Sequence record: OQ420740.1 | DNA length: 64,000 nt | Source of the DNA: Escherichia phage B9-1 | Direction: 5' to 3' (one strand) | In this document: one piece after another, positions 1 through 64,000 of the stretch | How the letters are laid out: each line of letters begins with the position of its first letter | Position numbering within the stretch: the stretch's first letter is position 1 | The notes under the pieces: generated by a model | What the model saw: only the letters and a program-made list of their open reading frames with translations | What the model was told of the DNA's origin: nothing | The model's database searches: none | Position numbers and translations under genes: made by a program

Positions 1-882
1 TGGACCCAGAGAGACTGGAACGATAACTATGCTAAAACAGGCTATACGCCTTGTAGTTACCTCCTGTCTCCAACCATTGAAGAGGGTATGAATTTCCTTA
101 CTGCAGTATTTAAGAATTTTGCATCAGCCGCTATGAGAAACAACCTGCCAGTGATTATGCAGATTGGTGAACCGTGGTGGTGGTTCAATACCGATACTCG
201 TAAGCCTTGTATTTATGACTACCCTACAAAGCAGGCGTTTTATGATGAGACTGGTGAATATGCACTAGACATTGGGACTATTGACGATCCTAAAACTGGC
301 GGTGTTTATGACAAGTATGTAGCATTTTGTCGTGGTAAGCTTGGCGCTCGTATTGTAGCCATTTCAAAGGCAATAAAAGCACACGCTGCATCGGCTCAGA
401 TGACAGCTTTACTGTTTTTCCCCACTATTATGGAAACCGAGCTTACGCAAAAACTGAACCTTGCTGACCAATATAAAAAGGAAGCAGGTGCTCTTGATTT
501 CTTCTGCACTGAGTGCTACGATTGGGTGATGCAGGGAGGTATTGAAAAGGCAAAAGAGTCTGTAAACATACCTATCGTTAAGTTAGGTTGGAAACCGTCT
601 GAAATACAATACCTTGCAGGGTTCGTTCCTAGCAAAGAGCTTGCTCCGGTATATGGCTACGACCCAACCAGGAATTACCAAGAATTTTTATGGAGATGTA
701 TTTGCGGAAACATGGCAACTATAGAGTATAGATACCCTGAGGTAAAACAGTATGTGTGGGCATACCCGCAAGTAATGTCTGACAGCATCACTGTTACCGC
801 CAGAGATTCTACCGTTCTGCACATGGGGCAGGTTGCTCTAAAAGGGTATGTAGAAGATGTTGTTCCGCCAGACTTCTCATAA
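1..882 (+). CDS. hypothetical protein, 5'-truncated at window edge (probably virion/tail-associated)
   Basis: Frame 1 is open from nt 1 to the stop at 882; the first in-frame ATG (88) has SD-like GAGGG only 1-2 nt upstream, so the gene most likely starts left of the window; lies directly upstream of tail-fibre genes. Confidence 0.5.
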   Translation, partial: WTQRDWNDNYAKTGYTPCSYLLSPTIEEGMNFLTAVFKNFASAAMRNNLPVIMQIGEPWWWFNTDTRKPCIYDYPTKQAFYDETGEYALDIGTIDDPKTGGVYDKYVAFCRGKLGARIVAISKAIKAHAASAQMTALLFFPTIMETELTQKLNLADQYKKEAGALDFFCTECYDWVMQGGIEKAKESVNIPIVKLGWKPSEIQYLAGFVPSKELAPVYGYDPTRNYQEFLWRCICGNMATIEYRYPEVKQYVWAYPQVMSDSITVTARDSTVLHMGQVALKGYVEDVVPPDFS

Positions 883-894
883 TCAGGAGATAAA

Positions 895-1935
895 ATGTCA
901 AAACCTAGTTTTCCATTAGAGATTTGGGCAGAGGAGGATCAGGTTCTGCCTAACACCCACAGACAGAACAGGCTACGCCCGATTGATGATTTGTGGAGAA
1001 AAGGTTGGGATCTTGGTCAAAAGCCGTCATGTGAAGAACTTAACTATATTTTCAATATGCTCGGGACTTGGGCAAAATATATTGCTGACGAGCAGATCCC
1101 AGCCCAAGAAGGCCGTTATCTGGTACGTGATAATAACCTAAGTGATCTTTTGAACATTCCTGTTGCCCGTAGAAACCTTGGGATTATTACTAAGGAAGAG
1201 GCAGACACCAGGTATGTAAAAGTTACAGGCGATACAATGACAGGCCCCTTAGGTTTGCAGCGTATCAACTTTAAAGCTGCTGAGACAGATAAGGCTTGGA
1301 TAGAGACAACTATTGGCCCAGATAAGACAACTCTCGACTTTGGGTTAAGTGATAACACTGGGGCGTTTGATGATGGTGGCACATCTACAGTAGATGCGTT
1401 TCGTTGGAGATTCCAGCCAACTCAGCCAGATATTAATCCAGAGTTCACTTTGATGTACCTGAACGCGATCACGGCTAACCGTGCGCTGTTGAAAGTGGTA
1501 GGTAATGTTGAAGTTGTCGATAACATGCGGTGTAACAACCTTACCATTAGCAGCACAGCAACATTCACCAACTGTAATGTGGCTAGTCAGTTGACAGCTG
1601 GGTCCGTTTATGTTAATGGCGGCGCAAGTTGTGACAGTATGGTTGTAAGAAGCCAGCATTGTGTTGTCGGTAACAGAAATGTGGTGCGCTCTGTGAATGG
1701 AGTGACGGCTAACGGTAACGGCGATGTAACGATCACCATCCCGCAGACAGGGGTACAGGATATCAGAATCGGTGCAAGACTTGTTGATGGTGTTTCTGAA
1801 TCTCCAGTTCGCAACGGCTACGTTGTCACAGGTTGGCATTTTGGTGATAAAAAAGAGATGCGTGGTTCAACCTACTGGGCAGGACCTTTACAAAAACTTG
1901 TAAACGGTCAATGGATCACTGTTAATTATGCGTAG
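895..1935 (+). CDS. tail fibre protein, paralog A
   Basis: 346 aa; SD AGGAGA upstream of ATG; N-terminal ~70 aa and C-terminal ~130 aa (ending QKLVNGQWITVNYA) paralogous to 2951..3994; immediately followed by a Tfa-type chaperone gene. Confidence 0.6.
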   Translation: MSKPSFPLEIWAEEDQVLPNTHRQNRLRPIDDLWRKGWDLGQKPSCEELNYIFNMLGTWAKYIADEQIPAQEGRYLVRDNNLSDLLNIPVARRNLGIITKEEADTRYVKVTGDTMTGPLGLQRINFKAAETDKAWIETTIGPDKTTLDFGLSDNTGAFDDGGTSTVDAFRWRFQPTQPDINPEFTLMYLNAITANRALLKVVGNVEVVDNMRCNNLTISSTATFTNCNVASQLTAGSVYVNGGASCDSMVVRSQHCVVGNRNVVRSVNGVTANGNGDVTITIPQTGVQDIRIGARLVDGVSESPVRNGYVVTGWHFGDKKEMRGSTYWAGPLQKLVNGQWITVNYA

Positions 1936-1949
1936 ATCGGAGGACTAGC

Positions 1950-2534
1950 ATGAAAATACTTCAAGAGTTTAAACTTTACCAACCGGGATCTGGCGAATAC
2001 CACACCAACAAGGAGACCAAGGAGCTGACTCCTCAGGAGGTTGAGGATTACACAGCATACACTGGATATTTTTTACGTAATGATGATGGCGATTGGTATG
2101 TGCAATCACGAACACTGCGACAAGAAAATCCAGGCTGTATCTTCTTACTTGTTGACGAGAAGGGTATTCTTAAGACATCTACAGAAGAACCTGATGCCTT
2201 GTGGCCTGCTCCGGGTCTTCGTGTGGTTATCGCCAAAAAAGAAGAGGTACCAGAAAACATTATGCTCCACCACGACGCTTTGCGTTTAGTTGGTGATGAA
2301 TTTGTCACAGACAATGAATTCTTTGTTCAACAGGCAGAGGGTGTCATAGAGACAGAACTTGCTTGGGCTACTGCTAGAATTGGTGCCTATCAAGACATGA
2401 TTGACCTTGAATACGATCTTACTGATGACCAAAAACGCAACATCAGAGATTTGAAAATGTACAGGGTAAAACTTCTTGAAATAGATACATCTAAAGCCCC
2501 TGACATTTTCTTCCCGGAACGACCTACCCTCTAA
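1950..2534 (+). CDS. tfa: tail fibre assembly protein (Tfa / Caudo_TAP-like chaperone)
   Basis: 194 aa; SD GGAGGA; C-terminus YRVKLLEIDTSKAPDIFFPERP matches the conserved C-terminal signature of lambda Tfa / P2 G-type tail-fibre assembly proteins; positioned right after a fibre gene. Confidence 0.65.
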   Translation: MKILQEFKLYQPGSGEYHTNKETKELTPQEVEDYTAYTGYFLRNDDGDWYVQSRTLRQENPGCIFLLVDEKGILKTSTEEPDALWPAPGLRVVIAKKEEVPENIMLHHDALRLVGDEFVTDNEFFVQQAEGVIETELAWATARIGAYQDMIDLEYDLTDDQKRNIRDLKMYRVKLLEIDTSKAPDIFFPERPTL

Positions 2535-2545
2535 GAGGAGGTGTT

Positions 2546-2860
2546 GTGGAGTTGGATTTGGCGGCATTGTACGGTATCTGCATGGGTACCGTTGTCCCGA
2601 TCTGTGTATGGGCTTTCAACCAGTGGCACACCAAATGGAAAGGCATTTCCAAGAGGTTGGATGAGCTGGAGAAAGACCTCATTTTAGTGAAAAATAGCAT
2701 GGTTACAAAAGATAGACTTGATTCCATTATTGAAACCCGGTTAAGTAAGCTAGAGGCTGATATCAACGACCTTAAGCAAGATGTCAGGACAGATGTCTCC
2801 GGTATCAGAGCTGATGTGCAAAAGATTTTACACATGCTTGTAGAGCATAGTAAAAGGTAA
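2546..2860 (+). CDS. hypothetical membrane / coiled-coil protein
   Basis: 104 aa; GTG start just after SD AAGAGGAGG; N-terminal hydrophobic helix then charged heptad-like segment; followed by terminator hairpin. Confidence 0.5.
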   Translation: MELDLAALYGICMGTVVPICVWAFNQWHTKWKGISKRLDELEKDLILVKNSMVTKDRLDSIIETRLSKLEADINDLKQDVRTDVSGIRADVQKILHMLVEHSKR

Positions 2861-2870
2861 ACAAAGGCCA

Positions 2871-2903
2871 GAACGGCAAGGATGCCGTTCTTGCATTTTG
2901 TTC
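2871..2903 (+). terminator. rho-independent terminator
   Basis: 8-bp stem GAACGGCA/TGCCGTTC with AGGA loop followed by TTGCATTTTGTT. Confidence 0.6.
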
Positions 2904-2950
2904 TCTAAAGTGTTAAAATAGTCCTTAAGGAATTTTCTCAGGAGAACGTG

Positions 2951-3994
2951 ATGACTAAACCAGTTATCCCTCTTGATATTTGGGCCAATCAGGATGTTGT
3001 GCTTGAAAATACGGGAGAATTGAATAAGTCCCAACCAAAAAAAGAAGAGAGATTGAAAGGTTGGGATATGACACAAAGAGTGGCATGTGAAGTTGTTAAC
3101 TTTGAACTTCACATGCTTTCTGCGTGGTTAAAGCATTTAACAGAAGATGTTGTCCCAGGATGGGATAATAGATTCTTAAGGGTCACTAATAATCTGGCAG
3201 ACGTTCCAGACAAAGCTGCTGCACGTCAAGTTCTCAATGTATACTCGCCTGAAGAAATGGATGACCTTTATGTTGACAAGACTGGAGACACAATGATCCA
3301 GACTCAAACTTTAGGTCTTCAAAGAATTGAGTTTGCATCTGCGTCAACAGACAATGCGGCGATATACACCACCATAACTCCAGACAAGACGATGATGGAT
3401 TTCTGGATTATGGACAACATCGGTGGCGCTGACGGCACAGACCTTGATGATCCTTCTCACCAAATAGACGGTTTCCGTTGGAGATTTCAACCTTCTGGTG
3501 GGCAGCCTGTGTTTTCGGCTATGAAGCTCAATGCTATAACTGCCAACCGTGCAAGACTGGCTATCCAAGGAAATCTTGAATGCAATGATGCAAAAAGCTC
3601 CTCTGCAAATGCCAATGCGGTAACGATACCAAGAGCCACTGTTAATGGACAACAATCCTGCGGCAGCGCTCAAATAGGTGGAAGAGTAGATTGTAACGAT
3701 AAAACCGCCAGGGGTCAATATGCAACAGTTGGTGGGAGAAACGTGGTCCGCAGGGTAAATGGTAGTAGCGCAGATAGCAGTGGTAACCTTACTATCCCTA
3801 TGCCTAGTAGGGGTGTTGAAGATGTAAGGATAGCAAACCGTTTCAGAACCACCTACAGAGAATCAAGAGTATACCCTGGGCATGTAATGTGCTCCGGCAA
3901 TTACGCCTATAAACACCCGTATCAAGGTGACTATTGGACTGGTGCTATTCAAAAATTTGTAAACGGTCAATGGATCACGATATCTTATGCTTAA
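2951..3994 (+). CDS. tail fibre protein, paralog B
   Basis: 347 aa from ATG 2951 (SD GGAG 6 nt upstream; track ORF begins at GTG 2948); conserved N-terminus and C-terminus (QKFVNGQWITISYA) shared with 895..1935, divergent central region. Confidence 0.6.
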   Translation: MTKPVIPLDIWANQDVVLENTGELNKSQPKKEERLKGWDMTQRVACEVVNFELHMLSAWLKHLTEDVVPGWDNRFLRVTNNLADVPDKAAARQVLNVYSPEEMDDLYVDKTGDTMIQTQTLGLQRIEFASASTDNAAIYTTITPDKTMMDFWIMDNIGGADGTDLDDPSHQIDGFRWRFQPSGGQPVFSAMKLNAITANRARLAIQGNLECNDAKSSSANANAVTIPRATVNGQQSCGSAQIGGRVDCNDKTARGQYATVGGRNVVRRVNGSSADSSGNLTIPMPSRGVEDVRIANRFRTTYRESRVYPGHVMCSGNYAYKHPYQGDYWTGAIQKFVNGQWITISYA

Positions 3995-4003
3995 AGAGGG
4001 TAA

Positions 4004-4270
4004 ATGAAATTAACTCAGTTTTTATGGGGGTTGGTTGCGGCATCTGATGACCCTACGAAAGTGTCCCAATCTAAGCTATGGTCAAACATAGGCATGGCAG
4101 TGATGACTGGGGTGTTTATTCATATGGGGTACAATGATACGCTTCCTGAATGGTATGCGTGGATATACGCACCTTCGGTAGCTTGCCCCCAGCTTATTAG
4201 CAAATTCATCTCGCTCCGGTGGGGTTGCCAGCACCCTGACCACGTTAAAAACGAAGAGCAAAAAGCTTAA
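4004..4270 (+). CDS. hypothetical small protein
   Basis: 88 aa ORF with SD AGAGGG; hydrophobic central segment; function unknown. Confidence 0.45.
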   Translation: MKLTQFLWGLVAASDDPTKVSQSKLWSNIGMAVMTGVFIHMGYNDTLPEWYAWIYAPSVACPQLISKFISLRWGCQHPDHVKNEEQKA

Positions 4271-4279
4271 GGAGAAATC

Positions 4280-6025
4280 ATGGCGCAAGACATGACAAGC
4301 TTTGAGCAGGCGGTAGATCAAGTAATTGTTGATTCTGAACGTTTGCACTTGGTTGTCAACGGCAACGCTGTGGATGAAGTTGTCGTAGAGGATGGGACCA
4401 CTATCCCTACGGTACGAAAAGCCATGCTTGACAACCTTTATTTTAAAACGCCACCGATCCCTTGGGCGTATGGTGCATCCACAACAGTTTTTAACCAGTT
4501 GTATGAGTTTAAAGGGGATACAGGCACTCAGTGGTGGTACGCCCCCGCAGCATCAAAATCTAACCCGGTTAGGATGCCAGCAGATCCTTCACAATCTCCG
4601 AACTGGAGATTATACACCGATTCTGCAGTAATGGCAAAATACTACGCAAAACTTAACAGCCCAAGGTTCGAAGGTGACCCGAGAGTACCTACACCTCCGA
4701 TGGATGATAAGTCAGAGTCTATAGCAAACACAGAGTTTGTTGTTGACTATGTGGATAGCATATTTAAAGCCATGGAGGGGATGAAAGTTACTGTAGGATC
4801 TTTGGTGGTAAAAGGTCTTACAGAACTTGCCAACACCATAGTTGGGGGCACCCTTACCTTACACGGACCTGTTAATGGAGCAGATTCTACTGCACGCTTC
4901 AGGAACCTAATCCTTACGGCAAATACTTCTACACTAACTTTTGCGTGGAGCGATCCTAAGCATGCAGACTGGAGAAGCACAGAGCTGCAACCTCATGAAG
5001 TATCAACTCACAGAGTTATAGCTGACACTATAACTTCTGGGAAACCAGTGGCTAATAACAACGATGTGCATTTTGATGGTCTAGGTAATAACTTTTTTGA
5101 CTACGTGTACATTCGTGGTAATGCCATGAAGGCAGCCACCGAACCGACATTGCAGGTTGATGGGACCACTAGGGTTAAGAACCTTGAGGTGACAGGCACC
5201 GTTACAGGGATAACCTACTCTGTAGATGGCACCATGATCTACCCTAGCTATATTGAAAGCACGGGAGATGCACTGATCAATGGAGATTTAGAGGTTGGTG
5301 GATCTATAGTCATTCGTGGCACAGCATCTGTCCAGAACATATCTTTAAATACTCTGAGGGTGAATGAGCGTGCCACTTTTGAAGGAGAGGGGCTTACAGC
5401 CAACAAAGGTGTAATTACCGAGCTGACAACCACCACTCTAACTGCAACAACTGCAAACTCTGAAAACTGCAACGTTACCAGAAACTTGCAGGTAAATGGA
5501 GATGTTAGTTTAAACGCAGCAGGGACGGGCACTACCTACCTTCACAACCTTGAAATATCAGGTACAGTGACTGGGTGGCTGCCAGACTTCTCTAATGTCA
5601 ACTTTGTCTGTAATGGCATTAACTCCAGTGGCAAGATAACCACCTCTCAAGAAATTGAAGCTGGTAAAACTATTACTGCCCCTGCTTTCCATGCAGGGAA
5701 GGTGGAGTTTGACTTAGAGGAGGCTGACGCATCTAGTGGGACATGGACACCTAACGGGCAGGCCAATATGTATGTTGTCCACGCGAAAGGGGATTTTACA
5801 ATAGGGCAATGGCCTGGAACATCGGCTGAAGATAAACCTTACCCGTTCACTGCAATCATCTATGTCATTCAAGATGCTGTAGGCCACAACGTGACTTTAC
5901 ACGATAAATATGCCATACTGTCGGCTACTCCTGTTATTAACAACAAAGCCAACAGTGTCACCTTGCTACAATTGACATATTGTGGTGTTGGTGATATTGT
6001 GGATGTGGTTATTGCACAACGTTAA
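4280..6025 (+). CDS. tail fibre / tail spike-like protein (beta-repeat rich)
   Basis: 581 aa; strong SD AAGGAGA; Gly/Thr/Asn-rich repeated segments (TGTVTGITYS, EISGTVTGW) typical of fibre shafts; in the fibre gene cluster. Confidence 0.55.
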   Translation: MAQDMTSFEQAVDQVIVDSERLHLVVNGNAVDEVVVEDGTTIPTVRKAMLDNLYFKTPPIPWAYGASTTVFNQLYEFKGDTGTQWWYAPAASKSNPVRMPADPSQSPNWRLYTDSAVMAKYYAKLNSPRFEGDPRVPTPPMDDKSESIANTEFVVDYVDSIFKAMEGMKVTVGSLVVKGLTELANTIVGGTLTLHGPVNGADSTARFRNLILTANTSTLTFAWSDPKHADWRSTELQPHEVSTHRVIADTITSGKPVANNNDVHFDGLGNNFFDYVYIRGNAMKAATEPTLQVDGTTRVKNLEVTGTVTGITYSVDGTMIYPSYIESTGDALINGDLEVGGSIVIRGTASVQNISLNTLRVNERATFEGEGLTANKGVITELTTTTLTATTANSENCNVTRNLQVNGDVSLNAAGTGTTYLHNLEISGTVTGWLPDFSNVNFVCNGINSSGKITTSQEIEAGKTITAPAFHAGKVEFDLEEADASSGTWTPNGQANMYVVHAKGDFTIGQWPGTSAEDKPYPFTAIIYVIQDAVGHNVTLHDKYAILSATPVINNKANSVTLLQLTYCGVGDIVDVVIAQR

Positions 6026-6033
6026 TATATCTG

Positions 6034-6060
6034 ACCGCTCCTGACGGGGCGGTTTTCTTA
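6034..6060 (+). terminator. putative rho-independent terminator
   Basis: Hairpin ACCGC...GCGGT followed by TTTTCTTAT directly after the stop of 4280..6025. Confidence 0.5.
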
Positions 6061-6073
6061 TCTGGAGAACACA

Positions 6074-9000
6074 ATGCTTCCAATCCCTTTGCTAAAACTT
6101 GGTCGTCATTTCCTCGATAAGAGGGGTGGAGTTAAGGAACTTGCTGTTCTGTCATACCCAATAGACAACAGTGACGGTACAAGCACTACAGTAGCTTATG
6201 TAAATAGCTTAGCTATACTTTTTGACGACGGTCAGCTTAATATTACTGGCTATAACAAGTTCGGGGAGTGTCGCACTGGGGATCGTAACCCTATAAACTA
6301 CCCGAGCGAGACGGCCTGGAATGTCGATCATGTGTGGAGAGCAGACCGTGCGTTTGTGATCCGGACTTTTGATAACCAGTTTTTCTACATCGGCTGCACT
6401 GCAGGTCTTATCGGATCCACTGCGGCAGGTGGTAACGATGTTTGCGTAAACGAGTGGACACCTCTTCCGGAACAGATTGTTCAAGGATTGCACCTTGACA
6501 CCCACCCAGAGCGCCTTATCGAGGTAATGGGTGGTATTAACAACACTGTTTGGGTTATGGCAGAGGCTGAGGGTGACGGCATTTTACACCTGTACGGGTC
6601 TGGTAACAACACCTACGGATCTTTACATGTAGATAAGAACCAGCATGCAACTCCTGTAAAGATTGGTGAAACATCAGAAAATCCTGAAACAGGCCCTTGG
6701 AAAAACCCAAGTATCAACTGCGAGGTGCATGACAACTCTGTTATTTTCGGTGGTCCTAGAGGTTTCTGGATTGCTGGGTACGACTTTCTGAGAAACAATA
6801 GTAGAAACACTCTCGTTTGGCCTCCTGCTCAGATTACCCGTGACGATTTGAGAGGAATTCCTGCAGATGAGGAGTGGAAAGGGTTCATGTGCGGTCCGAA
6901 TGGGGCAGTGGTTGCAACACAAAGAATGCACAGACCTGATGACCAACAACTTGTTAACGTATTTTATGGTCAAAACGTTTGGGGAGATGATACCTGGCGT
7001 GCTTTGAATATAACCTACACCCATGAGGTGATAATGGCTCGTGGGTACGGCACAAGTGGCATTTTCTTCAACAATGGTACTAAGCAGTATCGTGGCTTCT
7101 CTCGAAACCTGTGCAACGATATTGGCGCACAATCTGCAAACAATAATCCCCGTGCCGATTTTGTTCATTACCAGGCCCTTGCTACGGCCAAATATGTTGA
7201 GCAACGTTTGCCAGTTAGCTGGACAGAGAGTGTTTATTTCCAAGGCATCCATAGAGAAGGTTTTTTAGGGACCTTTACTGTTGTTAATGGTAAACTTTGG
7301 TGGTCAGGTATCCCAAGGGGAAGTTTTGCAGGCTCTAATAACCTGTTTGGCGGTAGACTTAATAGTCAAGGGTTCACAGAGGTTCCTGAGAATTGGTATA
7401 AAAATGTCCCAGTAGATAGTTGGGGTGTTGATGATATTTTTGACGTTAACGGTGTTAGCAGCGTTAGCAATATTTACATTGGTGACACGGTCAAGATGAA
7501 ATTGAAGCCTCAGCCAGAGGGGGCTACGTTCATTATTGACAAGATTGAGCTGGTAAATGCTGCGGGTACGGTTGTTACAGATGCAAATTACCAATTCTCC
7601 ACCAACTGGAACCACGGCGGGGCCAACGAAGTTGTTGTTACTCAGTATAACAGGAATGTTAACAGACGTGGCCTGTACTCTGTAAAAATAACCTATCATG
7701 ACAAGCATGGCACAGGAAGAACTCACACGACAAGGACTTTGAACTGGAACACCATAGTTCCTGCGTATCCTTCTGACGGTAAGTGGCATACCGTTGGTAG
7801 AAACAAGCAGTTCCATGTTAACGATACTGTATACTTCGGGCTGAATGGGACTCAGCCTGCGGTAGAAGGAGATACATCGTATATGGTCCGACTCCACAGA
7901 ATGGATGCTGGATCAGTCACCTATGATGTTACCCAAGAGATTTATGATCAGAGACGAAATACCTACAACAACTTAGTGCAGACACAGGCCGTATGGGAGT
8001 TCAACCCTAACGGCAGAGGCGGTAAAATGTTGCAGGTTAACGAGCAAAACGGAACGTCGTTGACTGTCCACGAACACCCAGACCCTTGGCCTGATCCTGG
8101 AAAACCTCACCCAGGTGCTCGTACACTGAAAATTGTCAGCCATGATGCAGGATATTTCGGAATACGCTGGGAAGCCACAGTAAGATATGCAGACGGGACA
8201 ACAAACAACATAGGGATTACACTTGGAGGCACCAGTGAAGATAGCTCTCTGAAAATTGCCTACACCCCTAGGGGCATCTCTATTGATAATATGGATGTTG
8301 TTCGCAATGGTTACGGCGATGTGAATGTCAAAGTTACTCTTGGCGAACATCTTGGTGGGGAAAGGATCATCATGTATGCCTTTGATCATGACCCGCGAAC
8401 CAATGGAACTTATGCAAATCAGGCATGGAGTTACCTGATAAATGCACCTGAGCCGAATACTAAAGAGTTCTACTACGGTATGAAGCGAGATGTATGCAAG
8501 AAAACAGGAACACATGACTGGATTGCTATCTGCGTTAAAGATGAGCGCACAGCTTGGGATGAGCCTGTTAATAGATGGTTCATAGGTATTCCTACCAGAA
8601 GCGATAAGTATATCGCAGAATACATTGTGTGCATGGGCGGTACCAACCTAAATATGTGTTGGAACGAAGATGCAAACAAATACTCTGATTATGACTATAT
8701 GAGAGATTACTCTTGTAATCAGTGGTTTAACCAATCAACAGGGTATCCTCCACGACAGGCGAGAGTAAACCCTGCAATCTTTACAGATACGCAGGTTTTC
8801 TTGACAAAACAGGCCAACGAGGTTCAGACCTTCAAGAACAAATACGACCCTAACAAGTGGTTTTATAACTGTTATGGCGCATTTTTCTGGGGTCCTGGCG
8901 AACTGCCTAATGGAGGATCTTGCTTCGAGGCTGCAACTTACGCCAGTGACAGGTTCATGGGGCAGGTTAAGAAGTACAAGATAATCCCAGGGCCTGAAAC

Positions 9001-11710
9001 TTTAGGCAACGCTGTTGACCCATATATCATCATGACAGCACTAAGATCGAACATGGACGGAACATCCATATCTATGCAAGTTCCAGTAACAAACGGGTAC
9101 AAACGTGTTGTGATGATCATTAAGTGCGACTTAATAGGTAAGCAAGTTCTTGCAGAAAACGGAACCTCAACACATCTATTCGAGACTGCTCTGCATTATC
9201 AGTTTGCTGATTCACCTTTTGCAGGGGATAAGAGAATATCTGATACAGACAACACTCGATGCAAGAAATTTATGCTTGGTGGTGGATGGTGGTGGTATGA
9301 ATTTGATTTAACAGACAAATTCACTGACACGTCTAAAGTGGTGACAGGGCTTCGTCTAGATCTTGGCGAAAACATGCACAAAAGTGTTTGTGATGGCACC
9401 TACGGTGACCCAACAATCTACTTAAAGTATGTCTCTTTTGAGCATCCGGAAGATGTTGTTTACGGTCCAAAACTGAGATTGTTTGGCAGTTGGATTGCAA
9501 AAGACAGGGTAGGCATGGGTAAAAAGGTAAGAGGGTTCTTGGTTGATGCAGGAACAGAAGACATGCTGGTTAATGCAGTGTGGCCTGAATTACCTGGGAC
9601 TCAGTGGGATAACTCAGCCAAGTCCATAAACTGGTTCAACATTCACAGAGCTATGTGGACAACTAACTGCTACCTGTGGAAAGAGTTGAATGACGGCGCT
9701 TTCGGGTTTACAGGTGGCAGAAGAATGGCAATCATTTGCTGGACAACGCTGCAAAGATGTTATGACCATGACTACGAGATTGGGGGTAGGGCATGGAAAA
9801 ATATTAGGGATAGAATCATAACTAACTTCGCAGACCCTAATGGTGGTGGAGCGTATGGCTTCGACTGCAGCAGGCTCATCCATTTGAACGGGTCCTCTGC
9901 ATATAAGAAAGAGGGTTACTCTGGATCTATGATTGAGTGGGGCCTGGTGAAAGATGCTCGCGTATTGATGGGTCAACAACTTGCTGCTGCAATAGGACCT
10001 AACGCAGTGCAGTCTGTTAAACCAGCGTGGTTCGATATCCCAATATGGTCATCTGGAACACCAGGAACTGCGGCAATCAACCCTACCACTGGGGATCTGG
10101 AAATCTCTTGGGAGGACTTGAAGCAGGTTGGTGGCTGGGATAAGACAGGCTACCAGGTACAATGGTGGAGATCTGACGGATCGTTAGCGGCTGATGAGTT
10201 TGTTAAGGACAATTTCTACACTATGTCCTCTGCAAAAGCACAGCAATTGTTTGGTCAGGCAACTCCGTCAACGATCACCATGTCCATGTGCTGTAAAGAC
10301 AACAGGACTGGAGCCCTGGGACCAAGGGTTGCTAAAGTTTTCTCAGGTATTAAATGGAATCTCCCTGTTCAAAGTGTTTCATGGAAGCAAATAGGTGATA
10401 ACAAGCTGCTGGTTACTCCTGCCTGTCAGTTCAACGCAACTCTTAACGTTGATCCTGCTGTTGCGGCAAACTCAGCTAAAGCTTCTGACTTCTCTGTGTC
10501 TAACACTGCTATGGCAGATGTGAGGAAGATTGATACACTGAATGCCAGAATTACCTGTAAAAACACTTATGGCACATTCCAGATCATCAACAACTTCACA
10601 GATGCTGATTCTAAGGTAGTGAGGACAGCAAGCCAGACTATGCAGTTGGGAACTCTGGCATACTCTGCCTTGATCACTGAACAATCTCCTACCCTTCAGG
10701 GTGGGGGTGTTGGTAAGTTGATCACAACACCTGTGTGGAAGCCAAATGAGTGGGTTGTGTTTGATTTGACTGTAGACTTCTCCAGTGACAATAACTGGAC
10801 ATGGGTAAGGAATTGCTTGTCACAGTTGATGGGTGGTCCAAGCTCTGTTAGTGATAGCCACGACTCTACTGACCCGAGCGTGTTCCAGGTGGGTAAAACT
10901 CACCCAGAAACTGGGGCACAGTTGCCTGACAGGAAGTATGCTTTGGTTTGCATCTCTTACGGAAAAGCAGATGTCACCTTCTCAGGGACGCACACTTATA
11001 ACGGAACTTACAACTTCTCAAGGAAGTATAGTCTCAAGGCTGGTAACATTATAGATGAAGTTGGTGCGTTGTATAACCCAGGTAACGGCATAGGGATTGT
11101 GGGTGGTAAACTGCAGATGCAGGAACCTTCTATTACCCCTTCCAATGTGTCTGGGATTAGAAAGACTTGGGAAAGCAGTAATACCAACATTGCAACAGTG
11201 GATGCTACCACAGGGCTGGTAACATTTAAAGCCCCTGGTAATGTCACTATAAAGTTTGTAGTTACTGATGATGCAGGGCGCAAAACGTCTTCAACATCTT
11301 TTACTGTCAAACAGATGACACCACAGTGGAGAATGTGGATAGGTACAGCAACAAACGGGGCATACCCTAATCCGGCAGGTACTTCTGGTATGAAGACTTT
11401 CTCTACAAGCAAACCGATGGAGTACGGCAGCGGTCCTAAGGTAGGGCAGATGGTGTACTTTGGTGCGTATATTCCTGAAATTATAGGGCTTCCGAGAAGT
11501 CAGCTTCAGTTGCTGTTTGGGGCTGGTGTTGACGATCTTGCCACTTTCGGGTATAGCGACAACATCGAGGCTGCAAGGAGTTCAGGATGGGTAGGGTTCA
11601 GAATGGAGTCTGGAAAGGAAGGCAGGATTCTAGGGACAGCCTCTATAGGTGTTATGTTCCCTGGTGACCAGCAGTATCGTCTGGAAGCCTACGCGACTTT
11701 CTCTCTTTAA
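6074..11710 (+). CDS. large virion-associated protein with C-terminal bacterial Ig-like (Big_2) domain
   Basis: 1878-aa uninterrupted ORF; segment SNTNIATVDATTGLVTFKAPGNVTIKFVVTDDAGRKTSSTSFTV fits the Big_2 fold signature; all antisense ORFs inside are short. Confidence 0.6.
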   Translation: MLPIPLLKLGRHFLDKRGGVKELAVLSYPIDNSDGTSTTVAYVNSLAILFDDGQLNITGYNKFGECRTGDRNPINYPSETAWNVDHVWRADRAFVIRTFDNQFFYIGCTAGLIGSTAAGGNDVCVNEWTPLPEQIVQGLHLDTHPERLIEVMGGINNTVWVMAEAEGDGILHLYGSGNNTYGSLHVDKNQHATPVKIGETSENPETGPWKNPSINCEVHDNSVIFGGPRGFWIAGYDFLRNNSRNTLVWPPAQITRDDLRGIPADEEWKGFMCGPNGAVVATQRMHRPDDQQLVNVFYGQNVWGDDTWRALNITYTHEVIMARGYGTSGIFFNNGTKQYRGFSRNLCNDIGAQSANNNPRADFVHYQALATAKYVEQRLPVSWTESVYFQGIHREGFLGTFTVVNGKLWWSGIPRGSFAGSNNLFGGRLNSQGFTEVPENWYKNVPVDSWGVDDIFDVNGVSSVSNIYIGDTVKMKLKPQPEGATFIIDKIELVNAAGTVVTDANYQFSTNWNHGGANEVVVTQYNRNVNRRGLYSVKITYHDKHGTGRTHTTRTLNWNTIVPAYPSDGKWHTVGRNKQFHVNDTVYFGLNGTQPAVEGDTSYMVRLHRMDAGSVTYDVTQEIYDQRRNTYNNLVQTQAVWEFNPNGRGGKMLQVNEQNGTSLTVHEHPDPWPDPGKPHPGARTLKIVSHDAGYFGIRWEATVRYADGTTNNIGITLGGTSEDSSLKIAYTPRGISIDNMDVVRNGYGDVNVKVTLGEHLGGERIIMYAFDHDPRTNGTYANQAWSYLINAPEPNTKEFYYGMKRDVCKKTGTHDWIAICVKDERTAWDEPVNRWFIGIPTRSDKYIAEYIVCMGGTNLNMCWNEDANKYSDYDYMRDYSCNQWFNQSTGYPPRQARVNPAIFTDTQVFLTKQANEVQTFKNKYDPNKWFYNCYGAFFWGPGELPNGGSCFEAATYASDRFMGQVKKYKIIPGPETLGNAVDPYIIMTALRSNMDGTSISMQVPVTNGYKRVVMIIKCDLIGKQVLAENGTSTHLFETALHYQFADSPFAGDKRISDTDNTRCKKFMLGGGWWWYEFDLTDKFTDTSKVVTGLRLDLGENMHKSVCDGTYGDPTIYLKYVSFEHPEDVVYGPKLRLFGSWIAKDRVGMGKKVRGFLVDAGTEDMLVNAVWPELPGTQWDNSAKSINWFNIHRAMWTTNCYLWKELNDGAFGFTGGRRMAIICWTTLQRCYDHDYEIGGRAWKNIRDRIITNFADPNGGGAYGFDCSRLIHLNGSSAYKKEGYSGSMIEWGLVKDARVLMGQQLAAAIGPNAVQSVKPAWFDIPIWSSGTPGTAAINPTTGDLEISWEDLKQVGGWDKTGYQVQWWRSDGSLAADEFVKDNFYTMSSAKAQQLFGQATPSTITMSMCCKDNRTGALGPRVAKVFSGIKWNLPVQSVSWKQIGDNKLLVTPACQFNATLNVDPAVAANSAKASDFSVSNTAMADVRKIDTLNARITCKNTYGTFQIINNFTDADSKVVRTASQTMQLGTLAYSALITEQSPTLQGGGVGKLITTPVWKPNEWVVFDLTVDFSSDNNWTWVRNCLSQLMGGPSSVSDSHDSTDPSVFQVGKTHPETGAQLPDRKYALVCISYGKADVTFSGTHTYNGTYNFSRKYSLKAGNIIDEVGALYNPGNGIGIVGGKLQMQEPSITPSNVSGIRKTWESSNTNIATVDATTGLVTFKAPGNVTIKFVVTDDAGRKTSSTSFTVKQMTPQWRMWIGTATNGAYPNPAGTSGMKTFSTSKPMEYGSGPKVGQMVYFGAYIPEIIGLPRSQLQLLFGAGVDDLATFGYSDNIEAARSSGWVGFRMESGKEGRILGTASIGVMFPGDQQYRLEAYATFSL

Positions 11711-11720
11711 CAAGTAGTAG

Positions 11721-11755
11721 ATAAAAAAGGGGCCAAATGGCCCCTTTCTTTTTAT
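11721..11755. terminator. bidirectional rho-independent terminator
   Basis: AAAAAAGGGGCCAAATGGCCCCTTTCTTTTT: perfect GGGGCC/GGCCCC stem flanked by an A-run and a T-run, between convergent genes 6074..11710 (+) and 11758..11958 (-). Confidence 0.7.
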
Positions 11756-11757
11756 AG

Positions 11758-11958
11758 TTAGTAATACTCCCAACATGCCCCATCTTCAGACGGCTTGACG
11801 CGCTTACCTTTATGGTCAACATAGGTATAGCCACAACCTTCACAAATAACAGGTGCTGCATAGCCTTCCTTCCACTGATCCTCAGTGATCAGACCTTCCA
11901 AATCTTTGCAGTCAAAGCCAAACAACTCTTCAGAGCAATCTTTACAAAAATCAGCCAT
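11758..11958 (-). CDS. small Cys-rich protein (zinc-ribbon-like)
   Basis: 66 aa; CxxC...CxxC pattern (DFCKDC ... CEGCG); SD GAGGA upstream. Confidence 0.5.
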   Translation of the reverse strand: MADFCKDCSEELFGFDCKDLEGLITEDQWKEGYAAPVICEGCGYTYVDHKGKRVKPSEDGACWEYY

Positions 11959-11961
11959 TTC

Positions 11962-12369
11962 TCAGTCCTCGCATTTAACAAATTTTTCTACAGATCCACC
12001 AAGCACAGCTTGTTGTTTGATGGCACTTTCTTCTTCATAGTGGATAGACTTATGTGCCGTACCTCCGAACTTACCTGTGTGGAAGGTGTGCACCCAAATC
12101 TCTTTGGGAAGGGATTTATTCTCTTCTTCCACCAATTCCCACATACCCCACAAGTGATCTGTGATATCTTTGATGAAATACCCCTCGCCGAGGTTTGTAT
12201 TCACACTATAGGCCGATTCGTGATCTCCACAAATATAACGGAAGGCAGTGTACTCCTTCCCAGGTGTGAAGTGGGTATCCATCAGTATAGCTGTTAGAGA
12301 ATTAGGGTCTCGAAAGCCCAAGAACTTTAGTTTAACAATTTCGACGTTCACACTTGCAAGATTATCCAT
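11962..12369 (-). CDS. hypothetical protein
   Basis: ATG at 12369 has strong SD GAGGAG 6 nt upstream; the longer track ORF begins at a TTG (12444) with no SD. Confidence 0.5.
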   Translation of the reverse strand: MDNLASVNVEIVKLKFLGFRDPNSLTAILMDTHFTPGKEYTAFRYICGDHESAYSVNTNLGEGYFIKDITDHLWGMWELVEEENKSLPKEIWVHTFHTGKFGGTAHKSIHYEEESAIKQQAVLGGSVEKFVKCED

Positions 12370-12532
12370 GACAATCTCCTCTGCTTGGTTGATGAGATAA
12401 TCATATATAAATCTGGTGTTGATGTCAAGCTTAATTTTAAGCAATTTGAGAGGGTATTTTATTTAGAAGGGTAATCACACAGAGGCAGGTAGTTTATGAA
12501 GGCATAGGCCTCGTTTGAGGCCTTAAAATAGG

Positions 12533-12916
12533 TTACGACGATACCTTGACAGATTTATCTGATAAAGCTGGGAAACCTAAAGCAGCACCAAGACCGCCAT
12601 ACGCTATCCACCACTGGAGTTCATCGTGGCACCATTTTCCAATCAAGAAGGTGCTGTAGTAGCGGGTCAGTATCTTGGCATATGCTTTAGGATCTGCATT
12701 CTCCGGTATGATAATGCTTGGTGGGCGTTTGTTATGACCACAGCAGCAGTTTAAGGTCTTCAATCCTGCCGCCCATAGGCTCATGATAGGTTTAGCCATG
12801 CACTTATCAAGGCACACACGTTTTTTGCCGTCACGGAGCTTTTTAGGCACATCAACGATAACATTTGGATGCTTGGCACCTTTCACTTTCCAATTATAAG
12901 ATTTACACTTGCACAT
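12533..12916 (-). CDS. hypothetical Cys-rich protein
   Basis: 127 aa ORF with SD GGAG; multiple Cys (CKCK, CLDKC, NCCCGH); function not recognised. Confidence 0.55.
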   Translation of the reverse strand: MCKCKSYNWKVKGAKHPNVIVDVPKKLRDGKKRVCLDKCMAKPIMSLWAAGLKTLNCCCGHNKRPPSIIIPENADPKAYAKILTRYYSTFLIGKWCHDELQWWIAYGGLGAALGFPALSDKSVKVSS

Positions 12917-12946
12917 TTAGTCAGTCTCCATCTAGAAAGCCATATT

Positions 12947-13117
12947 TTACTTAAAGTCTTTGTCACCTATTACGATTGCACGAATCCACTCATTGTGATG
13001 CTCAATGGATGTAAGGTGTAACATAATGCAGTGATTGTCATTACCAAACACGGCTCGATAAGCCTTAGCAGCACCATGATATAACTTCCACATCACGTAA
13101 TGGTATCTTCGTTTCAT
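12947..13117 (-). CDS. small hypothetical protein (56 aa)
   Basis: ATG overlaps the stop of upstream gene 13114..13593 (ATGA coupling); SD GGAG 8 nt upstream; below the 60-aa track cutoff. Confidence 0.35.
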   Translation of the reverse strand: MKRRYHYVMWKLYHGAAKAYRAVFGNDNHCIMLHLTSIEHHNEWIRAIVIGDKDFK

Positions 13118-13593
13118 GGTTCTTTCTCCGGTTCAGGATCTGGATAATCTTCAATAATAAAGGGCCATCCGTTACGCTTAGCGTCAGACTTATACTCAAT
13201 CTCCTTCATTGCAAACTCTAACTGATTCTTAGCCGGAATGCAAGCTGGAGAATCATCAACCCAGATGTCTGGGTAGATATCAAACTGCGCCAGATAAGCG
13301 GCCTTCTGAACGCCTTCAGTATAAAACACTCCAACATCTAACTCCTTGCGCCAGTATTCGATGTCCACGTTGTCTTGAGTGATGAATCGGAAAGTCACAA
13401 GATAGACTGTCCACCCTTCCTTCTTCAGGTCCTTAATAAGGCGGGAGAAGATGAAAGGGCTCGCATTAAACGTTCCATCAAAGTCGATAGCAATGATGTG
13501 GGTGCCGTGACGAGTCTCATATGGATTGCTCGTGGTGAGATTGCTGTAGTTGAAAGGTACTTCTTCTCCGCAGTAGCTGTAGTCCATATTCAC
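13114..13593 (-). CDS. HAD-superfamily phosphatase (nucleotidase / phosphatase-like)
   Basis: 159 aa; HAD motif I IAIDFDGT and later WVDDSP acidic motif. Confidence 0.6.
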   Translation of the reverse strand: MNMDYSYCGEEVPFNYSNLTTSNPYETRHGTHIIAIDFDGTFNASPFIFSRLIKDLKKEGWTVYLVTFRFITQDNVDIEYWRKELDVGVFYTEGVQKAAYLAQFDIYPDIWVDDSPACIPAKNQLEFAMKEIEYKSDAKRNGWPFIIEDYPDPEPEKEP

Positions 13594-13865
13594 ACCTTCT
13601 CGTTGATAAATTTACGGGCGGTTTGGTGAGTTGTTTCTGCTGTCTTCAGAATGATATTAATTTTATTGTCAAGATCATTCATCTCAGCAGTTAATTCAGG
13701 AATCTCTCCAGCATGCATGGTGAAATCATACATAGACATACCCAGGATCTCATTGATTCGGCGGTTGCATTCTGCAGCACGTTGGTTCATTTTCCAAGCT
13801 AACACTAGAGCCTCTTGCGTAGCCTCTAGTGCAAAGTCTAATACGTCAGCTTCTTCTTTCGTCAT
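13590..13865 (-). CDS. hypothetical protein
   Basis: 91 aa ORF, 4-nt overlap with downstream gene (operon coupling). Confidence 0.55.
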   Translation of the reverse strand: MTKEEADVLDFALEATQEALVLAWKMNQRAAECNRRINEILGMSMYDFTMHAGEIPELTAEMNDLDNKINIILKTAETTHQTARKFINEKV

Positions 13866-13921
13866 CTCAGTCTCTCTTGTTGTATTGTTGATAGGTGTAT
13901 GAATGCTTTATAACTCACCTT

Positions 13922-14488
13922 TTATTCAAACTGCAATAGCAAATCCACTACCGCGCTAGGTCTGTCAACAAACTCACCGGGTCCACATGCCCACAGAGGG
14001 TATCCGTCTACATACCGCCAAATCCAACCTGCAGTGTGGAGTTCTAGCAGGGCAGTACCGTCCTTACTGTCAACCACTCTTTCCCACAGTGTTGGGCAGC
14101 GAAGCTTGAGGATCGGATCCCCTCCCTTATACCCATCCATGTAGATACCCATTGCAAAGTTCAGCATCATCTTTTTGTGCACTGACCTCTTACTGAGGGT
14201 GCTCATCACTTCCTCTTTGTGGATGTTTGTAAGCTTCTCCTTGGCTACCTGCAGATCGTTGCAGCCATTGTTCAGAAGATCTTCCAGACACTTGACCCGA
14301 AGGTCGTGAATATCTTTGTCGTGCACCGTTGGTACAGGGTCGTAGCGATATAGCACTGTTGATACAAGGTTGCTCGGGTGTGGGTCTGACAGCAACCCAT
14401 AACCCCAATACTCCTCTGTATCTGAAAGGACAAGACACCCAATGTCTCTGTCAAGCTTTCCTGTGTTGTAAGCCACATTGACCGCCAT
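13922..14488 (-). CDS. hypothetical protein
   Basis: 188 aa ORF in the leftward operon; embedded ORFs in other frames judged spurious. Confidence 0.55.
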   Translation of the reverse strand: MAVNVAYNTGKLDRDIGCLVLSDTEEYWGYGLLSDPHPSNLVSTVLYRYDPVPTVHDKDIHDLRVKCLEDLLNNGCNDLQVAKEKLTNIHKEEVMSTLSKRSVHKKMMLNFAMGIYMDGYKGGDPILKLRCPTLWERVVDSKDGTALLELHTAGWIWRYVDGYPLWACGPGEFVDRPSAVVDLLLQFE

Positions 14489-14490
14489 AA

Positions 14491-14736
14491 TTATAGCTCC
14501 ACTAGCAAAGTGCTCTCAAAATGCCTCTCATGCAGACCACTATAAGGAACCACTTCCACAACACCGTCGCGGATGTATGGAGTCATCATGGTGACATAAT
14601 CACCGAACGGGTTGGCATTATCACTAACCACGACCACATGCTGCCCCTCCTTGGCAGAGTGCCAGATAGATCTGCACTTCATCATGTGTTCGAGAGCGCC
14701 AGGTAAAATCTTGTTACGTTCTTTACGGGTCTTCAT
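14491..14736 (-). CDS. hypothetical small protein
   Basis: 81 aa ORF; tightly packed with neighbours. Confidence 0.5.
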   Translation of the reverse strand: MKTRKERNKILPGALEHMMKCRSIWHSAKEGQHVVVVSDNANPFGDYVTMMTPYIRDGVVEVVPYSGLHERHFESTLLVEL

Positions 14737-15182
14737 AACAGATATAGCTCCTTATGAAAGTGGGCTTTCAATTTCTCACCGAGAAACTTCTTGATACCTT
14801 CCTCTAAAGTGTTTTCGATGTAGTCCAGCTTAACTGCTTCGATAGACATATCATAGATCGCCAGCTCTAAGCTGTCAAGTCCCATCATAGCATGAACCAT
14901 AAGATTTTCATCTTCAGATACATTCAGGGGACTTCCTATAACATCTGGAGGCAGAATAGTTTCCCAATTATTCTGGGCGGTAGATCTCCCGCCATCCACC
15001 TTACGTCTCAGCTCGAATGTATTCTTAGTGTAGAACACTTCATAAGAAACGATACGACTGTCACTCTCATAATAGACGAAGTTCAAGTAGGAGCCCAGCC
15101 GTAGTCGGCAAACTTCTACCCCAAACCATTGTTTCTTATAAGAATTCAGGCTAATGCTGTCGCATTCACGTTTGCTCAACAC
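14733..15182 (-). CDS. hypothetical protein
   Basis: 149 aa ORF overlapping downstream gene by 4 nt. Confidence 0.55.
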   Translation of the reverse strand: MLSKRECDSISLNSYKKQWFGVEVCRLRLGSYLNFVYYESDSRIVSYEVFYTKNTFELRRKVDGGRSTAQNNWETILPPDVIGSPLNVSEDENLMVHAMMGLDSLELAIYDMSIEAVKLDYIENTLEEGIKKFLGEKLKAHFHKELYLL

Positions 15183-15198
15183 GGCTCTCTCCTTCTTG

Positions 15199-15432
15199 TT
15201 AATCTTCGTAAATAATGATTTCTGCTTTAGGTTTTCGTGCTTTCAGGTCCAGCTCTATCCAGTGCACCATCGCTGTTTCAAGAAAAACAGCCTGGATGCA
15301 TCCGTCTTCAGCGTGCCCTACCAGCATAACAAGATCTTCACATTCATCATCTGCATCACGGACATACAAGATCTCTCCAGATTCAAAGTCTTTCACAACC
15401 TGATTGCTGGATAATTTACGAATTTTTGCCAT
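15199..15432 (-). CDS. hypothetical small protein (distant member of the tandem 87-aa family?)
   Basis: 77 aa ORF adjacent to three tandem paralogs, similar size and charge pattern. Confidence 0.5.
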   Translation of the reverse strand: MAKIRKLSSNQVVKDFESGEILYVRDADDECEDLVMLVGHAEDGCIQAVFLETAMVHWIELDLKARKPKAEIIIYED

Positions 15433-15433
15433 A

Positions 15434-15697
15434 TCAGAAACCCTCTAAAAAGCTCTTGTAGAAAATAATCTCAGTATCCACACCAGTCACGATCTTGTCG
15501 TTCCTGATTTCATCTGTAAGATAGGTGTCAAAACGCAGCACCTGTGTGGTATTGTCACACATCCACTCGGCTGTTACCATGGCAAAAATCTTAGCATCTT
15601 CATTATCTGGTGTAAATGTCACCACCTCACCGCATTTAAACTTTTCGATAGGTTGCGTGTTAGCTTTTGGTTCTGCAATGGTGATTTTCGTGGTCAT
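15434..15697 (-). CDS. small protein, tandem paralog 1 of 3
   Basis: 87 aa; shares the G.VV...D...... V(M/A)(I/L)V motif and length with 15697..15960 and 15960..16223. Confidence 0.55.
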   Translation of the reverse strand: MTTKITIAEPKANTQPIEKFKCGEVVTFTPDNEDAKIFAMVTAEWMCDNTTQVLRFDTYLTDEIRNDKIVTGVDTEIIFYKSFLEGF

Positions 15698-15960
15698 TAT
15701 TCTCCTCCTTCTTTTGAATAGCTTGTCTCTCCAAGGATGGTAATTTTGGTGTCAAGCTCTGTAACTTTCATGTTTGGTGGCAGATCGTACAACTCATTAT
15801 TTTCTAAATCGAACCCCCATACACAATGTTCCCCTGTTTTGACAATCATAACTATGTTTTGAATGCCGTCTCCGTCACAACTTACCACGGTCCCACATGG
15901 AAAACTGTCTGCACGCTTTTTGTTCTTCACTTTAGAATTGAATACAATGCTAGTAGCCAT
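15697..15960 (-). CDS. small protein, tandem paralog 2 of 3
   Basis: 87 aa; start overlaps the stop of the upstream gene; paralogous to neighbours. Confidence 0.55.
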   Translation of the reverse strand: MATSIVFNSKVKNKKRADSFPCGTVVSCDGDGIQNIVMIVKTGEHCVWGFDLENNELYDLPPNMKVTELDTKITILGETSYSKEGGE

Positions 15961-16223
15961 TATTGTTCCTCCACCATAACTTCGCCAAGAATTTCTATGC
16001 AGGCATCCATTTCTGTAACAACCAAGGTGTGAGGTAGTTCTGCAAACACCTTTCTGAACAGGTCAAATACCCCAACATATATGTTTGCAGGATGTGATCT
16101 CACAACAAGTGCTGTATTCACATCTCCAAGTTCATCAACAAACATCACCACAGTACCTGGAGCTACTGAAGACAGATACTTCTTAGTTTTACGGTTGGAT
16201 GCAAATTTTAACTCTGTTGCCAT
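15960..16223 (-). CDS. small protein, tandem paralog 3 of 3
   Basis: 87 aa; MATELKFASNRKTKK... resembles MATSIVFNSKVKNKK... of paralog 2. Confidence 0.55.
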   Translation of the reverse strand: MATELKFASNRKTKKYLSSVAPGTVVMFVDELGDVNTALVVRSHPANIYVGVFDLFRKVFAELPHTLVVTEMDACIEILGEVMVEEQ

Positions 16224-16238
16224 AAATAATCTCCTCCT

Positions 16239-17699
16239 TTATTTAACGTACTCGATTAATTCCACAGTTCTCCCAAAGCTAGGGATATAATTTTTATTAT
16301 ACCCTTCGGTGAGAACCCATAAAGTATCGTACTTTTTCCACTTGTTGTCAACAGCCTTTTGTTCAAAGTTATGCTCAAAGTATAGGTCGGTAAGGACGAT
16401 GACATCTTTTGCATTTGGTATGTTAGCATCCAGATACTCGAACACGCAGGCGGCTGTTGTGCCCCATGTTGAGTGGACCTCATAGTTGATCATCTCATCG
16501 ATGTTACCGCGAGTGTATACTTTAACCTCTCCAACCTCGGTTGACCAACAGAACATCGTAACCTTAAACTCTTTATACAAATTGCACAACCCGGTGATCT
16601 CATTGAACATTTTCTTTAAAGTTCTTTGTGAGATCGATCCAGAAACGTCTAAAGCCACCACAATATCTATAGTGTTTTCCGGATTACGACCAGGAACAAT
16701 AACGTGCTGATTCTTGTTTATAGCTCCAACTTTTCGCATTGTGGTGGTCAAAGACCCAGATCGGCGACCCGGTTTTCTGTAGGTTAACTCAGCCTTCCTT
16801 TTAGATAACATACGTTGCTTAATAATATCTATATAATTGATTACAGGCTTGCCTCTGTTTTTGACAAACTCGCGCACCGCCTCGGGGCAACGACCTCCTG
16901 AAGCTTGCATTGCTGCTTCCAACATGTCACCAGAGTCCTGCATGGCCTGATCTTTATCCGATTGACTGATTACTGGTTGCGGCTGATCATACCCCATAGC
17001 CTTTCCAAGATCATCACTAGTGCCACCGTTCCCGCTCATGTGATCATCGGTTTGTCGTTTATCTCCTTGGGAGTTCTCTCCTTTACCGTTCTTACTTTTA
17101 CCGCTATTCTGATCTCTTTGTTTATCAAGAACTGCATAGACGTTCTCAGCAATCCATCCATGAAACTTCATGTCGCAGTAGCAACTAGCTAAGAAGCCAA
17201 AAGGCTTACCTTTTACGAACTCAGTGCTTTTCCCCTTCGGGAAGAAAACACAAGGAGGCTTGCTAAAGTCAACCACAAGACCTGTGTTGATAACGTGATC
17301 ACAAGCAATATTGAACAGTTCCGGCTCAAAGCTTTTACCACGGACCAGATGATCACAGATAATATGCCCCACCTCATGTGACAGAAGAAAGGCCACCTCT
17401 TTCACAGATTTTGGGGAATAGAAAACCTCAGCCATCTCAAACTGCTTGTCAGTCAGAGATGCTTTAAGAATGGTTTTACGCTCATCTGCCAACCCCATAA
17501 TGAACTCAGGGCTGTAGTAGATGCGTTTATGGTCTGTTGCCATAGTGGAGCACCATGTGTGGTTTTCTACGAACTGCAACCCTGACAACAGTGTGCCATA
17601 AAACGGCAGCTTTTCAAGAAGGTACATGCGAGCGGCCTGCAGCATTCGCAAGGCATCATCTTTTTGTGCGGTAATGATTTCTGAACTTCTGCTATCCAT
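16239..17699 (-). CDS. metallopeptidase-like (HExxH) + von Willebrand factor A (vWA) domain protein
   Basis: N-terminal HEVGHIICDH (HExxH) and C-terminal VALDVSGSIS (MIDAS DxSxS) match the DUF2201_N putative metallopeptidase + VWA-like architecture that partners with MoxR ATPases; start taken at ATG 17699 (SD GGAG), the track start 17720 lies inside an intergenic hairpin. Confidence 0.65.
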   Translation of the reverse strand: MDSRSSEIITAQKDDALRMLQAARMYLLEKLPFYGTLLSGLQFVENHTWCSTMATDHKRIYYSPEFIMGLADERKTILKASLTDKQFEMAEVFYSPKSVKEVAFLLSHEVGHIICDHLVRGKSFEPELFNIACDHVINTGLVVDFSKPPCVFFPKGKSTEFVKGKPFGFLASCYCDMKFHGWIAENVYAVLDKQRDQNSGKSKNGKGENSQGDKRQTDDHMSGNGGTSDDLGKAMGYDQPQPVISQSDKDQAMQDSGDMLEAAMQASGGRCPEAVREFVKNRGKPVINYIDIIKQRMLSKRKAELTYRKPGRRSGSLTTTMRKVGAINKNQHVIVPGRNPENTIDIVVALDVSGSISQRTLKKMFNEITGLCNLYKEFKVTMFCWSTEVGEVKVYTRGNIDEMINYEVHSTWGTTAACVFEYLDANIPNAKDVIVLTDLYFEHNFEQKAVDNKWKKYDTLWVLTEGYNKNYIPSFGRTVELIEYVK

Positions 17700-17711
17700 T
17701 AAAACTCCAGA

Positions 17712-17728
17712 AGGGGCCATTGGCCCCT
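17712..17728 (-). other. intergenic GC hairpin (terminator/attenuator-like)
   Basis: AGGGGCCATTGGCCCCT, same type as the 11721 terminator, between 17733..18722 and 16239..17699; only a short T-run follows on the minus strand. Confidence 0.4.
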
Positions 17729-17732
17729 GTCA

Positions 17733-18722
17733 TTATTTAACGTGCTTGAAAATACCAGCCAACTCGGTCATTGTCATGCGAGTGGTCTTCATAAGGTCTG
17801 TCATAGCCTTCTCCATGATTGGAGATACTACCATGAAGTTACCTTTGGTGAAACCTTTGTTCCAGTCGGTAACTAATAGGGGTTTAAGTCCGGCACCGAG
17901 ACGTTCACCAGTTAAAGCACAACATTTTCGAATGTATGTGCTCTTAAACTGGCTGAATGACAGATCAACTTTCATACCTGCATCGTAGAACGTCTGGCAA
18001 TAGAAAGTGTAAGCTTTGGCAATCTCAACATCGTCAGGCAGTGCAGGAACCTCTTCTGTAAGCTCTTCTTCGACCCCTTGAGGCTCTTTTTCCTCTTCGT
18101 AAGCCTGTTGCGTCATCTCTTCAATCTCCTCTACTACAGGCTCGTTTACAATGTCAGAAATGTGCTTGTTGGCTCCACGATTAGCCATGAAGTTTTTAAA
18201 ATCCTGCATTGGTGACATATCTTCCTCCCATTCTTCGTCAAAGAGTGCTAGTTTATCCTCTTCCGTTCCATATTGCAAGATGAAATCTTCAAAAGTGTAA
18301 TCACCTTTCAATTTCTCCATACGCTCTTCGCTCAGGTGGAGCATCATCTGCTGGACAATTTTTCGATCAGTTTTGTCTTTAATCAAGACTGCGGTCTTTT
18401 TATCTACCAGGCAGTCCTTTAGGGAGTTGCATCTCAATCCCACCACACAACAATTATCAACCGCATAAGGACCTTCATCATCTATCCGCTCCAGAGATGG
18501 GTAGAAAGGATTTCCCAGTCCGTTTTCATCTGTGTGCATGTCGAAAGGTATAAGGGTATAGTCGCATACTCCCTCTCCTAAAAGTTTTTTACCAAATAGG
18601 AGATATTCTTCCCATGACAGGTTGAACTCTATATCCCGTTTCCGTGCGTTATTCTGTTTGCGTCTGTATTTTTTGAGCAAGCGCTCTAACTCTTCTGGTG
18701 TATAATATTTTTCAAGATTCAT
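17733..18722 (-). CDS. hypothetical acidic protein
   Basis: ATG at 18722 with SD AAGAGA; the track start 18782 is a TTG lying inside the divergent promoter region; Glu-rich central region. Confidence 0.55.
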   Translation of the reverse strand: MNLEKYYTPEELERLLKKYRRKQNNARKRDIEFNLSWEEYLLFGKKLLGEGVCDYTLIPFDMHTDENGLGNPFYPSLERIDDEGPYAVDNCCVVGLRCNSLKDCLVDKKTAVLIKDKTDRKIVQQMMLHLSEERMEKLKGDYTFEDFILQYGTEEDKLALFDEEWEEDMSPMQDFKNFMANRGANKHISDIVNEPVVEEIEEMTQQAYEEEKEPQGVEEELTEEVPALPDDVEIAKAYTFYCQTFYDAGMKVDLSFSQFKSTYIRKCCALTGERLGAGLKPLLVTDWNKGFTKGNFMVVSPIMEKAMTDLMKTTRMTMTELAGIFKHVK

Positions 18723-18753
18723 GAGTTGTCTCTTGTTCTCTGTGGGTGGAGAA

Positions 18754-18782
18754 ATCTTACCAAGTGCCTGAGAAGATGTCAA
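18754..18782 (-). promoter_or_regulatory. sigma70-like promoter (leftward operon)
   Basis: Minus strand TTGACA, 17-bp spacer, TAAGAT, about 30 nt upstream of ATG 18722; approximate. Confidence 0.4.
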
Positions 18783-18795
18783 CCTGAAAAACGTG

Positions 18796-18824
18796 TTGAC
18801 TTTACTCTAAATCCACGATATAGT
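18796..18824 (+). promoter_or_regulatory. sigma70-like promoter (rightward block)
   Basis: TTGACT, 17-bp spacer, TATAGT, about 40 nt upstream of ATG 18865 in a divergent intergenic region. Confidence 0.5.
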
Positions 18825-18864
18825 GCACCCATTCAAAAGAAAACTAACATAGGAGCACTTACTC

Positions 18865-19764
18865 ATGACAAATCTTAACAGTTTTAGCACCAGGTGGAAA
18901 CAAGATATCACAACCAATCTCTCAGCAGGTGATATCCTTTCTGCAATTTACGAGGCTTTGGATGATAAAGCTACTTCAAAATCGGTTTGTACTAATCCGC
19001 TAATCCCTGTAGTGATGAAGGTAATTGAGCGGAGGTTGGTATCTGGGTCCGATAAGTGGACATACCTTGATAATGGAGGGCATACTTACTCCAACGGATA
19101 TGTTGATATAAAAGTGGAATACGCAGTATCATACCGCCGGAGCGGTTCTGTAACTTTCAACTTCTCTGGAGGTTTCCGATCTCTGGCAACTTCACCTTTT
19201 GTTTCCTCAGAGGAGAAGTATGAGCTGCCATTTCTTTGGATGATGGCTAACGCGACAGGAAAAACCCCCGTTAGCATCCGAGTAAAATACAACTACAACG
19301 GATCTAGTAAGATCTATGCCGAGAGTGTCTCAGCAAGTTTTTATTTTGTGATGGGGGATGGAATCCTCAAACATATAAAGATGTGCGATATGCATGATGT
19401 TATAAATGAAGTGACTGATAAGAATGTCCTAGTGAAAGACCTCAATAATTTTTATACACCTGGAGACTATTACGTCAACCGCCCACTGTGCATCTTTAAT
19501 GCCGCACACCCTTTAGGTGAGTATTTGATCGCCAATAGCGATATTGCCAATAATCGCTTCGAGGTAGCAAGAGTACAGAATGAGGTGTTGACATCTTGCA
19601 AGAGCGGTGATAAGTTTACCGAAGAAGAGATGGGTGTTTTAGAGATGATGGGATATAAGTGTAGCCTTTGGGTAGATGAGGTGTTTAATGACGGCATCTA
19701 TGGACAGGATATTTACCCACTAAAGAAGTATACTGATTCCAGTTTAATTTACGCGGGGATTTGA
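18865..19764 (+). CDS. hypothetical protein
   Basis: 299 aa ORF, SD AGGAG. Confidence 0.6.
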   Translation: MTNLNSFSTRWKQDITTNLSAGDILSAIYEALDDKATSKSVCTNPLIPVVMKVIERRLVSGSDKWTYLDNGGHTYSNGYVDIKVEYAVSYRRSGSVTFNFSGGFRSLATSPFVSSEEKYELPFLWMMANATGKTPVSIRVKYNYNGSSKIYAESVSASFYFVMGDGILKHIKMCDMHDVINEVTDKNVLVKDLNNFYTPGDYYVNRPLCIFNAAHPLGEYLIANSDIANNRFEVARVQNEVLTSCKSGDKFTEEEMGVLEMMGYKCSLWVDEVFNDGIYGQDIYPLKKYTDSSLIYAGI

Positions 19765-19766
19765 CT

Positions 19767-20039
19767 ATGATGAAGTCATGTGGTAGTGTATATTATGTTG
19801 GTGAGAATGTTCAGGCAGATAGTGTGTGGAAATCCATTAAGTCCACCACCGATGATGCCTTCTTGAGCGGATCATGTTTCCCCAATCCTGGGGACATTCT
19901 CCCTTACCCTGGGGATTTTGTTGTCAATAAGATGGACGGTTACACCGTGTGCCTGATGGTTGAAAAAATCTTTTTAGACACTAGACACAATCACCGTCTT
20001 GTGTTAAAATTTCAAGAATGTAAAATGACAGTTGCCTAA
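19767..20039 (+). CDS. hypothetical small protein
   Basis: ATG 19767 (track start TTG 19761 overlaps the previous stop). Confidence 0.5.
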   Translation: MMKSCGSVYYVGENVQADSVWKSIKSTTDDAFLSGSCFPNPGDILPYPGDFVVNKMDGYTVCLMVEKIFLDTRHNHRLVLKFQECKMTVA

Positions 20040-20051
20040 GGAGGCCTACCA

Positions 20052-20408
20052 ATGTCTAAAGTTACTTATCGTGCAGCTATTTACTGCAATGAGCAACCAA
20101 TCAATAGTGATGGTCACTGCTTTTTTAAAGAAAATCAGTTGGGCTGTATTGCCCTCCCTGATGAAGGGGAAGGTTATATGATTGCATTGACAGGGTTTGA
20201 GCCTGAAGCCTTGGAAGCCAATCTGGACTACCTGGTAGAGAAGGGTGCTGCAGACTTGGTTGCCAATGGCCTCTCCATAAGCCTTGAAGAAGTGGAGCGC
20301 TTCATGGGCAATTACCGTGTAGTGCGTGAGTTTACTGTCGAGGTGGAAACTCCAGAGTGGGGTGGTACTGAAACTAATGCTGAAGAAAAAGAAGAGGAGG
20401 CAGAATAA
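20052..20408 (+). CDS. hypothetical protein (acidic C-terminus)
   Basis: 118 aa, strong SD AAGGAGG. Confidence 0.55.
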   Translation: MSKVTYRAAIYCNEQPINSDGHCFFKENQLGCIALPDEGEGYMIALTGFEPEALEANLDYLVEKGAADLVANGLSISLEEVERFMGNYRVVREFTVEVETPEWGGTETNAEEKEEEAE

Positions 20409-20665
20409 TGAAAGTGCAAATCTTAACTAATGCCGAGAAGATGTTTATCGAAGATACGCCTTTTGAAACTGGTGAGCTACAGTTTGTATATTTTGTTGAC
20501 TTAGATAAGGTTTTTCCTGCGCTGAATCTGGGTTTGGAGAAAGTACCTTATAAAACTCTATGCCAGGTTGTCCGTGCCTTAGCGGCAGATGGAGAGTTCC
20601 ACACCTTTGAAGATATCCAGACCTATGGGTATCTTGAACTGCAACGAGAAGAAGAGGTAGACTGA
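20408..20665 (+). CDS. hypothetical small protein
   Basis: 85 aa, SD GGAGG, start overlaps upstream stop. Confidence 0.55.
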   Translation: MKVQILTNAEKMFIEDTPFETGELQFVYFVDLDKVFPALNLGLEKVPYKTLCQVVRALAADGEFHTFEDIQTYGYLELQREEEVD

Positions 20666-20667
20666 TA

Positions 20668-21048
20668 ATGGCCCAGTGGAAGACAACAGTTGACCTTCAT
20701 GATCAGTGGTTAGGACGCATAACTGAAGACGGGAAACTGGTAGAGTGGGACAACAAACATGTTAGCGAGTTGGCAAGTATTGTGGCTGGCAAGTTACGCT
20801 CCAAGTTCCCTGAACAGCTGGATCCTGATAGTTCAAAGTTCGATCCTGAGTTGGAGGATGTTGTATACTACTTCGATACCGTTGATGACTACGACGCGTG
20901 GTTTGCAGCACGGGAGCTTTACCCACAAGGCTCTGCTATGCGCAAGATGGAAGAAGATTATCCTCCGTGTGAGCAATTCAATAGTGCAATGACTTGCCTC
21001 TATGATTGGGCAGATAAGAACCTTGTCTGGATTCGGACTGCATTTTAG
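20668..21048 (+). CDS. hypothetical protein
   Basis: 126 aa ORF. Confidence 0.55.
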   Translation: MAQWKTTVDLHDQWLGRITEDGKLVEWDNKHVSELASIVAGKLRSKFPEQLDPDSSKFDPELEDVVYYFDTVDDYDAWFAARELYPQGSAMRKMEEDYPPCEQFNSAMTCLYDWADKNLVWIRTAF

Positions 21049-21092
21049 TGGGTAGGGATGGCGGCAAGGATGCTGCTTAAGGAGCAGTAGAG

Positions 21093-21362
21093 ATGTTATA
21101 CCAGCAGTACGAACTTCGTGCAGAAAAAGAATTAAATTTTGACAAAGATATTCACAGATATTATTATGGGAAAGTTAGAGGGCAAGCAAGAAAGTGTACT
21201 CCAACACTCTTTTATGCCAGCAGACGACTAGCGCCAGAAGAGGCAACAGCAGAAAGGGTTGCATATGGCTGGAGAGTTGCGTATGATATTGACAGATCCG
21301 ATGTGATGTCTGTTTTGGAAAACTTTGAAAACACTTACACACAAGTAGAGGACTTTTACTAA
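21093..21362 (+). CDS. hypothetical small protein
   Basis: 89 aa, SD AAGGAG. Confidence 0.55.
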   Translation: MLYQQYELRAEKELNFDKDIHRYYYGKVRGQARKCTPTLFYASRRLAPEEATAERVAYGWRVAYDIDRSDVMSVLENFENTYTQVEDFY

Positions 21363-22546
21363 TGTCAAGAAACGTATTCGAAAGTGGTCAAATCACTGTC
21401 CGCGAGTTGCCAGCTATTATTCAATTTGCCCAGCGTCATAACCGATCTGTCCTGATTTTAGGACCGATGGGCGTGGGGAAGAGCCAGGTGATGAAGCAGA
21501 TTGCTGATAGTATGTTCGGTGAGCGAGATGACAACCTTGTTGACGTGCGACTGTCAGATAAAGACCCTGCTGACTTATCTGGGCTACCTATCCCTGTAGA
21601 GTCGGATGGGACTACACGTACAGTGTTTGCAATTCCAGAATTTTGGCCTGCAGATCCGGACTGGAGCGGAATTATCTTTCTAGACGAGCTTACTCATGCA
21701 GATAACTACCTGCAGAAGGTTGCAATGCAAATTATGCTCGACCACAAGTGCGGCACCTATGCATTTCCTAAGGGCTCTGTTTTTGTAGCTGCAGGTAACC
21801 GTGCTACAGACGGTGCTGTTCTTTCGGCGCTCGAAGCTCCTCTAGCTAACCGCTTTATCATTGTAGAAGTTACAAGCAGTGCAGAGGTGTTTATTGAGGA
21901 CTATGCATTCCTTAATGGGGTGCACTCCTCTGTAATTGGATATCTGAAAAGAGTCCCATCAGCCATTGATAATTATGAGGCCATGGCTGAGATTAATTGT
22001 CCATCTTTTGCCACACCGCGATCTTGGGTTGCTGCATCTGACATCTTGCACGATTTTGACAGCGGTATTATTTCTGACGCTATGGCCCGTGTCCTTCTAC
22101 AAGGTGCCATTGGTCACACTGCAGCGGTAGAAATTTGGACCTACCACACCAAGAAACGAAACTTGCCAGAAATCGGTCGGATTATGGCAGGAGGCTGCAA
22201 AGAATATGTAGGTCCTAAGCAGCCAGACATCTTGTGGATTCTGGGGTCTGAAGGTTGTATCGCTATTCGTAATATGATGGAAAATGCAAGTATCTCCGAC
22301 GAAGATCTCGTCAGCTGTGTGGCAAACTTCCTTGATTTCCTTTGGGAAAATTTCAAGGATGAGAACCGAGACTTTGTATTCTCAGTCTTTATGGCGATGA
22401 TGAAACCTAACGCCTTAGGAAATGCCTTACTTATTGGTAAAGGCAGGGACAAGATCGTTGCTCAGCTGATCAAAGCATACCCAAACCTGATGAAGATTGT
22501 AAAAGAGTTTGGTGAAGAGTTTAGCGCCATTTTAGCTAAAGCTTGA
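21362..22546 (+). CDS. MoxR-type AAA+ ATPase
   Basis: 394 aa; Walker A GPMGVGKS and Walker B IIFLDELTHA in MoxR-like spacing; likely partner of the vWA protein at 16239..17699. Confidence 0.7.
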   Translation: MSRNVFESGQITVRELPAIIQFAQRHNRSVLILGPMGVGKSQVMKQIADSMFGERDDNLVDVRLSDKDPADLSGLPIPVESDGTTRTVFAIPEFWPADPDWSGIIFLDELTHADNYLQKVAMQIMLDHKCGTYAFPKGSVFVAAGNRATDGAVLSALEAPLANRFIIVEVTSSAEVFIEDYAFLNGVHSSVIGYLKRVPSAIDNYEAMAEINCPSFATPRSWVAASDILHDFDSGIISDAMARVLLQGAIGHTAAVEIWTYHTKKRNLPEIGRIMAGGCKEYVGPKQPDILWILGSEGCIAIRNMMENASISDEDLVSCVANFLDFLWENFKDENRDFVFSVFMAMMKPNALGNALLIGKGRDKIVAQLIKAYPNLMKIVKEFGEEFSAILAKA

Positions 22547-22555
22547 GGAGGTTGT

Positions 22556-22936
22556 ATGGCTAAAGTAGGTAAGCGGGGAAACTACTTGGTGGTATTGACC
22601 GAGGAGCCGGAGAAGGAGTACGAATGCAGCTCCGCTTGTGTGATCGATATCCGAGAAAAAGATGTGGATGAAATCTGGTTTAAAATACTGGACGCTTGCG
22701 ACAGCAGTGACTATTTCTTCATCTATGTCAACGATAAAGCGGGGTTCTTCCATGACGATGGGGAATTACCGTATGAAATCTATGAACTTGTAGAGGCTTG
22801 CCATCGTGGAGATGCGGAGTTGTTTGGTCTACGGCTGAAAAGCGGTAAATTCTTCTATCAAGATGAATGCATGAATCTTCACAACTTCGTAGAGGGGACT
22901 TGCAACGATGGAGAGATTTTGGCACACTACGATTAA
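22556..22936 (+). CDS. hypothetical protein
   Basis: 126 aa, SD GAGGAGG. Confidence 0.55.
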   Translation: MAKVGKRGNYLVVLTEEPEKEYECSSACVIDIREKDVDEIWFKILDACDSSDYFFIYVNDKAGFFHDDGELPYEIYELVEACHRGDAELFGLRLKSGKFFYQDECMNLHNFVEGTCNDGEILAHYD

Positions 22937-22949
22937 TTTCTAAGACACA

Positions 22950-22976
22950 CCCCGCTTCGGCGGGGATTTTCTATTT
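22950..22976 (+). terminator. rho-independent terminator
   Basis: CCCCGCTTCGGCGGGG (GC stem, TTCG loop) followed by ATTTTCTATTT. Confidence 0.65.
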
Positions 22977-22985
22977 GGAGCTATT

Positions 22986-23486
22986 GTGAAAATTAAAATC
23001 TTTGCTATTATTTTGAGCGCATTTTTATCGCTGCCTGTTGTTGCAGCACCAAAACAAAAAGTATATCACACTTGCAAGCCGTCGGATACTAAGGAAAACA
23101 TTCTAGCATGCAATATCTACAGGGAGGCTAGAGGGGATGGCACGATGGGTATGCTGGCATCCGGATTTGCCACACTAAACAGGAAATCTCACCCCAAATA
23201 CCCAGACACTATAAGAAAGATTGTCTACCAACCTAACCAGTTTTCGTGGACAAACCACGGCAAAACTTTTAAGGTGACAGAAAAAGATTCATGGGATCAC
23301 GCTAAAAGTCTTGCAAAGATGCTTCTAAAGGTCTATAATAACAACCATGTTGCATACATGGCTATGGATATAACAGGCGGAGCAACACACTACCATACAA
23401 CAAAAGTACGACCGAAATGGGCAAAAAAGATGCAGAGGACAGCTCAATTCGGGAGCCATATCTACTACAAGGAGCGCAATAAATGA
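22986..23486 (+). CDS. secreted cell-wall hydrolase (SleB/CwlJ-like, Hydrolase_2 family)
   Basis: GTG start; N-terminal signal peptide MKIKIFAIILSAFLSLPVVAAP; motifs YREARGDG ... LNR ... YQPNQFSW match the SleB-type cell-wall hydrolase signature. Confidence 0.55.
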   Translation: MKIKIFAIILSAFLSLPVVAAPKQKVYHTCKPSDTKENILACNIYREARGDGTMGMLASGFATLNRKSHPKYPDTIRKIVYQPNQFSWTNHGKTFKVTEKDSWDHAKSLAKMLLKVYNNNHVAYMAMDITGGATHYHTTKVRPKWAKKMQRTAQFGSHIYYKERNK

Positions 23487-25465
23487 TTGTAAACAGCAAT
23501 GAAACTAAAGCGGTGCTAACTGGGAATATGGAGGTAACCAGGGGATCAATTTCTCTGAACAAAGAGACTTTTGGGCTAATCATCAAAGGGATTTATGAAG
23601 ATAAGGTACTGGCAAGCTGCCGTGAACCGATCTTCAATGCTGTGGACTCACATGTTGAGTCTGGACGAGGTGATGTACCGATCATCATTCACTCTCCTAC
23701 AGACCTTGAACCATACTTCTTTGTGCAGGACGTTGGATTAGGCATGTCAGAAGAGATGGTCCGTAACACTTTCATGAACCTAGGTGAGTCGACCAAGCGC
23801 AACAGCAACGCTCTGGTAGGCAATAAAGGTGTTGGTTCAAAGGCCCCGTTCAGCATGGTGGACACTTTCGATGTAATCAGTGTGCACAACGGTGTGGAAA
23901 GCACATACCTATTGTTCTTGGACCAGGGTATCCCAAATGTCACCAAGATCCGTGAGCGGAAGACTGAAGAGCACAACGGGGTAAAAGTTCAGTTTCATGT
24001 TAAGAAAGAGCATGTTCTGAAATATCGCACCGCTATTGCATCATGCCTGCGCTATGCAAAATTTCCGTTCACTGTCACCGACCCGATGACGAGCAAGATG
24101 CTGGAGGGAGACAAAGTAGAGGCGCAGTATTATTATGAAAAAGATGGTTGGAAGATGACCATCCTGAAGGGTTATACCAGCTCTGACGAGAGTCGTGTGG
24201 TAATGGGTCACCAACCTTACCGTTCTAAGTTCCTGGAGACACTAATAGATTATCCTGCAATTTGTGTAGAGATCCCTATCGGAGATTGCAATATTAACCC
24301 AGGGCGTGAATGGACCATAGAAGGTCACGACGATGGTGGATTCCAAGAGCGTTTGGAAGCTTTTGTCAAAGAAGGCATTCGCCTTCGTGGAGCAGAAGTT
24401 GTTGCAGAACTGGAGACAGCAAAAACATCCTCAGAAGCACGCGAGATGATGAAGAACAGTGGAGTGTTCGGGCACATCTTCGGTAAGAATTTTATGTATG
24501 ACCGCTGGGAAGAAACAGGGCTAGGAAATTTGGGGGACTGCGAGATCTTCGCTGGCGGCTTAAATAAAGGCCGCATAGGTTACGCCTGCTACGGAAAGGT
24601 AGAATTCTTACGGGGAGTTTATTTAGTATTTAACGACGGAGACGGCAAATATAACCGGAATAAGTGTAACTACTTAAGCGAGATTACCGGACGCAACGTT
24701 TTCTATTGCCGTAACACGGATCTGGTGAAAGAGTTTAAAGAGGCGGCACACCATCCGTTTTTTGCAGATACGGTCAAATTGTTATCGGAGCTTCCACGCC
24801 GACCTACGAAGAAAGGTGAAACCAAAACCCGTTACGAACCAGGCTATTGGGTTAAAAAACTTGAGAAGGATGGTTACTTCCGGCGTGAGCGTATTACTAA
24901 GGCAGAGTTCAGGAAGATTAAGCACTGCATACCGTATGAGGGGGATATCCAACGCGGAAGTTGTTGGCTAGGGCAGATGAGCAACATCTACCAGCAAGAT
25001 TATGACCGTGTGCGTTCGGCACTCCAGATTCCTGAAGGGGAAGATCTGTACCTGGTGTCGGAATCTCGTCTGCTTTGGACTGATCCTGATTGCCAATATG
25101 TTACAGAGAAGAATGTGGAACATTTGTTGAAAGAGGATGCTTGGAAATTCTTACTAACTCGCGCAGCAAATGAAACTTCATATGACAGCCTGTACAGACA
25201 GTTAGGTAAAATTATCCCCATGCAGGATTTTGGAAGTTATCGGCCACATTTCCACAAGTGGGAAGGTAGCACCACGTGGAAGTACGGTGAGCTAAATCAT
25301 CGTGCCAAAATCTTAATCGCCAACCGGGTTAAGTGCGGGAAGGCCTATATTGCAAGATTGGAAAAGAAATATCCACTTTTGAAGCATGTAGGCTTGAAAT
25401 ATTGGGACACTCCTGCTATGATTGAATACCGTGAACTGATTGATACAAAGAATAACATCAAATAA
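23483..25465 (+). CDS. GHKL-type ATPase (rIIA-like)
   Basis: 660 aa; N-box NAVDS, G1 box DVGLGMS, G2 box GNKGVGSKA in GHKL order; T4 rIIA carries such an N-terminal domain; rIIA assignment is by analogy only. Confidence 0.6.
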   Translation: MIVNSNETKAVLTGNMEVTRGSISLNKETFGLIIKGIYEDKVLASCREPIFNAVDSHVESGRGDVPIIIHSPTDLEPYFFVQDVGLGMSEEMVRNTFMNLGESTKRNSNALVGNKGVGSKAPFSMVDTFDVISVHNGVESTYLLFLDQGIPNVTKIRERKTEEHNGVKVQFHVKKEHVLKYRTAIASCLRYAKFPFTVTDPMTSKMLEGDKVEAQYYYEKDGWKMTILKGYTSSDESRVVMGHQPYRSKFLETLIDYPAICVEIPIGDCNINPGREWTIEGHDDGGFQERLEAFVKEGIRLRGAEVVAELETAKTSSEAREMMKNSGVFGHIFGKNFMYDRWEETGLGNLGDCEIFAGGLNKGRIGYACYGKVEFLRGVYLVFNDGDGKYNRNKCNYLSEITGRNVFYCRNTDLVKEFKEAAHHPFFADTVKLLSELPRRPTKKGETKTRYEPGYWVKKLEKDGYFRRERITKAEFRKIKHCIPYEGDIQRGSCWLGQMSNIYQQDYDRVRSALQIPEGEDLYLVSESRLLWTDPDCQYVTEKNVEHLLKEDAWKFLLTRAANETSYDSLYRQLGKIIPMQDFGSYRPHFHKWEGSTTWKYGELNHRAKILIANRVKCGKAYIARLEKKYPLLKHVGLKYWDTPAMIEYRELIDTKNNIK

Positions 25466-25475
25466 GGAGACCAAG

Positions 25476-26681
25476 ATGATTTTCATCTACGAACATTTCA
25501 AAACTCGTAAAGAAGCACGTGACCGCCGTGCAGAACTTGAGAAGAAGGGTTTCACATGCGCTATTGAGAAAGGTAACACAACCTGGACACTGGCAGTAGG
25601 TGCCCCAGAGTTGTTCGATCCTGACCGTGACAGCGTCTGCTACACCCGTGAGGATTTTGAAACCCGTGAAGAGGCCCGTTTATTTCGATATGGGCTGGAA
25701 GATAACGGTAAGTACGCCATGATCTTAGATTTAGGAGAAGGTTCCGTTAAACGTTGGGGTGTGGTATATCCACTGTGTGTTGTTCACGGTGTAGGGTTCA
25801 CTGGGGTAGCAATCAAGTCAGAAGAACCTTTAGTAGAAGTAAAAGACCCGGTGCTGGAGGTGGTGAGCAGTGTGTCTCAGCAACAGACCCGAAGCATCGA
25901 GCCTTTGGTGGTTATTTGCGGGGAACTCCTCCAGATCACCTGCAACGAAGGTATTTTTGAAATTCGCCGCAGTGAAAGTGAGGAAGTTTACCAGAAAGTC
26001 TTCGACCATATCTCTGTTCAGGAATATGACGAGGCAATTGGTGAAATCCTTGTCTGGCTGGAACGCAAGAATGAGTTCACCACACTTGCAGACAACCTGA
26101 TCATGAAAGATGGTAAGCTCTACTACTACGGTGTAGAGATGCGATCCACCATTGCAAAGAAAATTGAGAAAGATTATGCAGACGGAACACTGGATGACCG
26201 CTATGTGAAATTCCTCGTTCGCCTGCTACGCAATCCTTCTGCAAAATCTGTAAACATGCTCTACGATTTTATGCAGGCAAACGACATTCAGATTGCAGAA
26301 GATGGTCGAATCATTTGCTACAAAGGGGTTCAGTTTAACGGCGACAAGTGGGTGGATTGGCACAGTGGTAAAGTCCCACAATACCAGGGGGCTTTTGTAT
26401 CCATGCCTCGTAACTTTGTAGAGGATGATCCGGAAGCTGCATGCTCTTATGGCCTGCACTGTGCCAGCAAAGAGTATGCAAAGAGCTACGGAACTGTGAT
26501 GACGGTTATGGTTGACCCTGCCGATGTAGTTAGTGTACCTTACCAACACAACAGCGCCAAGTGCCGTGCATGCCGCTACGAAATCGTAGTAGCTCCAGAA
26601 TCGCGCAAAGATGGCGACCCAATTGAGTACGTGGTTGACCGCGACGGTAATACTATCGACATTATCTACGAGGAGGCGTAA
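25476..26681 (+). CDS. hypothetical protein (rIIB-like by position only)
   Basis: ATG 25476 with SD AAGGAGA (track start 25440 overlaps the upstream gene); two ~35-aa N-terminal repeats (TRKEARDRRAELEK / TREEARLFRYGLED). Confidence 0.55.
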   Translation: MIFIYEHFKTRKEARDRRAELEKKGFTCAIEKGNTTWTLAVGAPELFDPDRDSVCYTREDFETREEARLFRYGLEDNGKYAMILDLGEGSVKRWGVVYPLCVVHGVGFTGVAIKSEEPLVEVKDPVLEVVSSVSQQQTRSIEPLVVICGELLQITCNEGIFEIRRSESEEVYQKVFDHISVQEYDEAIGEILVWLERKNEFTTLADNLIMKDGKLYYYGVEMRSTIAKKIEKDYADGTLDDRYVKFLVRLLRNPSAKSVNMLYDFMQANDIQIAEDGRIICYKGVQFNGDKWVDWHSGKVPQYQGAFVSMPRNFVEDDPEAACSYGLHCASKEYAKSYGTVMTVMVDPADVVSVPYQHNSAKCRACRYEIVVAPESRKDGDPIEYVVDRDGNTIDIIYEEA

Positions 26682-28051
26682 TGGAAAAAGGGCAGTACGA
26701 TGTAGGCACAGATGCTGCCCTTGTTGCAATCATGAGCGGTGAGAATGTCTTCGTAAGTGGACCTGGTGGAACCGGGAAGACATATCTTATCAACATGATC
26801 CAGTCCATGTATGGAGACTCTTGCATAACGGTTGCCCCGACAGGGGTAGCCGCTTTAAACGTTAATGGAGCAACAGCGCACCGAACTTTCGATCTTGCCG
26901 CAGGTGTGAGCATGGAGTCAGACTGGACAGCAATAAGGGCAAAAACAGCAAAGCCTCTGAAAAGCAAGGCATTTACCATCCTGATTATCGATGAAATCTC
27001 TATGATCCGTGCTGACAAGTTCATAGAGATGGATAGAAAACTCCGCTTTCTTCGGAAAAATGACAAACCTTTCGGAGGCATTCAGGTGTTATTGTTTGGA
27101 GATTTCTACCAAGCACCTCCAGTTGTCTCTTCTATGGAGAAAGAAGCCTACTTCAACTTCTACCACACAGACCTGTGTTGCTATACAGAATCTTGGGAGG
27201 ATCTTAATCTTCACAACATAGCCTTAGTAGACCAGTTCCGTCAGGAATCTGTTCGCTTCGCCACAATGTTGAACTGTGTTCGTGAAGGTCGTCGCATAAA
27301 AGAGGTTGTAGCAGAGCTTAACACTCGTTGCTATCATGGTGGTGTCCCAACAGATGCCTTGACCATCTGTGCCACCAATAAGCAAGCAGAGGAGGTGAAC
27401 AGACGTTTCTATGATGCCATCAAGGCCCCAGAGAAGACCTACATTGGTAAAATGAAAGGTAAGTTCCCTTCCACACTACCTGTGGAGCAGGAAATGAGGC
27501 TGAAGATAGGGATGAAGGTTATGATAACCTCAAACGATGTTGACCCTACTCACAAAGTTCCGTATTATGTTAACGGGACACGTGCCACAGTGGTAAAATT
27601 CAAGACCAAATCCGTAGTAGTTGAGCTAGAAGACGGAACACAGGTTGAAATTGAGCCAAGATTGTGGGAGAATAACGAGTACAAACCTTCCCAGAGGTAC
27701 AATATTGCCGAAAGGAAGATGGAGAAGTTCATAGAGAGGGTTGTGATCGGGTCTTATGAGCAACTTCCTTTGAAATCTGGGTACGCAGTAACATCGCATA
27801 AAAGTCAAGGACTTACGTTAGATTGTTACAACCTAGACCTCGGAAAGAACGGAGCTTTCTCTCCCGGAATGACGTATGTTGCCTTGAGTCGGGTTAAGAC
27901 GATACAAGGAATAAACTTGTTGCGTCCATTAAGAGAGGTGGATATTATTGTTGACCCGAGAGTCGTAGAGTTTTATAATACAACTTTCCCTGGCTTAGAC
28001 GAGAAAGTCAGGAAAGATTTTGAAACTAGAGCAGAAAAGGGGGACGTATGA
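26681..28051 (+). CDS. dda: Dda-like SF1 DNA helicase (RecD/Pif1-like)
   Basis: 456 aa; Walker A GPGGTGKT, Walker B IIDEISM, C-terminal helicase motifs (VTSHKSQG, YVALSRV). Confidence 0.75.
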   Translation: MEKGQYDVGTDAALVAIMSGENVFVSGPGGTGKTYLINMIQSMYGDSCITVAPTGVAALNVNGATAHRTFDLAAGVSMESDWTAIRAKTAKPLKSKAFTILIIDEISMIRADKFIEMDRKLRFLRKNDKPFGGIQVLLFGDFYQAPPVVSSMEKEAYFNFYHTDLCCYTESWEDLNLHNIALVDQFRQESVRFATMLNCVREGRRIKEVVAELNTRCYHGGVPTDALTICATNKQAEEVNRRFYDAIKAPEKTYIGKMKGKFPSTLPVEQEMRLKIGMKVMITSNDVDPTHKVPYYVNGTRATVVKFKTKSVVVELEDGTQVEIEPRLWENNEYKPSQRYNIAERKMEKFIERVVIGSYEQLPLKSGYAVTSHKSQGLTLDCYNLDLGKNGAFSPGMTYVALSRVKTIQGINLLRPLREVDIIVDPRVVEFYNTTFPGLDEKVRKDFETRAEKGDV

Positions 28052-28389
28052 GTTTGTGGAGAAATATCGTTAACTACGTGTGTGGCAATCCGACTCCTGA
28101 AGAGAAGGATGTTGTGATTCACGATTTTACTAAAAGATCTCGTGAAAAAGATCTACTGCTAACAAAGGTGACTGATAAAGATCCTGCAGTAGGGGACTGG
28201 GCAGGTTTTGCGTTTACATCGGACAAATACACCTTTAACAAAGGTGACTACCTTGTTGTGGATTTTAACGAAGATATTGAGGGTGCTGAACCTTACTATC
28301 AAACCCTTATTGTTGCAGGGTGTGTTGATCTCTCTGCAGGCATGCACAGTTTGATTCTTTTTGAGCTTGACTCTGAAGACCTTGAGTAG
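28048..28389 (+). CDS. hypothetical protein
   Basis: 113 aa, ATGA overlap with the helicase gene. Confidence 0.5.
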   Translation: MSLWRNIVNYVCGNPTPEEKDVVIHDFTKRSREKDLLLTKVTDKDPAVGDWAGFAFTSDKYTFNKGDYLVVDFNEDIEGAEPYYQTLIVAGCVDLSAGMHSLILFELDSEDLE

Positions 28390-28450
28390 TAAGATGTGAG
28401 TATAAAGGGGAGGCACTCCTCCCCACAAAAACTAAGGAGAGCACCAAACG

Positions 28451-29794
28451 ATGAGTAAAACCAAATTAGAACTTACCTGGATAGGTAAGAACGAGCGCAA
28501 AAAGCTAGAGCCTCACATTTTGCGAGAAGATTCGAGCAAGTCTTATCACGCCAGTAAAAAGGTGACCGAAAACGATATTTTTGATAATAAACTGATTTTT
28601 GGAGATAACTTACTGGCATTGAAGGCACTAGAGCAAGAGTATGCAGGCAAAGTGAAGTGTGTTTACATAGACCCGCCATTTAATACCGGAAGGGATTTTG
28701 AGCACTACGATGATAGCCTGGAGCACTCCATTTGGCTGGGCTTAATGCGGGACAGATTAGAAATAATTCGTAATCTGCTAAGCGATGATGGAGTGATATT
28801 CGTTCACTTAGATGACTGCGAAATGGCTTATTTAAAAGTCTTGATGGACGAGATTTTTGGTCGTGCAAATCAGTTAAATACCATATCGATGACTACAAAT
28901 TGCCCTTCAGGCTTTAAGGCAACAGGAACTACAGTTTTCTCCACAGCAAACTTTTTGCTTGTATATGCAAAAGATCGTACCAAGAAACCACTTAACAAAA
29001 TCTATATACCTAAAGAGTATGATACGGGATATAACAAATATCTATTAAACCCAGATGACCATTATAAAAGTTGGACGTGGTGCGGTATTGCCGATGCGTT
29101 TGCAAAGGCCAATGGCTATAAAGATACAAAAGAAGCCAAGAAAAAACTGCCTGATACATTTGATGATGAATTAGCACAATTTGCAATTGATAATGCAGAA
29201 CGTGTATTTCAATCCGTTGCAATTGGCGGTGGTGCCAAAATAAAGAGAAAAGAAACTATCGAGAAGTCAAAGAAAGATAGGGATAAGGTTTATGTACATC
29301 CAAATGAGGATGTCGAAGGCTTTTATATCGCAAATGGTAGGCAAATGGTCTTTTATTCCAATAGGCTTTTGGAAATTGACGGTGAGATGCAGCCTGCTGA
29401 ACTAATAACTGATGTTTGGACTGACATTAGTTGGAATGGAATAGCAAATGAAGGGGGCGTTAGTTTCAAAAATGGAAAAAAACCTGAAGCGCTTTTGAAG
29501 CGGATTTTAAAAATGTGTACGCGAGAAGGAGATTTAGTATTGGATTCATTCGGCGGTTCGGGGACTACTGCTGCTGTAGCTCACAAGATGAAAAGACGTT
29601 GGATCTCTGTTGAGCTAGGAGATCATTGTCATACCCATATTATTCCACGCTTGCAAAAAGTGATCGATGGTGAAGATCAAAGTGGTATTTCTAAATCTGT
29701 AAACTGGCAAGGTGGTGGGGGCTTTCGTTATTACAAACTTGCCCAGAACTTAGTTGTGAAAGATAAGCTTGACTCAGAAGAAGATTTAGAGTAA
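28451..29794 (+). CDS. DNA methyltransferase (beta-class N6-adenine/N4-cytosine, Mod-like)
   Basis: 447 aa; catalytic motif IV DPPF (VYIDPPFNTG) near the N-terminus and SAM motif I FGGSGTT near the C-terminus (beta-class order). Confidence 0.7.
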   Translation: MSKTKLELTWIGKNERKKLEPHILREDSSKSYHASKKVTENDIFDNKLIFGDNLLALKALEQEYAGKVKCVYIDPPFNTGRDFEHYDDSLEHSIWLGLMRDRLEIIRNLLSDDGVIFVHLDDCEMAYLKVLMDEIFGRANQLNTISMTTNCPSGFKATGTTVFSTANFLLVYAKDRTKKPLNKIYIPKEYDTGYNKYLLNPDDHYKSWTWCGIADAFAKANGYKDTKEAKKKLPDTFDDELAQFAIDNAERVFQSVAIGGGAKIKRKETIEKSKKDRDKVYVHPNEDVEGFYIANGRQMVFYSNRLLEIDGEMQPAELITDVWTDISWNGIANEGGVSFKNGKKPEALLKRILKMCTREGDLVLDSFGGSGTTAAVAHKMKRRWISVELGDHCHTHIIPRLQKVIDGEDQSGISKSVNWQGGGGFRYYKLAQNLVVKDKLDSEEDLE

Positions 29795-29850
29795 TATTTA
29801 AAATATCGAAGGAGAGGTCTACTCTTAACACAAGATAAGGAGAACACCGA

Positions 29851-30156
29851 ATGATGAAGCGTTATAAACCATATACTTTTGAAATCGATTTCGAACTTGA
29901 CAATATGCTCACTGTAGAGGCTCAGGCAGTTGTCCAGTTGCCAGATCCAGAGTGCCGTGATTCTGATGTTGATTATTATGGATTTAGACAGATTACTGAT
30001 GTGCATGTTTACCACAACGGAGAAGAGGTGGATTTTCACCAACTGCCGAACGATATGCGCCACTCGATTTACAAACGGGCAGCACGTGAACTAGAGTCCT
30101 ATCTGGATGCAGCAACAACAGCGGCTGCATTTGCTGAAGAGACAGGAGGTTTCTGA
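29851..30156 (+). CDS. hypothetical protein
   Basis: 101 aa, SD AAGGAGA. Confidence 0.5.
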   Translation: MMKRYKPYTFEIDFELDNMLTVEAQAVVQLPDPECRDSDVDYYGFRQITDVHVYHNGEEVDFHQLPNDMRHSIYKRAARELESYLDAATTAAAFAEETGGF

Positions 30157-30551
30157 TGATTACAGATGTGAAGATTATCCAATACCACCTAACCAAATTA
30201 GAAGATGCTGAAAAAGAGCTTTCAGAAGTTCTGAACAGTGGGTATACTTTACTGACATGCTCCTGTTCAGACACATACATTGTGTGGACACTTGCTAAGA
30301 AGGAAGAACCAGCAGGAATCTTGGTGCCAAACCCTAAGATTATTAGTGAGGTGGACGACTACTCTCAGGATGGCCTACCAGAAGGCTGGGAAACATGGGA
30401 AGGTGGTGAAAACCCTGCACCAGGTAAGTGGGTAAAATACAAACTACGTAGCGGTGCACAGTATGCTGACTACTCTGATGACCTAGACTGGAGTCACTCT
30501 TCACCAGGATCATCTGCAAGTGCATATGATATTGTTGCTTTTCAGGAATAA
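30156..30551 (+). CDS. hypothetical protein
   Basis: 131 aa, SD AGGAGG, ATGA overlap. Confidence 0.5.
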   Translation: MITDVKIIQYHLTKLEDAEKELSEVLNSGYTLLTCSCSDTYIVWTLAKKEEPAGILVPNPKIISEVDDYSQDGLPEGWETWEGGENPAPGKWVKYKLRSGAQYADYSDDLDWSHSSPGSSASAYDIVAFQE

Positions 30552-30563
30552 GGAGAGAGTGTT

Positions 30564-31046
30564 ATGTCAGATTTTATGTGGAAGGTAGGCTACGCTGCTC
30601 CCGAGATGTGCAAGGCCTGCTTTGTGAAAATAGGCCGCGAGGATATCGACAAAGTTATCTTTAAGTTTCGTGATGTGGCTGTAATCGGCAACCGAGTGCT
30701 TAAGCACTTAAAAAATCTGAAACTCACCAAAAAGAAATTCTTCGGGCTTTTTGAAGAGAAAGTTGATGCTTGGACCCATTGCATTCAGGAAGCTAAATCT
30801 CACTACAGTGCTATTGTTACTCCAGAACGGGTAGCCAAGATGGAAGGATTCATCAACAGCACGGAGTTTGAGTGCTTAAAAGCTGCCCTTGATAGTTATC
30901 CAAAGTGCCTCAAACATCTCGACAAGTATGTAGAAGAGGATGGGGAAATGTATCTCACTCTGGATGCATACTATGAGATGCAAGAAATTTTAAATTTAGA
31001 TTTGACATTGGTATCCACCGAGTATACAATAGGTATCCGGGTTTAA
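30564..31046 (+). CDS. hypothetical protein
   Basis: 160 aa, SD AAGGAGA. Confidence 0.55.
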   Translation: MSDFMWKVGYAAPEMCKACFVKIGREDIDKVIFKFRDVAVIGNRVLKHLKNLKLTKKKFFGLFEEKVDAWTHCIQEAKSHYSAIVTPERVAKMEGFINSTEFECLKAALDSYPKCLKHLDKYVEEDGEMYLTLDAYYEMQEILNLDLTLVSTEYTIGIRV

Positions 31047-31052
31047 CACTAG

Positions 31053-31080
31053 GCCCTGCCCGAAAGGGTGGGGCTTTTTG
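31053..31080 (+). terminator. rho-independent terminator (copy 1 of a duplicated hairpin)
   Basis: GCCCTGCCCGAAAGGGTGGGGC (9-bp stem with 2 G-U pairs, GAAA loop) then TTTTTG; same hairpin recurs at 41199. Confidence 0.65.
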
Positions 31081-31097
31081 CATTAGGAGACAGCAAA

Positions 31098-31862
31098 TTG
31101 AAATTTATCTACAAAGAACACTACCACAAAGGTGTTGTGTGGAGTCTATTTGACGGGTCTGGTGGTGCAGTTATTGACTGGGCAAAAGCTGGATATCTGT
31201 GCCTGTGCTTTAACGCAGAAGGTGCTGACCATGGCAGTTATGCAGAGGTGATAACCGATCATCCCAACATTCACTACGTGGATTATTGGATTGACCCGTG
31301 GTTCCCTCAAGAAACTTTTTGCATGTACCCAGCTCCAGACTTTATTCTTGCATTTCCTCCGTGCACGCATTTAGCAGTATCAGGTGCTGCACATTTTAAG
31401 AAAAAGCTGGCTAAGGACCCTCTGATTCAAATTAATGCTGTAAAAGATGCTCGGGTTGCAGAAGAGTTGGGAGAGATTTACGATTGCCCGTGGCATGTAG
31501 AGAATCCTGTGGGAGTTATGTCCACACTGTGGCGAAAACCTGATTACCGTTTTCATCCTTCAGATTATGGCGGGTATTTACCGGAGGATGATGTAAACCC
31601 CTGGTTTCCTGAATTTATAGCTCCACGGGATGCCTACCCAAAAATAACTTGCGGTTGGATAGGCAATGGATTTATAATCCCCGCCACAAAACCTGTCCCG
31701 CAAATAGTTGATGTGGTTAGTGGTTATTCCATGCAACACGCTAAGCTAGGTGGAAAGAGTGCAAGGACGAAGATGATTCGAAGCCTTACACCACGTGGCT
31801 GGGCAAGAGCTGTATTCTTAGCAAACGAGCCTGCAGTAAGGAGAAGAATTAATGGGCAGTAA
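31098..31862 (+). CDS. C5-cytosine methyltransferase-like protein (minimal catalytic domain)
   Basis: TTG start after SD AGGAGA; ordered motifs LFDGSGG (motif I-like), FPPCTHLAVSG (PC, motif IV-like) and ENPVG (motif VI-like); only ~255 aa with no obvious target-recognition domain. Confidence 0.45.
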   Translation: MKFIYKEHYHKGVVWSLFDGSGGAVIDWAKAGYLCLCFNAEGADHGSYAEVITDHPNIHYVDYWIDPWFPQETFCMYPAPDFILAFPPCTHLAVSGAAHFKKKLAKDPLIQINAVKDARVAEELGEIYDCPWHVENPVGVMSTLWRKPDYRFHPSDYGGYLPEDDVNPWFPEFIAPRDAYPKITCGWIGNGFIIPATKPVPQIVDVVSGYSMQHAKLGGKSARTKMIRSLTPRGWARAVFLANEPAVRRRINGQ

Positions 31863-33930
31863 ATTCATGGCATCTGCATACAACCGTTTCGGTGAGCCAA
31901 ACCCGAAAGCAACTAAGTATAAAAGTGGGGGAAGTGTGAAACGAGACTATCGTGATGAAAAAGAAGTTGAAACTGTAGAGACTGTTTTAGAAAATACTAA
32001 AATTGTCCCTGTTCCACAACAAAATATTGGACTGATGGCTGCACAATATTTTGGTGTACGATCATCGCTATCCCAAGAGGATGGTGTAACTGTTACTGCC
32101 ACCTACTTTCCGTATTACGACCGCTACGGTAATCTATCTGGCTTTAAAAAGCGTGACTGGACAATCCCTAAAGAGCAAAGGGGCCATTTCTCGGTTGTCG
32201 GCATAGTAAAGGCCAACTCCCAGATGTTTGGTCAAAAGCTGTGTGCATCCTCCAACAACCGCAAGCAGATTAACGTTTGTGAGGGGGAAGGGGATGTTAT
32301 TGCAGCGTGGCAGGCTGCATATCAGGTACAAGTAAAAGGAATTCTCACCAATGCTAAAGCCCCAGCGAAGGTGAAGCAGTGGGCTAAAGAAGTCCAGGAT
32401 GGGATCGATGCAGTTATCAACGGCGGCGATCTTGCAGGAAAACCATGCCTGCCTTTTGTTGGAATTAACTGCGGGTGTGCAAACGCAGTAGACACTTTTG
32501 CGAACAATGAGAAATTTATCCGTAGCTACGGAACAGTAGTCCTTGCAATGGACAACGATGCAGCTAACGAGGTAGAGAAGCAAAAACACGTTATCAAAGG
32601 TGTTGAAGCTACGCATAATATCGCAGCATTTTTGATGGCTGACAACGTTTACCACGTGGAATACCCAGGTGAGGTAAACGACCCTGATGGTGTAAAAGAT
32701 ATTCGTGACATGCTGAAGGCTAAAAAGCTGGAAGATATTGTCAACATGTTCCGTCACCCAGTCAAATATGTGCCTGATGCTGTATCTGATTTAGAAGACT
32801 TCTCCATTGAATCTCTTCGTAAGAAGACTTCCAATGGCGTGGATATTAGTGCAGAGTTCCCTAAACTGCAGAAGATGCTGAAAGGACTCCACAAAGGCAC
32901 CTTGATGATGCTGACAGGCCCGTCTGGCGGTGGTAAAACAACTGTAGCCAAGAAGCTGGAACATTGCATTGCAAGATACTTGATGGATCCAACATGCCCT
33001 AAAGCTGATGATTATGAAGAGGATGATCGCCTGTGCCTGATTCACCTTGAAGAGGATCCTGAGGAAGCAATCAACTCTCTGTACGCTAACCAGCTGGGGT
33101 TTGATGTTAAAGAGTTTGTTGAAGACCCCAGTCAGTTCCTGACCGATCAGGAGCACGCTGAGATTCATCAATCTTGGGCCAAGGCCGGAAAAATCAAAGT
33201 GTTCAAGCATTTCGGCTCCATCCCTGTAGATGAGCTGATCACTAAGCTTAAACAAATGGTGTGCCTGTATCACTGCCGTTACATTGTGCTGGATCACTTG
33301 TCTATGGTGATTTCAGGGCTTAATGTTAAGGATGAGCGTAAAGAGCTTGACATGGCTATGACTCAACTAGCCGCGTTCTGTAAGCAGTTTAATGTGTTTA
33401 TCTTGGTGATTGCTCACCTGAAGCGCACAGAGATTGTACCTCCGAAGGATAAGGATGGAAATCCGTTACCTTTCTGGTACCCTGTACGAAAAGAGAACCT
33501 TCGCGGTAGTGCCGGATTGGAGCAACTTAGCTGGGTGGTTGTCGGGGTAGAGGCAGAGGAGATGGTGGATCGTTCCCGTGGACGTGTCCGACTGGTAGGT
33601 CTTAAAAACCGCCCAGCAAAAACCTTAGGTATTGCGGACACTCTAGTTATGGATCCTCACACAGGCAAGTTCCATGATGCCAGCAACTGGTACTGGGACA
33701 AAGAAATGCAGATGTTTACAGACGGGGAAGGTGGGGAGGTTGTTTGGAGACCTCAGGCTATGTTTGAGGATCAGGAGCATGCAGTTGTAGAAACACCTGT
33801 GGGCAAGGTTGTGGCTGATAAGGTTGTAACTCCTACTGTTAACCCTGTTGACACACAGGAAGACCTTCAGTATGATGATCCGTCCTCTAACCACGTTCCG
33901 GGTTTTGAAGACGACGAAACACCTTTTTAA
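31852..33930 (+). CDS. DNA primase-helicase (TOPRIM + DnaB-like helicase)
   Basis: 692 aa; TOPRIM signatures VCEGEGD and LAMDNDAAN; helicase Walker A GPSGGGKTT and Walker B IVLDHLS. Confidence 0.7.
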   Translation: MGSKFMASAYNRFGEPNPKATKYKSGGSVKRDYRDEKEVETVETVLENTKIVPVPQQNIGLMAAQYFGVRSSLSQEDGVTVTATYFPYYDRYGNLSGFKKRDWTIPKEQRGHFSVVGIVKANSQMFGQKLCASSNNRKQINVCEGEGDVIAAWQAAYQVQVKGILTNAKAPAKVKQWAKEVQDGIDAVINGGDLAGKPCLPFVGINCGCANAVDTFANNEKFIRSYGTVVLAMDNDAANEVEKQKHVIKGVEATHNIAAFLMADNVYHVEYPGEVNDPDGVKDIRDMLKAKKLEDIVNMFRHPVKYVPDAVSDLEDFSIESLRKKTSNGVDISAEFPKLQKMLKGLHKGTLMMLTGPSGGGKTTVAKKLEHCIARYLMDPTCPKADDYEEDDRLCLIHLEEDPEEAINSLYANQLGFDVKEFVEDPSQFLTDQEHAEIHQSWAKAGKIKVFKHFGSIPVDELITKLKQMVCLYHCRYIVLDHLSMVISGLNVKDERKELDMAMTQLAAFCKQFNVFILVIAHLKRTEIVPPKDKDGNPLPFWYPVRKENLRGSAGLEQLSWVVVGVEAEEMVDRSRGRVRLVGLKNRPAKTLGIADTLVMDPHTGKFHDASNWYWDKEMQMFTDGEGGEVVWRPQAMFEDQEHAVVETPVGKVVADKVVTPTVNPVDTQEDLQYDDPSSNHVPGFEDDETPF

Positions 33931-33988
33931 TGTTTAACCAAGAGTGGGAGGGGTAGTACAACCGCCTCCCCTTTAAGGAGAACTGTAT

Positions 33989-36766
33989 ATGAGCATGTGG
34001 TCGTTCGATTTTGAGGCCTCTGGCCTGCTGGAAGACCCAGATCTTTATTATCACTGCGGTTTGTTTAAAGAGCTGAATAAGAACCGTTTTATGCTGTTCC
34101 TTCCTCTAAATGACCGCACACACTACTCTGAAGAGGATGTGGAGAAAGCTAAGAACTTCATTCTGGCAAAGAAGACCCTTTATACAGATTTTGATGTTCG
34201 CATAGCAGATTTTTCAGAGTTGGAGGGTTGGCTTACAGGTAACTCAGACTGGTCACCTACAGCTTTGAACTGTCATAACTGCTACAGCTACGACTTTATG
34301 CTAATGGAGAGATTATCCGGTATTCATTTTGATATGTTCCGTGATCCTAAATGCATGGGGACTATCAACGACCACCAGGTTAATCTGTTCGATACGTTAG
34401 CAATGAGTCGAATCTTGTGGCCTGACCGCCCTTTGCCAAAAGGTTGTCCGGACGCAGTATTTAATCCAGTTACCAAGAAAATGCAGCCTGTTGGGCCTCA
34501 TGGCCTTATGGCATGGGGCTATGCCCTTGGTAACCAGAAAGTTCAAATCGATGACTGGCGTGAGCTTCCGCTGTGGAAGTATGTGGATCGTGTGTTCGAG
34601 GACGTTATCATTCAGGAGTTGCTCTGGAAGGAGTTGGTAGCTGAATCAAAAGGTGTATTCTACGGCAAATCTGACATGCAGAACTTTATGTACGATCCTG
34701 CCAAAGAGAAGCCGAAAGGCTTCAAGAAGATCACCTGGAAGAACGCATTACGCCGAGGCATGTTACAGCACTTCCTGATGGAGCTGCAGGCTCGACAGGG
34801 GGTGTATTTCGACATAGATGGGGCTATTGCTCTACGTGACCGTTGCGATGCGTGGATGAAAGAGATCGCTGATCGTGTTGAACCACAACTCCCTTTAAAA
34901 GAGCTATCAATGTCTCAACGGCCTAAGTTTCCTGAAAAGCCGTTTAACCAGGATGGGACAATCTCCAATAATGGTTGGAAATGGTTAAAAGACAAGCTTG
35001 GCTACCCTGTGGACATGAGTGCTTTAGAGTTCAAAGCTCCTCCTAAGCGAGCATTTACCTCCACAGGGGATGTAAGTAAGATGGGGATAAAATGGTGTGA
35101 AGAGATGGGCTGTAAAGACCCCGATAAGATGGCTGATTTCTTGAGGGGGTATATCAAAGGAACTTCTACACCACACCCTTTACCTAAAGAGCTGATGGAT
35201 CAGGCGATAAGTGACCTACAGCAGAAGCGAATGCCTGACTGCAAGATACCTATGAAAATCAGCAATCAGGACGACATCAAGCGATACCTGATCAGTGCTG
35301 GTTGGCTCCCAACAATGTGGAGAACTAAGGATGTAACTAAGGACAGCAAGAAGAAAGCTTTACCTGATGCAGATGTTGATGCACGAGTATATGCATATAT
35401 GGACGAGCTTTTGGAGTCAGAGTATTGTGACCTAATTATCAACTTCTGGAACAAAACTGATGCTAAGTTCCAGACAACTGTACATAAGTTCAGAAGCTTC
35501 CCTAACTCTGAAAGAATTAAAAAGGAAGTGTTCGGGAAAATACGTAGAAAAGCCAGAGCGCTTATTACTTCTCCGCAACTGAAAGATACGTTTGGACACC
35601 TATGTCCGAATCTTGAAAAATTGAACGGAGAGATGGCTAAAGATATCGTTTTGTGGTTATCATTGCGAAACCGCAGATCGGTCCTTGATCCAATCAAGGA
35701 AGATAAGGTCGATACTGGTCTTCTTAATCATCCACGTTTGAAGATTGACCACAAGCTTCCTGCTAAAAGTTCTGGATTAACAAACACTTCCAGACAGAAA
35801 CATAGTATTTGTGCAAACATGCCTAAACCATCTCCTAAAGTGGTTATGGGTAAAGAGATGCGTAGTCTGTGGGGTGTTCCTCCGGGATACTTTGAGATCG
35901 GTATTGACGGGTCCAACTTAGAGCAGCTCATCGGGGCCTGGGGTGCCTTTGAGTTTGACAACGGTCTGTATTATGATGTTGTAAGTAACGGGGACGCGCA
36001 CCAAAACAATGCTGAGGCATATACAAAAGTAGCAGGTAGAGAGGTGTCTCGTAACGATGGTAAACCTATCACGTATGGGGTTATGTATGGGGCACAAAAA
36101 GATAAAGTTGCAGATATGCTGGATATCTCTCCAGAACTGGGGCAGAGAGTAATTGATGCTCTCTGGGATGCCAACCCAGGTCTTAAGGGGCGCAAAGAGG
36201 ATCTGGAGAAATTCTGGGAAGCAACAGGTAAGAAATTTATCTACTCTTTTGACGGGCATGCCATTTGGACCCGCTCTAAACACTCTTTGCTTAATGCATA
36301 TCAGCAAAATGGCGGTGCATCGTTGTGCGACTTGGTCGGAATCCTCATGCACCACCAAATGGTGAAGCGTGGATGGTATGATGAAGGTGTTCGTCGTATT
36401 ATTTATTACCATGACGAATATCAGCTTCAAGTGCCTGACACCCCTAAGTATAAAACTGTATACACCTTCGACACAATTGAAGAGCTGGAAACATTTAAAG
36501 CCCAACAAGAGGCTAAACTTCATGTGTTCGACGGTCATAAGTACAAAAAGGCACGCAAAGATGAGGACGGAAACGAAGTGGTTGACAAGGACGGAAATAC
36601 GGTATACGATCCTATCTTGAACGATGACGGAAAGCTTGAACTTATCTGGAGCCCTGTGGGCGAAATGGTGGTGCATTGCTTCTGGCAGGCTTCTAAAATG
36701 ATGGGCGTTCCGTTCCAGATCACAGGTGAATACTTGTGCGGTCGTAACTGGGGCGATTGTCACTAA
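33989..36766 (+). CDS. DNA polymerase, family A (Pol I-like)
   Basis: 925 aa; exonuclease-like FDFEASGL near the N-terminus; motif A GIDGSNLEQL, motif B KPITYGVMYG, motif C YHDE. Confidence 0.75.
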   Translation: MSMWSFDFEASGLLEDPDLYYHCGLFKELNKNRFMLFLPLNDRTHYSEEDVEKAKNFILAKKTLYTDFDVRIADFSELEGWLTGNSDWSPTALNCHNCYSYDFMLMERLSGIHFDMFRDPKCMGTINDHQVNLFDTLAMSRILWPDRPLPKGCPDAVFNPVTKKMQPVGPHGLMAWGYALGNQKVQIDDWRELPLWKYVDRVFEDVIIQELLWKELVAESKGVFYGKSDMQNFMYDPAKEKPKGFKKITWKNALRRGMLQHFLMELQARQGVYFDIDGAIALRDRCDAWMKEIADRVEPQLPLKELSMSQRPKFPEKPFNQDGTISNNGWKWLKDKLGYPVDMSALEFKAPPKRAFTSTGDVSKMGIKWCEEMGCKDPDKMADFLRGYIKGTSTPHPLPKELMDQAISDLQQKRMPDCKIPMKISNQDDIKRYLISAGWLPTMWRTKDVTKDSKKKALPDADVDARVYAYMDELLESEYCDLIINFWNKTDAKFQTTVHKFRSFPNSERIKKEVFGKIRRKARALITSPQLKDTFGHLCPNLEKLNGEMAKDIVLWLSLRNRRSVLDPIKEDKVDTGLLNHPRLKIDHKLPAKSSGLTNTSRQKHSICANMPKPSPKVVMGKEMRSLWGVPPGYFEIGIDGSNLEQLIGAWGAFEFDNGLYYDVVSNGDAHQNNAEAYTKVAGREVSRNDGKPITYGVMYGAQKDKVADMLDISPELGQRVIDALWDANPGLKGRKEDLEKFWEATGKKFIYSFDGHAIWTRSKHSLLNAYQQNGGASLCDLVGILMHHQMVKRGWYDEGVRRIIYYHDEYQLQVPDTPKYKTVYTFDTIEELETFKAQQEAKLHVFDGHKYKKARKDEDGNEVVDKDGNTVYDPILNDDGKLELIWSPVGEMVVHCFWQASKMMGVPFQITGEYLCGRNWGDCH

Positions 36767-36817
36767 TGTAAACTATCAACACACGGAAGTGTTGTTAGAC
36801 AAAGAGAGGAGACTTTT

Positions 36818-37102
36818 ATGGTAGTAGAACCAACAAAAACATTTACCTCCATGACTATCCCTGTCATTATGCAGGTAGAGTGCGTTCAGGTGTCCCAAGT
36901 GTGGCCCGGTACTAAAATTCCAACAGGGCCCGATTTCTTTCAGGTCGGCAAAGTGTATAATGTCTGGAAGGCACCGGATTGTTATCCTTTCATCAAAGAT
37001 GACCGTGGGATGCTGTGGTATCTTGGAAATGATTTGACACTGCATCTTGGAAATGCTATTATTGCAGTGTTCCGGCTCAACAAGAAGGAGACAGATCAAT
37101 GA
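36818..37102 (+). CDS. small protein, tandem family member
   Basis: 94 aa; motif GKVYNV...D.RGMLWYL shared with 37099..37326 and 37323..37517. Confidence 0.5.
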   Translation: MVVEPTKTFTSMTIPVIMQVECVQVSQVWPGTKIPTGPDFFQVGKVYNVWKAPDCYPFIKDDRGMLWYLGNDLTLHLGNAIIAVFRLNKKETDQ

Positions 37103-37326
37103 CAACTTTGGTTAAAGCTACATTTGTAGAAGAAAAGATGACAGACCTGTCATTCTTTGAAGAAGGTAAGGTCTACAAGGTTTATTACGATAAGGATCGC
37201 AGGAACAATATGATCGAAGACGAGGACGGTATCTCCTGGTATATCTCCCATCTGGCAAATGGTGAGTATCATATCTATGGGACCACCCTACTTGCCAAGT
37301 TTGTAGTTGTTGAAGAGGATCTATGA
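37099..37326 (+). CDS. small protein, tandem family member
   Basis: 75 aa; GKVYKV...DEDGISWYI; ATGA coupling. Confidence 0.5.
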   Translation: MTTLVKATFVEEKMTDLSFFEEGKVYKVYYDKDRRNNMIEDEDGISWYISHLANGEYHIYGTTLLAKFVVVEEDL

Positions 37327-37517
37327 AAGTAAAGTATCTGGCTGAAGGTATGAGTAGGTATTTTACCCTTGGGGAAGAGTATTGGCCCTTCACGGAAAAT
37401 GGAGATGTATACGTGAAGGATGACCAAGGTGTGCCGTGGTTTCTGCACCATAATGGGTTGGGATATTCCATCTACTGCGGTGCGGTGAACAACACAACCC
37501 TTGCAGAGTTTGTATAG
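37323..37517 (+). CDS. small protein, tandem family member
   Basis: 64 aa; GEEYW...DDQGVPWFL; ATGA coupling. Confidence 0.45.
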   Translation: MKVKYLAEGMSRYFTLGEEYWPFTENGDVYVKDDQGVPWFLHHNGLGYSIYCGAVNNTTLAEFV

Positions 37518-37527
37518 AGGAGGTAGA

Positions 37528-37899
37528 ATGTTAGTAAAAGGTACCCACACAGTCAAGCAACGTATTGAAGTTGAGATTGATGACTGCGAGCTGAAGCATA
37601 TTTTACAGTCATGCTCCAACGTTTTGCTCCTCAGTATTCTCCAGGAGCGAGCGGAGAACGAGTTCTTAAATGCACTGGCAGGCCGCCCCGGTGACTTCTG
37701 TGTGCGTAAGCGTGGTGACAACAAGTCATGGTTGTGGGAAATCGATGCCGACTGGGATTACCACAAAAATGAGGGTATAGATGAGCCTATTCGTGAATTG
37801 ACAGACAAAGAGATTCAGATGTACAATGAAGTTTGTCATTGGGCAAAACGCCAACAAATTTACCTCGACCCTGTGTGGCTGATTGAAAATAGCCATTGA
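37528..37899 (+). CDS. hypothetical protein
   Basis: ATG 37528 with SD AGGAGG (track start TTG 37501 overlaps the upstream gene). Confidence 0.5.
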   Translation: MLVKGTHTVKQRIEVEIDDCELKHILQSCSNVLLLSILQERAENEFLNALAGRPGDFCVRKRGDNKSWLWEIDADWDYHKNEGIDEPIRELTDKEIQMYNEVCHWAKRQQIYLDPVWLIENSH

Positions 37900-37924
37900 C
37901 AAGAAGTAAGATTAGATATAAGAT
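37896..37924 (+). promoter_or_regulatory. sigma70-like promoter
   Basis: TTGACA followed 15-17 bp later by TATAAG/TAAGAT, about 50 nt upstream of ATG 37975. Confidence 0.45.
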
Positions 37925-37974
37925 GCTTCACACAAACAGAGCGTTGATTTCAAATAATTAAGGAGACCTCCAAG

Positions 37975-38229
37975 ATGAAAATCACTTTGAAGCCAGAATG
38001 CGTTGCAAATGACCGAGCTTTTAAAGATTGCACAGTCGGTGCAATTTATGAAGCAGAGTTTTGTGAGAATCCCCTGGTAAAAGCCCTTCTGGAAGAAGGG
38101 ACCTATTTATCACAAGAAGAGCTAGATGAGTTGGAAAACTCAGCCCAGTGTCTTACCTTTAAAGATGATGAAGGAGATTCTGTCTGGTGCACTGTTAACG
38201 AAGTAGTTTTTGTAAAACCTGAGCATTAA
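37975..38229 (+). CDS. small acidic protein (paralog pair with 38293..38553)
   Basis: 84 aa; KPECVANDRAFKDCT ... DDEGDSVWCT parallels KPDYLEKDSAFRDCT ... DDNGDCVFCT in the next gene. Confidence 0.5.
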   Translation: MKITLKPECVANDRAFKDCTVGAIYEAEFCENPLVKALLEEGTYLSQEELDELENSAQCLTFKDDEGDSVWCTVNEVVFVKPEH

Positions 38230-38232
38230 TAC

Positions 38233-38261
38233 TTGACAATAGCGATAGGGCCTAATATAAT
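38233..38261 (+). promoter_or_regulatory. consensus sigma70 promoter (TTGACA-17-TATAAT)
   Basis: Exact TTGACA at 38233-38238, 17-bp spacer, exact TATAAT at 38256-38261, upstream of ATG 38293. Confidence 0.6.
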
Positions 38262-38292
38262 GGCCCTATCAAAACGAAAGGGTACCACAGCA

Positions 38293-38553
38293 ATGACCAA
38301 ACAATATCAACGAATTAAAGCCAAGGTTAAGCCAGACTATCTGGAGAAGGACTCTGCTTTTCGGGACTGCACGGCAGATAAAGTTTACACAGGTTCCGTT
38401 CTGTTAAACGACGAATTTGAAGTGGATGTTCTTGGTAAAGAGGCCGTTATCGAAGATGACAACGGGGACTGTGTTTTCTGCACCACCCGTGAGCTGGAAG
38501 TCTTAGAATACTTCGGTGAAATCTTCAACTCATTAGATGACGAGGAAGCGTGA
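38293..38553 (+). CDS. small acidic protein (paralog of 37975..38229)
   Basis: ATG 38293 chosen because the track start (TTG 38233) is the -35 hexamer of a consensus promoter. Confidence 0.45.
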   Translation: MTKQYQRIKAKVKPDYLEKDSAFRDCTADKVYTGSVLLNDEFEVDVLGKEAVIEDDNGDCVFCTTRELEVLEYFGEIFNSLDDEEA

Positions 38554-38954
38554 TGAAAAACATTTGGGATATTAATATCTTTGAAGCCTCGGAGCTTGAC
38601 GGTGCCGATGGGGTTATTATAGTTTCTGATGGGAAGGCAACATTGACCTCTGGACTGACCTATGAGGACACTACCTACGCATTGGGCGATCTTGCCTTGT
38701 TGAAATCCACAGGTGACTCTCTGGAAGAACGTCTGCAAGGATTTGCCTTTAAAGAAGGCACAAGCACCACACTAATGTGCACTACACGCACTGTTCAGTT
38801 GGGCAACGGGGTCTATATGGTCATTGCAGTGTGCCCCAAATTCAGCAACATCAATAAAGATGATGCTGACGCTGTCAACGACGTGGTTGTCCTCTTCGTT
38901 GGTGACGCTATGGCAGATCTGATGAATGCAGGAGAAGCAGCAAATGAAGACTGA
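38553..38954 (+). CDS. hypothetical protein
   Basis: ATG 38553 with SD GAGGAAG, overlapping the upstream stop. Confidence 0.5.
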   Translation: MKNIWDINIFEASELDGADGVIIVSDGKATLTSGLTYEDTTYALGDLALLKSTGDSLEERLQGFAFKEGTSTTLMCTTRTVQLGNGVYMVIAVCPKFSNINKDDADAVNDVVVLFVGDAMADLMNAGEAANED

Positions 38955-39246
38955 AAACATCAACCCAACAGGATTCTTGAAAGTATACCGTGAACTGCTG
39001 TATACTACAGAAGATAGTGTTCTAGAGTATCCAGAATATCTTTTGCTGTATAAGTATCTACAGGAAGCTGGTGAAAATCTACCAGTTAGTGCAGAAGGCG
39101 GTCCGAACTGGATATACAGCGCATGGAGAAAGGTTGACATTCTCCCAGATCCAGGAAAAGATATGGTAGTTTGGCAGCTTATCAACAACATCGGGATTCC
39201 AATCTTTGATGAGGCTGTTAAAATCTATTTTGAACTTGACGATTAA
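38944..39246 (+). CDS. hypothetical protein
   Basis: ATG 38944 with SD AGGAGA 8 nt upstream (track start 38926 lacks an SD). Confidence 0.45.
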   Translation: MKTENINPTGFLKVYRELLYTTEDSVLEYPEYLLLYKYLQEAGENLPVSAEGGPNWIYSAWRKVDILPDPGKDMVVWQLINNIGIPIFDEAVKIYFELDD

Positions 39247-39263
39247 TATCAGGAGACCTTAAG

Positions 39264-39509
39264 ATGGCTGAAGTAGTTGCTCGCGCAGGACAGAAAGTAC
39301 GTTGTGTTGAAGTTGGTTTCGGCGGCAAAGGTTGCCAGAACCTGACACAAGGTAAGGAATACGCTGTTATTTCTGGTGGTGGCGATAAGAGCATTGTGTT
39401 CGATGACCATATTCTGGATGCTGAAAACTTTGAAATAATTGACGATGATGGTGATCCAATCACCTGCCTGCTGAACGGGAGTTGGGGTACTTTCGAAGTA
39501 ATTGGCTAA
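39264..39509 (+). CDS. hypothetical small protein
   Basis: 81 aa, SD AGGAGA. Confidence 0.5.
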   Translation: MAEVVARAGQKVRCVEVGFGGKGCQNLTQGKEYAVISGGGDKSIVFDDHILDAENFEIIDDDGDPITCLLNGSWGTFEVIG

Positions 39510-39546
39510 CAAATACCTGTTGTAATTTACAGAAGGAGATGCTAAA

Positions 39547-39957
39547 ATGGTGTCTCCTTTATGTTGTTCAAATAAAATCGGAGATTCCACAATGGAACAA
39601 ATGAACGATCAAACGTCGGTTGCGATGAACGGGCAAGAACAACCTCAAGAATTTTTCTTAGGGTTAAGCAAAGATCAAGTGTCTCTTCTACTAGTGCTTT
39701 CTTCTTTCATGGGAAGACTTCAGGAGCTTACACAACAGCCAGAGGCTGAACAATTATTCCAGGCTCTGCGTGAAGAAGAAAAATATCGCCGTTTGGACTA
39801 TGCCTTAGGTTGGGTAGCTCAACAACGAGATATGCTGATGGCCCTCTCTGGGACCACGAGTTTTGCAATGGGCCTGTTGGCTCAAGTTCAGGACAAATTA
39901 ATTCAAGCAGGGTTTGCACACACGGCAAACACTAACGAAGAACAAGGAGATAAATAA
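39547..39957 (+). CDS. hypothetical protein
   Basis: 136 aa, SD AAGGAGA. Confidence 0.5.
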   Translation: MVSPLCCSNKIGDSTMEQMNDQTSVAMNGQEQPQEFFLGLSKDQVSLLLVLSSFMGRLQELTQQPEAEQLFQALREEEKYRRLDYALGWVAQQRDMLMALSGTTSFAMGLLAQVQDKLIQAGFAHTANTNEEQGDK

Positions 39958-41183
39958 TGAGCGTTATTCAACAATTCGCTAACCCGATGAATCCGCGTGA
40001 AACTGTTTTACTGGCTCACGGCATGATTAAACGTGTCAGCATCAAGCCTATCAAAGGTGCTGATCCTACAACAGGTATTAAAACCACTGTGTGGCAAGGT
40101 AAGAAAATTGAATCCAGCCACACCATCTCTTTACTGATTTCTGAACTGGACTCCTCTGATAACCTGCTCCAAGGTGGTGAAGAAGTTTGGATCAGCATGG
40201 GTGATAAGCTGCTTAAGCCTGGTCATCAAGACTCCGTCTCTGTTAAAATTGATGACAAGTGGGAAACAGTAACGCCAGGATGGATCGTAAATATCCCTTT
40301 AAAGGCAAATGAGCATAACGGTAAGACCTACTACAAAGGCTCACTGGCTAAAATGGTTAAGTTGGGGGCAGGAGAGGCTCCAGCAGCTCCACAGCAACAA
40401 AAACAGCAACAAGGCACACAATCACAAGGTCAGAAGCAGAAACCTCAGCAGAATGCCAATCAGGACGTTTTACGCATCTATGGTGATGTGACTCAGATTG
40501 TTGGTAACGTGGTTACTGTCAATGACCACAAGATTGGCGAAGGTGCTATGGTTGTCTCTGATGAGCAGCTTAAAGACCTAGTGGTAGGTGGTCGTGTTGC
40601 GGCTATTGTTGACAAAGACACCGGGAATATTATCAGCGGTTTTAAAGCCTACCCGCCCAAGGCAGAGAACGGAACTCAAGGCTCTGGTGGTAAGCGTAAA
40701 TCTTCTTATGATCCTATCGGTGTAGAAACAGGACATAGCATCAATGCGTTGCAAATCATCCTGGATCGCGGGTTTAAGGTAGACAATCCTTTAGACGTGG
40801 CTAAAACACTACACGTTGTCACCATTGAGCTTAAGAAAGAGTACGCTCAAGCTACCAACCGAACTGAAGATGAAGTAGGTGCCAGTGTTGGTAATGCGGT
40901 ATTGAACGCTTGTCGCCGTATTGACAAGAAAACGAAAGTTGACGATTTTGCAGTAGCAATTACTGCAGAGGCAAAAGATGTCTTGACTAATCTTGCTGAA
41001 CCGTTGTATGATTGGATCAAGAACGGTGCGGGAGCCACTGACCATCAAGAACCTCAAGCTGCCAAACAGGAAGCTGCTCCACAGCAAAACACTGTAGACG
41101 CTCCTCCTGTAGATAATGATGAAGATGACCCTATGGATCAGAATCCGGCACAGTACGCCTTTGATGATGACATTCCTTTTTAA
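39957..41183 (+). CDS. putative ssDNA-binding protein with host SSB-like C-terminal tip
   Basis: 408 aa; two Gln/Pro-rich low-complexity linkers and a C-terminus ...QYAFDDDIPF whose last six residues equal the E. coli SSB tip DDDIPF; N-terminal fold not recognised by eye. Confidence 0.45.
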   Translation: MSVIQQFANPMNPRETVLLAHGMIKRVSIKPIKGADPTTGIKTTVWQGKKIESSHTISLLISELDSSDNLLQGGEEVWISMGDKLLKPGHQDSVSVKIDDKWETVTPGWIVNIPLKANEHNGKTYYKGSLAKMVKLGAGEAPAAPQQQKQQQGTQSQGQKQKPQQNANQDVLRIYGDVTQIVGNVVTVNDHKIGEGAMVVSDEQLKDLVVGGRVAAIVDKDTGNIISGFKAYPPKAENGTQGSGGKRKSSYDPIGVETGHSINALQIILDRGFKVDNPLDVAKTLHVVTIELKKEYAQATNRTEDEVGASVGNAVLNACRRIDKKTKVDDFAVAITAEAKDVLTNLAEPLYDWIKNGAGATDHQEPQAAKQEAAPQQNTVDAPPVDNDEDDPMDQNPAQYAFDDDIPF

Positions 41184-41198
41184 CATCTAGTTAACATG

Positions 41199-41228
41199 GC
41201 CCTGCCCGAAAGGGTGGGGCATTTTTGT
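41199..41228 (+). terminator. rho-independent terminator (copy 2 of duplicated hairpin)
   Basis: GCCCTGCCCGAAAGGGTGGGGC then ATTTTTG, identical to the hairpin at 31053. Confidence 0.65.
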
Positions 41229-41245
41229 ATATAGAGGACTGAAAA

Positions 41246-41662
41246 ATGACATTAGAAGATATCATTGTTAAACCTGAGAACTATGACCAATACAATCTAT
41301 CAACTCAATCTGTGGATCTTGGATGCGCCACTGTCAGTGCGTGGCTGGTTAACGGAAAAGAGCTGGATAAATGCTTAGAAGCTCACATGACTGTGAACAA
41401 GTTCCTTGATGAAAATACTCACTGGCTGGAAGGTGCAGGTGTATACGCTTCGTGGCTAGAGAGTATGGGATTTGACTACCAATCTGAAGAGGGGTGGTGG
41501 AGCTATCTGGCTATCTGTCCAGAGACGTTGCAATGCTTCATGAAATATTCTGAAGATTTGGAGTACCGGGCGGTGGTTGACAGTGCTATTGCCCGTTATA
41601 GCCGCAAACCTTTTTCCCATGACATTAAAACTGTGGAAGAATTTGTTGAAGTTTTCTGTTGA
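41246..41662 (+). CDS. hypothetical protein
   Basis: 138 aa, SD AGAGGA. Confidence 0.5.
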   Translation: MTLEDIIVKPENYDQYNLSTQSVDLGCATVSAWLVNGKELDKCLEAHMTVNKFLDENTHWLEGAGVYASWLESMGFDYQSEEGWWSYLAICPETLQCFMKYSEDLEYRAVVDSAIARYSRKPFSHDIKTVEEFVEVFC

Positions 41663-41690
41663 CACGGGTTGTAAGGTGTGCAATTATAAC
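41659..41690 (+). promoter_or_regulatory. sigma70-like promoter
   Basis: TTGACA, 17-bp spacer, AATTAT/TATAAC, overlapping the end of 41246..41662, ~70 nt upstream of ATG 41759. Confidence 0.45.
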
Positions 41691-41758
41691 CTTGTTGAGC
41701 TGGAGGATGTGATGAACGAAGAAAACTGGGATGTGTAACTAACAGGAGGCCACTGCCC

Positions 41759-41956
41759 ATGATTTATCGAATCCGTGTGAGAGAAGATGCACCAGGTTGT
41801 TACTTTGACTGGCGTGGGTGGTGGTTTCTCCACCCAATGGATGGACTCACAGATAGAATGCTAGATGCTGCCCTTTACACAGATACTGACATAGAGTATA
41901 ATCTTTACTTGAAGGATGGTATCGATAACGGCCTGTTTGAAGCAATTCCTGCGTAA
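41759..41956 (+). CDS. hypothetical small protein
   Basis: 65 aa, SD AGGAGG. Confidence 0.5.
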   Translation: MIYRIRVREDAPGCYFDWRGWWFLHPMDGLTDRMLDAALYTDTDIEYNLYLKDGIDNGLFEAIPA

Positions 41957-42021
41957 GAGAATGTGATCGCCATGTTTTATGATCTTCCTGTAGCACCACC
42001 TATTGATCCTGGAGAACTACG

Positions 42022-42447
42022 ATGATTTATGAAATGCCAAAACTGATTCGTGACGATGCACGAAACGCCCACACCTTTATTATGGGCAAGCGCATGGATA
42101 TTATTTGTCACAAAGACTTCTGGGAAGGGAGCTACTTCACAGAATATTTTGGAAAAATGGATGATGGCCTACTGATCCAGTTTTACACCGATGCGGAAAA
42201 CAACATTAGTTGGGAGTTCGAGACCGAAGATGTCCATAAACTTTTCACCTTCCTCGACATTAAGGTTAAGGCCAAGTTTGAAGAAGGTGAGTGCGACGAT
42301 TGTGGATTTTATGAGGTAACGGATTTCTATCTTCCGAGCGGTAAAAACCTTTACTATGAAAGCCACTTCGGTAACTCCAATATGCCACAGTGCTGGACTG
42401 AGTTTTTTGAAATTGTGGAAGAGGAGCTGGAATATCGTGATTATTGA
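42022..42447 (+). CDS. hypothetical protein
   Basis: 141 aa, SD GGAGA. Confidence 0.5.
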   Translation: MIYEMPKLIRDDARNAHTFIMGKRMDIICHKDFWEGSYFTEYFGKMDDGLLIQFYTDAENNISWEFETEDVHKLFTFLDIKVKAKFEEGECDDCGFYEVTDFYLPSGKNLYYESHFGNSNMPQCWTEFFEIVEEELEYRDY

Positions 42448-42895
42448 TACTGTAGAGGGAGATTTAATCTCCCTTTTTAAGAGCGGTGCTGGTCACCTGA
42501 TCCACGGTTGTAACTGCTTCCACACAATGGGGAAGGGTGTAGCAAAGCAGATTGCTCGTGAATTCCCTCAAGCATTGGAAGCTGATAAAATGACTATGCA
42601 CGGTTGCCTAAGTAAACTGGGCGCGTTCTCCCGCTGGGAGCACTTATCTCCGAGAGGTATTGTCTACGGAATAAATCTGTATACTCAGTTCTACCCAGGG
42701 CCTAATGCTGAATATTTCTCAATACTGAAAGGATTTGAGCGAGTCAATGAAGTATTTGAGGGGTCGATTTTACCATTCTACATCCCTAAGATCGGGTGCG
42801 GCATAGGCGGTTTGAAGTGGGAACATGTAGAGGACATTATTAACCTTGCCACTTTTGATATAGATATTATCGTGGTGGAGTACAAAGAGTGTTGA
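42437..42895 (+). CDS. macro-domain protein (ADP-ribose binding/processing)
   Basis: GTG 42437 with SD GAGGAG (track ORF starts further upstream inside the preceding gene); GDLISLFKSGAGHLIHGCNCFHTMGKGVAKQIA aligns with the macrodomain pattern GDIT...VNAAN..L.GGGGV.GAI; second glycine motif IGCGIGG. Confidence 0.55.
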   Translation: MIIDTVEGDLISLFKSGAGHLIHGCNCFHTMGKGVAKQIAREFPQALEADKMTMHGCLSKLGAFSRWEHLSPRGIVYGINLYTQFYPGPNAEYFSILKGFERVNEVFEGSILPFYIPKIGCGIGGLKWEHVEDIINLATFDIDIIVVEYKEC

Positions 42896-42920
42896 CAGCT
42901 ATATTTTAAGGTGGTATAGT
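42892..42920 (+). promoter_or_regulatory. sigma70-like promoter
   Basis: TTGACA, 17-bp spacer, TATAGT, ~30 nt upstream of ATG 42950. Confidence 0.5.
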
Positions 42921-42949
42921 CACCACAACGATTAAGACAGGGGAGCACT

Positions 42950-43144
42950 ATGGAGACTAAAATCTTAATTCTAGCTGTGGTAGATACAACAGAAGGAGCC
43001 ATGTTTGAATCTGCAGGAGGGTATTTCTACCTGCCCTACGGAAAAAGAACTTCCGAGCCGAGTAAAGATTCAATCATCAAAGTGTTCCCGTGTGCTTTCT
43101 GGCTGGAGATTCTGGTAGAAGATTGCAGAGGCTTGGGGAGATAA
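42950..43144 (+). CDS. hypothetical small protein
   Basis: 64 aa ORF with SD GGGGAG. Confidence 0.4.
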   Translation: METKILILAVVDTTEGAMFESAGGYFYLPYGKRTSEPSKDSIIKVFPCAFWLEILVEDCRGLGR

Positions 43145-43146
43145 TT

Positions 43147-43341
43147 ATGAGAAACAAGAAAGAGCTTTACTCTGGCGAGTGGATAAACGATCAACAGGTA
43201 GGAGAGGTAACCTGCTTCCGTTGCTTTACTCGGTACAATCTTAAAACTGCACCAAAAAGTGTTCCAAAGACTGACGGTTATTACATAAAAGAACCTCATT
43301 GCCCGAAGTGTAAATGCCGAGTATACTGGAGTAACCTGTAA
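43147..43341 (+). CDS. small zinc-ribbon protein
   Basis: ATG 43147 with SD GGGGAGA; CFRC ... CPKC paired Cys motifs. Confidence 0.45.
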   Translation: MRNKKELYSGEWINDQQVGEVTCFRCFTRYNLKTAPKSVPKTDGYYIKEPHCPKCKCRVYWSNL

Positions 43342-43345
43342 AAGG

Positions 43346-43373
43346 TTGACATCTGAAAACTGCGGTATATAAT
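43346..43373 (+). promoter_or_regulatory. sigma70-like promoter
   Basis: TTGACA, 16-bp spacer, TATAAT, ~30 nt upstream of ATG 43405. Confidence 0.55.
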
Positions 43374-43404
43374 ATAAACATAAACTAGCAGAGAGGGATA
43401 AATT

Positions 43405-43596
43405 ATGGTAATTTTTAATCGAGACGGTATCATAGTTAGACAGCACCCATTCCTTGAATACTATCAGGTTGAGCAATGGTGTTACGGTGATTGCAGTCAT
43501 TCCTATGGGCAAAGTTGGGGATATCGCACAGTTTTTGAATCAACAGATCTTGATAAAGTAAAACAGAAAGTCTTAGAACTTCTTAACAACAAGTGA
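43405..43596 (+). CDS. hypothetical small protein
   Basis: 63 aa, SD AGAGGGA. Confidence 0.45.
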   Translation: MVIFNRDGIIVRQHPFLEYYQVEQWCYGDCSHSYGQSWGYRTVFESTDLDKVKQKVLELLNNK

Positions 43597-43606
43597 GTAT
43601 TATACT

Positions 43607-43939
43607 ATGGTAACATTAGAAAGACGTAAAGCTATCGCCGCCACACTGGCAGACATCTTTTGGGATTGCAATTTAAAAGATACCCGATATTGCGGCGCAT
43701 CTGTAGATGTATTATTCCCACGGCCCACCATTGTTGCAATGGGTAGCCTGCTGGGTGTAGTTGCAGGTGCATGGGATAAGGAAGGTGGTTTCTATATCTG
43801 GCAGCCTGACTACGGGACCTGGAAAGAAGTAAGGGGTGCTGATGACTTTGGGCCTGCAGTTGCTAAGATGGATGGCTGGGAAATTTATGTTGGAAACGAC
43901 ATGAAGCTGAAAGGTGAGATTGTTTACTGGTTACCTTAA
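43607..43939 (+). CDS. hypothetical protein
   Basis: 110 aa ORF; weak SD. Confidence 0.45.
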   Translation: MVTLERRKAIAATLADIFWDCNLKDTRYCGASVDVLFPRPTIVAMGSLLGVVAGAWDKEGGFYIWQPDYGTWKEVRGADDFGPAVAKMDGWEIYVGNDMKLKGEIVYWLP

Positions 43940-43959
43940 TAAAACGCAGGAGATAAAGT

Positions 43960-44205
43960 ATGAACAAAGGGTGGACATTTGTAGACGGCGTTAAAAACAT
44001 GCCTCTAGGAAAGTATATTGTAGCCATGGCAGATGAGAATGGCAAGGTGGATTTCGGAGTTTGCGAGATTGTTCTTGCAGGATCTGGTGACTATGCCCAC
44101 AAAACTGGGATAATTAACGGTCATTTCTACTTTGATTACAACCCTGTTGTGGCGTATATGGCTATGCCAGAGTTAGAGCTCCCAAAGGAGGGTGCAAATG
44201 TTTAA
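43960..44205 (+). CDS. hypothetical small protein
   Basis: 81 aa, SD AGGAGA. Confidence 0.5.
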   Translation: MNKGWTFVDGVKNMPLGKYIVAMADENGKVDFGVCEIVLAGSGDYAHKTGIINGHFYFDYNPVVAYMAMPELELPKEGANV

Positions 44206-44395
44206 GCTTAAATCTGCATGGAACATTGCTGTGGGTGATGAGATCCGCATCCCTGGTGGGAAGACCGTTATGAAGATATCTCGTATTGAATACGAAGGCG
44301 ACCGTGTATTCCACATCTTTGCAGAAGATGGTCGGGAAATTTATGTACAAGCGGGCTCTCACATCTATATCCGTAAGAAAGGGGATGACAAATGA
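44198..44395 (+). CDS. hypothetical small protein
   Basis: ATG 44198 with SD AAGGAGG 6 nt upstream (track start is GTG 44192). Confidence 0.45.
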   Translation: MFKLKSAWNIAVGDEIRIPGGKTVMKISRIEYEGDRVFHIFAEDGREIYVQAGSHIYIRKKGDDK

Positions 44396-44721
44396 CAGAG
44401 ATCATTATTTCAACTGCAGGGTATGTATTCCTGACAATCATTGCTCTGACCATTTTGGTGGCGGTATATGGATTTGTTATTCTACCTATTCTTGAGACAA
44501 TTAGTTTGTGTCGGTGTTGGAGAAAGGCTTACGGTCCACAGCCGTGGAGGGACTGGCCCCACCTGGTTCGCATAGCGTTCTCTTATGCTTATGATCACGC
44601 CAGCAGTGCATGCATAACCGGGTATCACGCTCACAATTGGAACTGGGAGGGGTTGGGTAGATGGAATGTTATAAAGACCATACCTCTACGTATGCACAAG
44701 CCTAAAAACAAAGACAGTTGA
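44392..44721 (+). CDS. hypothetical membrane protein
   Basis: 109 aa; ATGA coupling; N-terminal transmembrane segment IIISTAGYVFLTIIALTILVAVYGFVILPIL. Confidence 0.5.
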   Translation: MTEIIISTAGYVFLTIIALTILVAVYGFVILPILETISLCRCWRKAYGPQPWRDWPHLVRIAFSYAYDHASSACITGYHAHNWNWEGLGRWNVIKTIPLRMHKPKNKDS

Positions 44722-44724
44722 TAC

Positions 44725-44753
44725 TTGAAAATCCCTGGCACATCAAGTATAAG
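44725..44753 (+). promoter_or_regulatory. sigma70-like promoter
   Basis: TTGAAA, 17-bp spacer, TATAAG, immediately followed by SD AAGGAGG and a short ORF. Confidence 0.45.
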
Positions 44754-44766
44754 GAGGATTTCTAAA

Positions 44767-44874
44767 ATGGACTTCCTCCTTTTGATATTTTACCTGGCCG
44801 GATATTTTAAAATTCTTAGAAAATCAGAAAATGGATCGAAAACTAAAATGGATTTTTCAAGACAGGCGCGATAA
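44767..44874 (+). CDS. putative micro-protein (35 aa, hydrophobic N-terminus)
   Basis: ATG 8 nt after strong SD AAGGAGG; MDFLLLIFYLAGYFKIL...; below track cutoff. Confidence 0.3.
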   Translation: MDFLLLIFYLAGYFKILRKSENGSKTKMDFSRQAR

Positions 44875-45032
44875 GATGTGCTGCTCATTCTATCGTTCGC
44901 ACCGTACTTTAAGTTACTATTCCAGATTTTCCGCACATACTCTCACCCTTCTACCAGGACTTTCCCAGCTTACCTTTGACCCTTTATAACAATAAACCCA
45001 TTATTCTCAGTAGGTTTTGATACATCTCTCTC

Positions 45033-45198
45033 AGTACTCGATCTGTTTTTCGTTTCAAAGATTGAATTTTCTGAAAATTTTTCTCGATAAATTTCTTAGT
45101 ACTCGATCTGTTTTTCGTTTTCTGAATCAGATTTTCTGGAAATCGTTCCGGAGCTCGACCTGAAATTTTTGGGGACGAAATCGATTTTTCGTTTTCGG
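45033..45198. repeat. iteron-like direct repeats
   Basis: 23-bp AGTACTCGATCTGTTTTTCGTTT at ~45033-45055 and ~45098-45120, with degenerate copies GCTCGACCTGAAATTTTTGG (~45151) and AATCGATTTTTCGTTTTCGG (~45179). Confidence 0.55.
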
Positions 45199-45326
45199 AA
45201 ATGGATTTTTAAAATTTGTATATGGAAATACTTAAGGAGGTATTATTTTATATAGAATTGTCACGGTAGGTAATTAGCATGCTAACTAAATTTATGAAAT
45301 GCGAAAAGTTCTCATTTAGAATTTTG

Positions 45327-45380
45327 AATGATAATCATTCTCGTTTGCAGAATAACGGGCACCCCCGGTGATTGTCTCCC
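45327..45380. repeat. GC-rich conserved element, copy 1 (AATGATAAT...CCGGTGATTGTCTCCC)
   Basis: AT-rich arm AATGATAATCATTCTCGTTTGCAG then core CCGGTGATTGTCTCCC (45365-45380); repeated ~130 bp downstream and in inverse orientation at 54119. Confidence 0.5.
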
Positions 45381-45456
45381 GGCCCCTGTTGCCCCGGCTT
45401 GTTATTATAGTATCACACAGGACAAAGAAAGCAAGGATTTTTTGCATAAATTTTTA

Positions 45457-45514
45457 AATGATAATGATAACCGTTCTCATTTTATGCAGCGCCCATCCCC
45501 GGTGGTTGTCTCCC
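45457..45514. repeat. GC-rich conserved element, copy 2
   Basis: AATGATAATGATAACCGTTCTCATTTTATGCAG then core CCGGTGGTTGTCTCCC (45499-45514). Confidence 0.5.
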
Positions 45515-45699
45515 CCGTCACCGGTGCCTGCCGTCCTTTCGATAGGTATATTGTGCCACCTGGCGGGGCCGCTGTCAACACTTTTCAAAAAAATTCTAAC
45601 CTGATGCGCTAACCGTTGCAACCTGGCGGGGCCAGCCTGGCAGGGCTATGCTATAGGGTAGGCAACAACTGAAGAGGAGGTACAAAAATAAAAGGTAAT

Positions 45700-45867
45700 A
45701 TGATCCCTGGAAATGTAGCGATTAATGACGCTGAGGCTATCGCCCTGGTTGAAAAGGCTATGGCGGGAGCGTTGGAACATAAAGAAGAGTACGAAAAAAT
45801 GATGGTTAACCTGGCAGGGCGGCGGCTGGAGAATTCTGCCCAAAAAATAATTCTAACTAATGGTTGA
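45700..45867 (+). CDS. putative small protein (55 aa)
   Basis: ORF MIPGNVAINDAEAIALVEKAMAG... with coding-like composition; weak SD AAAGG; below track cutoff; overlapping antisense track ORF 45646..45843 looks spurious. Confidence 0.3.
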   Translation: MIPGNVAINDAEAIALVEKAMAGALEHKEEYEKMMVNLAGRRLENSAQKIILTNG

Positions 45868-45891
45868 CAGCTCGGATAGTTCTGTTATTCT
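45864..45891 (+). promoter_or_regulatory. sigma70-like promoter
   Basis: TTGACA, 16-bp spacer, TATTCT, ~50 nt upstream of ATG 45944. Confidence 0.45.
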
Positions 45892-45943
45892 TATCCTCGC
45901 AAGGTGAACAACACCACACTAATTAACAGAGAGGATAAAAATC

Positions 45944-46141
45944 ATGAACGCCTACGGAATTAAAGTACGTCGCAACACTCGCCAGGCCGTCACCGATCAA
46001 ATGATTTGCCAGGTGGACGTAACCATCAACAACGGGCAAGGCCTTTATAAATTCCGTCGCGGTCAGAGCTACACCCGGCAACAGCTTAATCGTTGCGCCC
46101 TGACAAAAGGCCAGATCAACCACTGGTTTAATAAAAAATAA
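45944..46141 (+). CDS. hypothetical small basic protein
   Basis: 65 aa; leader AGAGAGGATAAAAATCATG; antisense track ORF 45923..46123 rejected. Confidence 0.5.
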   Translation: MNAYGIKVRRNTRQAVTDQMICQVDVTINNGQGLYKFRRGQSYTRQQLNRCALTKGQINHWFNKK

Positions 46142-46144
46142 GTA

Positions 46145-46173
46145 TTGACATACAGTCTGACACCAAATACACT
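46145..46173 (+). promoter_or_regulatory. sigma70-like promoter
   Basis: TTGACA (46145-46150), 17-bp spacer, TACACT, ~30 nt upstream of ATG 46206. Confidence 0.5.
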
Positions 46174-46205
46174 AAAAGCACAAAAGACACTAAGAGGATA
46201 AAATC

Positions 46206-46604
46206 ATGAAAACCACTACCTTTAATTTTGATAATGCGGACTTTTCTTTTTCTGATGTCAAGAACTGCCGCCGTGATCGTGGATTTTACAAGGCTTATAA
46301 TCTGGTGGGCCTGGACGATGACAATAATTTGCACGAAGTAGCTGAGATCCGGTATTATGCCGCCGCCAGCGGGAACACTCAATACTGTGTTTTTTGGATT
46401 CACGACAACAAGAACAATAAGTACGGTTATACTGGCGGGAAGGCGAGCGGTCACGGTTACGATAAAGCTAATGCAGCACTTGAGAGCGCATTAAATGCTA
46501 TGGGGATCACTGCCAACGGCTGGATCTATGAAGAAGAGTTTTTGTCGGCACTTGCTAACCACCTGGGCTATAAAAAGCACATTGTAACATGCGCCCACGA
46601 ATAA
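46206..46604 (+). CDS. hypothetical protein
   Basis: 132 aa; leader TAAGAGGATAAAATCATG. Confidence 0.55.
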   Translation: MKTTTFNFDNADFSFSDVKNCRRDRGFYKAYNLVGLDDDNNLHEVAEIRYYAAASGNTQYCVFWIHDNKNNKYGYTGGKASGHGYDKANAALESALNAMGITANGWIYEEEFLSALANHLGYKKHIVTCAHE

Positions 46605-46610
46605 AAATTG

Positions 46611-46638
46611 TTGACACGCTGCAAAATTCAAGTAAACT
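46611..46638 (+). promoter_or_regulatory. sigma70-like promoter
   Basis: TTGACA (46611-46616), 16-bp spacer, TAAACT. Confidence 0.5.
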
Positions 46639-46648
46639 AATCACAAAA

Positions 46649-46667
46649 GGCGGGAATGTTTCCCGCC
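46649..46667 (+). other. 5' leader stem-loop
   Basis: GGCGGGAATGTTTCCCGCC, 7-bp stem, just downstream of the predicted transcription start and ~20 nt before ATG 46687; near-identical to the hairpin at 49189. Confidence 0.45.
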
Positions 46668-46686
46668 AACACAAAGGAAAAAGATC

Positions 46687-47091
46687 ATGAATAAGAACGT
46701 ACGCCGCATCATGAATGAACTGGCAAACGATGAAAAAATTATTGACATGCATTTGATCAACATTTGCCGCCGTTGTGTAACATATAACAACCGCGCCGCA
46801 AAAGCGCGTGAGATGAACGCAAAAGGCACCTTAAAGCCCTTCCAGGTGGTGGTAAAGGCCATTAAAGATGTAACTAATACGGCAAATCAGGTACAGGGGA
46901 ACACCAACGAAAGTACCAATATTGATCCGGCTTACATCATGAAACGGATCCGGACCTGCAAGAACAAAGAGCAGGTGTATAACGTCATAGACTGGTTGGA
47001 TTCCATGGGCGACGTGGTGTACAATAGGTTTTCTGCAGCTATCGAGATCCAGCTTGACAGGTTGGACGGTAAAGTACTGAAAACTTACTAA
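46687..47091 (+). CDS. hypothetical protein
   Basis: 134 aa; leader AAAGGAAAAAGATCATG. Confidence 0.55.
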   Translation: MNKNVRRIMNELANDEKIIDMHLINICRRCVTYNNRAAKAREMNAKGTLKPFQVVVKAIKDVTNTANQVQGNTNESTNIDPAYIMKRIRTCKNKEQVYNVIDWLDSMGDVVYNRFSAAIEIQLDRLDGKVLKTY

Positions 47092-47140
47092 GTTTATTTT
47101 TAGATGGCCTTGACTACAGGGCCATCAATAAAGTAAACTA
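47092..47140 (+). repeat. 46-bp repeated intergenic element, copy 1 (palindrome over a -35-like hexamer)
   Basis: GTTTATTTTTAGATGGCCTTGACTACAGGGCCATCAATAAAGTAAACT; 7-bp inverted repeat GATGGCC/GGCCATC encloses TTGACT. Confidence 0.5.
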
Positions 47141-47170
47141 ATCTCAGTTAAGCGAAAAAGGGGCTTTAAG

Positions 47171-47290
47171 ATGAGCACTACACGCCAATACACAAAGGTA
47201 ACTATTATCGCCTGCGTTGTCGGTTACATCCTGGCGCAAATGTTAATGAGTAGCGCTAACAGTTTTGCAAAATTTTTCTTAAATTTTTAA
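47171..47290 (+). CDS. putative hydrophobic micro-protein (39 aa)
   Basis: ATG after SD AAAGGGGC; MSTTRQYTKVTIIACVVGYILAQMLMSSANSFAKFFLNF; below track cutoff. Confidence 0.3.
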   Translation: MSTTRQYTKVTIIACVVGYILAQMLMSSANSFAKFFLNF

Positions 47291-47318
47291 TTGACAAGCT
47301 AACCCAAATCAGTATACT
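47291..47318 (+). promoter_or_regulatory. sigma70-like promoter
   Basis: TTGACA (47291-47296), 16-bp spacer, TATACT, then an imperfect hairpin CGGGAAAACTTCCCAG and SD AAAGGAGA before ATG 47370. Confidence 0.5.
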
Positions 47319-47369
47319 TAAACACGTAAACGGGAAAACTTCCCAGAACACACAAAAGGAGAAAACACC

Positions 47370-47711
47370 ATGACTACTATGACCGCCGCAGAAAAAGCTA
47401 TTCAGGTTGCCGCACTGAAAAAACAGATCGCAGACCTTGAGAACAAGATCGATAACTTTGAAATCGACGAGGACAAGTACGACGAAAACTATGATGAATG
47501 GTTAGACGAGGTCTACGGCGAAATCATGATCGGAAACATTTCTTTTCTTCCGTCGCGTATCCTCAAGGAGCTAGATCCTATCGCTTACCGCTGCGGATTT
47601 AGCGACTACATCGACAGCCTGGATATTGAGGACGATGAAGAGTACCAAGAATTGCAAACAGAGTTGGAAGAAGCAAAAGAAGAGCTTGCAGAACTGGAAG
47701 AAAACGAGTAA
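47370..47711 (+). CDS. hypothetical acidic coiled-coil protein
   Basis: 113 aa; Glu/Asp-rich with heptad-like spacing. Confidence 0.55.
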   Translation: MTTMTAAEKAIQVAALKKQIADLENKIDNFEIDEDKYDENYDEWLDEVYGEIMIGNISFLPSRILKELDPIAYRCGFSDYIDSLDIEDDEEYQELQTELEEAKEELAELEENE

Positions 47712-47760
47712 GTTTATTTTTAGATGGCCTTGACTCCAGGGCCATCAATAAAGTAAACTT
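47712..47760 (+). repeat. 46-bp repeated intergenic element, copy 2
   Basis: AGTTTATTTTTAGATGGCCTTGACTCCAGGGCCATCAATAAAGTAAACT, directly after the stop of 47370..47711. Confidence 0.5.
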
Positions 47761-47797
47761 TACACTGTTAACACTGAACTAATGAGGAGTTAAAACC

Positions 47798-48043
47798 ATG
47801 GCAGCACTAATCACCAAATACTATGCCCCTACCAACACCAAAAGCGCCCGGATCATGGTAAAAGGCTTCGGACGTAAAAAGGTTTACACCTGGGATTATT
47901 CCCTAGACATGGAAGACAACTACACCAACGCGATGACCGATTTTATTAACGAGCTGAATACGCGGATCTTAACAAATTATAAAATTACCGACATTGCTTA
48001 TATAGGTGAAGGCGGGATCTGTTTTGTAGGCATTGTGAAATAG
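47798..48043 (+). CDS. hypothetical small protein
   Basis: 81 aa, SD GAGGAG. Confidence 0.5.
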   Translation: MAALITKYYAPTNTKSARIMVKGFGRKKVYTWDYSLDMEDNYTNAMTDFINELNTRILTNYKITDIAYIGEGGICFVGIVK

Positions 48044-48095
48044 TTATTTTTTCGGTGGTCCTGGTTGCAGGGCCATCTATAAAAATAATTTACTA
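48044..48095 (+). repeat. diverged copy of the 46-bp intergenic element
   Basis: TTATTTTTTCGGTGGTCCTGGTTGCAGGGCCATCTATAAAAATAATTTACT, same T-run / inverted repeat / -10-like layout. Confidence 0.4.
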
Positions 48096-48118
48096 ACACC
48101 ATGAAAGGAGAAAGTAAC

Positions 48119-48472
48119 ATGATCAGCGGTGCAAGTTTTATTATTGGCGCTATTGCTACGGCTTTAATTGTAAACAAGATCCAATCCAAAAACGAAAAAG
48201 AGAGCAACGCCCTTGCAGAATATCCATTTTGGACATTTAACGATAACGAAGATTATATTATAAAGTATAAAAATAAAGAAGGTGACCAAGTAACACCGCG
48301 ACCGATCCCGGCTTACAAGATGCAGGAAACACTATACCGCCTGGAGGCGGGGGGCGCAAAAATTGTGGACTTTTGGGGATACGATCACACAGATCAGGAA
48401 GTTATAAAGCGCCGTATCCGGGCTATTCAGGCCAATATTGAAGTTAGCAAGGGGGGAATATATGAAGATTAA
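48119..48472 (+). CDS. hypothetical membrane-anchored protein
   Basis: ATG 48119 with SD AAAGGAGA (track start 48101 lacks an SD); N-terminal hydrophobic segment ISGASFIIGAIATALIV. Confidence 0.5.
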   Translation: MISGASFIIGAIATALIVNKIQSKNEKESNALAEYPFWTFNDNEDYIIKYKNKEGDQVTPRPIPAYKMQETLYRLEAGGAKIVDFWGYDHTDQEVIKRRIRAIQANIEVSKGGIYED

Positions 48473-48659
48473 TTTTGAGAAGATTGTAAAGCGATCTCAT
48501 GATTCCGAAGAGCTGCCGGAACGCCGCCAGCGTAACAATAAACTGAATAAGCCAAAAAGATTTGGAAAGATCTGGCGAAATCATTATGATCGTAAATTGC
48601 CTGGCCTACTTTTGGAACGTGAACGACAGGCAGAACGATACCGCCATAAAGACAAATAA
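48462..48659 (+). CDS. hypothetical small basic protein
   Basis: ATG 48462 with SD AAGGGGGG; overlaps the upstream gene by 11 nt. Confidence 0.4.
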   Translation: MKINFEKIVKRSHDSEELPERRQRNNKLNKPKRFGKIWRNHYDRKLPGLLLERERQAERYRHKDK

Positions 48660-48667
48660 CAACCAAC

Positions 48668-48696
48668 GCCCCGCCATTGTGCGGGGCTTTTTATTT
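48668..48696 (+). terminator. rho-independent terminator
   Basis: GCCCCGCCATTGTGCGGGGC (7-bp stem) followed by TTTTTATTT. Confidence 0.7.
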
Positions 48697-48840
48697 CTAT
48701 CCTACGAATAGCGCCCCTGGTTGGCCCTATAAGCGCCAAAAAGGCCCCCACCTATGCAATCCCCTTTCTTAACCTGAAAACATCGCCCAGGGCCGTTTTA
48801 TGGCGTTAAAAATATTATTGACAGTGATTTTATTTAAAGC

Positions 48841-48868
48841 TTGACATCTTAAACAGGTTAGCTATACT
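48841..48868 (+). promoter_or_regulatory. sigma70-like promoter
   Basis: TTGACA (48841-48846), 16-bp spacer, TATACT; a second TTGACA lies ~20 bp upstream. Confidence 0.5.
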
Positions 48869-48900
48869 AACCACATCAAAGAGAGAAAGGAGTAAACGCC

Positions 48901-49161
48901 ATGCGTAAATTAAAAAATTTTGATAAGGTTGATGTTGTCCTGAATAATTTTTACTACTGCAACAACAAGGCCATTTGGTGGCGTGATAGTTCCACCGATA
49001 AAGTCAAGGCGCGCTTTCTCCAGGGGCACTGGCAAGGCCGCCCAGTGATTAAAATCATGGGGCAATTGGTAGCGTTTAAAAATTGCCGCCGTGTTGATGA
49101 CGTTGAAGAGATCTTGAACATTTTACGCCACAATAATTTAAAAAATAGTGTTGACAAGTAA
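48901..49161 (+). CDS. hypothetical small protein
   Basis: 86 aa, SD AAAGGAG. Confidence 0.5.
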   Translation: MRKLKNFDKVDVVLNNFYYCNNKAIWWRDSSTDKVKARFLQGHWQGRPVIKIMGQLVAFKNCRRVDDVEEILNILRHNNLKNSVDK

Positions 49162-49178
49162 ATCTCGATAAGTATAAT
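49151..49178 (+). promoter_or_regulatory. sigma70-like promoter
   Basis: TTGACA (49151-49156), 16-bp spacer, exact TATAAT (49173-49178); overlaps the end of the upstream gene. Confidence 0.55.
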
Positions 49179-49188
49179 TAAACACACA

Positions 49189-49207
49189 GGCGGGAAAACT
49201 TCCCGCC
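49189..49207 (+). other. 5' leader stem-loop
   Basis: GGCGGGAAAACTTCCCGCC, perfect 7-bp stem, ~10 nt after the -10 and ~30 nt before ATG 49236. Confidence 0.45.
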
Positions 49208-49235
49208 ACTAACAAAGAAAACAGGAGAAAATATC

Positions 49236-49859
49236 ATGACCACCGTTAACATTACCACAGGTTACAATTTATCTTTCGACGTGCTGACCGACGAACAAAA
49301 AGAAAAAGCCGTTGAAATGGTCCGCGAAAGAGAAGAACACAGCGGGGATAACTTTTTTGCAGAAAGTGTAATTGAATACTATAAAGAATATGTTTTTCCA
49401 GAGTATGGCCTTGAAGATACCGAAGTACATTGGTCCGGCTTTTGGTGCCAGGGTGACGGCGCGTCAATCAGTGCTGAAAACGTTGATTTAGAAAAATTCT
49501 TGCGTAAAGTCAAATCTCTGACTAAATTCCGCTCAATTCGTAACTTGTTCGGCACAATGCACGATGGCGAGCTATCTGCAAGTGTTGAGCGTGATCCATA
49601 TAGCCGCCATAGTCACGAAAACACTGTAAGCGGGTACATTGATACTACATGGCTAGACCTGACAGCCAAGCAAGAAAGTAAGGTTGAAGAGCTGGAAGAG
49701 CTGATCACCGAGACGGTACGGGAGCTATCCCGCAAGGTTTATGTAGACCTGGAGGAGGCCTATCTTGAACAGTTTACTACCGAAAACCTGATCGGCCTTA
49801 TTGAAGCCAATGATTGGCGGTTTAATGTGGATGAATATGGGGAGATGAGTTTTTCATAA
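49236..49859 (+). CDS. hypothetical protein
   Basis: 207 aa; SD ACAGGAGA; no family recognised by eye. Confidence 0.55.
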   Translation: MTTVNITTGYNLSFDVLTDEQKEKAVEMVREREEHSGDNFFAESVIEYYKEYVFPEYGLEDTEVHWSGFWCQGDGASISAENVDLEKFLRKVKSLTKFRSIRNLFGTMHDGELSASVERDPYSRHSHENTVSGYIDTTWLDLTAKQESKVEELEELITETVRELSRKVYVDLEEAYLEQFTTENLIGLIEANDWRFNVDEYGEMSFS

Positions 49860-49867
49860 ATAAAGTG

Positions 49868-49895
49868 TTGCAATAATCTAAAAACCTGCTATATT
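49868..49895 (+). promoter_or_regulatory. sigma70-like promoter
   Basis: TTGCAA, 16-bp spacer, TATATT, followed by hairpin GGGGCGAGATGACTTGCCCC and leader AAAGAGGATAACATCATG. Confidence 0.45.
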
Positions 49896-49948
49896 AAAAC
49901 TCAAGGGGCGAGATGACTTGCCCCACACAAAACAAAGAGGATAACATC

Positions 49949-50329
49949 ATGAAAAACACCACCAAGGCTATTGACACCGTTATGTTTAACCTGGTTACAT
50001 TCCGTGAAGATATGAAAGATCTTCCACGTGAAACAGTGTGCGACCATATCGAAAACTATCGCAAACTTATTAAAGAATTGCCATTAAAACGAGATCAGTA
50101 CGCGGCTAACGCTATGCTTAACGCCATGATCAAAAAGATGATCCAGTGTGATTTAACTCTGGCCTATGATTATGCAGGTGGTCGTTTTGCAGTATACAAT
50201 CAGCCCGTGCCTGGTATGAGCACCACCGAAGAATTGCACGCGCTCAATCTAAAACAAGACGTGTGGGATAATATGCCCCGCGTGGTGGTGTGGGCAGAAA
50301 GCGGAAAGATTTACGGCGATAATTTTTAA
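49949..50329 (+). CDS. hypothetical protein
   Basis: ATG 49949 with SD AAGAGGA (track start 49913 lies in the promoter/hairpin). Confidence 0.5.
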   Translation: MKNTTKAIDTVMFNLVTFREDMKDLPRETVCDHIENYRKLIKELPLKRDQYAANAMLNAMIKKMIQCDLTLAYDYAGGRFAVYNQPVPGMSTTEELHALNLKQDVWDNMPRVVVWAESGKIYGDNF

Positions 50330-50395
50330 TCAGGTAACAGGCGGCGGCATATTTGCCGCCCTATTGTTAAGAAGAATTGTAAGAGGGTACATAGA

Positions 50396-50767
50396 ATGGA
50401 ATTTATTATTTTGGCTATATTAGTTGCCTTGTTTAACGCCTGGATCGCTGGCAAGATGGGCAGATCTGCCTTTTTATGGTTTATTATATCTATCTTCCTG
50501 GGAGTGGTTGCAACTATTGTATTGGTTATCCTTGCAATTGTTGATAAGGGGAATAATAGAAAGGGTAAAGTATTTTCAGACCTGTACGACGCTCAAACAT
50601 TTGTCAACGCCTACTACAGCGATCTTCCAGTCTCCCTACGTTGCAGCCTTGCACAACAGGTTTTCGATGAAGCTAAAACCAGAGATCACGCCCATGAGAT
50701 ATGTTTAACTGAGGCGGATCGCCTATTTGAGAGGAATAGAAAATATGTGGACCAACCGTTTAAATAA
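50396..50767 (+). CDS. hypothetical membrane protein
   Basis: 123 aa; two hydrophobic helices (FIILAILVALFNAWIA, FLWFIISIFLGVVATIVLVILAIV). Confidence 0.5.
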   Translation: MEFIILAILVALFNAWIAGKMGRSAFLWFIISIFLGVVATIVLVILAIVDKGNNRKGKVFSDLYDAQTFVNAYYSDLPVSLRCSLAQQVFDEAKTRDHAHEICLTEADRLFERNRKYVDQPFK

Positions 50768-50966
50768 TGCCACGTTAATTAATCCCTTTAGTGAAGATTT
50801 GAAGCCAGCCGCCTGGCGTGATGGATTCAATAACGAAAGCTTTATTTTCAGGCCTGATCTTAAGGAATTTTATAACAATGGATCGAACAACGACAGAGAT
50901 AATTTTTCTCGTAATGTGCGTGGCGATAATACTCCTGGGGGCCATTGCAAACCACGTCACTGCTAA
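50745..50966 (+). CDS. hypothetical small protein (uncertain)
   Basis: ATG 50745 with SD GAGAGGA; conflicts with an alternative-frame hydrophobic ORF (MDRTTTEIIFLVMCVAIILLGAI, ending 51003); the real gene is not resolved. Confidence 0.3.
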   Translation: MWTNRLNNATLINPFSEDLKPAAWRDGFNNESFIFRPDLKEFYNNGSNNDRDNFSRNVRGDNTPGGHCKPRHC

Positions 50967-50986
50967 CAGGAGGGAAGGGGGAGACG

Positions 50987-51106
50987 ATGACACCCAAGGA
51001 TAAGCCCCGCACCGATAAGGCGCGCCGTGTTATGGTATGGCTTGAGATCATCGCCCTTGAAATATTGTTAGGCGTAGGGATGTATTTTATCGCTGTAAGT
51101 AACTGA
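50987..51106 (+). CDS. putative hydrophobic micro-protein (39 aa)
   Basis: ATG after SD GGGGGAG; MTPKDKPRTDKARRVMVWLEIIALEILLGVGMYFIAVSN; followed by a terminator. Confidence 0.3.
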   Translation: MTPKDKPRTDKARRVMVWLEIIALEILLGVGMYFIAVSN

Positions 51107-51110
51107 TAAC

Positions 51111-51150
51111 GGCCCCCGATCCCTGGGGGCCTAACTTTTTAAATTTTTTC
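51111..51150 (+). terminator. rho-independent terminator
   Basis: GGCCCCCGATCCCTGGGGGCC hairpin followed by TAACTTTTTAAATTTTTT. Confidence 0.65.
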
Positions 51151-51160
51151 TCCCTGGGTG

Positions 51161-51189
51161 TTGCAATCCGATCCAGAATATGGATAATA
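51161..51189 (+). promoter_or_regulatory. sigma70-like promoter
   Basis: TTGCAA, 16-17-bp spacer, GATAAT, then hairpin GGGGAGCAATCCCC and leader AAAAAGGAGAAACAAAATG; shares AATATGGATAATAA with the promoter at 51975. Confidence 0.45.
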
Positions 51190-51243
51190 ACAATCAACGG
51201 GGAGCAATCCCCACCAACACAAAGACTAAAAAGGAGAAACAAA

Positions 51244-51444
51244 ATGAGCAACAATATCCGCGTTATTAACTTCAAAAAAGAAGAAAAAATTGCCGTGCTG
51301 ATTGACGGTCAAGAAATCTTTAAAGGCGATTATGAAGATCATCAGGTAGCGATCAGTATTACCCGCGTGATTGGTTACCATAATTTTTACCCCCAAGGCG
51401 CTGAGGCAGCAGTAAAACGAATTAAAGAGATTGTAGGCCTGTAA
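51244..51444 (+). CDS. hypothetical small protein
   Basis: 66 aa, SD AAGGAGA. Confidence 0.5.
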   Translation: MSNNIRVINFKKEEKIAVLIDGQEIFKGDYEDHQVAISITRVIGYHNFYPQGAEAAVKRIKEIVGL

Positions 51445-51491
51445 AATTTATTTTTAGATGGCCTTGACTCCAGGGCCATCAATAAAGTAAA
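51445..51491 (+). repeat. 46-bp repeated intergenic element, copy 3
   Basis: AATTTATTTTTAGATGGCCTTGACTCCAGGGCCATCAATAAAGTAAA, identical core to 47712..47760. Confidence 0.5.
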
Positions 51492-51528
51492 TTTAAACCC
51501 TGTTAAAATAATCAGTGCAAAAGGAGTA

Positions 51529-51834
51529 ATGATCATGTTTATCCAGGCTAATAATCTTTATTTCTTTGATGGTCAGATCGTAGACGGCGTGGAGGTGGAA
51601 ATCACCGGGTGCCCTGGCGGTCAGGTTATGACTTTTCGGAATAATGCCTTTGATGATTCTCATATCGTTATGAGAATGGAAGTTAGTAAGCTGGACGATA
51701 AGAAAACACTCATTGATTATTCCGTGAAAGATCATCCAGACTACCACATGATCTATGGCGATTTGTGCATTGTTGACCGTGACAAGGTGGGCGGCATTGT
51801 GATCGCTATTGTGAACGATGTTTTCTCTAAATAA
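51529..51834 (+). CDS. hypothetical protein
   Basis: 101 aa, SD AAAGGAG (second ATG at 51535 also possible). Confidence 0.5.
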   Translation: MIMFIQANNLYFFDGQIVDGVEVEITGCPGGQVMTFRNNAFDDSHIVMRMEVSKLDDKKTLIDYSVKDHPDYHMIYGDLCIVDRDKVGGIVIAIVNDVFSK

Positions 51835-51974
51835 TTCCGGCAAATGATGCAAAATAAGGCCCCTGGCAGGGCCTGCAGCGATATAATCACATAAAGGCTA
51901 TGCGGTTGCATGGCCTTTATTATTTTAGCGTTACAGCTGCCCCCAAGGCGCTTAAAAAATTTTTAAAGAAGTAC

Positions 51975-52002
51975 TTGCATCAAGTCCTACAATATGGATA
52001 AT
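51975..52002 (+). promoter_or_regulatory. sigma70-like promoter
   Basis: TTGCAT, 16-bp spacer, GATAAT, ~60 nt upstream of ATG 52064. Confidence 0.45.
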
Positions 52003-52063
52003 AAAGGGTGTCGGGGGGCGGTGAGGCCTCCAATCATTAACCAGATAGATAGGAGTTAAAACC

Positions 52064-52348
52064 ATGGCTATTGTTACCGTTGGCGATGTAGTAGAAATGG
52101 AAGCCAAATACTTAAAAGCGGGTATGCATATCATACGGAATGATCAAGAATTGTTATTAACCATGGTTGAATATAATCCCGGTCAGGATTATCCTAGCGT
52201 TGACTACTTTTTCCAGTATGTTGATGAAGAATTAAAAGAGGATGAGGCTTATCAGGGTGAATTTTGCAATTTCTTTTGCTCTGACGAGGTTGTAAAAGTT
52301 ATTTATCAACCTGGTGTACCTTTCCCGTTGCACGCCATCAATAAATAA
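52064..52348 (+). CDS. hypothetical small protein
   Basis: 94 aa, SD TAGGAG. Confidence 0.5.
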   Translation: MAIVTVGDVVEMEAKYLKAGMHIIRNDQELLLTMVEYNPGQDYPSVDYFFQYVDEELKEDEAYQGEFCNFFCSDEVVKVIYQPGVPFPLHAINK

Positions 52349-52414
52349 GCCTGGCGGGGCCGAAAAGGCCCCTCCTGAAATTATGAAAAAAAAAATAAAG
52401 AGGGGTGAATCATC

Positions 52415-52651
52415 ATGATTGAACAAATTAAAAGCACTAAACCGAACGTTAACGGCAATGTTTCTCACTTTATTGGTGATAATGAAAGAGGGACACCGTA
52501 CGCTGCGGTAACAGTTCAACCGAACGGGGATTATTGGTTTACTGTATATGGATCTTATTCTTTTGGGCGTCCGGTGCATGATAGAATTTTAAAAGTAGCT
52601 AATCCGACCGGGAAGAATATCACAGCAGAAAAATTTTTTGAAAATAGTTGA
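52415..52651 (+). CDS. hypothetical small protein
   Basis: 78 aa, SD AAGAGGGG. Confidence 0.5.
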   Translation: MIEQIKSTKPNVNGNVSHFIGDNERGTPYAAVTVQPNGDYWFTVYGSYSFGRPVHDRILKVANPTGKNITAEKFFENS

Positions 52652-52675
52652 CATGACCGTATAAGACTGTAGTAT
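52648..52675 (+). promoter_or_regulatory. sigma70-like promoter
   Basis: TTGACA, 16-bp spacer, TAGTAT, then hairpin GGGGGCAAGCCCC and leader AAAGAGGATAAAAATCATG. Confidence 0.45.
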
Positions 52676-52723
52676 ATAAATCAAAGGGGGCAAGCCCCAC
52701 CAACCACAAAGAGGATAAAAATC

Positions 52724-52903
52724 ATGGCTATTATTGCAAAGACCGAGATTGTAGGGTTAGATTCTATTCTCCTGGCATATGAGGAGGCTATAGAAATGTA
52801 TGTGGTTTCCTATGGTGAGTATATCCGTGAATATAAATCTATTGATCTAGCTTTTGAATGTTATATTCGCCAGGTCAATAAAGCATATGATGATTATCGT
52901 TAA
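52724..52903 (+). CDS. putative small protein (59 aa)
   Basis: ATG after the conserved leader AAAGAGGATAAAAATC; one residue under the track cutoff. Confidence 0.4.
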   Translation: MAIIAKTEIVGLDSILLAYEEAIEMYVVSYGEYIREYKSIDLAFECYIRQVNKAYDDYR

Positions 52904-52995
52904 AATAGTTTGACAACAAACAACACCGTCTAACAAAGCATAATACATAAGGTGGTGGAATGGTCCGCCACCTGGAGCAAGAAGAGGAAAACAAG

Positions 52996-53100
52996 ATGAA
53001 ACAGAAATTAATTGATGCGATGATCCTGGTTATTGCCCTGGGTATTGGCCTGATTGCAACCATGGCTAATATGATCTTGTCTTCCAACGGTATCGGATAA
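52996..53100 (+). CDS. putative transmembrane micro-protein (34 aa)
   Basis: ATG after SD GAAGAGGAAA; MKQKLIDAMILVIALGIGLIATMANMILSSNGIG; preceded by hairpin GGTGGTGGAATGGTCCGCCACC. Confidence 0.35.
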   Translation: MKQKLIDAMILVIALGIGLIATMANMILSSNGIG

Positions 53101-53109
53101 GGTGGGCAA

Positions 53110-53325
53110 ATGATCACCAACAAAACAGGCAAAACAGAATTTTTACGCAACTTGCAGATCGGCAAGCCTGAGATCTGGTATTGCACTAAAACACCACGTG
53201 ACGAAATGAAAGATTTTACCGCCACGCTGAAGCGGGTAAAGATATCTATCACGCAGAAAAAAGCCTTGATAGTGGTTGAAGGTGAGATCCCTCAAGCCGT
53301 TGTTATAGTTGAGCGTACAGCATAG
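53110..53325 (+). CDS. hypothetical small protein
   Basis: 71 aa ORF. Confidence 0.45.
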   Translation: MITNKTGKTEFLRNLQIGKPEIWYCTKTPRDEMKDFTATLKRVKISITQKKALIVVEGEIPQAVVIVERTA

Positions 53326-53416
53326 TTTAATTTATACAGATACCCGAAAATTAACCAACAAAGCATAAACAGGCGGTTACTGCCGCCTTAAACGTAGCAG
53401 AAAGAGGATAGACACA

Positions 53417-53701
53417 ATGAAAAAGATGATCGCAGTGGTTGCCCTGGTTGTTGGACTTAATGCGCCTGTAATGGCTAAAGAGTTGGCAAAAGAGGTAGAT
53501 CTAACTGATATCCATGCCGTCAATCAAATCGGGGTTACTTATCGCCTATGCCTTGCCGCAAAAACTTTTAAGGACGGCACTACAGAGTACTACGGATTCG
53601 AGGGCGTCCGGTGCGGTGAACTTGCTCGCGACCTTAAAGAAGATCCAGACCTGGAGGATCTGCCGATAACCGTAAACGGGAAAACTTACGTGAACCGTTA
53701 A
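53417..53701 (+). CDS. secreted small protein
   Basis: 94 aa; SD AAAGAGGA; signal-peptide-like N-terminus MKKMIAVVALVVGLNAPVMA. Confidence 0.5.
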   Translation: MKKMIAVVALVVGLNAPVMAKELAKEVDLTDIHAVNQIGVTYRLCLAAKTFKDGTTEYYGFEGVRCGELARDLKEDPDLEDLPITVNGKTYVNR

Positions 53702-53703
53702 CC

Positions 53704-53838
53704 ATGAGAAAGATAATTATTACCATAGGGATCGTGGCGGCAATGTTGGCGATCTTTCCCCTTATGGTTAGGTATGTGCTGATCAGTGTTGTCCTGGTAG
53801 TCAGCGATCTAATGTTATATATTAACTCATTGTTTTAG
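53704..53838 (+). CDS. putative hydrophobic micro-protein (44 aa)
   Basis: ATG 2 nt after the upstream stop; MRKIIITIGIVAAMLAIFPLMVRYVLISVVLVVSDLMLYINSLF; no clear SD. Confidence 0.3.
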   Translation: MRKIIITIGIVAAMLAIFPLMVRYVLISVVLVVSDLMLYINSLF

Positions 53839-53846
53839 GTGGAATA

Positions 53847-54038
53847 ATGACAGCAGAAGAAGTTAAAAAAGTACTGGCAGTACTGCGCTACCATAATCAC
53901 AGAAAGGTAATAGATGATCCTGATTATGTAGATTCAAGCCTAGAAGAGGATACACTACAAGCTATCAGCCATATGCAAGAATTGTTTAAGCGTATGACAG
54001 AGAAGAACAGATCCGACTACATAGGCGAAAAAATATAA
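53847..54038 (+). CDS. hypothetical small protein
   Basis: 63 aa, SD AGGTGG. Confidence 0.45.
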   Translation: MTAEEVKKVLAVLRYHNHRKVIDDPDYVDSSLEEDTLQAISHMQELFKRMTEKNRSDYIGEKI

Positions 54039-54056
54039 TCCTTAAATACTATAAAG

Positions 54057-54083
54057 CAGGGCTTGCAACGGTCCTGTTTTTTG
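54057..54083 (+). terminator. putative rho-independent terminator
   Basis: Short hairpin CAGGGCTTGCAACGGTCCTG followed by TTTTTTG. Confidence 0.45.
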
Positions 54084-54118
54084 TTACACTTGTTTCACGG
54101 GTGGCACCTGGCGACGGG

Positions 54119-54134
54119 GGGAGACAATCACCGG
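54119..54134 (-). repeat. GC-rich conserved element, inverted copy 3
   Basis: GGGAGACAATCACCGG is the reverse complement of the core at 45365-45380; flank CCCCGTCGCCAGGTGCC resembles copy 2; sits just upstream of the promoter at 54167. Confidence 0.5.
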
Positions 54135-54166
54135 GCCTGCCTGTCATATAAAAACTATAAAAACCG

Positions 54167-54195
54167 TTGACACCTGCCAGGCGGTGGGGTAACAT
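54167..54195 (+). promoter_or_regulatory. sigma70-like promoter
   Basis: TTGACA, 17-bp spacer, TAACAT, then hairpin GGGCAAAAGTGCCC and leader AGAAGAGAGGAAAACGCCATG. Confidence 0.5.
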
Positions 54196-54249
54196 TTATC
54201 TTGAAGGGGCAAAAGTGCCCACACAACAACCAGAAGAGAGGAAAACGCC

Positions 54250-54522
54250 ATGTTAGGCTGGATTAACCAAGAAGTCGAATCACGTTTTAACGCTATTTGG
54301 GATCTCATCGAAAAAGAGGACGGAACATCAAGCCCTTATCTCAATAATCTTGAATTCCATTTCGTGGAAGCGATGAACGCAGAACATGATCACGAAGGTG
54401 GTGCGGACGAGTTCGCTAAAGGGTATGGCTTCAACAATGCCAACGAAATGATCGAGGCGGTTGTACTCCAGGCTGAGGAAGATTATCAATTAAAAACGCT
54501 TGAATTCTGCCGCCGTAAGTAA
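54250..54522 (+). CDS. hypothetical small acidic protein
   Basis: 90 aa. Confidence 0.5.
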   Translation: MLGWINQEVESRFNAIWDLIEKEDGTSSPYLNNLEFHFVEAMNAEHDHEGGADEFAKGYGFNNANEMIEAVVLQAEEDYQLKTLEFCRRK

Positions 54523-54584
54523 TAAGATAATGACACGGGCCAAAAGGCCCACTAAACCAGGACCACATAAAGAGGAAAAACATC

Positions 54585-54848
54585 ATGAAACGTCTGGATC
54601 AGCTCAAACTAGTTCAGTACATGGCTTACAAAATTCTTGAAGTCCAAAAAGGTAGCAAAAAAGAAGTTTGCGAGAAAGCTTACAAGATCTTTACTCGCAA
54701 AAAAGACGATTGGATGTTACGCCAGACTAAAAAGGCTGATATCTTGGGGTGCCTGGAAGAAGAGATCCGGCTTGAAGAACAAGAAGAGATCCGCCGTAGT
54801 GAGGCAGATTATCAGGCAGCTTGGGAAAACTGGATGAGCAACAAATAA
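54585..54848 (+). CDS. hypothetical small protein
   Basis: 87 aa, SD AAAGAGGAAA; the overlapping track ORF 54637..54837 in another frame is rejected. Confidence 0.5.
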   Translation: MKRLDQLKLVQYMAYKILEVQKGSKKEVCEKAYKIFTRKKDDWMLRQTKKADILGCLEEEIRLEEQEEIRRSEADYQAAWENWMSNK

Positions 54849-54914
54849 TACAACAAGCTACATGGTCAGGGGCAATAAAGCCCCTTGATCACATAAAAAT
54901 TATGCTATCCTTGG

Positions 54915-54943
54915 TTGACAGGGATCGGCAGTTTTGCTATATT
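54915..54943 (+). promoter_or_regulatory. sigma70-like promoter
   Basis: TTGACA, 17-bp spacer, TATATT, ~50 nt upstream of ATG 54993. Confidence 0.5.
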
Positions 54944-54992
54944 CTTTTTTGAAGGGAAGTTGTAAGAAAATTAACTAAGAGGTAAAAACACC

Positions 54993-55412
54993 ATGAACAT
55001 TAAATCTGATAATCCGGCATATAGCTTTGATAACGCTTTTTGTCACGGTCCGGCGGCGAAAGGATTCGAAATCGATGGTAAACTAGTTATTGTTAATGTT
55101 GACGGGGAAGAGGTTGCAGTATATCCGGTGGCAGACGTTAAAAGCCGTCTACAATGCCGCATGGATGTTACCGCCTACCAGCTTGATCCGGTCCGGGTAG
55201 TTGCCCTAGTCCTGGAAGAAGAAATTAAAGCAATGCACCACAGCAACAAGTTTATTGGTGACGCTCAAGATAATATGCAGGTATGCCGCCATAAAGTTAA
55301 TGAAGTACTTAAAGAGTACGGCTATAAGGATTTAATGATCAAGCGTGATGAAAAATTCCGTTACCGTAACGACCTGGCAAATCGGATTTTTGAAATATAC
55401 GAATCATTATAA
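54993..55412 (+). CDS. hypothetical protein
   Basis: 139 aa, SD TAAGAGG; last gene of the rightward array. Confidence 0.55.
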   Translation: MNIKSDNPAYSFDNAFCHGPAAKGFEIDGKLVIVNVDGEEVAVYPVADVKSRLQCRMDVTAYQLDPVRVVALVLEEEIKAMHHSNKFIGDAQDNMQVCRHKVNEVLKEYGYKDLMIKRDEKFRYRNDLANRIFEIYESL

Positions 55413-55430
55413 TTTCTTAACTGAATTATC

Positions 55431-55458
55431 AAGGGGCTTAAAGGCCCCTTTCTTTTTG
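55431..55458 (+). terminator. rho-independent terminator
   Basis: AGGGGCTTAAAGGCCCCT hairpin followed by TTCTTTTTG, 20 nt after the stop at 55412. Confidence 0.7.
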
Positions 55459-56074
55459 TCTGCTCTTCTCCTACCATAAACGGCCCTACCTGGCAAGTGG
55501 AATAATTGACTAGCCATCAATCCCACACACTGTACAAATATACATATAAAATAACTATTGCATAATCTTTCACTGTGTGGTAGCAGGGCCATTTTTACCC
55601 GTTTTCTCTCCCAAAAGTGCACGTAATGCCGCTATTGCACAAATTTTAACCTGATGCACATCTCCAATATCTTGTCAACAACTAAAAATCTTTATAAGTC
55701 ATACACTTACACAACATAGAAAGCGTGTCCTACGCGAAAAATCGAGTATAACTATAGCCGCCAGATCTCAGAATTCACGTACGAACACCATTCTATAGTC
55801 TGCAAAGTATTTATTCCAACCACAGAATAACGGAATAGTCAATACCTGCATAAAATAATTATTCGTGTAAACTGCATAACATAAATCAGCTCAGGTGTCA
55901 ACATTTTTCGTAAACAGTCCGAAATTATCACGATGAGTTATCATAAACAGAGAAATCTTTAGTCGTCTAATGTTTACTGTACATTACTATACTGACTGGA
56001 ATCATTAGATGACTAAGAGAAAGATAAGAAATAATTAATAATGTAATTGTTTTACCTGTAACAATAAGGCAACT

Positions 56075-56094
56075 ATGCAAACGAATGGCATGGC
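56075..56094. repeat. 20-bp direct repeat, copy 1
   Basis: ATGCAAACGAATGGCATGGC, identical copy 213 bp downstream. Confidence 0.6.
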
Positions 56095-56213
56095 GCGACG
56101 GAGTCGCGACATAATATAAAAGCAGTAACAATCACCCCCGTGATAGTTTTTCTGCAATCTATTACTCAGATCATAGTTGCCTTGTATTTAGTTAATCATG
56201 ACATAACAAGCAA

Positions 56214-56241
56214 GGCAACTATAGATCTTCTAATAGTTGCC
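56214..56241. repeat. 28-bp palindrome
   Basis: GGCAACTAT AGATCTTCTA ATAGTTGCC: perfect 9-bp inverted arms; the same arm sequence (AGGCAACTAT / ATAGTTGCCT) also occurs at ~56066 and ~56172. Confidence 0.55.
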
Positions 56242-56287
56242 CTGCTTTTATATTATGTCATAGATTGTTAGCTTGTTAATTGTTTTC

Positions 56288-56307
56288 ATGCAAACGAATG
56301 GCATGGC
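56288..56307. repeat. 20-bp direct repeat, copy 2
   Basis: ATGCAAACGAATGGCATGGC. Confidence 0.6.
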
Positions 56308-56333
56308 TTATCATCTCTGTGTAAACTGTTCAG

Positions 56334-56359
56334 GCGTAAACAGTCTATGCGTAAACAGT
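56334..56359. repeat. tandem 11-bp iterons (GCGTAAACAGT x2; third copy at 56653-56663)
   Basis: GCGTAAACAGT at 56334-56344 and 56349-56359, preceded by inverted partial TGTAAACTGTT; third copy at 56653. Confidence 0.55.
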
Positions 56360-57866
56360 GAGATATGGAATAGTAACAGCCGTTATTGTGTCATATTGTG
56401 TGACATTGTGTCCGGTGTCTGGTGTCCAGTGTGTCAGACAAGTTTTTCTCCTCTTTGTCAAGTGCTGCATGAAAAATTTACAAACTGGTATGGTAGCATT
56501 TTTGCGGCCCTGTTTACATTCAGGAATGTATGTATAATCCTTGTTGTGTGGGCGTTTAGACGTCTGGACGGTCAGAAGTCTGCAGGTCAATATCTAATCT
56601 ATTGGTTGCTAACTATATCCCACACAAATAGTAAGAAATATAATTGTTATATGCGTAAACAGTAACCCATGTTATCAATCCCTGCATGTATCGCCAGTGG
56701 TGCGCATAATGGGTATTATGTTAAATTGCCCGTAATGATAACCATTCTCACAATGATAGGTATTCTCATTCACTCCCACAAGATAGATTGCAAATGTTGT
56801 GCCACTGTGTGAACGGCCTGGCCTATTAATTTGCCTCACTGCCTCGATATTTGAGAATTATTATAAAAATGAGAAGTATTCCCATTCCGTCCGCCTGGCA
56901 GCACTCCTGTAGGACAGGCACAAAATCGGGGTATAACTGGACCTGTTCAGATATTTCTGGCTGACTCTTCAGGCCTGTGTGGGAAAAGCCAACCTCTCCG
57001 GCGGCGGGGAGGGGTCAATTAAAAAATTTACGTGGTGTATGAAGCGCTCTTCAGGTAAGGCAGGTATTATGGGATGAAACCCTCTTCAGATGATGATATT
57101 TGTGGGTGTGATATTTGCTGGAAAGCCAGATATGACGGGACTCCCGGCAGGGGTGGGGTAGTACAGACAGGGAAAATGTGGGAATGTGATGGAGTAAATT
57201 GATCAGGTAGGTAGGATATGGAATATGTTACAAGTATGTTAAATATGGAGGTAGGATATTTGTAAGATTTGTGTGTAAAATCAAATACTTAAGTGGTGTT
57301 GTGGTATTTTCTATAAATAATTCAAGTTTAATAGGTGATATTTGTCTCCATCCACTTTGTGTGGTAAACAGATTCTAATTGAATTGGTTTACAAGTGTAT
57401 ATAAAGTATACAAATTAAAGATATAAGAAACCCCCCTCCCCCTTCGGCTACCATTCACCTTTTCCTCTGACTGGTACTTAAACACTTATTCAGACTCTTC
57501 AGGTTATCACCCATATACTATATGGCAGTGACTGGTGTCCTCCGGCCCCTCTTTCGTCACCCGTCCGCTTCGCCATGCTAATGCCATAGCCAAATGTTCG
57601 GTTGTTCACCCTGTTCACTCAGGTGTATCTCCATACCCCTTCAAACCGAAGAGAACAGAAAACCCGAATTACTCGGTAAAAGAAAAGAGAAGAACTTAAT
57701 TTTATCAAGATAGGCAAGAATGTCAAGGGATGACTGCTCACTAAACAAGCAAACAGTCATGTGTGGTGGGTAAGTAACTGTGTTGGTAGGAAATTTAGTT
57801 GAAAGATGTTATAGGTGCCTCCAGAACCTTAGCTGGGCAGCTAAACCTGCAAAGCAGACTTGTGTG

Positions 57867-58082
57867 TCAGTCCAAAGGTTCATCTACTACTTCACTGAAA
57901 TCAATGGTCAGAGTCTCTTCCCAACCATCAATCTCAGCACCGGAGTAGAGATCTTTAGGGTCTACATCAAGGGCTTCCGCAACAGCATCTATATTTAACA
58001 CCTCTGGCAGGTATGATTCATCAAATTCAAGGTAAATCAGGCCACGAGTGTTGTCAGCCCCACCAAATATTTCTATTTTCAT
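57867..58082 (-). CDS. small acidic protein
   Basis: ATG 58082 with strong SD GAGGAG (track start 58148 is a GTG without SD); 71 aa, Asp/Glu-rich. Confidence 0.5.
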   Translation of the reverse strand: MKIEIFGGADNTRGLIYLEFDESYLPEVLNIDAVAEALDVDPKDLYSGAEIDGWEETLTIDFSEVVDEPLD

Positions 58083-58202
58083 GAAATCTCCTCTGGAAAT
58101 GAGAGTGTGAACGGGGTTTATACGTTCCAATACGATGGAATTATGCACGTTTGCCTCTTCAGGCCATGCTTTAGCATGATAAACTTATGTGGGCTCGGTG
58201 CT

Positions 58203-58388
58203 TCATAGTCTCCCACCTCTGAACTCTTCGTGCTCAGGCATAATAGAGAACCAGATGGCTATGATATCTTCCCACGTTAGGTCATCAGCCTCAGGATCCA
58301 CCTGGGACGGAGATAGAGAATCCTCAGAATTGAAGTTTTCCTCTGTCACCCCTTCAGATGTCTCTTTAGATGCATGTGTGTTGGTCAT
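58203..58388 (-). CDS. small acidic protein (uncertain)
   Basis: 61 aa ORF, Glu/Asp-rich like neighbours, weak SD. Confidence 0.35.
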   Translation of the reverse strand: MTNTHASKETSEGVTEENFNSEDSLSPSQVDPEADDLTWEDIIAIWFSIMPEHEEFRGGRL

Positions 58389-58656
58389 GTTCCACCCGTG
58401 AGTATTCCGGCAACATGTTTAAAAATAAGACTTTATCGACATATGGCTGGAACGTGTCGATGCTATAAGCATATTTCAGGAGCGGTAATGTGTCAACAGA
58501 AGCGCCGCGAGGGTTTGGTTAAAATCCGAGCGTATGGTGATTTGGGTCAAAACGGACGTGCGTTCTCGCTACGCTCGAAATAGAGAGTTGCTTGTAAGCC
58601 GCCCTTAAACGCTCTGTAATGAGATTAACTGCTTAAGGTATGGAATCGTTCACCGG

Positions 58657-58684
58657 ATAAAGAAAAGGACGCCACAGAGCGTCC
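58657..58684 (-). terminator. rho-independent terminator (minus strand)
   Basis: Minus-strand hairpin GGACGC...GCGTCC followed by TTTTCTTTAT, just downstream of 58710..59009. Confidence 0.55.
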
Positions 58685-58709
58685 TATGTGCCTTAAATTT
58701 GATACTTTG

Positions 58710-59009
58710 CTATACCCATGAAGGCTTGTCTAGGTTTGAGTAACTAAAAGGTGTCAAAAGGTGACTGTCAAAATCTTTCAAACTCTCCAGATCTTTTTCC
58801 TCGTCTTGACACCATCTGTGCCTACATTTATTGTTGTAGTGCATGGAGTGCATAGCGTTCTGCAACTTAACAGGTACAAGGGATTCAGGAGTAGATAGAA
58901 TTGTTGGGTATGCCAGGACTATCTCAAACAATGGAAACACATCGAAACTGAAGTCTATTTCTGCTGAGGTTGCTGGCATATAGGAGTATTTAGCTGTCGT
59001 TGTAGACAT
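58710..59009 (-). CDS. hypothetical protein
   Basis: ATG 59009 with SD GAGGTGG (track start 59021 is GTG); 99 aa. Confidence 0.5.
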   Translation of the reverse strand: MSTTTAKYSYMPATSAEIDFSFDVFPLFEIVLAYPTILSTPESLVPVKLQNAMHSMHYNNKCRHRWCQDEEKDLESLKDFDSHLLTPFSYSNLDKPSWV

Positions 59010-59017
59010 AATCCACC

Positions 59018-59344
59018 TCACACAGGCTTGATAATACCTTCACCGAATAACTCTTCATATTTAATCTTATCAGGATCCCACTCTTGGATAATTTCGAAGA
59101 CAATGTCCAGCCCGGGGATAATCACTTCTCCAGTATCAAGTCTGGCAAGAACAAAACCGGAAGGTTGAATGGTTTCCCAGTTGCGACGATTAGAATAGAG
59201 AACTTCGAAAATATCACCAACCGCAATCTGCTGATCAAGGTGCTCAAGATTCTCTTTCATATAAACGCAGCGTATTTTCCGTGCAGGCCACAGGCCCCCT
59301 ACATCACGTTCATTTAGCTCTTTTACAGTAATCGGCATTAGCAT
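59018..59344 (-). CDS. hypothetical protein
   Basis: 108 aa, SD AGGAGA. Confidence 0.55.
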   Translation of the reverse strand: MLMPITVKELNERDVGGLWPARKIRCVYMKENLEHLDQQIAVGDIFEVLYSNRRNWETIQPSGFVLARLDTGEVIIPGLDIVFEIIQEWDPDKIKYEELFGEGIIKPV

Positions 59345-59364
59345 CTCTGATCTCCTTCATAGAT

Positions 59365-59392
59365 AGTAAAAAGAGGGGCTTTGAGCCCCTCT
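59365..59392 (-). terminator. rho-independent terminator (minus strand)
   Basis: 9-bp stem AGAGGGGCT/AGCCCCTCT, loop TTG, followed on the minus strand by TTTTTACT; between 59399..59704 and 59018..59344. Confidence 0.65.
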
Positions 59393-59398
59393 TTGTCA

Positions 59399-59704
59399 TT
59401 ATTCTACAGAGCGTTTGAACAGAATGTCTGCTTCAGACATGTGCTCAACCTCCTCTTCGATTTTAGCTCGACGTTTTTCAGCTTCGTAGCGGATATCGAA
59501 CTCGGTAGCCACCAATGACTTGATAAACTTAGGAGAATACAAGTGATCCTGTTTCTCGACAAGAATAATATCCTTGATAGCGTCTTTCAGATCTTTAATC
59601 TGAAGCTGAAGTTCCACCAGCTCTTCAATTGTTTTACGGAGGCGATCACGCTCTGCAATGTCAGAAGGAAGAGAGGTGAACAGTTCAACTTTAGATTTAG
59701 CCAT
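59399..59704 (-). CDS. hypothetical coiled-coil protein
   Basis: 101 aa, SD AAGGAGA; Lys/Glu-rich heptad pattern. Confidence 0.55.
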   Translation of the reverse strand: MAKSKVELFTSLPSDIAERDRLRKTIEELVELQLQIKDLKDAIKDIILVEKQDHLYSPKFIKSLVATEFDIRYEAEKRRAKIEEEVEHMSEADILFKRSVE

Positions 59705-59732
59705 AGTAAGAGTCTCCTTATATTGTTTTAAA

Positions 59733-59984
59733 TTAACGTTCTACAAAAATACCGTTCAGTTCGATAACCAGGAATTTCTGGTCTTCACTATCGTCACGTG
59801 CCAGCACCTCACAGACGTAGCGGTCATCTCCGTCATCATCACAGTCAAATACAAGGCTAAGGACTTTATCATGATAAACCTTCGCCACAACTGCCTCGTA
59901 AGTATTGCCGATTGTGAATCCAAGATAATCCCCGATGCATTTGACAACAACATGGTCGCCAGCATTTAAGTCAATCTTCGTCAT
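59733..59984 (-). CDS. small acidic protein
   Basis: ATG 59984 with strong SD AAGGAG (track ORF extends to 60050 without SD); 83 aa. Confidence 0.5.
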   Translation of the reverse strand: MTKIDLNAGDHVVVKCIGDYLGFTIGNTYEAVVAKVYHDKVLSLVFDCDDDGDDRYVCEVLARDDSEDQKFLVIELNGIFVER

Positions 59985-60139
59985 TACTGTGCTCCTTGGG
60001 TGAGAATATGGTATGTAAAACTTTAACCAGAGATGTGAATAACGCCCCAAAACACACCGATAGCGCTAAAACAGATAAGGCCATCATTAAAGCTTCAGTA
60101 AAATCAGTCATTCCTCACCTCTTGTTAGTCACTATACTA

Positions 60140-60403
60140 TCATTTGTCTTTGCCGTCAAGAACTTTTTTAAATCTCTCAGGAATATCTCCTGTTCTTAGA
60201 TAGTTCATGACCTCACAAGGTTCCCACTTAAACTTCTTACACAGCAGGGCGGCTGAGATTGTCTCATTGCGAAAAGAAAGGATATTAATATCCCACTCTG
60301 AGAACCCTAATTTCCGAAGAGTGGCTATAGAAATCCTCACAGCAACCCAACAAGAGAGGCACGCAACAAACGCTACTGCTACAACCCACACCAAGATGTT
60401 CAT
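60140..60403 (-). CDS. small membrane-anchored protein
   Basis: ATG 60403 with SD AAGGGG (track start 60454 is TTG); N-terminal hydrophobic helix ILVWVVAVAFVACLSCWVAV. Confidence 0.45.
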   Translation of the reverse strand: MNILVWVVAVAFVACLSCWVAVRISIATLRKLGFSEWDINILSFRNETISAALLCKKFKWEPCEVMNYLRTGDIPERFKKVLDGKDK

Positions 60404-60491
60404 ACAGCCCCTTAATGAAATACAAGACATAGTGCCAAGGTCACTATCCAGCAAATAATTAACAGTGCCGTTGCAACCTTGGCAAGATTTA

Positions 60492-60779
60492 TCATAGCGT
60501 CTCTAAAATTTCATACCCTTCGGGTCGGAAAACAAGCCACTCAGGTGCTCCATTTGGTCGATACGCTTTATACAGAACAACCTGATCTCGGCACATACAC
60601 ATTGCTACATAGTTTTCATCCACACCTGCAGCCTGCATTGCATCTTCTTCTCCGGCAACCGCTTTGCTTACAACTTCCTTGGTAGGCAGGTGGGCGATCA
60701 GTTCGTCACCATCGTTAATTCCAAAATGGCTGAGTTCTCCATTGGTGTCTTTAATCTTGATCTTAATCAAATCTTTCAT
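60492..60779 (-). CDS. small acidic protein (leftward family)
   Basis: 95 aa; start overlaps upstream stop by 1 nt (TAATG). Confidence 0.55.
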   Translation of the reverse strand: MKDLIKIKIKDTNGELSHFGINDGDELIAHLPTKEVVSKAVAGEEDAMQAAGVDENYVAMCMCRDQVVLYKAYRPNGAPEWLVFRPEGYEILETL

Positions 60780-61108
60780 TAGTCTTCCCCCAAGTTCAAA
60801 GGCCCTAAGATCTCATATGCCAGATTAGAGGTTACCAGGGGATCTTCTGCATCTTTAGTATTATACCACCCGTGAATAACCAGAGTCCCACTTTGCTTCA
60901 TGTCTAACTGGAACTGTTCTGCCGTTTCCTCATCCATCTCCAAGATCTCCATGAGGTATTTGATGTTAGGAAGGTGTGCAGCTGTTACAGTCCCCTCTAC
61001 TAGGCCTTCAGGCCAACCTACATCCGGATGACAAGTAGGGACCAGAGAGGTCAGCTTGATAGTGTATGCTTTTTCTGCACGAGCCTTCAGTAACGGATCA
61101 ATTTTCAT
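60779..61108 (-). CDS. small acidic protein (leftward family)
   Basis: 109 aa; TAATG coupling on both sides. Confidence 0.55.
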   Translation of the reverse strand: MKIDPLLKARAEKAYTIKLTSLVPTCHPDVGWPEGLVEGTVTAAHLPNIKYLMEILEMDEETAEQFQLDMKQSGTLVIHGWYNTKDAEDPLVTSNLAYEILGPLNLGED

Positions 61109-61458
61109 TATTCTTCCTCCTCTTCGGTGCCTGCTTCCAGTAGTAAGTTAAGAACATCTTCAGCAGAAGGTTCGTAGAACTCTTGGCCTTCGTTGTCGAT
61201 GATGCTATAGTCATCACCACGAATAATCAGAGGATCGTCATCAAAACCTTCAAGACCTTTAACAACGACAACACGGTCGATTGCCATCATTGTAAGAACT
61301 TTATCGACATCTTCCTCTGCTACACCATACTGCAGCAGAATGTCTTTGGTAGGAGGAACAGCATCAACCACAACACCGTTACCAAAACCTTCCGGGAGTT
61401 TAGCTAAAATATCTTCCGGAACCGCATTCATATCAAAACCTGTGATCTCTACTTTCAT
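61108..61458 (-). CDS. small acidic protein (poly-Glu C-terminus)
   Basis: 116 aa ending EAGTEEEEE. Confidence 0.55.
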   Translation of the reverse strand: MKVEITGFDMNAVPEDILAKLPEGFGNGVVVDAVPPTKDILLQYGVAEEDVDKVLTMMAIDRVVVVKGLEGFDDDPLIIRGDDYSIIDNEGQEFYEPSAEDVLNLLLEAGTEEEEE

Positions 61459-61716
61459 TTACAGCACCTCTTCGTCAACTACTTCATAAAAATGGCTCGG
61501 GATTGCAATAGCGTTCTCACCTTCACCTACAAACACAGTCCCGTCAAGGATCAACATCATAAGAATGTCTGTAATATCCTCCTCCGGAACGTTGCCAAAA
61601 CCTTTAATCAACTTATATGTCGGGACATTCGCCTCTAGGATGTCGCCATCTTTAGAACGGAAATCAACACCTTCCTGAATCTCTGCCGTTTCAAGGTTTT
61701 TCAATTTAATCTTCAT
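61459..61716 (-). CDS. small acidic protein, paralog of 62885..63154
   Basis: ATG 61716 with SD AGGAGA; MKIKLKNLETAEIQEG...YEVVDEEVL parallels MKIKLFQTELADKNCG...YEVVEE. Confidence 0.55.
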   Translation of the reverse strand: MKIKLKNLETAEIQEGVDFRSKDGDILEANVPTYKLIKGFGNVPEEDITDILMMLILDGTVFVGEGENAIAIPSHFYEVVDEEVL

Positions 61717-61749
61717 CAATCAGTCTCCTAATCTTGTTAAGATGAAGGT

Positions 61750-61778
61750 ATTATTGCACACAGGGTTGGTGTTGTCAA
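61750..61778 (-). promoter_or_regulatory. sigma70-like promoter (minus strand)
   Basis: Minus strand TTGACA, 17-bp spacer, AATAAT, ~35 nt upstream of ATG 61716. Confidence 0.45.
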
Positions 61779-61796
61779 CACCTGTGTGGCATAAAA

Positions 61797-62192
61797 TTAC
61801 TGAAACAGTGCAGATAAATTACCTTCTGGTGGGAACTTATCTGCCAGGAATGGGGTTAGAACAGTGGCCTTCTGAATATCAGGAGTCCACTCATTGTTCA
61901 GAACATCCCAGTAGTACGCAATGTTACTGTGTGGGTGCCGCATTACGAACTTTTTCCCTTCGTAGTCAGTTGAAACCTCTACAGAAGAAATAACAACAGA
62001 ATCTTCAAGGGTTTCTTCATAGAAAGATCCACCCTCAAATTTCCAACGAGATGCAAGAGCTCCTGCCTTAAACGCTGCAGATAACGGATTGTCTGCAAGA
62101 ACATACATTTCTTGCACTCTATCACTGCGATCTTTGCTTCTTACGTTGTATACAGTATCTGAGCTATACTCAACACGGTATAGACTTACCAT
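61797..62192 (-). CDS. hypothetical protein
   Basis: 131 aa, strong SD GAGGAGG. Confidence 0.55.
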   Translation of the reverse strand: MVSLYRVEYSSDTVYNVRSKDRSDRVQEMYVLADNPLSAAFKAGALASRWKFEGGSFYEETLEDSVVISSVEVSTDYEGKKFVMRHPHSNIAYYWDVLNNEWTPDIQKATVLTPFLADKFPPEGNLSALFQ

Positions 62193-62524
62193 TACCGAAC
62201 CTCCTCAATAACTTCCACATCTGAACCCACCACAAATGCAAAAGGACAGGTTTCATGAAAGATATCCGGATCTCCACCGAGCTTGCTAACTATCTCTCCG
62301 CCACTAATAAACACAAGCTCACCAATATTCATCAGATTGCTAAAATAGTAGCCATAATGATTGAAGAATGCAGCTGGGTCAGGTAGACTGGTGGCCTCAA
62401 GCTCTACATTGCTTGAGATCACTTTCTTATCATACCCTCGCGCCTTTTGAGATGCAAGATCTGCAGAGTCTTCAGGAGACCGGAGATGCACAGGAATTGT
62501 TTCACCAATAAAGCGTACTTTCAT
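62192..62524 (-). CDS. small acidic protein
   Basis: 110 aa; TAATG coupling. Confidence 0.55.
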   Translation of the reverse strand: MKVRFIGETIPVHLRSPEDSADLASQKARGYDKKVISSNVELEATSLPDPAAFFNHYGYYFSNLMNIGELVFISGGEIVSKLGGDPDIFHETCPFAFVVGSDVEVIEEVR

Positions 62525-62528
62525 ATTC

Positions 62529-62792
62529 TCACCCTACAATCATGGCTTCAAAAGGTGTCATAAACGAATAAACAGCATCATCATCTGCTTCAGGGAATGC
62601 CCCCAAAGACTTCATGTCTGAGCCTTTGACAAATACAAGGTTTTGATCAAAAGCTTCTTGGGGATCAATCCGATACATATCTTGTAGGATACCGCTTACC
62701 TCCTCATCAAGAGGCGAGTATGCTGTGCACGTTTTTCCAATCAAGCTTTGAGAATCAGGGTATCCACCTGAAGTTTTAAAATAAACAATCAT
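62529..62792 (-). CDS. small acidic protein
   Basis: 87 aa ORF. Confidence 0.5.
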   Translation of the reverse strand: MIVYFKTSGGYPDSQSLIGKTCTAYSPLDEEVSGILQDMYRIDPQEAFDQNLVFVKGSDMKSLGAFPEADDDAVYSFMTPFEAMIVG

Positions 62793-62884
62793 ATAGTATC
62801 ACCTCTGGTAAGAGATGGGGATTCCTTTCCCACAAATAATTATAAACATTTCTTGTCGAGGAAAGTATTCCAACCCAAGCAGGA

Positions 62885-63154
62885 TTACTCTTCTACAACC
62901 TCATACACATCCGGAGTTACAATCAACTCCTCTCCATTACCCGGAGCAACAAACACTACCAAACCTTCCGGTGTGTGCTTTTTAGCCATCTCGATGACAT
63001 CTTCTCGCAGAGCTGGCTCCATCAGATCAAAACCTTCACCCAGGGCATCACGAACCACCTTCATGTAGTCAACTGGTTGTGCTTCAACGATCATGCCTTC
63101 AACCAGTCCACAGTTTTTGTCTGCCAGCTCAGTTTGGAATAATTTAATTTTCAT
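62885..63154 (-). CDS. small acidic protein, paralog of 61459..61716
   Basis: 89 aa, SD GGAGA. Confidence 0.55.
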   Translation of the reverse strand: MKIKLFQTELADKNCGLVEGMIVEAQPVDYMKVVRDALGEGFDLMEPALREDVIEMAKKHTPEGLVVFVAPGNGEELIVTPDVYEVVEE

Positions 63155-63180
63155 TTAGAGGTCTCCTCAATTATTTGATA

Positions 63181-63282
63181 TTAATAGCCGTAACCTAACA
63201 CATTAACTACAACTGCGATTGCAAACATAATTTCAAAGCATGCAATCTCTACATTTGGGATTAATTTCTTAATCGTGCCCAT
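63181..63282 (-). CDS. putative hydrophobic micro-protein (33 aa)
   Basis: ATG after SD GAGGTG, directly downstream of the HPF-like gene; MGTIKKLIPNVEIACFEIMFAIAVVVNVLGYGY. Confidence 0.3.
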   Translation of the reverse strand: MGTIKKLIPNVEIACFEIMFAIAVVVNVLGYGY

Positions 63283-63297
63283 TGTAGCACCTCAATC

Positions 63298-63609
63298 TCA
63301 AAAGTCAATCTTTACTTTGCCTTTTCCCTTACCTTTCTTTCCACCACACTTAGCCAACTGGCGTGCTGCAACATCTACCATACGGTCAGTTGCCTCGTAA
63401 GCATCACTACCTTTAGCTTTGGCGATAACTTCTTTTCCAGAAGTGTCAAAAATGAAAGCCATAACTTCCTGGTGATCATTTTCAACTTTTACACTCACAC
63501 GTGCATAGTTGGCAGAGGGGTGCAAACGCTCCAGCTTGGACATTTTGTTGGAAATGAAAGACACCATACCTTCAGTGATCTCTACGTTGCCAGTGATTTC
63601 AATTTGCAT
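63298..63609 (-). CDS. hpf: ribosome hibernation promoting factor homolog (HPF / RaiA / YfiA family)
   Basis: 103 aa; N-terminus MQIEITGNVEITEGMVSFISNKMSKLERL closely follows the bacterial HPF consensus MQLNITGHNVEITEALREFVTAKFAKLEQ; family-typical length; Lys/Gly-rich C-terminal tail. Confidence 0.7.
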   Translation of the reverse strand: MQIEITGNVEITEGMVSFISNKMSKLERLHPSANYARVSVKVENDHQEVMAFIFDTSGKEVIAKAKGSDAYEATDRMVDVAARQLAKCGGKKGKGKGKVKIDF

Positions 63610-63627
63610 AATGTGTTCCTTTTAAAG

Positions 63628-63647
63628 AAGAGGGACCAACCCCTCTT
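63628..63647 (-). other. 5' leader stem-loop of the HPF-like gene
   Basis: Minus strand AAGAGGG-GTTGGT-CCCTCTT (7-bp stem) between the promoter and SD AAAGGAA. Confidence 0.4.
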
Positions 63648-63655
63648 TGAAAACA

Positions 63656-63684
63656 ATGATACTAAATCTGAAGCGTTGTGTCAA
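63656..63684 (-). promoter_or_regulatory. sigma70-like promoter (minus strand) for the HPF-like gene
   Basis: Minus strand TTGACA (63684..63679), 17-bp spacer, TATCAT (63661..63656). Confidence 0.5.
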
Positions 63685-63690
63685 CAGTTT

Positions 63691-63981
63691 TTACAACTTG
63701 TTGTCGATAGTTTTTAAAATATCTACTGCAAGATCTGCCATTTTACGAACATACTCTGCAAACTCAACAGGATCCTTGATCAATGAGTTCACAGGGTCAT
63801 ACCCTAAAGCGTTTAAAATGGCTACAGCATCCACGACCTTCTCATCATTTGCGAAGATCTCACCGTCAAACTTGTAGGTCCATTTTGAGTCAATCTTGAC
63901 ATCGCAGGATTGGTCCATGCTTATTACACCATCTTTTTTAAACGATCCGGTGTTATCAGCGTCCAAAACTAAATCCATCAT
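63691..63981 (-). CDS. hypothetical small acidic protein
   Basis: 96 aa ORF whose start lies 20 nt from the window edge. Confidence 0.5.
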   Translation of the reverse strand: MMDLVLDADNTGSFKKDGVISMDQSCDVKIDSKWTYKFDGEIFANDEKVVDAVAILNALGYDPVNSLIKDPVEFAEYVRKMADLAVDILKTIDNKL

Positions 63982-64000
63982 GTAAGCACCCCACTATTTC

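Follow-up and report, generated by a model that had tools for sequence, protein, structure and literature searches.

We propose that positions 57867-63154 of the 64,000-nt stretch of Escherichia phage B9-1 analysed here (OQ420740.1; the window) are, on balance, probably an accessory block for host takeover and counter-defence, organized in several sigma-70 units and encoding small acidic binding-inhibitors. The phage is an rV5-like Vequintavirus, which infects E. coli, and the interval lies at the terminus-proximal end of its long leftward gene arm. In the proposed scheme, host sigma-70 RNA polymerase would start at several promoters close to consensus and transcribe the interval in four or five short units, within which some genes would be translationally coupled. 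The products would be small soluble acidic cytoplasmic proteins, five of them forming one old paralog family, joined by a probable DNA-binding regulator and a pair of small membrane proteins. Most likely these factors would act stoichiometrically, binding and blocking host proteins, and would be dispensable on a laboratory strain and needed on particular hosts. Early expression, binding-inhibitor action and any target of the products are inferred. It is already known that orthologs of four of the genes are tied to growth on the clinical strain CFE311, through a published transposon screen.

Phages of this genus have a broad host range in E. coli and find use in therapy and biocontrol; roughly two thirds of their genes lack a known function. 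The block offers a compact and well-conserved candidate set for determinants of host range and counter-defence, and the five-copy acidic family provides a defined, foldable and experimentally tractable target. Otherwise, the stretch holds what would be expected in the accessory region of a large lytic phage.

Gene content, conservation and acidity

The interval contains 16 consecutive minus-strand ORFs, 14 of which encode 71-131 aa, in agreement with a sequence-only reading that had counted about 14 consecutive leftward genes of 70-130 aa. The cluster continues on the same strand beyond both ends, with an HPF homolog recognized by family search (63298-63609), a further ORF (63691-63981) and more genes beyond the window. 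In the rV5 description these genes belong to a leftward unit together with replication genes (PMC3606486).

Matches to the region were found in 119 phage records, of which 116 cover at least 80 % of it at 90 % identity or more, and gene content is nearly invariant over these 116 isolates. Within the genus, dN/dS is 0.00-0.26 for every ORF except the 46-aa one. With its near-invariant content and low dN/dS, the stretch varies less than classic accessory islands shaped by arms races, an observation that counts against our proposal. One uncultured relative shows complete synteny at 29-86 % amino acid identity. The diverged uncultured phages L004 and L008 keep orthologs at 29-67 % identity, and a search of cultured records for phages of their type returned no closer relatives.

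Searches of all 18 proteins against Pfam, NCBIfam and PHROGs gave only genus-specific PHROGs of unknown function, save for phrog_639 and the HPF homolog, and none of the acidic ORFs matched Pfam, NCBIfam or PDB sequences. The phrog_639 match ('transcriptional regulator') is the 101-aa protein of 59399-59704, the most conserved gene here (99 % identity in the genus, 86 % in L004, 74 % in L008, dN/dS 0.01). Its similarity to a GapR-like DNA-binding domain is sub-threshold only, and by family assignment it probably acts as a DNA-binding regulator. Membrane proteins are predicted for two of the 16 ORFs: a 46-aa single-pass peptide (59971-60111), which has a 14-nt overlap with the next gene, and a basic 87-aa protein with an N-terminal transmembrane segment (60140-60403, pI 9.05).

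The remaining genes outside the paralog family, all on the minus strand, are mostly acidic. The 71-aa protein of 57867-58082 (phrog_12108, unknown function; ortholog of bas54_0135 of phage Bas54) is the most charge-dense of the set, with net charge -17, pI 4.05, 28 % Asp+Glu and dN/dS of 0.12-0.14; its ATG at 58082 is preceded by a GAGGAG Shine-Dalgarno motif. Next in order of coordinates come a 61-aa protein of net charge -12 with indels that vary among relatives (58203-58388; bas54_0137), a 99-aa protein (58710-59009, pI 5.15), an acidic 108-aa protein (59018-59344, pI 4.66; bas54_0141) and an 83-aa protein of net charge -10 that is 99-100 % conserved within the genus (59733-59984). Farther along lie a 131-aa protein (61797-62192, pI 4.85; bas54_0150), an acidic 110-aa protein TAATG-coupled to it (62192-62524; bas54_0151) and an acidic 87-aa protein (62529-62792, pI 4.05; bas54_0152). 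The first of these has a 27 %-identical paralog just past the window end (bas54_0157), and its homolog search returned two proteins, too few for a useful alignment.

Overall, the pI is below 5.5 in 13 of the 16 ORFs and below 5 in 11, and net charge is -10 or lower in seven, which bears out the description of the cluster as mostly strongly acidic. The median pI is 4.67, against 6.3-6.8 for the rest of the window (Mann-Whitney p=0.001-0.0002), a baseline that is crude because it was built on heuristic ORFs. Such acidity could reflect annotation noise, with small ORFs drawing their Glu and Asp from a purine-rich coding strand or from Shine-Dalgarno motifs in GAG/GAA codons. The coding strand is indeed G-rich (plus-strand GC skew -0.17 to -0.21), and the codons of several acidic C-termini also provide the Shine-Dalgarno site of the next gene. 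However, plus-strand genes of equal purine skew are not acidic, and the EE tail of 62885-63154 is retained although no coupled gene follows it. Synonymous divergence exceeds non-synonymous divergence 4-100 fold in every ORF of at least 61 aa, orthologs persist in L004 and L008, and structure predictions are confident. As to the reality of the genes, noise is already refuted, and we give this explanation a negligible chance.

Predicted transcription units and translational coupling

The earlier description of the cluster as an operon joined by 1-nt TAATG overlaps is overstated. The overlaps occur at only three of the 15 junctions (60779, 61108 and 62192), and 6-7 nt upstream of each lies GAGGAGG or GGGGGAAG. 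Motifs of the GAGGAGG type sit within the C-terminal Glu codons of the upstream genes, so that at these three junctions stop and start overlap and the ribosome-binding site lies in the upstream gene, as translational coupling would have it. Elsewhere the joining fails: genes abut at 61458/61459 (TAAATG), and the other junctions have gaps of 4-321 nt or, in one case, the 14-nt overlap. The TAATG overlaps are not conserved in L004, and one is conserved in L008.

A single operon would have one promoter and no internal terminators; by prediction, the gaps contain at least five sigma-70-like sites, and the stretch has two internal hairpins that resemble terminators. On the minus strand, candidate promoters include TTGACA-17-TATGCT ahead of 58203-58388 (58468-58496; a consensus match only), TTGACG-17-TATAGT (60131-60159; no counterpart at this place in L004), TTGACA-17-AATAAT with the extended -10 element TG, preceding the tandem paralogs (61750-61778; conserved in L004 at 7374-7402) and TTGACT-16-TACAAT with TG ahead of 62885-63154 (63281-63308). 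An intrinsic-terminator-like hairpin with a T-run follows 58710-59009 on the same strand (58666-58685; L004 10777-10796), and a GC-rich hairpin with an 11-bp stem and T-runs on both strands, resembling a bidirectional terminator, follows 59399-59704 (59370-59394; L004 10053-10077). An Rfam search of 55-64 kb gave a single sub-threshold match, sraA, on a terminator. In all, three TTGACA-type promoters and both terminators are conserved in L004. Because these promoter- and terminator-like sites, several of them conserved in the divergent L004, divide the stretch, it is better described as several units, and the operon claim is not supported. Promoters of E. coli consensus type have been reported throughout rV5 (PMC3606486).

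The acidic paralog family and possible DNA mimicry

The two paralogs first noticed, 61459-61716 and 62885-63154, are true homologs (33 % identity; hhalign 96 % probability with enriched profiles) and belong to a family of five, all on the minus strand. Four members stand in tandem. The first (60492-60779, 95 aa, pI 4.68) starts in a TAATG overlap with the upstream stop, and the second (60779-61108, 109 aa, net -10) has such an overlap at each end. The third (61108-61458, 116 aa, net -23, pI 4.05) has an extra C-terminal helix and ends GTEEEEE, as the sequence-only reading had pointed out; the Glu codons of this tail (GAGGAGGAAGAA) are the Shine-Dalgarno site of the next gene. The fourth (61459-61716, 85 aa, net -11) is predicted to form an SH3-like barrel that carries a helical insert. 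Three unrelated genes separate these from the fifth member (62885-63154, 89 aa, net -11), whose counterpart in L008 adjoins the other family members.

An HMM of three members recovers the other two at E=0.002, the next-best match being at 1.3 (hmmsearch), and independent subfamily profiles are linked by hhalign at 88-98 % probability over 61-82 columns. The members thus share full-length profile-profile similarity and a predicted fold. No other window ORF joined the family on HMM iteration or in hhalign against all 18 ortholog alignments. By eye, MAFFT alignments suggested 57867-58082, 62192-62524 and 62529-62792 as further members, a resemblance without statistical support, and they were rejected.

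AlphaFold models of 61459-61716 (pLDDT 87.8, pTM 0.75) and 61108-61458 (pLDDT 86.1) have the same topology, and the fold is predicted to be an SH3-like beta-barrel of about 85 residues with a two-helix insert between strands 2 and 3. At the C-terminus, a conserved aromatic-Glu-hydrophobic strand precedes the acidic tail. Compared with SH3-like small beta-barrel folds, the family is set apart by Z scores below 5, the two-helix insert and the lack of sequence similarity. Foldseek found nothing significant in the PDB, and the only structural match with E<0.001 in BFVD was an uncharacterized protein of Vibrio phage Vc1. PDB sequence searches with the family profile and four single proteins gave nothing below E=0.19. 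Outside Vequintavirus the family occurs only in a few uncultured relatives, the whole search giving 15 matches among 1.8 billion representative proteins, and a search with 61108-61458 alone returned relatives only, all at 88 % identity or more. Each of the two diverged uncultured phages holds four or five members. Since the paralogs persist there as separate ortholog lines, each of them probably has a target of its own.

Highly acidic small proteins had been taken as typical of DNA mimics. On that explanation, 61108-61458 and 57867-58082, the most acidic proteins, and perhaps the whole SH3-like family would carry carboxylates like a DNA backbone and occupy the DNA-binding sites of restriction enzymes, of other nucleic-acid-targeting defences or of nucleoid proteins. 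The first two share small size and strong negative charge with Ocr, ArdA, Arn, Ugi and AcrIIA4; their charge density, -0.20 to -0.24 per residue, is of the order seen in Ocr, Ugi or AcrIIA4, and all 37 family members are net negative down to about 25 % identity. The SH3-like fold is compatible with mimicry because CarS, a Myxococcus antirepressor, is a DNA mimic with SH3 topology, which the predicted topology of the family resembles. The K-12 host of the transposon screen presumably lacks EcoKI restriction, and therefore an anti-restriction role would have been invisible in it. The very high negative charge of small DNA mimics is reached by two to seven of the proteins, not by all, the remaining proteins besides those two having net charges of -4 to -12. 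Structure searches returned no match to a known mimic. We regard mimicry as unlikely. A bolder variant, which we consider quite improbable, is that the always-acidic SH3-like family is a new class of phage inhibitor, each paralog blocking its own host target, either a nucleic-acid-binding defence or a nucleoid protein, perhaps through DNA mimicry on an SH3 scaffold; if true, the choice of hosts would account for the lack of single-gene phenotypes.

Host-specific requirement and known systems

Functional data come from the transposon screen in phage Bas54/MaxBurger, 92-97 % identical, on K-12 and one clinical host, CFE311. On K-12, bas54_0135-0156 are non-essential or intermediate and insertions are tolerated in every gene (saturation 0.69-1.0); bas54_0135 is non-essential, and the counterpart of 59399-59704 has intermediate fitness (bioRxiv 10.1101/2025.11.20.689424). 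In CFE311, bas54_0140 is depleted (log2FC -5.48, q=0); its knockout is sensitive to the predicted defence system DS-28, which the gene is reportedly required to overcome. Also in CFE311, bas54_0150, 0151 and 0152 are depleted at log2FC -6.8, -6.2 and -7.2 (q=0) with zero insertions (bioRxiv 10.1101/2025.11.20.689424). The depletion of these three could partly be a polar effect. According to this literature, orthologs of four of the 16 genes are dispensable on a permissive host and needed on a particular clinical host, one of them against a predicted defence system, in support of the more general suggestion that the cluster encodes host-takeover or anti-defence factors.

The five paralogs gave no phenotype on either host (log2FC -0.04 to +0.40), and within the family bas54_0153 gave -2.78, not significant (bioRxiv 10.1101/2025.11.20.689424). 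Because none of the five showed a phenotype on K-12 or CFE311, a takeover or counter-defence role is ascribed to them by analogy only. Nothing specific to these genes was found in the accessory-gene screen of Silas et al. (bioRxiv 10.1101/2023.04.06.535777) or in a 2026 PNAS paper about early genes that are toxic.

The genes might instead serve the phage itself, as conserved core regulators or chaperones in, for example, its transcription, replication or assembly, and not be directed at the host. High conservation of gene content and sequence in the genus (dN/dS 0.0-0.2), the probable DNA-binding regulator and the several genes scored intermediate, not fully non-essential, would suit such a role, but every gene tolerates insertions on K-12, and four are essential only in a particular clinical host, one of them matched to a defence system. 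We find this reading highly doubtful.

Our preferred reading, an accessory takeover and counter-defence block, has parallels in known systems. The anti-DS-28 gene bas54_0140 has its ortholog in 58710-59009 (92 % identical across 99 aa, with position and neighbours shared), which is only mildly acidic and unrelated to the paralog family. Takeover proteins of T7, T4 and T5 (Ocr, Gp2, Gp5.5, Gp5.9, AsiA, Arn) are likewise small, often acidic and individually dispensable, whereas the cluster proteins have no sequence or fold relationship to them. The takeover clusters of these phages and the phage 'accessory regions' (bioRxiv 10.1101/2023.04.06.535777) also have host-type promoters near the genome end, and some of their genes are needed only on particular hosts, as here. 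Unlike the hypervariable accessory regions, the block described here has a gene content conserved across the genus.

Gene content and position of the leftward arm

The stretch 57867-63154 is filled by 16 minus-strand ORFs, 14 of which encode 71-131 aa, in good agreement with the sequence-only reading of about 14 consecutive genes of 70-130 aa. All 16 have a plausible Shine-Dalgarno (SD) motif and all are annotated in relatives. Comparison with three other Vequintaviruses gave dS of 0.15-0.70 and dN of 0.00-0.08, with only the 46-aa ORF outside a dN/dS range of 0.00-0.26. Orthologs of all ORFs but one are found in the same order, at 29-86% amino-acid identity, in L004, a diverged uncultured relative. 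Given this low dN/dS and conserved order, the ORFs are real genes. Two of them, 59971-60111 and the basic 60140-60403, carry a transmembrane segment. The same small-gene arm holds a homolog of a ribosome hibernation factor (HPF gene, 63298-63609, minus strand; Pfam Ribosomal_S30AE, E=1e-12), which is non-essential in phage Bas54 (bioRxiv 10.1101/2025.11.20.689424).

By megablast, 57500-64000 matches 119 phage records, 116 of them with at least 80% query cover at at least 90% identity. The closest is Escherichia phage vB_EcoM-ECP26 (98.6%), followed by S127 BCL3, ECP32, NHEP1 and FV3, and all are Vequintavirus, rV5-like myoviruses of ~136 kb. Under the name 'Campylobacter phage' (host C. jejuni), 18 records show ~92% identity to this E. 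coli Vequintavirus across the whole region, a host label that looks doubtful. The terminal repeat annotated in phage Gotham corresponds to ~56.4-56.9 kb of the window, and the matching 2.5-kb gap in Bas54 is described as the terminal-repeat region (bioRxiv 10.1101/2025.11.20.689424). On this evidence, 57867-63154 is the leftward arm's final 5.3 kb, heading to a physical genome end. The adjoining ~2.4 kb (55420-57866), where the two gene arms converge, is without credible ORFs and corresponds to the genome-terminus or terminal-repeat region of relatives. It contains four copies of the 14-nt motif TATGCGTAAACAGT together with a perfect inverted repeat of 18 nt (56108-56125 / 56242-56259), and its Bas54 counterpart tolerated zero transposon insertions (bioRxiv 10.1101/2025.11.20.689424).

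Gene content is almost fixed across 116 isolates which, together with the low dN/dS, counts against a classic arms-race island. Variation instead takes the form of allele replacement, chimeras and, in distant relatives, gene gain or loss. Gene 61459-61716 is only 52% identical to its counterpart in phiWec189 (L003 6001-6249) between flanks at 91-98%, an allele replacement, and two metagenome proteins (P0055, P0056) represent the same divergent allele. Another metagenome protein of 98 aa (P0052) is a chimera whose C-terminal half comes from the 60779-61108 family while its N-terminal half is unrelated (Pfam PF24132), which suggests recombination inside the family's helical insert. Distant relatives differ by gene gain or loss: L004 has an extra 98-aa gene (7423-7719; Pfam PF27050, Phage_P22_Y8K6) just after the conserved promoter, flanked by the orthologs of 61797-62192 and 61459-61716.

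Predicted transcription units and gene junctions

The rV5 genome paper places these genes within a leftward unit, 'genes 10-1-238-164', that includes replication genes, and reports E. coli-consensus promoters genome-wide (PMC3606486). Searching the coding strand of intergenic gaps for near-consensus sites, we found sigma-70-like promoters on the minus strand at 63684-63656 (preceding the HPF gene), 63308-63281, 61778-61750 (TTGACA-17-AATAAT with TG), 60159-60131 and 58496-58468, and predicted terminator-like hairpins at 59394-59370 and 58685-58666. Promoter-like sites are not in excess (25 found, 19.7 expected from shuffling); the case for them is based on position and conservation rather than total count: at 29-86% protein identity, L004 has equivalent sites before the HPF gene, before the tandem paralogs and beyond the cluster, and keeps both terminators nearly base for base. 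From these signals we infer four or five transcription units, and the single operon originally proposed is not upheld.

Downstream of the last gene, 57664-57726 (minus) combines a near-consensus promoter (TTGACA-16-TAAAAT with TG) with a short hairpin and T-run 20 nt further on; this arrangement, conserved at L004 11617-11682, could specify a small non-coding RNA or a regulatory element close to the genome end. A sub-threshold Rfam match to the sRNA sraA (59361-59454, minus; 37.7 bits where the gathering threshold is 56, E=0.004) covers the terminator hairpin together with the 3′-terminal part of 59399-59704 and probably reflects mere terminator similarity.

The 1-nt TAATG joins described from sequence are present at three junctions only (60779, 61108 and 62192); 61458/61459 abut, and at every other junction the genes are separated by 4-321 nt or, in one case, overlap by 14 nt. 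Where genes are coupled, the C-terminal Glu codons of the upstream gene also supply the SD for the next one (GAGGAGGAAGAATAATG; GAGGAGGTTCGGTAATG), so part of the 'acidic tail' is dual-use.

An acidic five-paralog family

The acidity noted at the outset is borne out: pI is below 5.5 for 13/16 ORFs and net charge is -10 or lower for seven, the extremes being 61108-61458 (-23 over 116 aa, with the C-terminus GTEEEEE) and 57867-58082 (-17 over 71 aa). Median pI is 4.67 against 6.3-6.8 for other window ORFs (p ~0.001), a rough comparison as the baseline consists of heuristic ORFs. Equally extreme acidic ORFs occur on the opposite arm (plus strand) at 47370-47711 (113 aa, net -26, pI 4.05) and 49236-49859 (207 aa, net -24).

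The suspected paralogs 61459-61716 and 62885-63154 are indeed homologous (33% identity) and belong to a larger family of five. Searched against 437 window ORFs, an HMM seeded with these two, the phiWec189 allele of the former and 61108-61458 recovers 60779-61108 and 60492-60779 at E=0.002 (next match E=1.3); adding both to the HMM revealed no further member among the window ORFs. In an all-against-all hhalign of 18 ortholog alignments, the seven best links are all among the five paralogs. After subfamily profiles were independently enriched with distant homologs, hhalign scored 61108-61458 with 61459-61716 at 98%, 61459-61716 with 62885-63154 at 96%, 61108-61458 with 60779-61108 at 92% and with 60492-60779 at 90%, and 61459-61716 with 60492-60779 at 88% (61-82 columns). 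A second, unrelated pair (27% identity) comprises 61797-62192 and a gene just past the window end (L002 9500-9871; bas54_0157).

HMMER, run in full with the five-paralog profile over 1.84 billion representative proteins, recovers just 15 at E<0.001; the indexed search, covering 5.8 billion, yields 54, nearly all of them Vequintavirus variants. Cultured phages carry the family only in the 118 Vequintavirus records. As two diverged uncultured phages carry clustered members (five in L004, four in L008), the duplications are older than these lineages, and each paralog persists as a separate line of orthologs. Net charge is negative in every one of the 37 members examined (-0.06 to -0.21 per residue).

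Confident AlphaFold2 models built from the family alignment (61459-61716: pLDDT 87.8, pTM 0.75; 61108-61458: pLDDT 86.1, pTM 0.74) share the order strand, strand, two helices and three short strands, a predicted SH3-like barrel; the larger 61108-61458 has a further helix at its C-terminus (residues 99-114), and its EEEEE tail is disordered.

Host-dependent requirement and interpretation

The HIDEN-SEQ preprint reports transposon-insertion sequencing of Bas54 (phage MaxBurger, MZ501093.1; bioRxiv 10.1101/2025.11.20.689424), whose genes bas54_0135-0153 are orthologs of window genes with order and sizes kept (72-100% identity). On E. coli K-12 all were called non-essential or intermediate, at TA-site saturation of 0.69-1.0 (bioRxiv 10.1101/2025.11.20.689424). 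On the clinical isolate CFE311 relative to K-12, bas54_0140 (92% identical to 58710-59009) was depleted at log2 -5.48 (q=0), while bas54_0150, 0151 and 0152 (orthologs of 61797-62192, 62192-62524 and 62529-62792) fell to zero reads (log2 -6.8, -6.2 and -7.2, q=0); bas54_0157, the paralog of 0150, was also depleted (-2.1, q=0), the tandem paralogs 0146-0149 were unchanged and 0153 (-2.8) was not significant (bioRxiv 10.1101/2025.11.20.689424). From a deletion of 0140, the authors concluded that it and a MoxR ATPase are required against the predicted defence system DS-28, and they argue against widespread polar effects (bioRxiv 10.1101/2025.11.20.689424); even so, polarity within the 0152-0151-0150 trio is possible. 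Sheet S6 of Extended Data Table 8 carries the label K-12 vs CFE303 but logs a CFE311 input file, and it equals sheet S7 numerically wherever compared (bas54_0057-0069 and bas54_0131-0157), so the CFE303 results appear to be missing from the stored supplement file and the clinical-host values cover one host, CFE311 (bioRxiv 10.1101/2025.11.20.689424).

On K-12 none of the genes is indispensable, and in one particular host four of them are required. The stretch 57867-63154 is best read as a cluster of accessory genes for host takeover and counter-defence, transcribed by the host RNA polymerase. Its small soluble acidic products would act by binding host factors; we infer early timing, inhibition by binding and every target. 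The suggested takeover character is supported, with four genes needed in CFE311, but its DNA-mimic component finds no match in the models. Mimicry by the two most charged proteins, 61108-61458 and 57867-58082, is possible, and CarS is one precedent of a DNA mimic with SH3 topology; however, phenotypes fall on the less acidic genes, and the models of 61459-61716 and 61108-61458 match no known DNA mimic. The missing phenotype of the acidic paralogs on the screen host, K-12 BW25113, is uninformative for anti-restriction because this strain is hsdR-deficient.

These genes were already annotated as hypothetical in >100 genomes and their dispensability had been measured; our library search found no literature description of the five-member acidic family with its predicted SH3-like fold, its antiquity or Glu codons doubling as ribosome-binding sites. 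In kind, the cluster belongs with known phage accessory and anti-defence gene clusters; its interest would rise above modest only with proof of a new inhibitory mechanism.

Follow-up and report, generated by a model that had tools for sequence, protein, structure and literature searches.

Introduction

Ribosome hibernation governs bacterial dormancy and antibiotic tolerance, and probably the phage infection of non-growing cells as well; the infection of such cells is a limit on gut phage therapy, a setting in which rV5-like phages are used against Escherichia coli O157. A gene of Escherichia phage B9-1 (OQ420740.1), of which one stretch of 64,000 nucleotides (the window) was analysed, raises the question of whether a lytic phage carries a working hibernation factor of its own, and what such a protein would do to the ribosomes of its host. 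The first-pass annotation of the window, made from the letters alone, had regarded the 103-aa product of this gene as a homolog of HPF/RaiA and a virus-encoded factor of this family as something unusual.

Both the existence of the gene and its homology to HPF are already published, and the ribosome test has already been run once, in 2019. The gene has been annotated since the deposit of rV5 in 2006; the GenBank record of that phage (DQ832317) gives it as ORF144 (ABI79209), a “sigma 54 modulation factor” by similarity to Klebsiella P17161, and also contains a promoter, P144. Across records, the product is named “sigma 54 modulation factor,” “ribosome hibernation factor,” “hpf” or “RaiA,” and in a few cases, wrongly, “ATP-dependent protease La.” A phage HPF was reported by Mizuno et al. 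(2019; Nat Commun 10:752, PMC6375957; preprint 2017), who listed it in rV5, FV3, JES-2013, typing phage 14, FFH2 and the jumbo phage GAP32, and hpf was noted again by Mathieu et al. (2020), who counted it as auxiliary in rV5 phages of the gut. Thus, the homology stands, whereas the impression of unusualness is dated.

The ribosome co-sedimentation and 100S profiling that had been proposed as a check likewise exist for the rV5 protein, and their outcome was negative. When rV5 HPF was expressed from pBAD24 in E. coli NM522, its peptides were detected in the crude extract, whereas purified 70S and 100S ribosomes yielded none, and the 100S peak was unchanged; the culture had been collected at OD600 = 1, and the ribosomes were pelleted through a 500 mM NH4Cl cushion (Mizuno et al., 2019; PMC6375957). 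The authors named growth phase, stripping by salt and a genuine loss of binding as possible causes, regarded the result as inconclusive, and speculated that the viral HPF competes with the host HPF and so prevents the formation of dimers (PMC6375957). What the present analysis adds is a residue-level reason why an assay at high salt may have missed binding, and the finding that the acquisition of the gene is old and genus-defining.

Family Membership of the Phage Protein

The coordinates of the gene and of the elements around it are collected in Table 1. The product (MQIEITGNVEITEGMVSFISNKMSKLERLHPSANYARVSVKVENDHQEVMAFIFDTSGKEVIAKAKGSDAYEATDRMVDVAARQLAKCGGKKGKGKGKVKIDF) matches the Pfam profile PF02482 (Ribosomal_S30AE) with 48.9 bits (E 1.1e-12; gathering score, 23.7 bits) in an alignment that covers residues 3-88 of the protein and positions 1-83 of the 88 in the profile, and it also scores above the curated cut-off of the NCBIfam HPF/YfiA family model TIGR00741 (47.1 against 40.9 bits). 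The possibility that the resemblance would dissolve in a profile search is thereby removed. The two equivalog models are not reached: the short HPF (YhbH) model NF007780 gives 55.5 bits, far under its cut-off of 125 bits, and the RaiA/YfiA model NF007654 gives 19.4 bits, under a cut-off of 158 bits. Judged from these two scores, the phage core is clearly much nearer to HPF than to RaiA. A sequence search of the PDB returned hibernation factors throughout, with E. coli HPF (2rql, E 6.9e-12) at the top, 6h4n and Vibrio cholerae HPF likewise among the best matches, and the YfiA chains only weakly matched (E about 0.1). The N-terminus MQIEITG-NVEITE aligns with MQLNITGNNVEITE of E. coli across a single gap, as the first-pass annotation had noticed, and 37 of 87 aligned residues (about 42%) are identical to E. 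coli HPF. The phage gene is a member of the HPF/RaiA (Ribosomal_S30AE) family and most resembles the short gammaproteobacterial HPF (YhbH).

Within phages, the protein matches phrog_12469 over residues 1-103 (E 5.6e-69), and the gene belongs to the Vequintavirus orthologous group of rV5 gp144 (ORF144). The two are the same gene, with 98% protein identity, the same neighbours and the same P144 promoter; the copy in the window is 103 rather than 105 aa long, ending two codons early, and has N21 and T56, as in vB_EcoM-ECP32.

Table 1. Positions of the HPF gene, its parts and the surrounding elements in the window.
Feature	Position	Strand	Details and basis
HPF gene, open reading frame	63609..63298	-	ATG at 63609, TGA at 63300-63298; 103 aa
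Folded HPF core, codons 1-88	63346..63609	-	Pfam/TIGR matches, AF2 model, Foldseek, dN/dS 0.03-0.11
Lys/Gly-rich disordered tail, codons 89-103 (GGKKGKGKGKVKIDF)	63301..63345	-	pLDDT <50 at 90-103
TGA stop of the HPF gene	63298..63300	-	two codons ahead of the stop in relatives, whose proteins finish in ...KIDFGE or ...KIDFLD
-35 hexamer TTGACA, sigma-70-type promoter (rV5 P144)	63679..63684	-	sequence; annotated in DQ832317
-10 hexamer TATCAT, after a 17-nt spacer	63656..63661	-	sequence
7-bp hairpin AAGAGGG-loop-CCCTCTT, predicted transcript 5′ end	63628..63647	-	MFE -10.4 kcal/mol
Shine-Dalgarno AAGGA, 7 nt before ATG	63617..63621	-	sequence
Second promoter-like site TTGACT-16-TACAAT with TG extension	63281..63308	-	10/12 positions
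Hydrophobic 33-aa small ORF, GAGGTG Shine-Dalgarno	63181..63282	-	phrog_15151, E 3.7e-25

Predicted Structure

An AlphaFold2 (AF2) model built from an alignment of the phage clade and enterobacterial HPFs has a mean pLDDT of 84.6, with values above 90 over most of the core and below 50 for residues 90-103. Its elements follow the order β-α-β-β-β-α (E2-7, H13-29, E33-42, E47-55, E60-67 and H70-89). In a Foldseek search of the PDB, the first 35 places are all occupied by hibernation factors, led by V. cholerae HPF (4hei; TM 0.84/0.93, rmsd 1.0 Å) and including E. coli HPF as bound in the 100S ribosome (6h4n_x; rmsd 1.1 Å, 42% identity); the folds ranking after them are double-stranded RNA-binding domains. 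Superposition on the two HPFs at 1.0-1.1 Å excludes an unrelated fold, the outcome that would have been fatal to the original proposal.

Compared with the gammaproteobacterial HPFs (2rql, 6h4n chain x and 4hei), the phage protein has the same fold, a near-identical N-terminal strand and a similar length, but a Lys/Gly tail takes the place of KHKDKLKQH of the E. coli protein, the gene lies in the early/middle region behind a sigma-70 promoter rather than in an rpoN operon, and the protein (in its rV5 copy) was not recovered with salt-washed ribosomes. E. coli YfiA/RaiA (protein Y; 1n3g and 4v8i) belongs to the same fold family and, like the phage protein, continues past the core at its C-terminus; in the phage the tail is shorter and non-conserved, and the sequence match is much weaker. 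The end of the YfiA tail is acidic, whereas that of the phage tail is basic. The HPF-like proteins of jumbo phages (Cronobacter GAP32 K4F6Q6, Escherichia PBECO4 L7TII8 and Xanthomonas XaC1) share the S30AE fold, but those of GAP32 and PBECO4 are just 21-24% identical to the protein studied here; since the lineages are unrelated and the identity is low, they represent independent acquisitions.

Conservation of the Ribosome Contacts

A cryo-EM preprint on HPF and YfiA of Gram-negative bacteria (10.1101/2025.10.07.680626) describes K80, R83, K87 and K91 as strictly conserved basic contacts, together with K89. In HPF, according to the same work, R83 lies on m4C1402, T53 and residue 62 on m2G966, and H55 and E60 on the C-terminus of uS9; K26 and Q29 are near m3U1498, and residues 8, 32-33, 44-46 and 57 make loop contacts (10.1101/2025.10.07.680626). 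These positions were compared in a MAFFT alignment of the phage protein with 36 diverse bacterial homologs, in E. coli numbering. The phage protein keeps K23, K26, E44, G58, E60, D69, Y71, D75, D79, R83, Q84, K87 and K91, and has an arginine in place of Q29. Position 80 is valine (threonine in the sister lineage described below), where lysine is found in 27 of the 36 bacterial homologs and valine or isoleucine in five; because some bacterial homologs carry valine or isoleucine here, V80 may still permit binding. Glycine stands at position 89 (lysine in 28/36) and valine at position 17 (arginine or lysine in 29/36), and R33 is replaced by serine and both T53 and H55 by phenylalanine. Residue 8 is deleted; the V18/Murica lineage keeps GNNVEIT. 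New basic residues are present at K59, K64, K66, R37 and R76, and four phage-specific patches, LHP (29-31), DHQEV (45-49), AKAKG (63-67) and AYEATD (70-75), are conserved in lineages that are 64% identical to each other.

On this comparison, the central rRNA anchor appears intact and the periphery remodelled. Such a pattern would fit binding at the canonical site with a lower and more salt-sensitive affinity, and a salt-sensitive affinity is a possible reason why the 500 mM NH4Cl wash stripped the protein in the assay of 2019.

The C-terminal Tail

The 15-residue tail has a net charge of about +5, whereas the core is slightly acidic. The length of the protein varies among relatives, from 99 aa in Murica and 101 aa in APCEc02 to 105-106 aa in most, and the tail is encoded by an AAAGG-rich repeat in which slippage or frameshifts alter its length and frame; it is frameshifted in Murica and APCEc02. 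The tail of the sister lineage is also basic but has a different sequence. Unlike the core, the tail is not under strong constraint.

Promoter, Leader and Gene Neighbourhood

The first-pass annotation had assigned the gene a consensus-like promoter of its own, TTGACA-17-TATCAT, and this assignment is sound: the element agrees with the consensus at 11 of 12 positions, lies 46 nt upstream of the ATG of the HPF gene and just after the stop codon (at 63691, minus strand) of the upstream 96-aa gene, and corresponds to the annotated P144. Its hexamers are identical across the Vequintavirus loci compared, with the sole exception of one locus (L008) that has TATTAT, and the -35 TTGACA is also kept in the sister lineage (locus L003). 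Sites with at least 11/12 promoter positions number 21 in the window against 1.64 ± 1.26 in composition-preserving shuffles, an excess of about 13-fold, so that such near-consensus sites are real features of the genome. With its near-consensus hexamers, a spacing within 16-18 nt and its placement, the element has the makings of an E. coli sigma-70 promoter. In rV5, Kropinski et al. (2013) predicted 33 sigma-70 promoters and described genes 82-163 as one transcription unit that includes nucleotide-metabolism and replication genes. The Murica record annotates a ribosome-binding site at the position equivalent to AAGGA.

The stem-loop that had been pointed out in the 5′ leader is present, but its folding energy does not differ significantly from that of shuffles (z -0.7 to -1.0). 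Within Vequintavirus the stem is preserved and the loop variable; the V18/Murica lineage has a weaker form, and the sister lineage has none. No compensatory changes were found among the compared loci, and an Rfam search with the hairpin region gave no match. A role as a regulatory RNA is rejected on these four grounds (energy at the level of shuffles, no Rfam match, no covariation and its loss in the sister lineage), and the hairpin is at most a possible stabilizer of the 5′ end.

Downstream, a second promoter-like site has its -35 hexamer inside the last three codons of the HPF gene; the rV5 record carries no annotation for it, and it probably serves the downstream 89-aa gene. No terminator was predicted downstream of the HPF gene, and the hydrophobic 33-aa ORF, which is annotated in rV5, V18, Murica and JES2013 and absent from the sister lineage, is probably co-transcribed with it. 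The picture of a block of small acidic proteins holds for the neighbours, all of which have a pI of 4.0-4.9, but not for the HPF protein itself (pI 9.0). The PADLOC defence-system models matched neither the HPF protein nor its eight neighbours, and a link to defence or anti-defence is rejected on that basis.

Distribution, Age and Selection

The window comes from a Vequintavirus of the rV5 type: over the 1.2 kb that surrounds the gene, DNA identity is 99.6% with vB_EcoM-ECP32 and 93% with rV5, and this locus is found at at least 90% DNA identity in 117 phage records, spanning 93-99.6%. The HPF protein at at least 90% identity is likewise found in 117 records, all within Vequintavirus. As a control, the DNA polymerase was used as a query; it was found at at least 90% identity in 117 records and at less than 60% in 222; this second set is made up of other Vequintavirinae-like phages, which infect Klebsiella, Cronobacter, Salmonella, Pectobacterium and Erwinia, and of ICP1-like Vibrio phages. 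Because both counts at this identity are 117, the gene is essentially universal in Vequintavirus, and it is absent from the neighbouring genera and from the more distant Vequintavirinae. The flanking genes are shared by rV5, ECP32, V18, Murica, JES2013, FFH2, nom and nomo. Searching phages with E. coli HPF added only scattered unrelated phages, among them XaC1, a jumbo phage, and short contigs of Listeria and faecal origin.

A HMMER pass over 1.84 billion representative proteins gave just 32 matches at E ≤ 1e-3. The nearest is a protein (P0004) that is 64-65% identical, followed by enterobacterial HPF at 44%. It is encoded in the same gene neighbourhood on contigs of 124-137 kb, which align with Vequintavirus at only 73-76% DNA identity, across one third of 8 kb, and constitute the sister lineage referred to above; this lineage was not present in the phage collection, and a scan of IMG/VR yielded two further close loci and no more. 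A protein of 1160 aa (P0127) with nine “HPF-like” stretches proved to be a repeat protein of PPC domains and was set aside as a spurious match.

For the core (codons 2-88), Nei-Gojobori comparison of the copy in the window with twelve other Vequintavirus copies gave dN/dS values of 0.03-0.11 (pooled, 0.056), and against the sister lineage dS is saturated while dN is 0.25-0.28. The HPF core is under strong purifying selection. A recent capture from the host is rejected by the identity of about 42%, by the phage-like GC content (42.6% for the gene against 43.6% for the window) and by a dS that is saturated when the two phage lineages are compared. What the phages carry is an old, ameliorated, fully phage-adapted and genus-defining acquisition, contrary to the “relatively recent” transfer that was suggested in 2019.

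Function of the Phage HPF

The reading that we prefer, holding it to be slightly better than an even bet, is that the gene encodes a functional ribosome-binding factor of the HPF family, which is expressed from a dedicated promoter by the polymerase of the host and docks in the A/P-site channel of the 30S subunit. The host polymerase would transcribe the gene from the near-consensus sigma-70 promoter within an early/middle unit that also contains replication genes, and the product would settle in the head-body channel (the A/P-site region) of the 30S subunit of vacant host ribosomes through K23, K26, R29 and E44 (also numbered K22, K25, R28 and E43), E60, R83, K87 and K91. Binding would probably be weaker or more salt-sensitive than that of host HPF, because K80, K89, R17, R33, T53 and H55 are replaced, and the Lys/Gly tail may add a non-specific affinity for rRNA. 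In slow-growing or starved gut hosts, the phage would supply a factor that parks and protects ribosomes, as a substitute for the stress-induced host factor whose synthesis the phage itself has shut off, and the most plausible benefit, following the logic of auxiliary genes, would be an idle ribosome pool that stays intact and usable for phage translation. The fixation of the gene throughout the genus under strong purifying selection implies that acting on idle ribosomes pays for a lytic phage.

This preference is founded on the profile and PDB matches, the 1.0-1.1 Å superposition and the retained contacts; on the dN/dS of 0.03-0.11, the presence throughout the genus and the copy that is in place in the sister lineage; and on the conserved promoter, which belongs to an over-represented class and lies in a unit with replication genes (Kropinski et al., 2013). 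Several observations count against it. The sole experiment was negative (PMC6375957), the substitutions K80>V, K89>G, R17>V, R33>S, T53>F and H55>F affect the contact surface, the score against the short HPF equivalog is 55.5 rather than 125 bits, and a lytic phage has no obvious use for a general inhibitor of vacant ribosomes. In addition, no homolog of RMF, the partner that E. coli requires for 100S formation, was found among 50,697 phage records at E ≤ 0.1; a phage-encoded RMF partner is rejected accordingly, and the host RMF would have to serve.

Mizuno et al. (2019) proposed instead an anti-hibernation competitor, which keeps host RMF and HPF from locking ribosomes into 100S dimers (PMC6375957), and we consider this unlikely but the foremost of the alternatives. 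By weak and reversible occupancy of the HPF/YfiA site, or by occlusion of the RMF site with its basic tail in the manner of YfiA, whose C-terminal tail blocks RMF in E. coli (as cited in PMC7764885), such a protein would leave the ribosomes of stressed cells open to phage mRNAs. The altered contacts and the apparently salt-labile or absent binding would suit a weak binder, and the tail that follows α2 is about 15 residues long, longer than that of E. coli HPF, as well as disordered and strongly basic. On the other hand, an occupant of the A/P channel still blocks tRNA and mRNA, so that occupancy alone wakes no ribosome, and the 100S fraction was unchanged on expression (PMC6375957). The poor conservation of the tail, which is frameshifted in Murica and APCEc02 and differs in the sister lineage, argues against a precise steric role, and the core is nearer to HPF than to RaiA (55.5 vs 19.4 bits).

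It is also tempting to speculate, as a rather doubtful variant, that the protein is a re-tooled HPF that binds transiently as an antagonist and keeps the decoding centre free of host HPF, YfiA or RMF, or of a defence toxin that targets ribosomes, by evicting or excluding them. The combination of a retained fold with its central arginine and lysines, a remodelled outer ring of contacts and a floppy poly-Lys/Gly tail suggests this idea. If it were true, the ribosomes of dormant gut E. coli would be woken or shielded to the benefit of the phage, and the protein would be the first viral anti-hibernation factor.

A further departure from the preferred ribosome-binding role would be a neo-functionalized HPF fold, in which ribosome binding has been lost and a dsRBD-like α/β surface and the basic tail have been turned to a different RNA or protein partner, such as a transcript of phage or host, a tRNA, a host nuclease or a defence effector; we regard this, too, as rather improbable. 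It would account for the lack of peptides in purified ribosomes despite expression (PMC6375957), and it agrees with the loss of about six conserved contacts to rRNA and uS9, with the phage-specific patches common to two lineages, with the isolation of the clade (32 matches in 1.84 billion representatives, and a nearest non-phage relative at 44%) and with the double-stranded RNA-binding domains that Foldseek ranks next. Against it, the most diagnostic rRNA contacts, R83 (m4C1402), K87, K91, K23 and K26, have been kept, no defence model was matched, and the neighbours, all of unknown function, suggest no alternative partner. Finally, a literal “sigma-54 modulation factor” that regulates RpoN-dependent host transcription is exceedingly improbable, and for the family at large the idea is in essence refuted: what speaks for it is the historical family name alone, which was inherited through similarity to Klebsiella P17161 and goes back to hpf being part of the rpoN operon rather than to a demonstrated mechanism, whereas the solved relatives are all ribosome-bound hibernation factors and the phage gene has no rpoN context.

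The Adjacent 89-aa Open Reading Frame

The same name has been attached to a second gene of the region, the 89-aa ORF at 62885..63154, to which ECP32 and further records give the label “sigma 54 modulation factor.” As a second HPF paralog this ORF is rejected, for it has no Pfam S30AE match and belongs to a PHROG of unknown function; the label is an annotation slip propagated from APCEc02.

HPF tail and the downstream ORF

The repeat encoding the Lys/Gly tail of the phage HPF (AAAGGTAAGGGAAAAGGCAAAG, window 63298..63345, minus strand) is a hotspot of indels and frameshifts, as it is in L009-L016, loci of relatives that carry the same gene. The product comprises 99 aa in Murica, 101 aa in APCEc02 and 104-106 aa in the others, and the TGA that ends HPF in the window occupies a codon that reads Leu in ECP32 and Gly in rV5. 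A further indel is located at residue 8, giving GNVEIT or GNNVEIT depending on the sublineage.

The HPF stop is followed, after 15 nt, by a 33-aa ORF equipped with a GAGGTG Shine-Dalgarno sequence, which is annotated in the rV5, V18, Murica and JES2013 records and is missing from L003, a locus of the sister lineage. Probably this ORF shares its transcript with HPF and encodes a small membrane protein.

Features of the window discussed in this section
Feature	Position	Strand	Basis
DNA polymerase gene, intact, 925 aa	33989..36766	+	
33-aa hydrophobic mini-ORF, product MGTIKKLIPNVEIACFEIMFAIAVVVNVLGYGY	63181..63282	-	phrog_15151 match
89-aa acidic ORF	62885..63154	-	phrog_11868 match
Promoter-like TTGACT-16-TACAAT, TG extension	63281..63308	-	sequence match
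Sigma-70 sites, at least 11/12 (examples)	21139, 38233, 43346, 49151	+	consensus match
Sigma-70 sites, at least 11/12 (examples)	63684, 61778, 57726	-	consensus match

Promoter-like sites

At the HPF end, codons I101-D102-F103 supply the -35 hexamer of the promoter-like site, whose -10 hexamer overlaps the start codon (ATG) of the 33-aa ORF. The double use of this sequence may preserve the “...KIDF” end within an otherwise variable tail. No equivalent site is annotated in the rV5 record. Over the whole window, 21 sites match the sigma-70 consensus at 11 or more of 12 positions (1.64 ± 1.26 in shuffles), three of them perfectly, and they are grouped in blocks by strand, an arrangement that fits divergent transcription units.

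Neighboring proteins and misassigned names

HPF (pI 9.0) is the sole basic protein of its block; all eight flanking proteins (86-131 aa) have a pI of 4.0-4.9. The products of the 89-aa ORF and of 61108..61458 and 61459..61719 (minus strand) are weakly paralogous, sharing 23-33% identity over 94-104 aa, together with MKIKL... starts and ...YEVVEE ends.

The 89-aa ORF goes by the name “sigma 54 modulation factor” in several records, among them ECP32, nom and nomo. This name is wrong, because the ORF belongs to phrog_11868, a family annotated as unknown function, and a Pfam search returned neither an S30AE match nor any other. In the APCEc02 record the name is placed on the 89-aa gene and the true HPF is termed “hypothetical”; APCEc02 is cited by later records, and the error has therefore propagated. 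The bov10K2 and SA_NWU records misname the true HPF as well, calling it “ATP-dependent protease La type I.”

P0127, a 1160-aa protein matched in the HMMER search with the phage HPF (E 1e-8, via nine repeated stretches), was rejected as a relative: it is built of PPC pre-peptidase C-terminal domain repeats, and its score is thus an artifact of repeat summing.

Sister lineage and source labels

The Logan/ENA contigs L003-L006 (15.7-126 kb; HPF at 4001-4312) represent an undescribed sister lineage of Vequintavirus, for which no record was found in the collection of 50,697 phage records. Their HPF shows 64% identity and the gene order is unchanged relative to Vequintavirus, the DNA aligns at 73-76% nucleotide identity over only about one-third of 8 kb, and the hairpin is missing from the HPF leader.

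Eighteen records of the MG0656xx series (e.g., MG065672), obtained from chicken, are labeled “UNVERIFIED: Campylobacter phage.” These are Vequintavirus genomes with at least 95% identity to E. coli phages in the HPF region; probably, either the host is mislabeled or there was carry-over of E. coli phages.

DNA polymerase gene

The alignment of the DNA polymerase covers only 73-87% in JES2013, FFH2, PDX, JEP1 and several other relatives. Because an HNH endonuclease is annotated beneath the match in some of these records (JES2013 and FFH2), the partial alignments suggest that a homing endonuclease splits the polymerase gene in these two phages.
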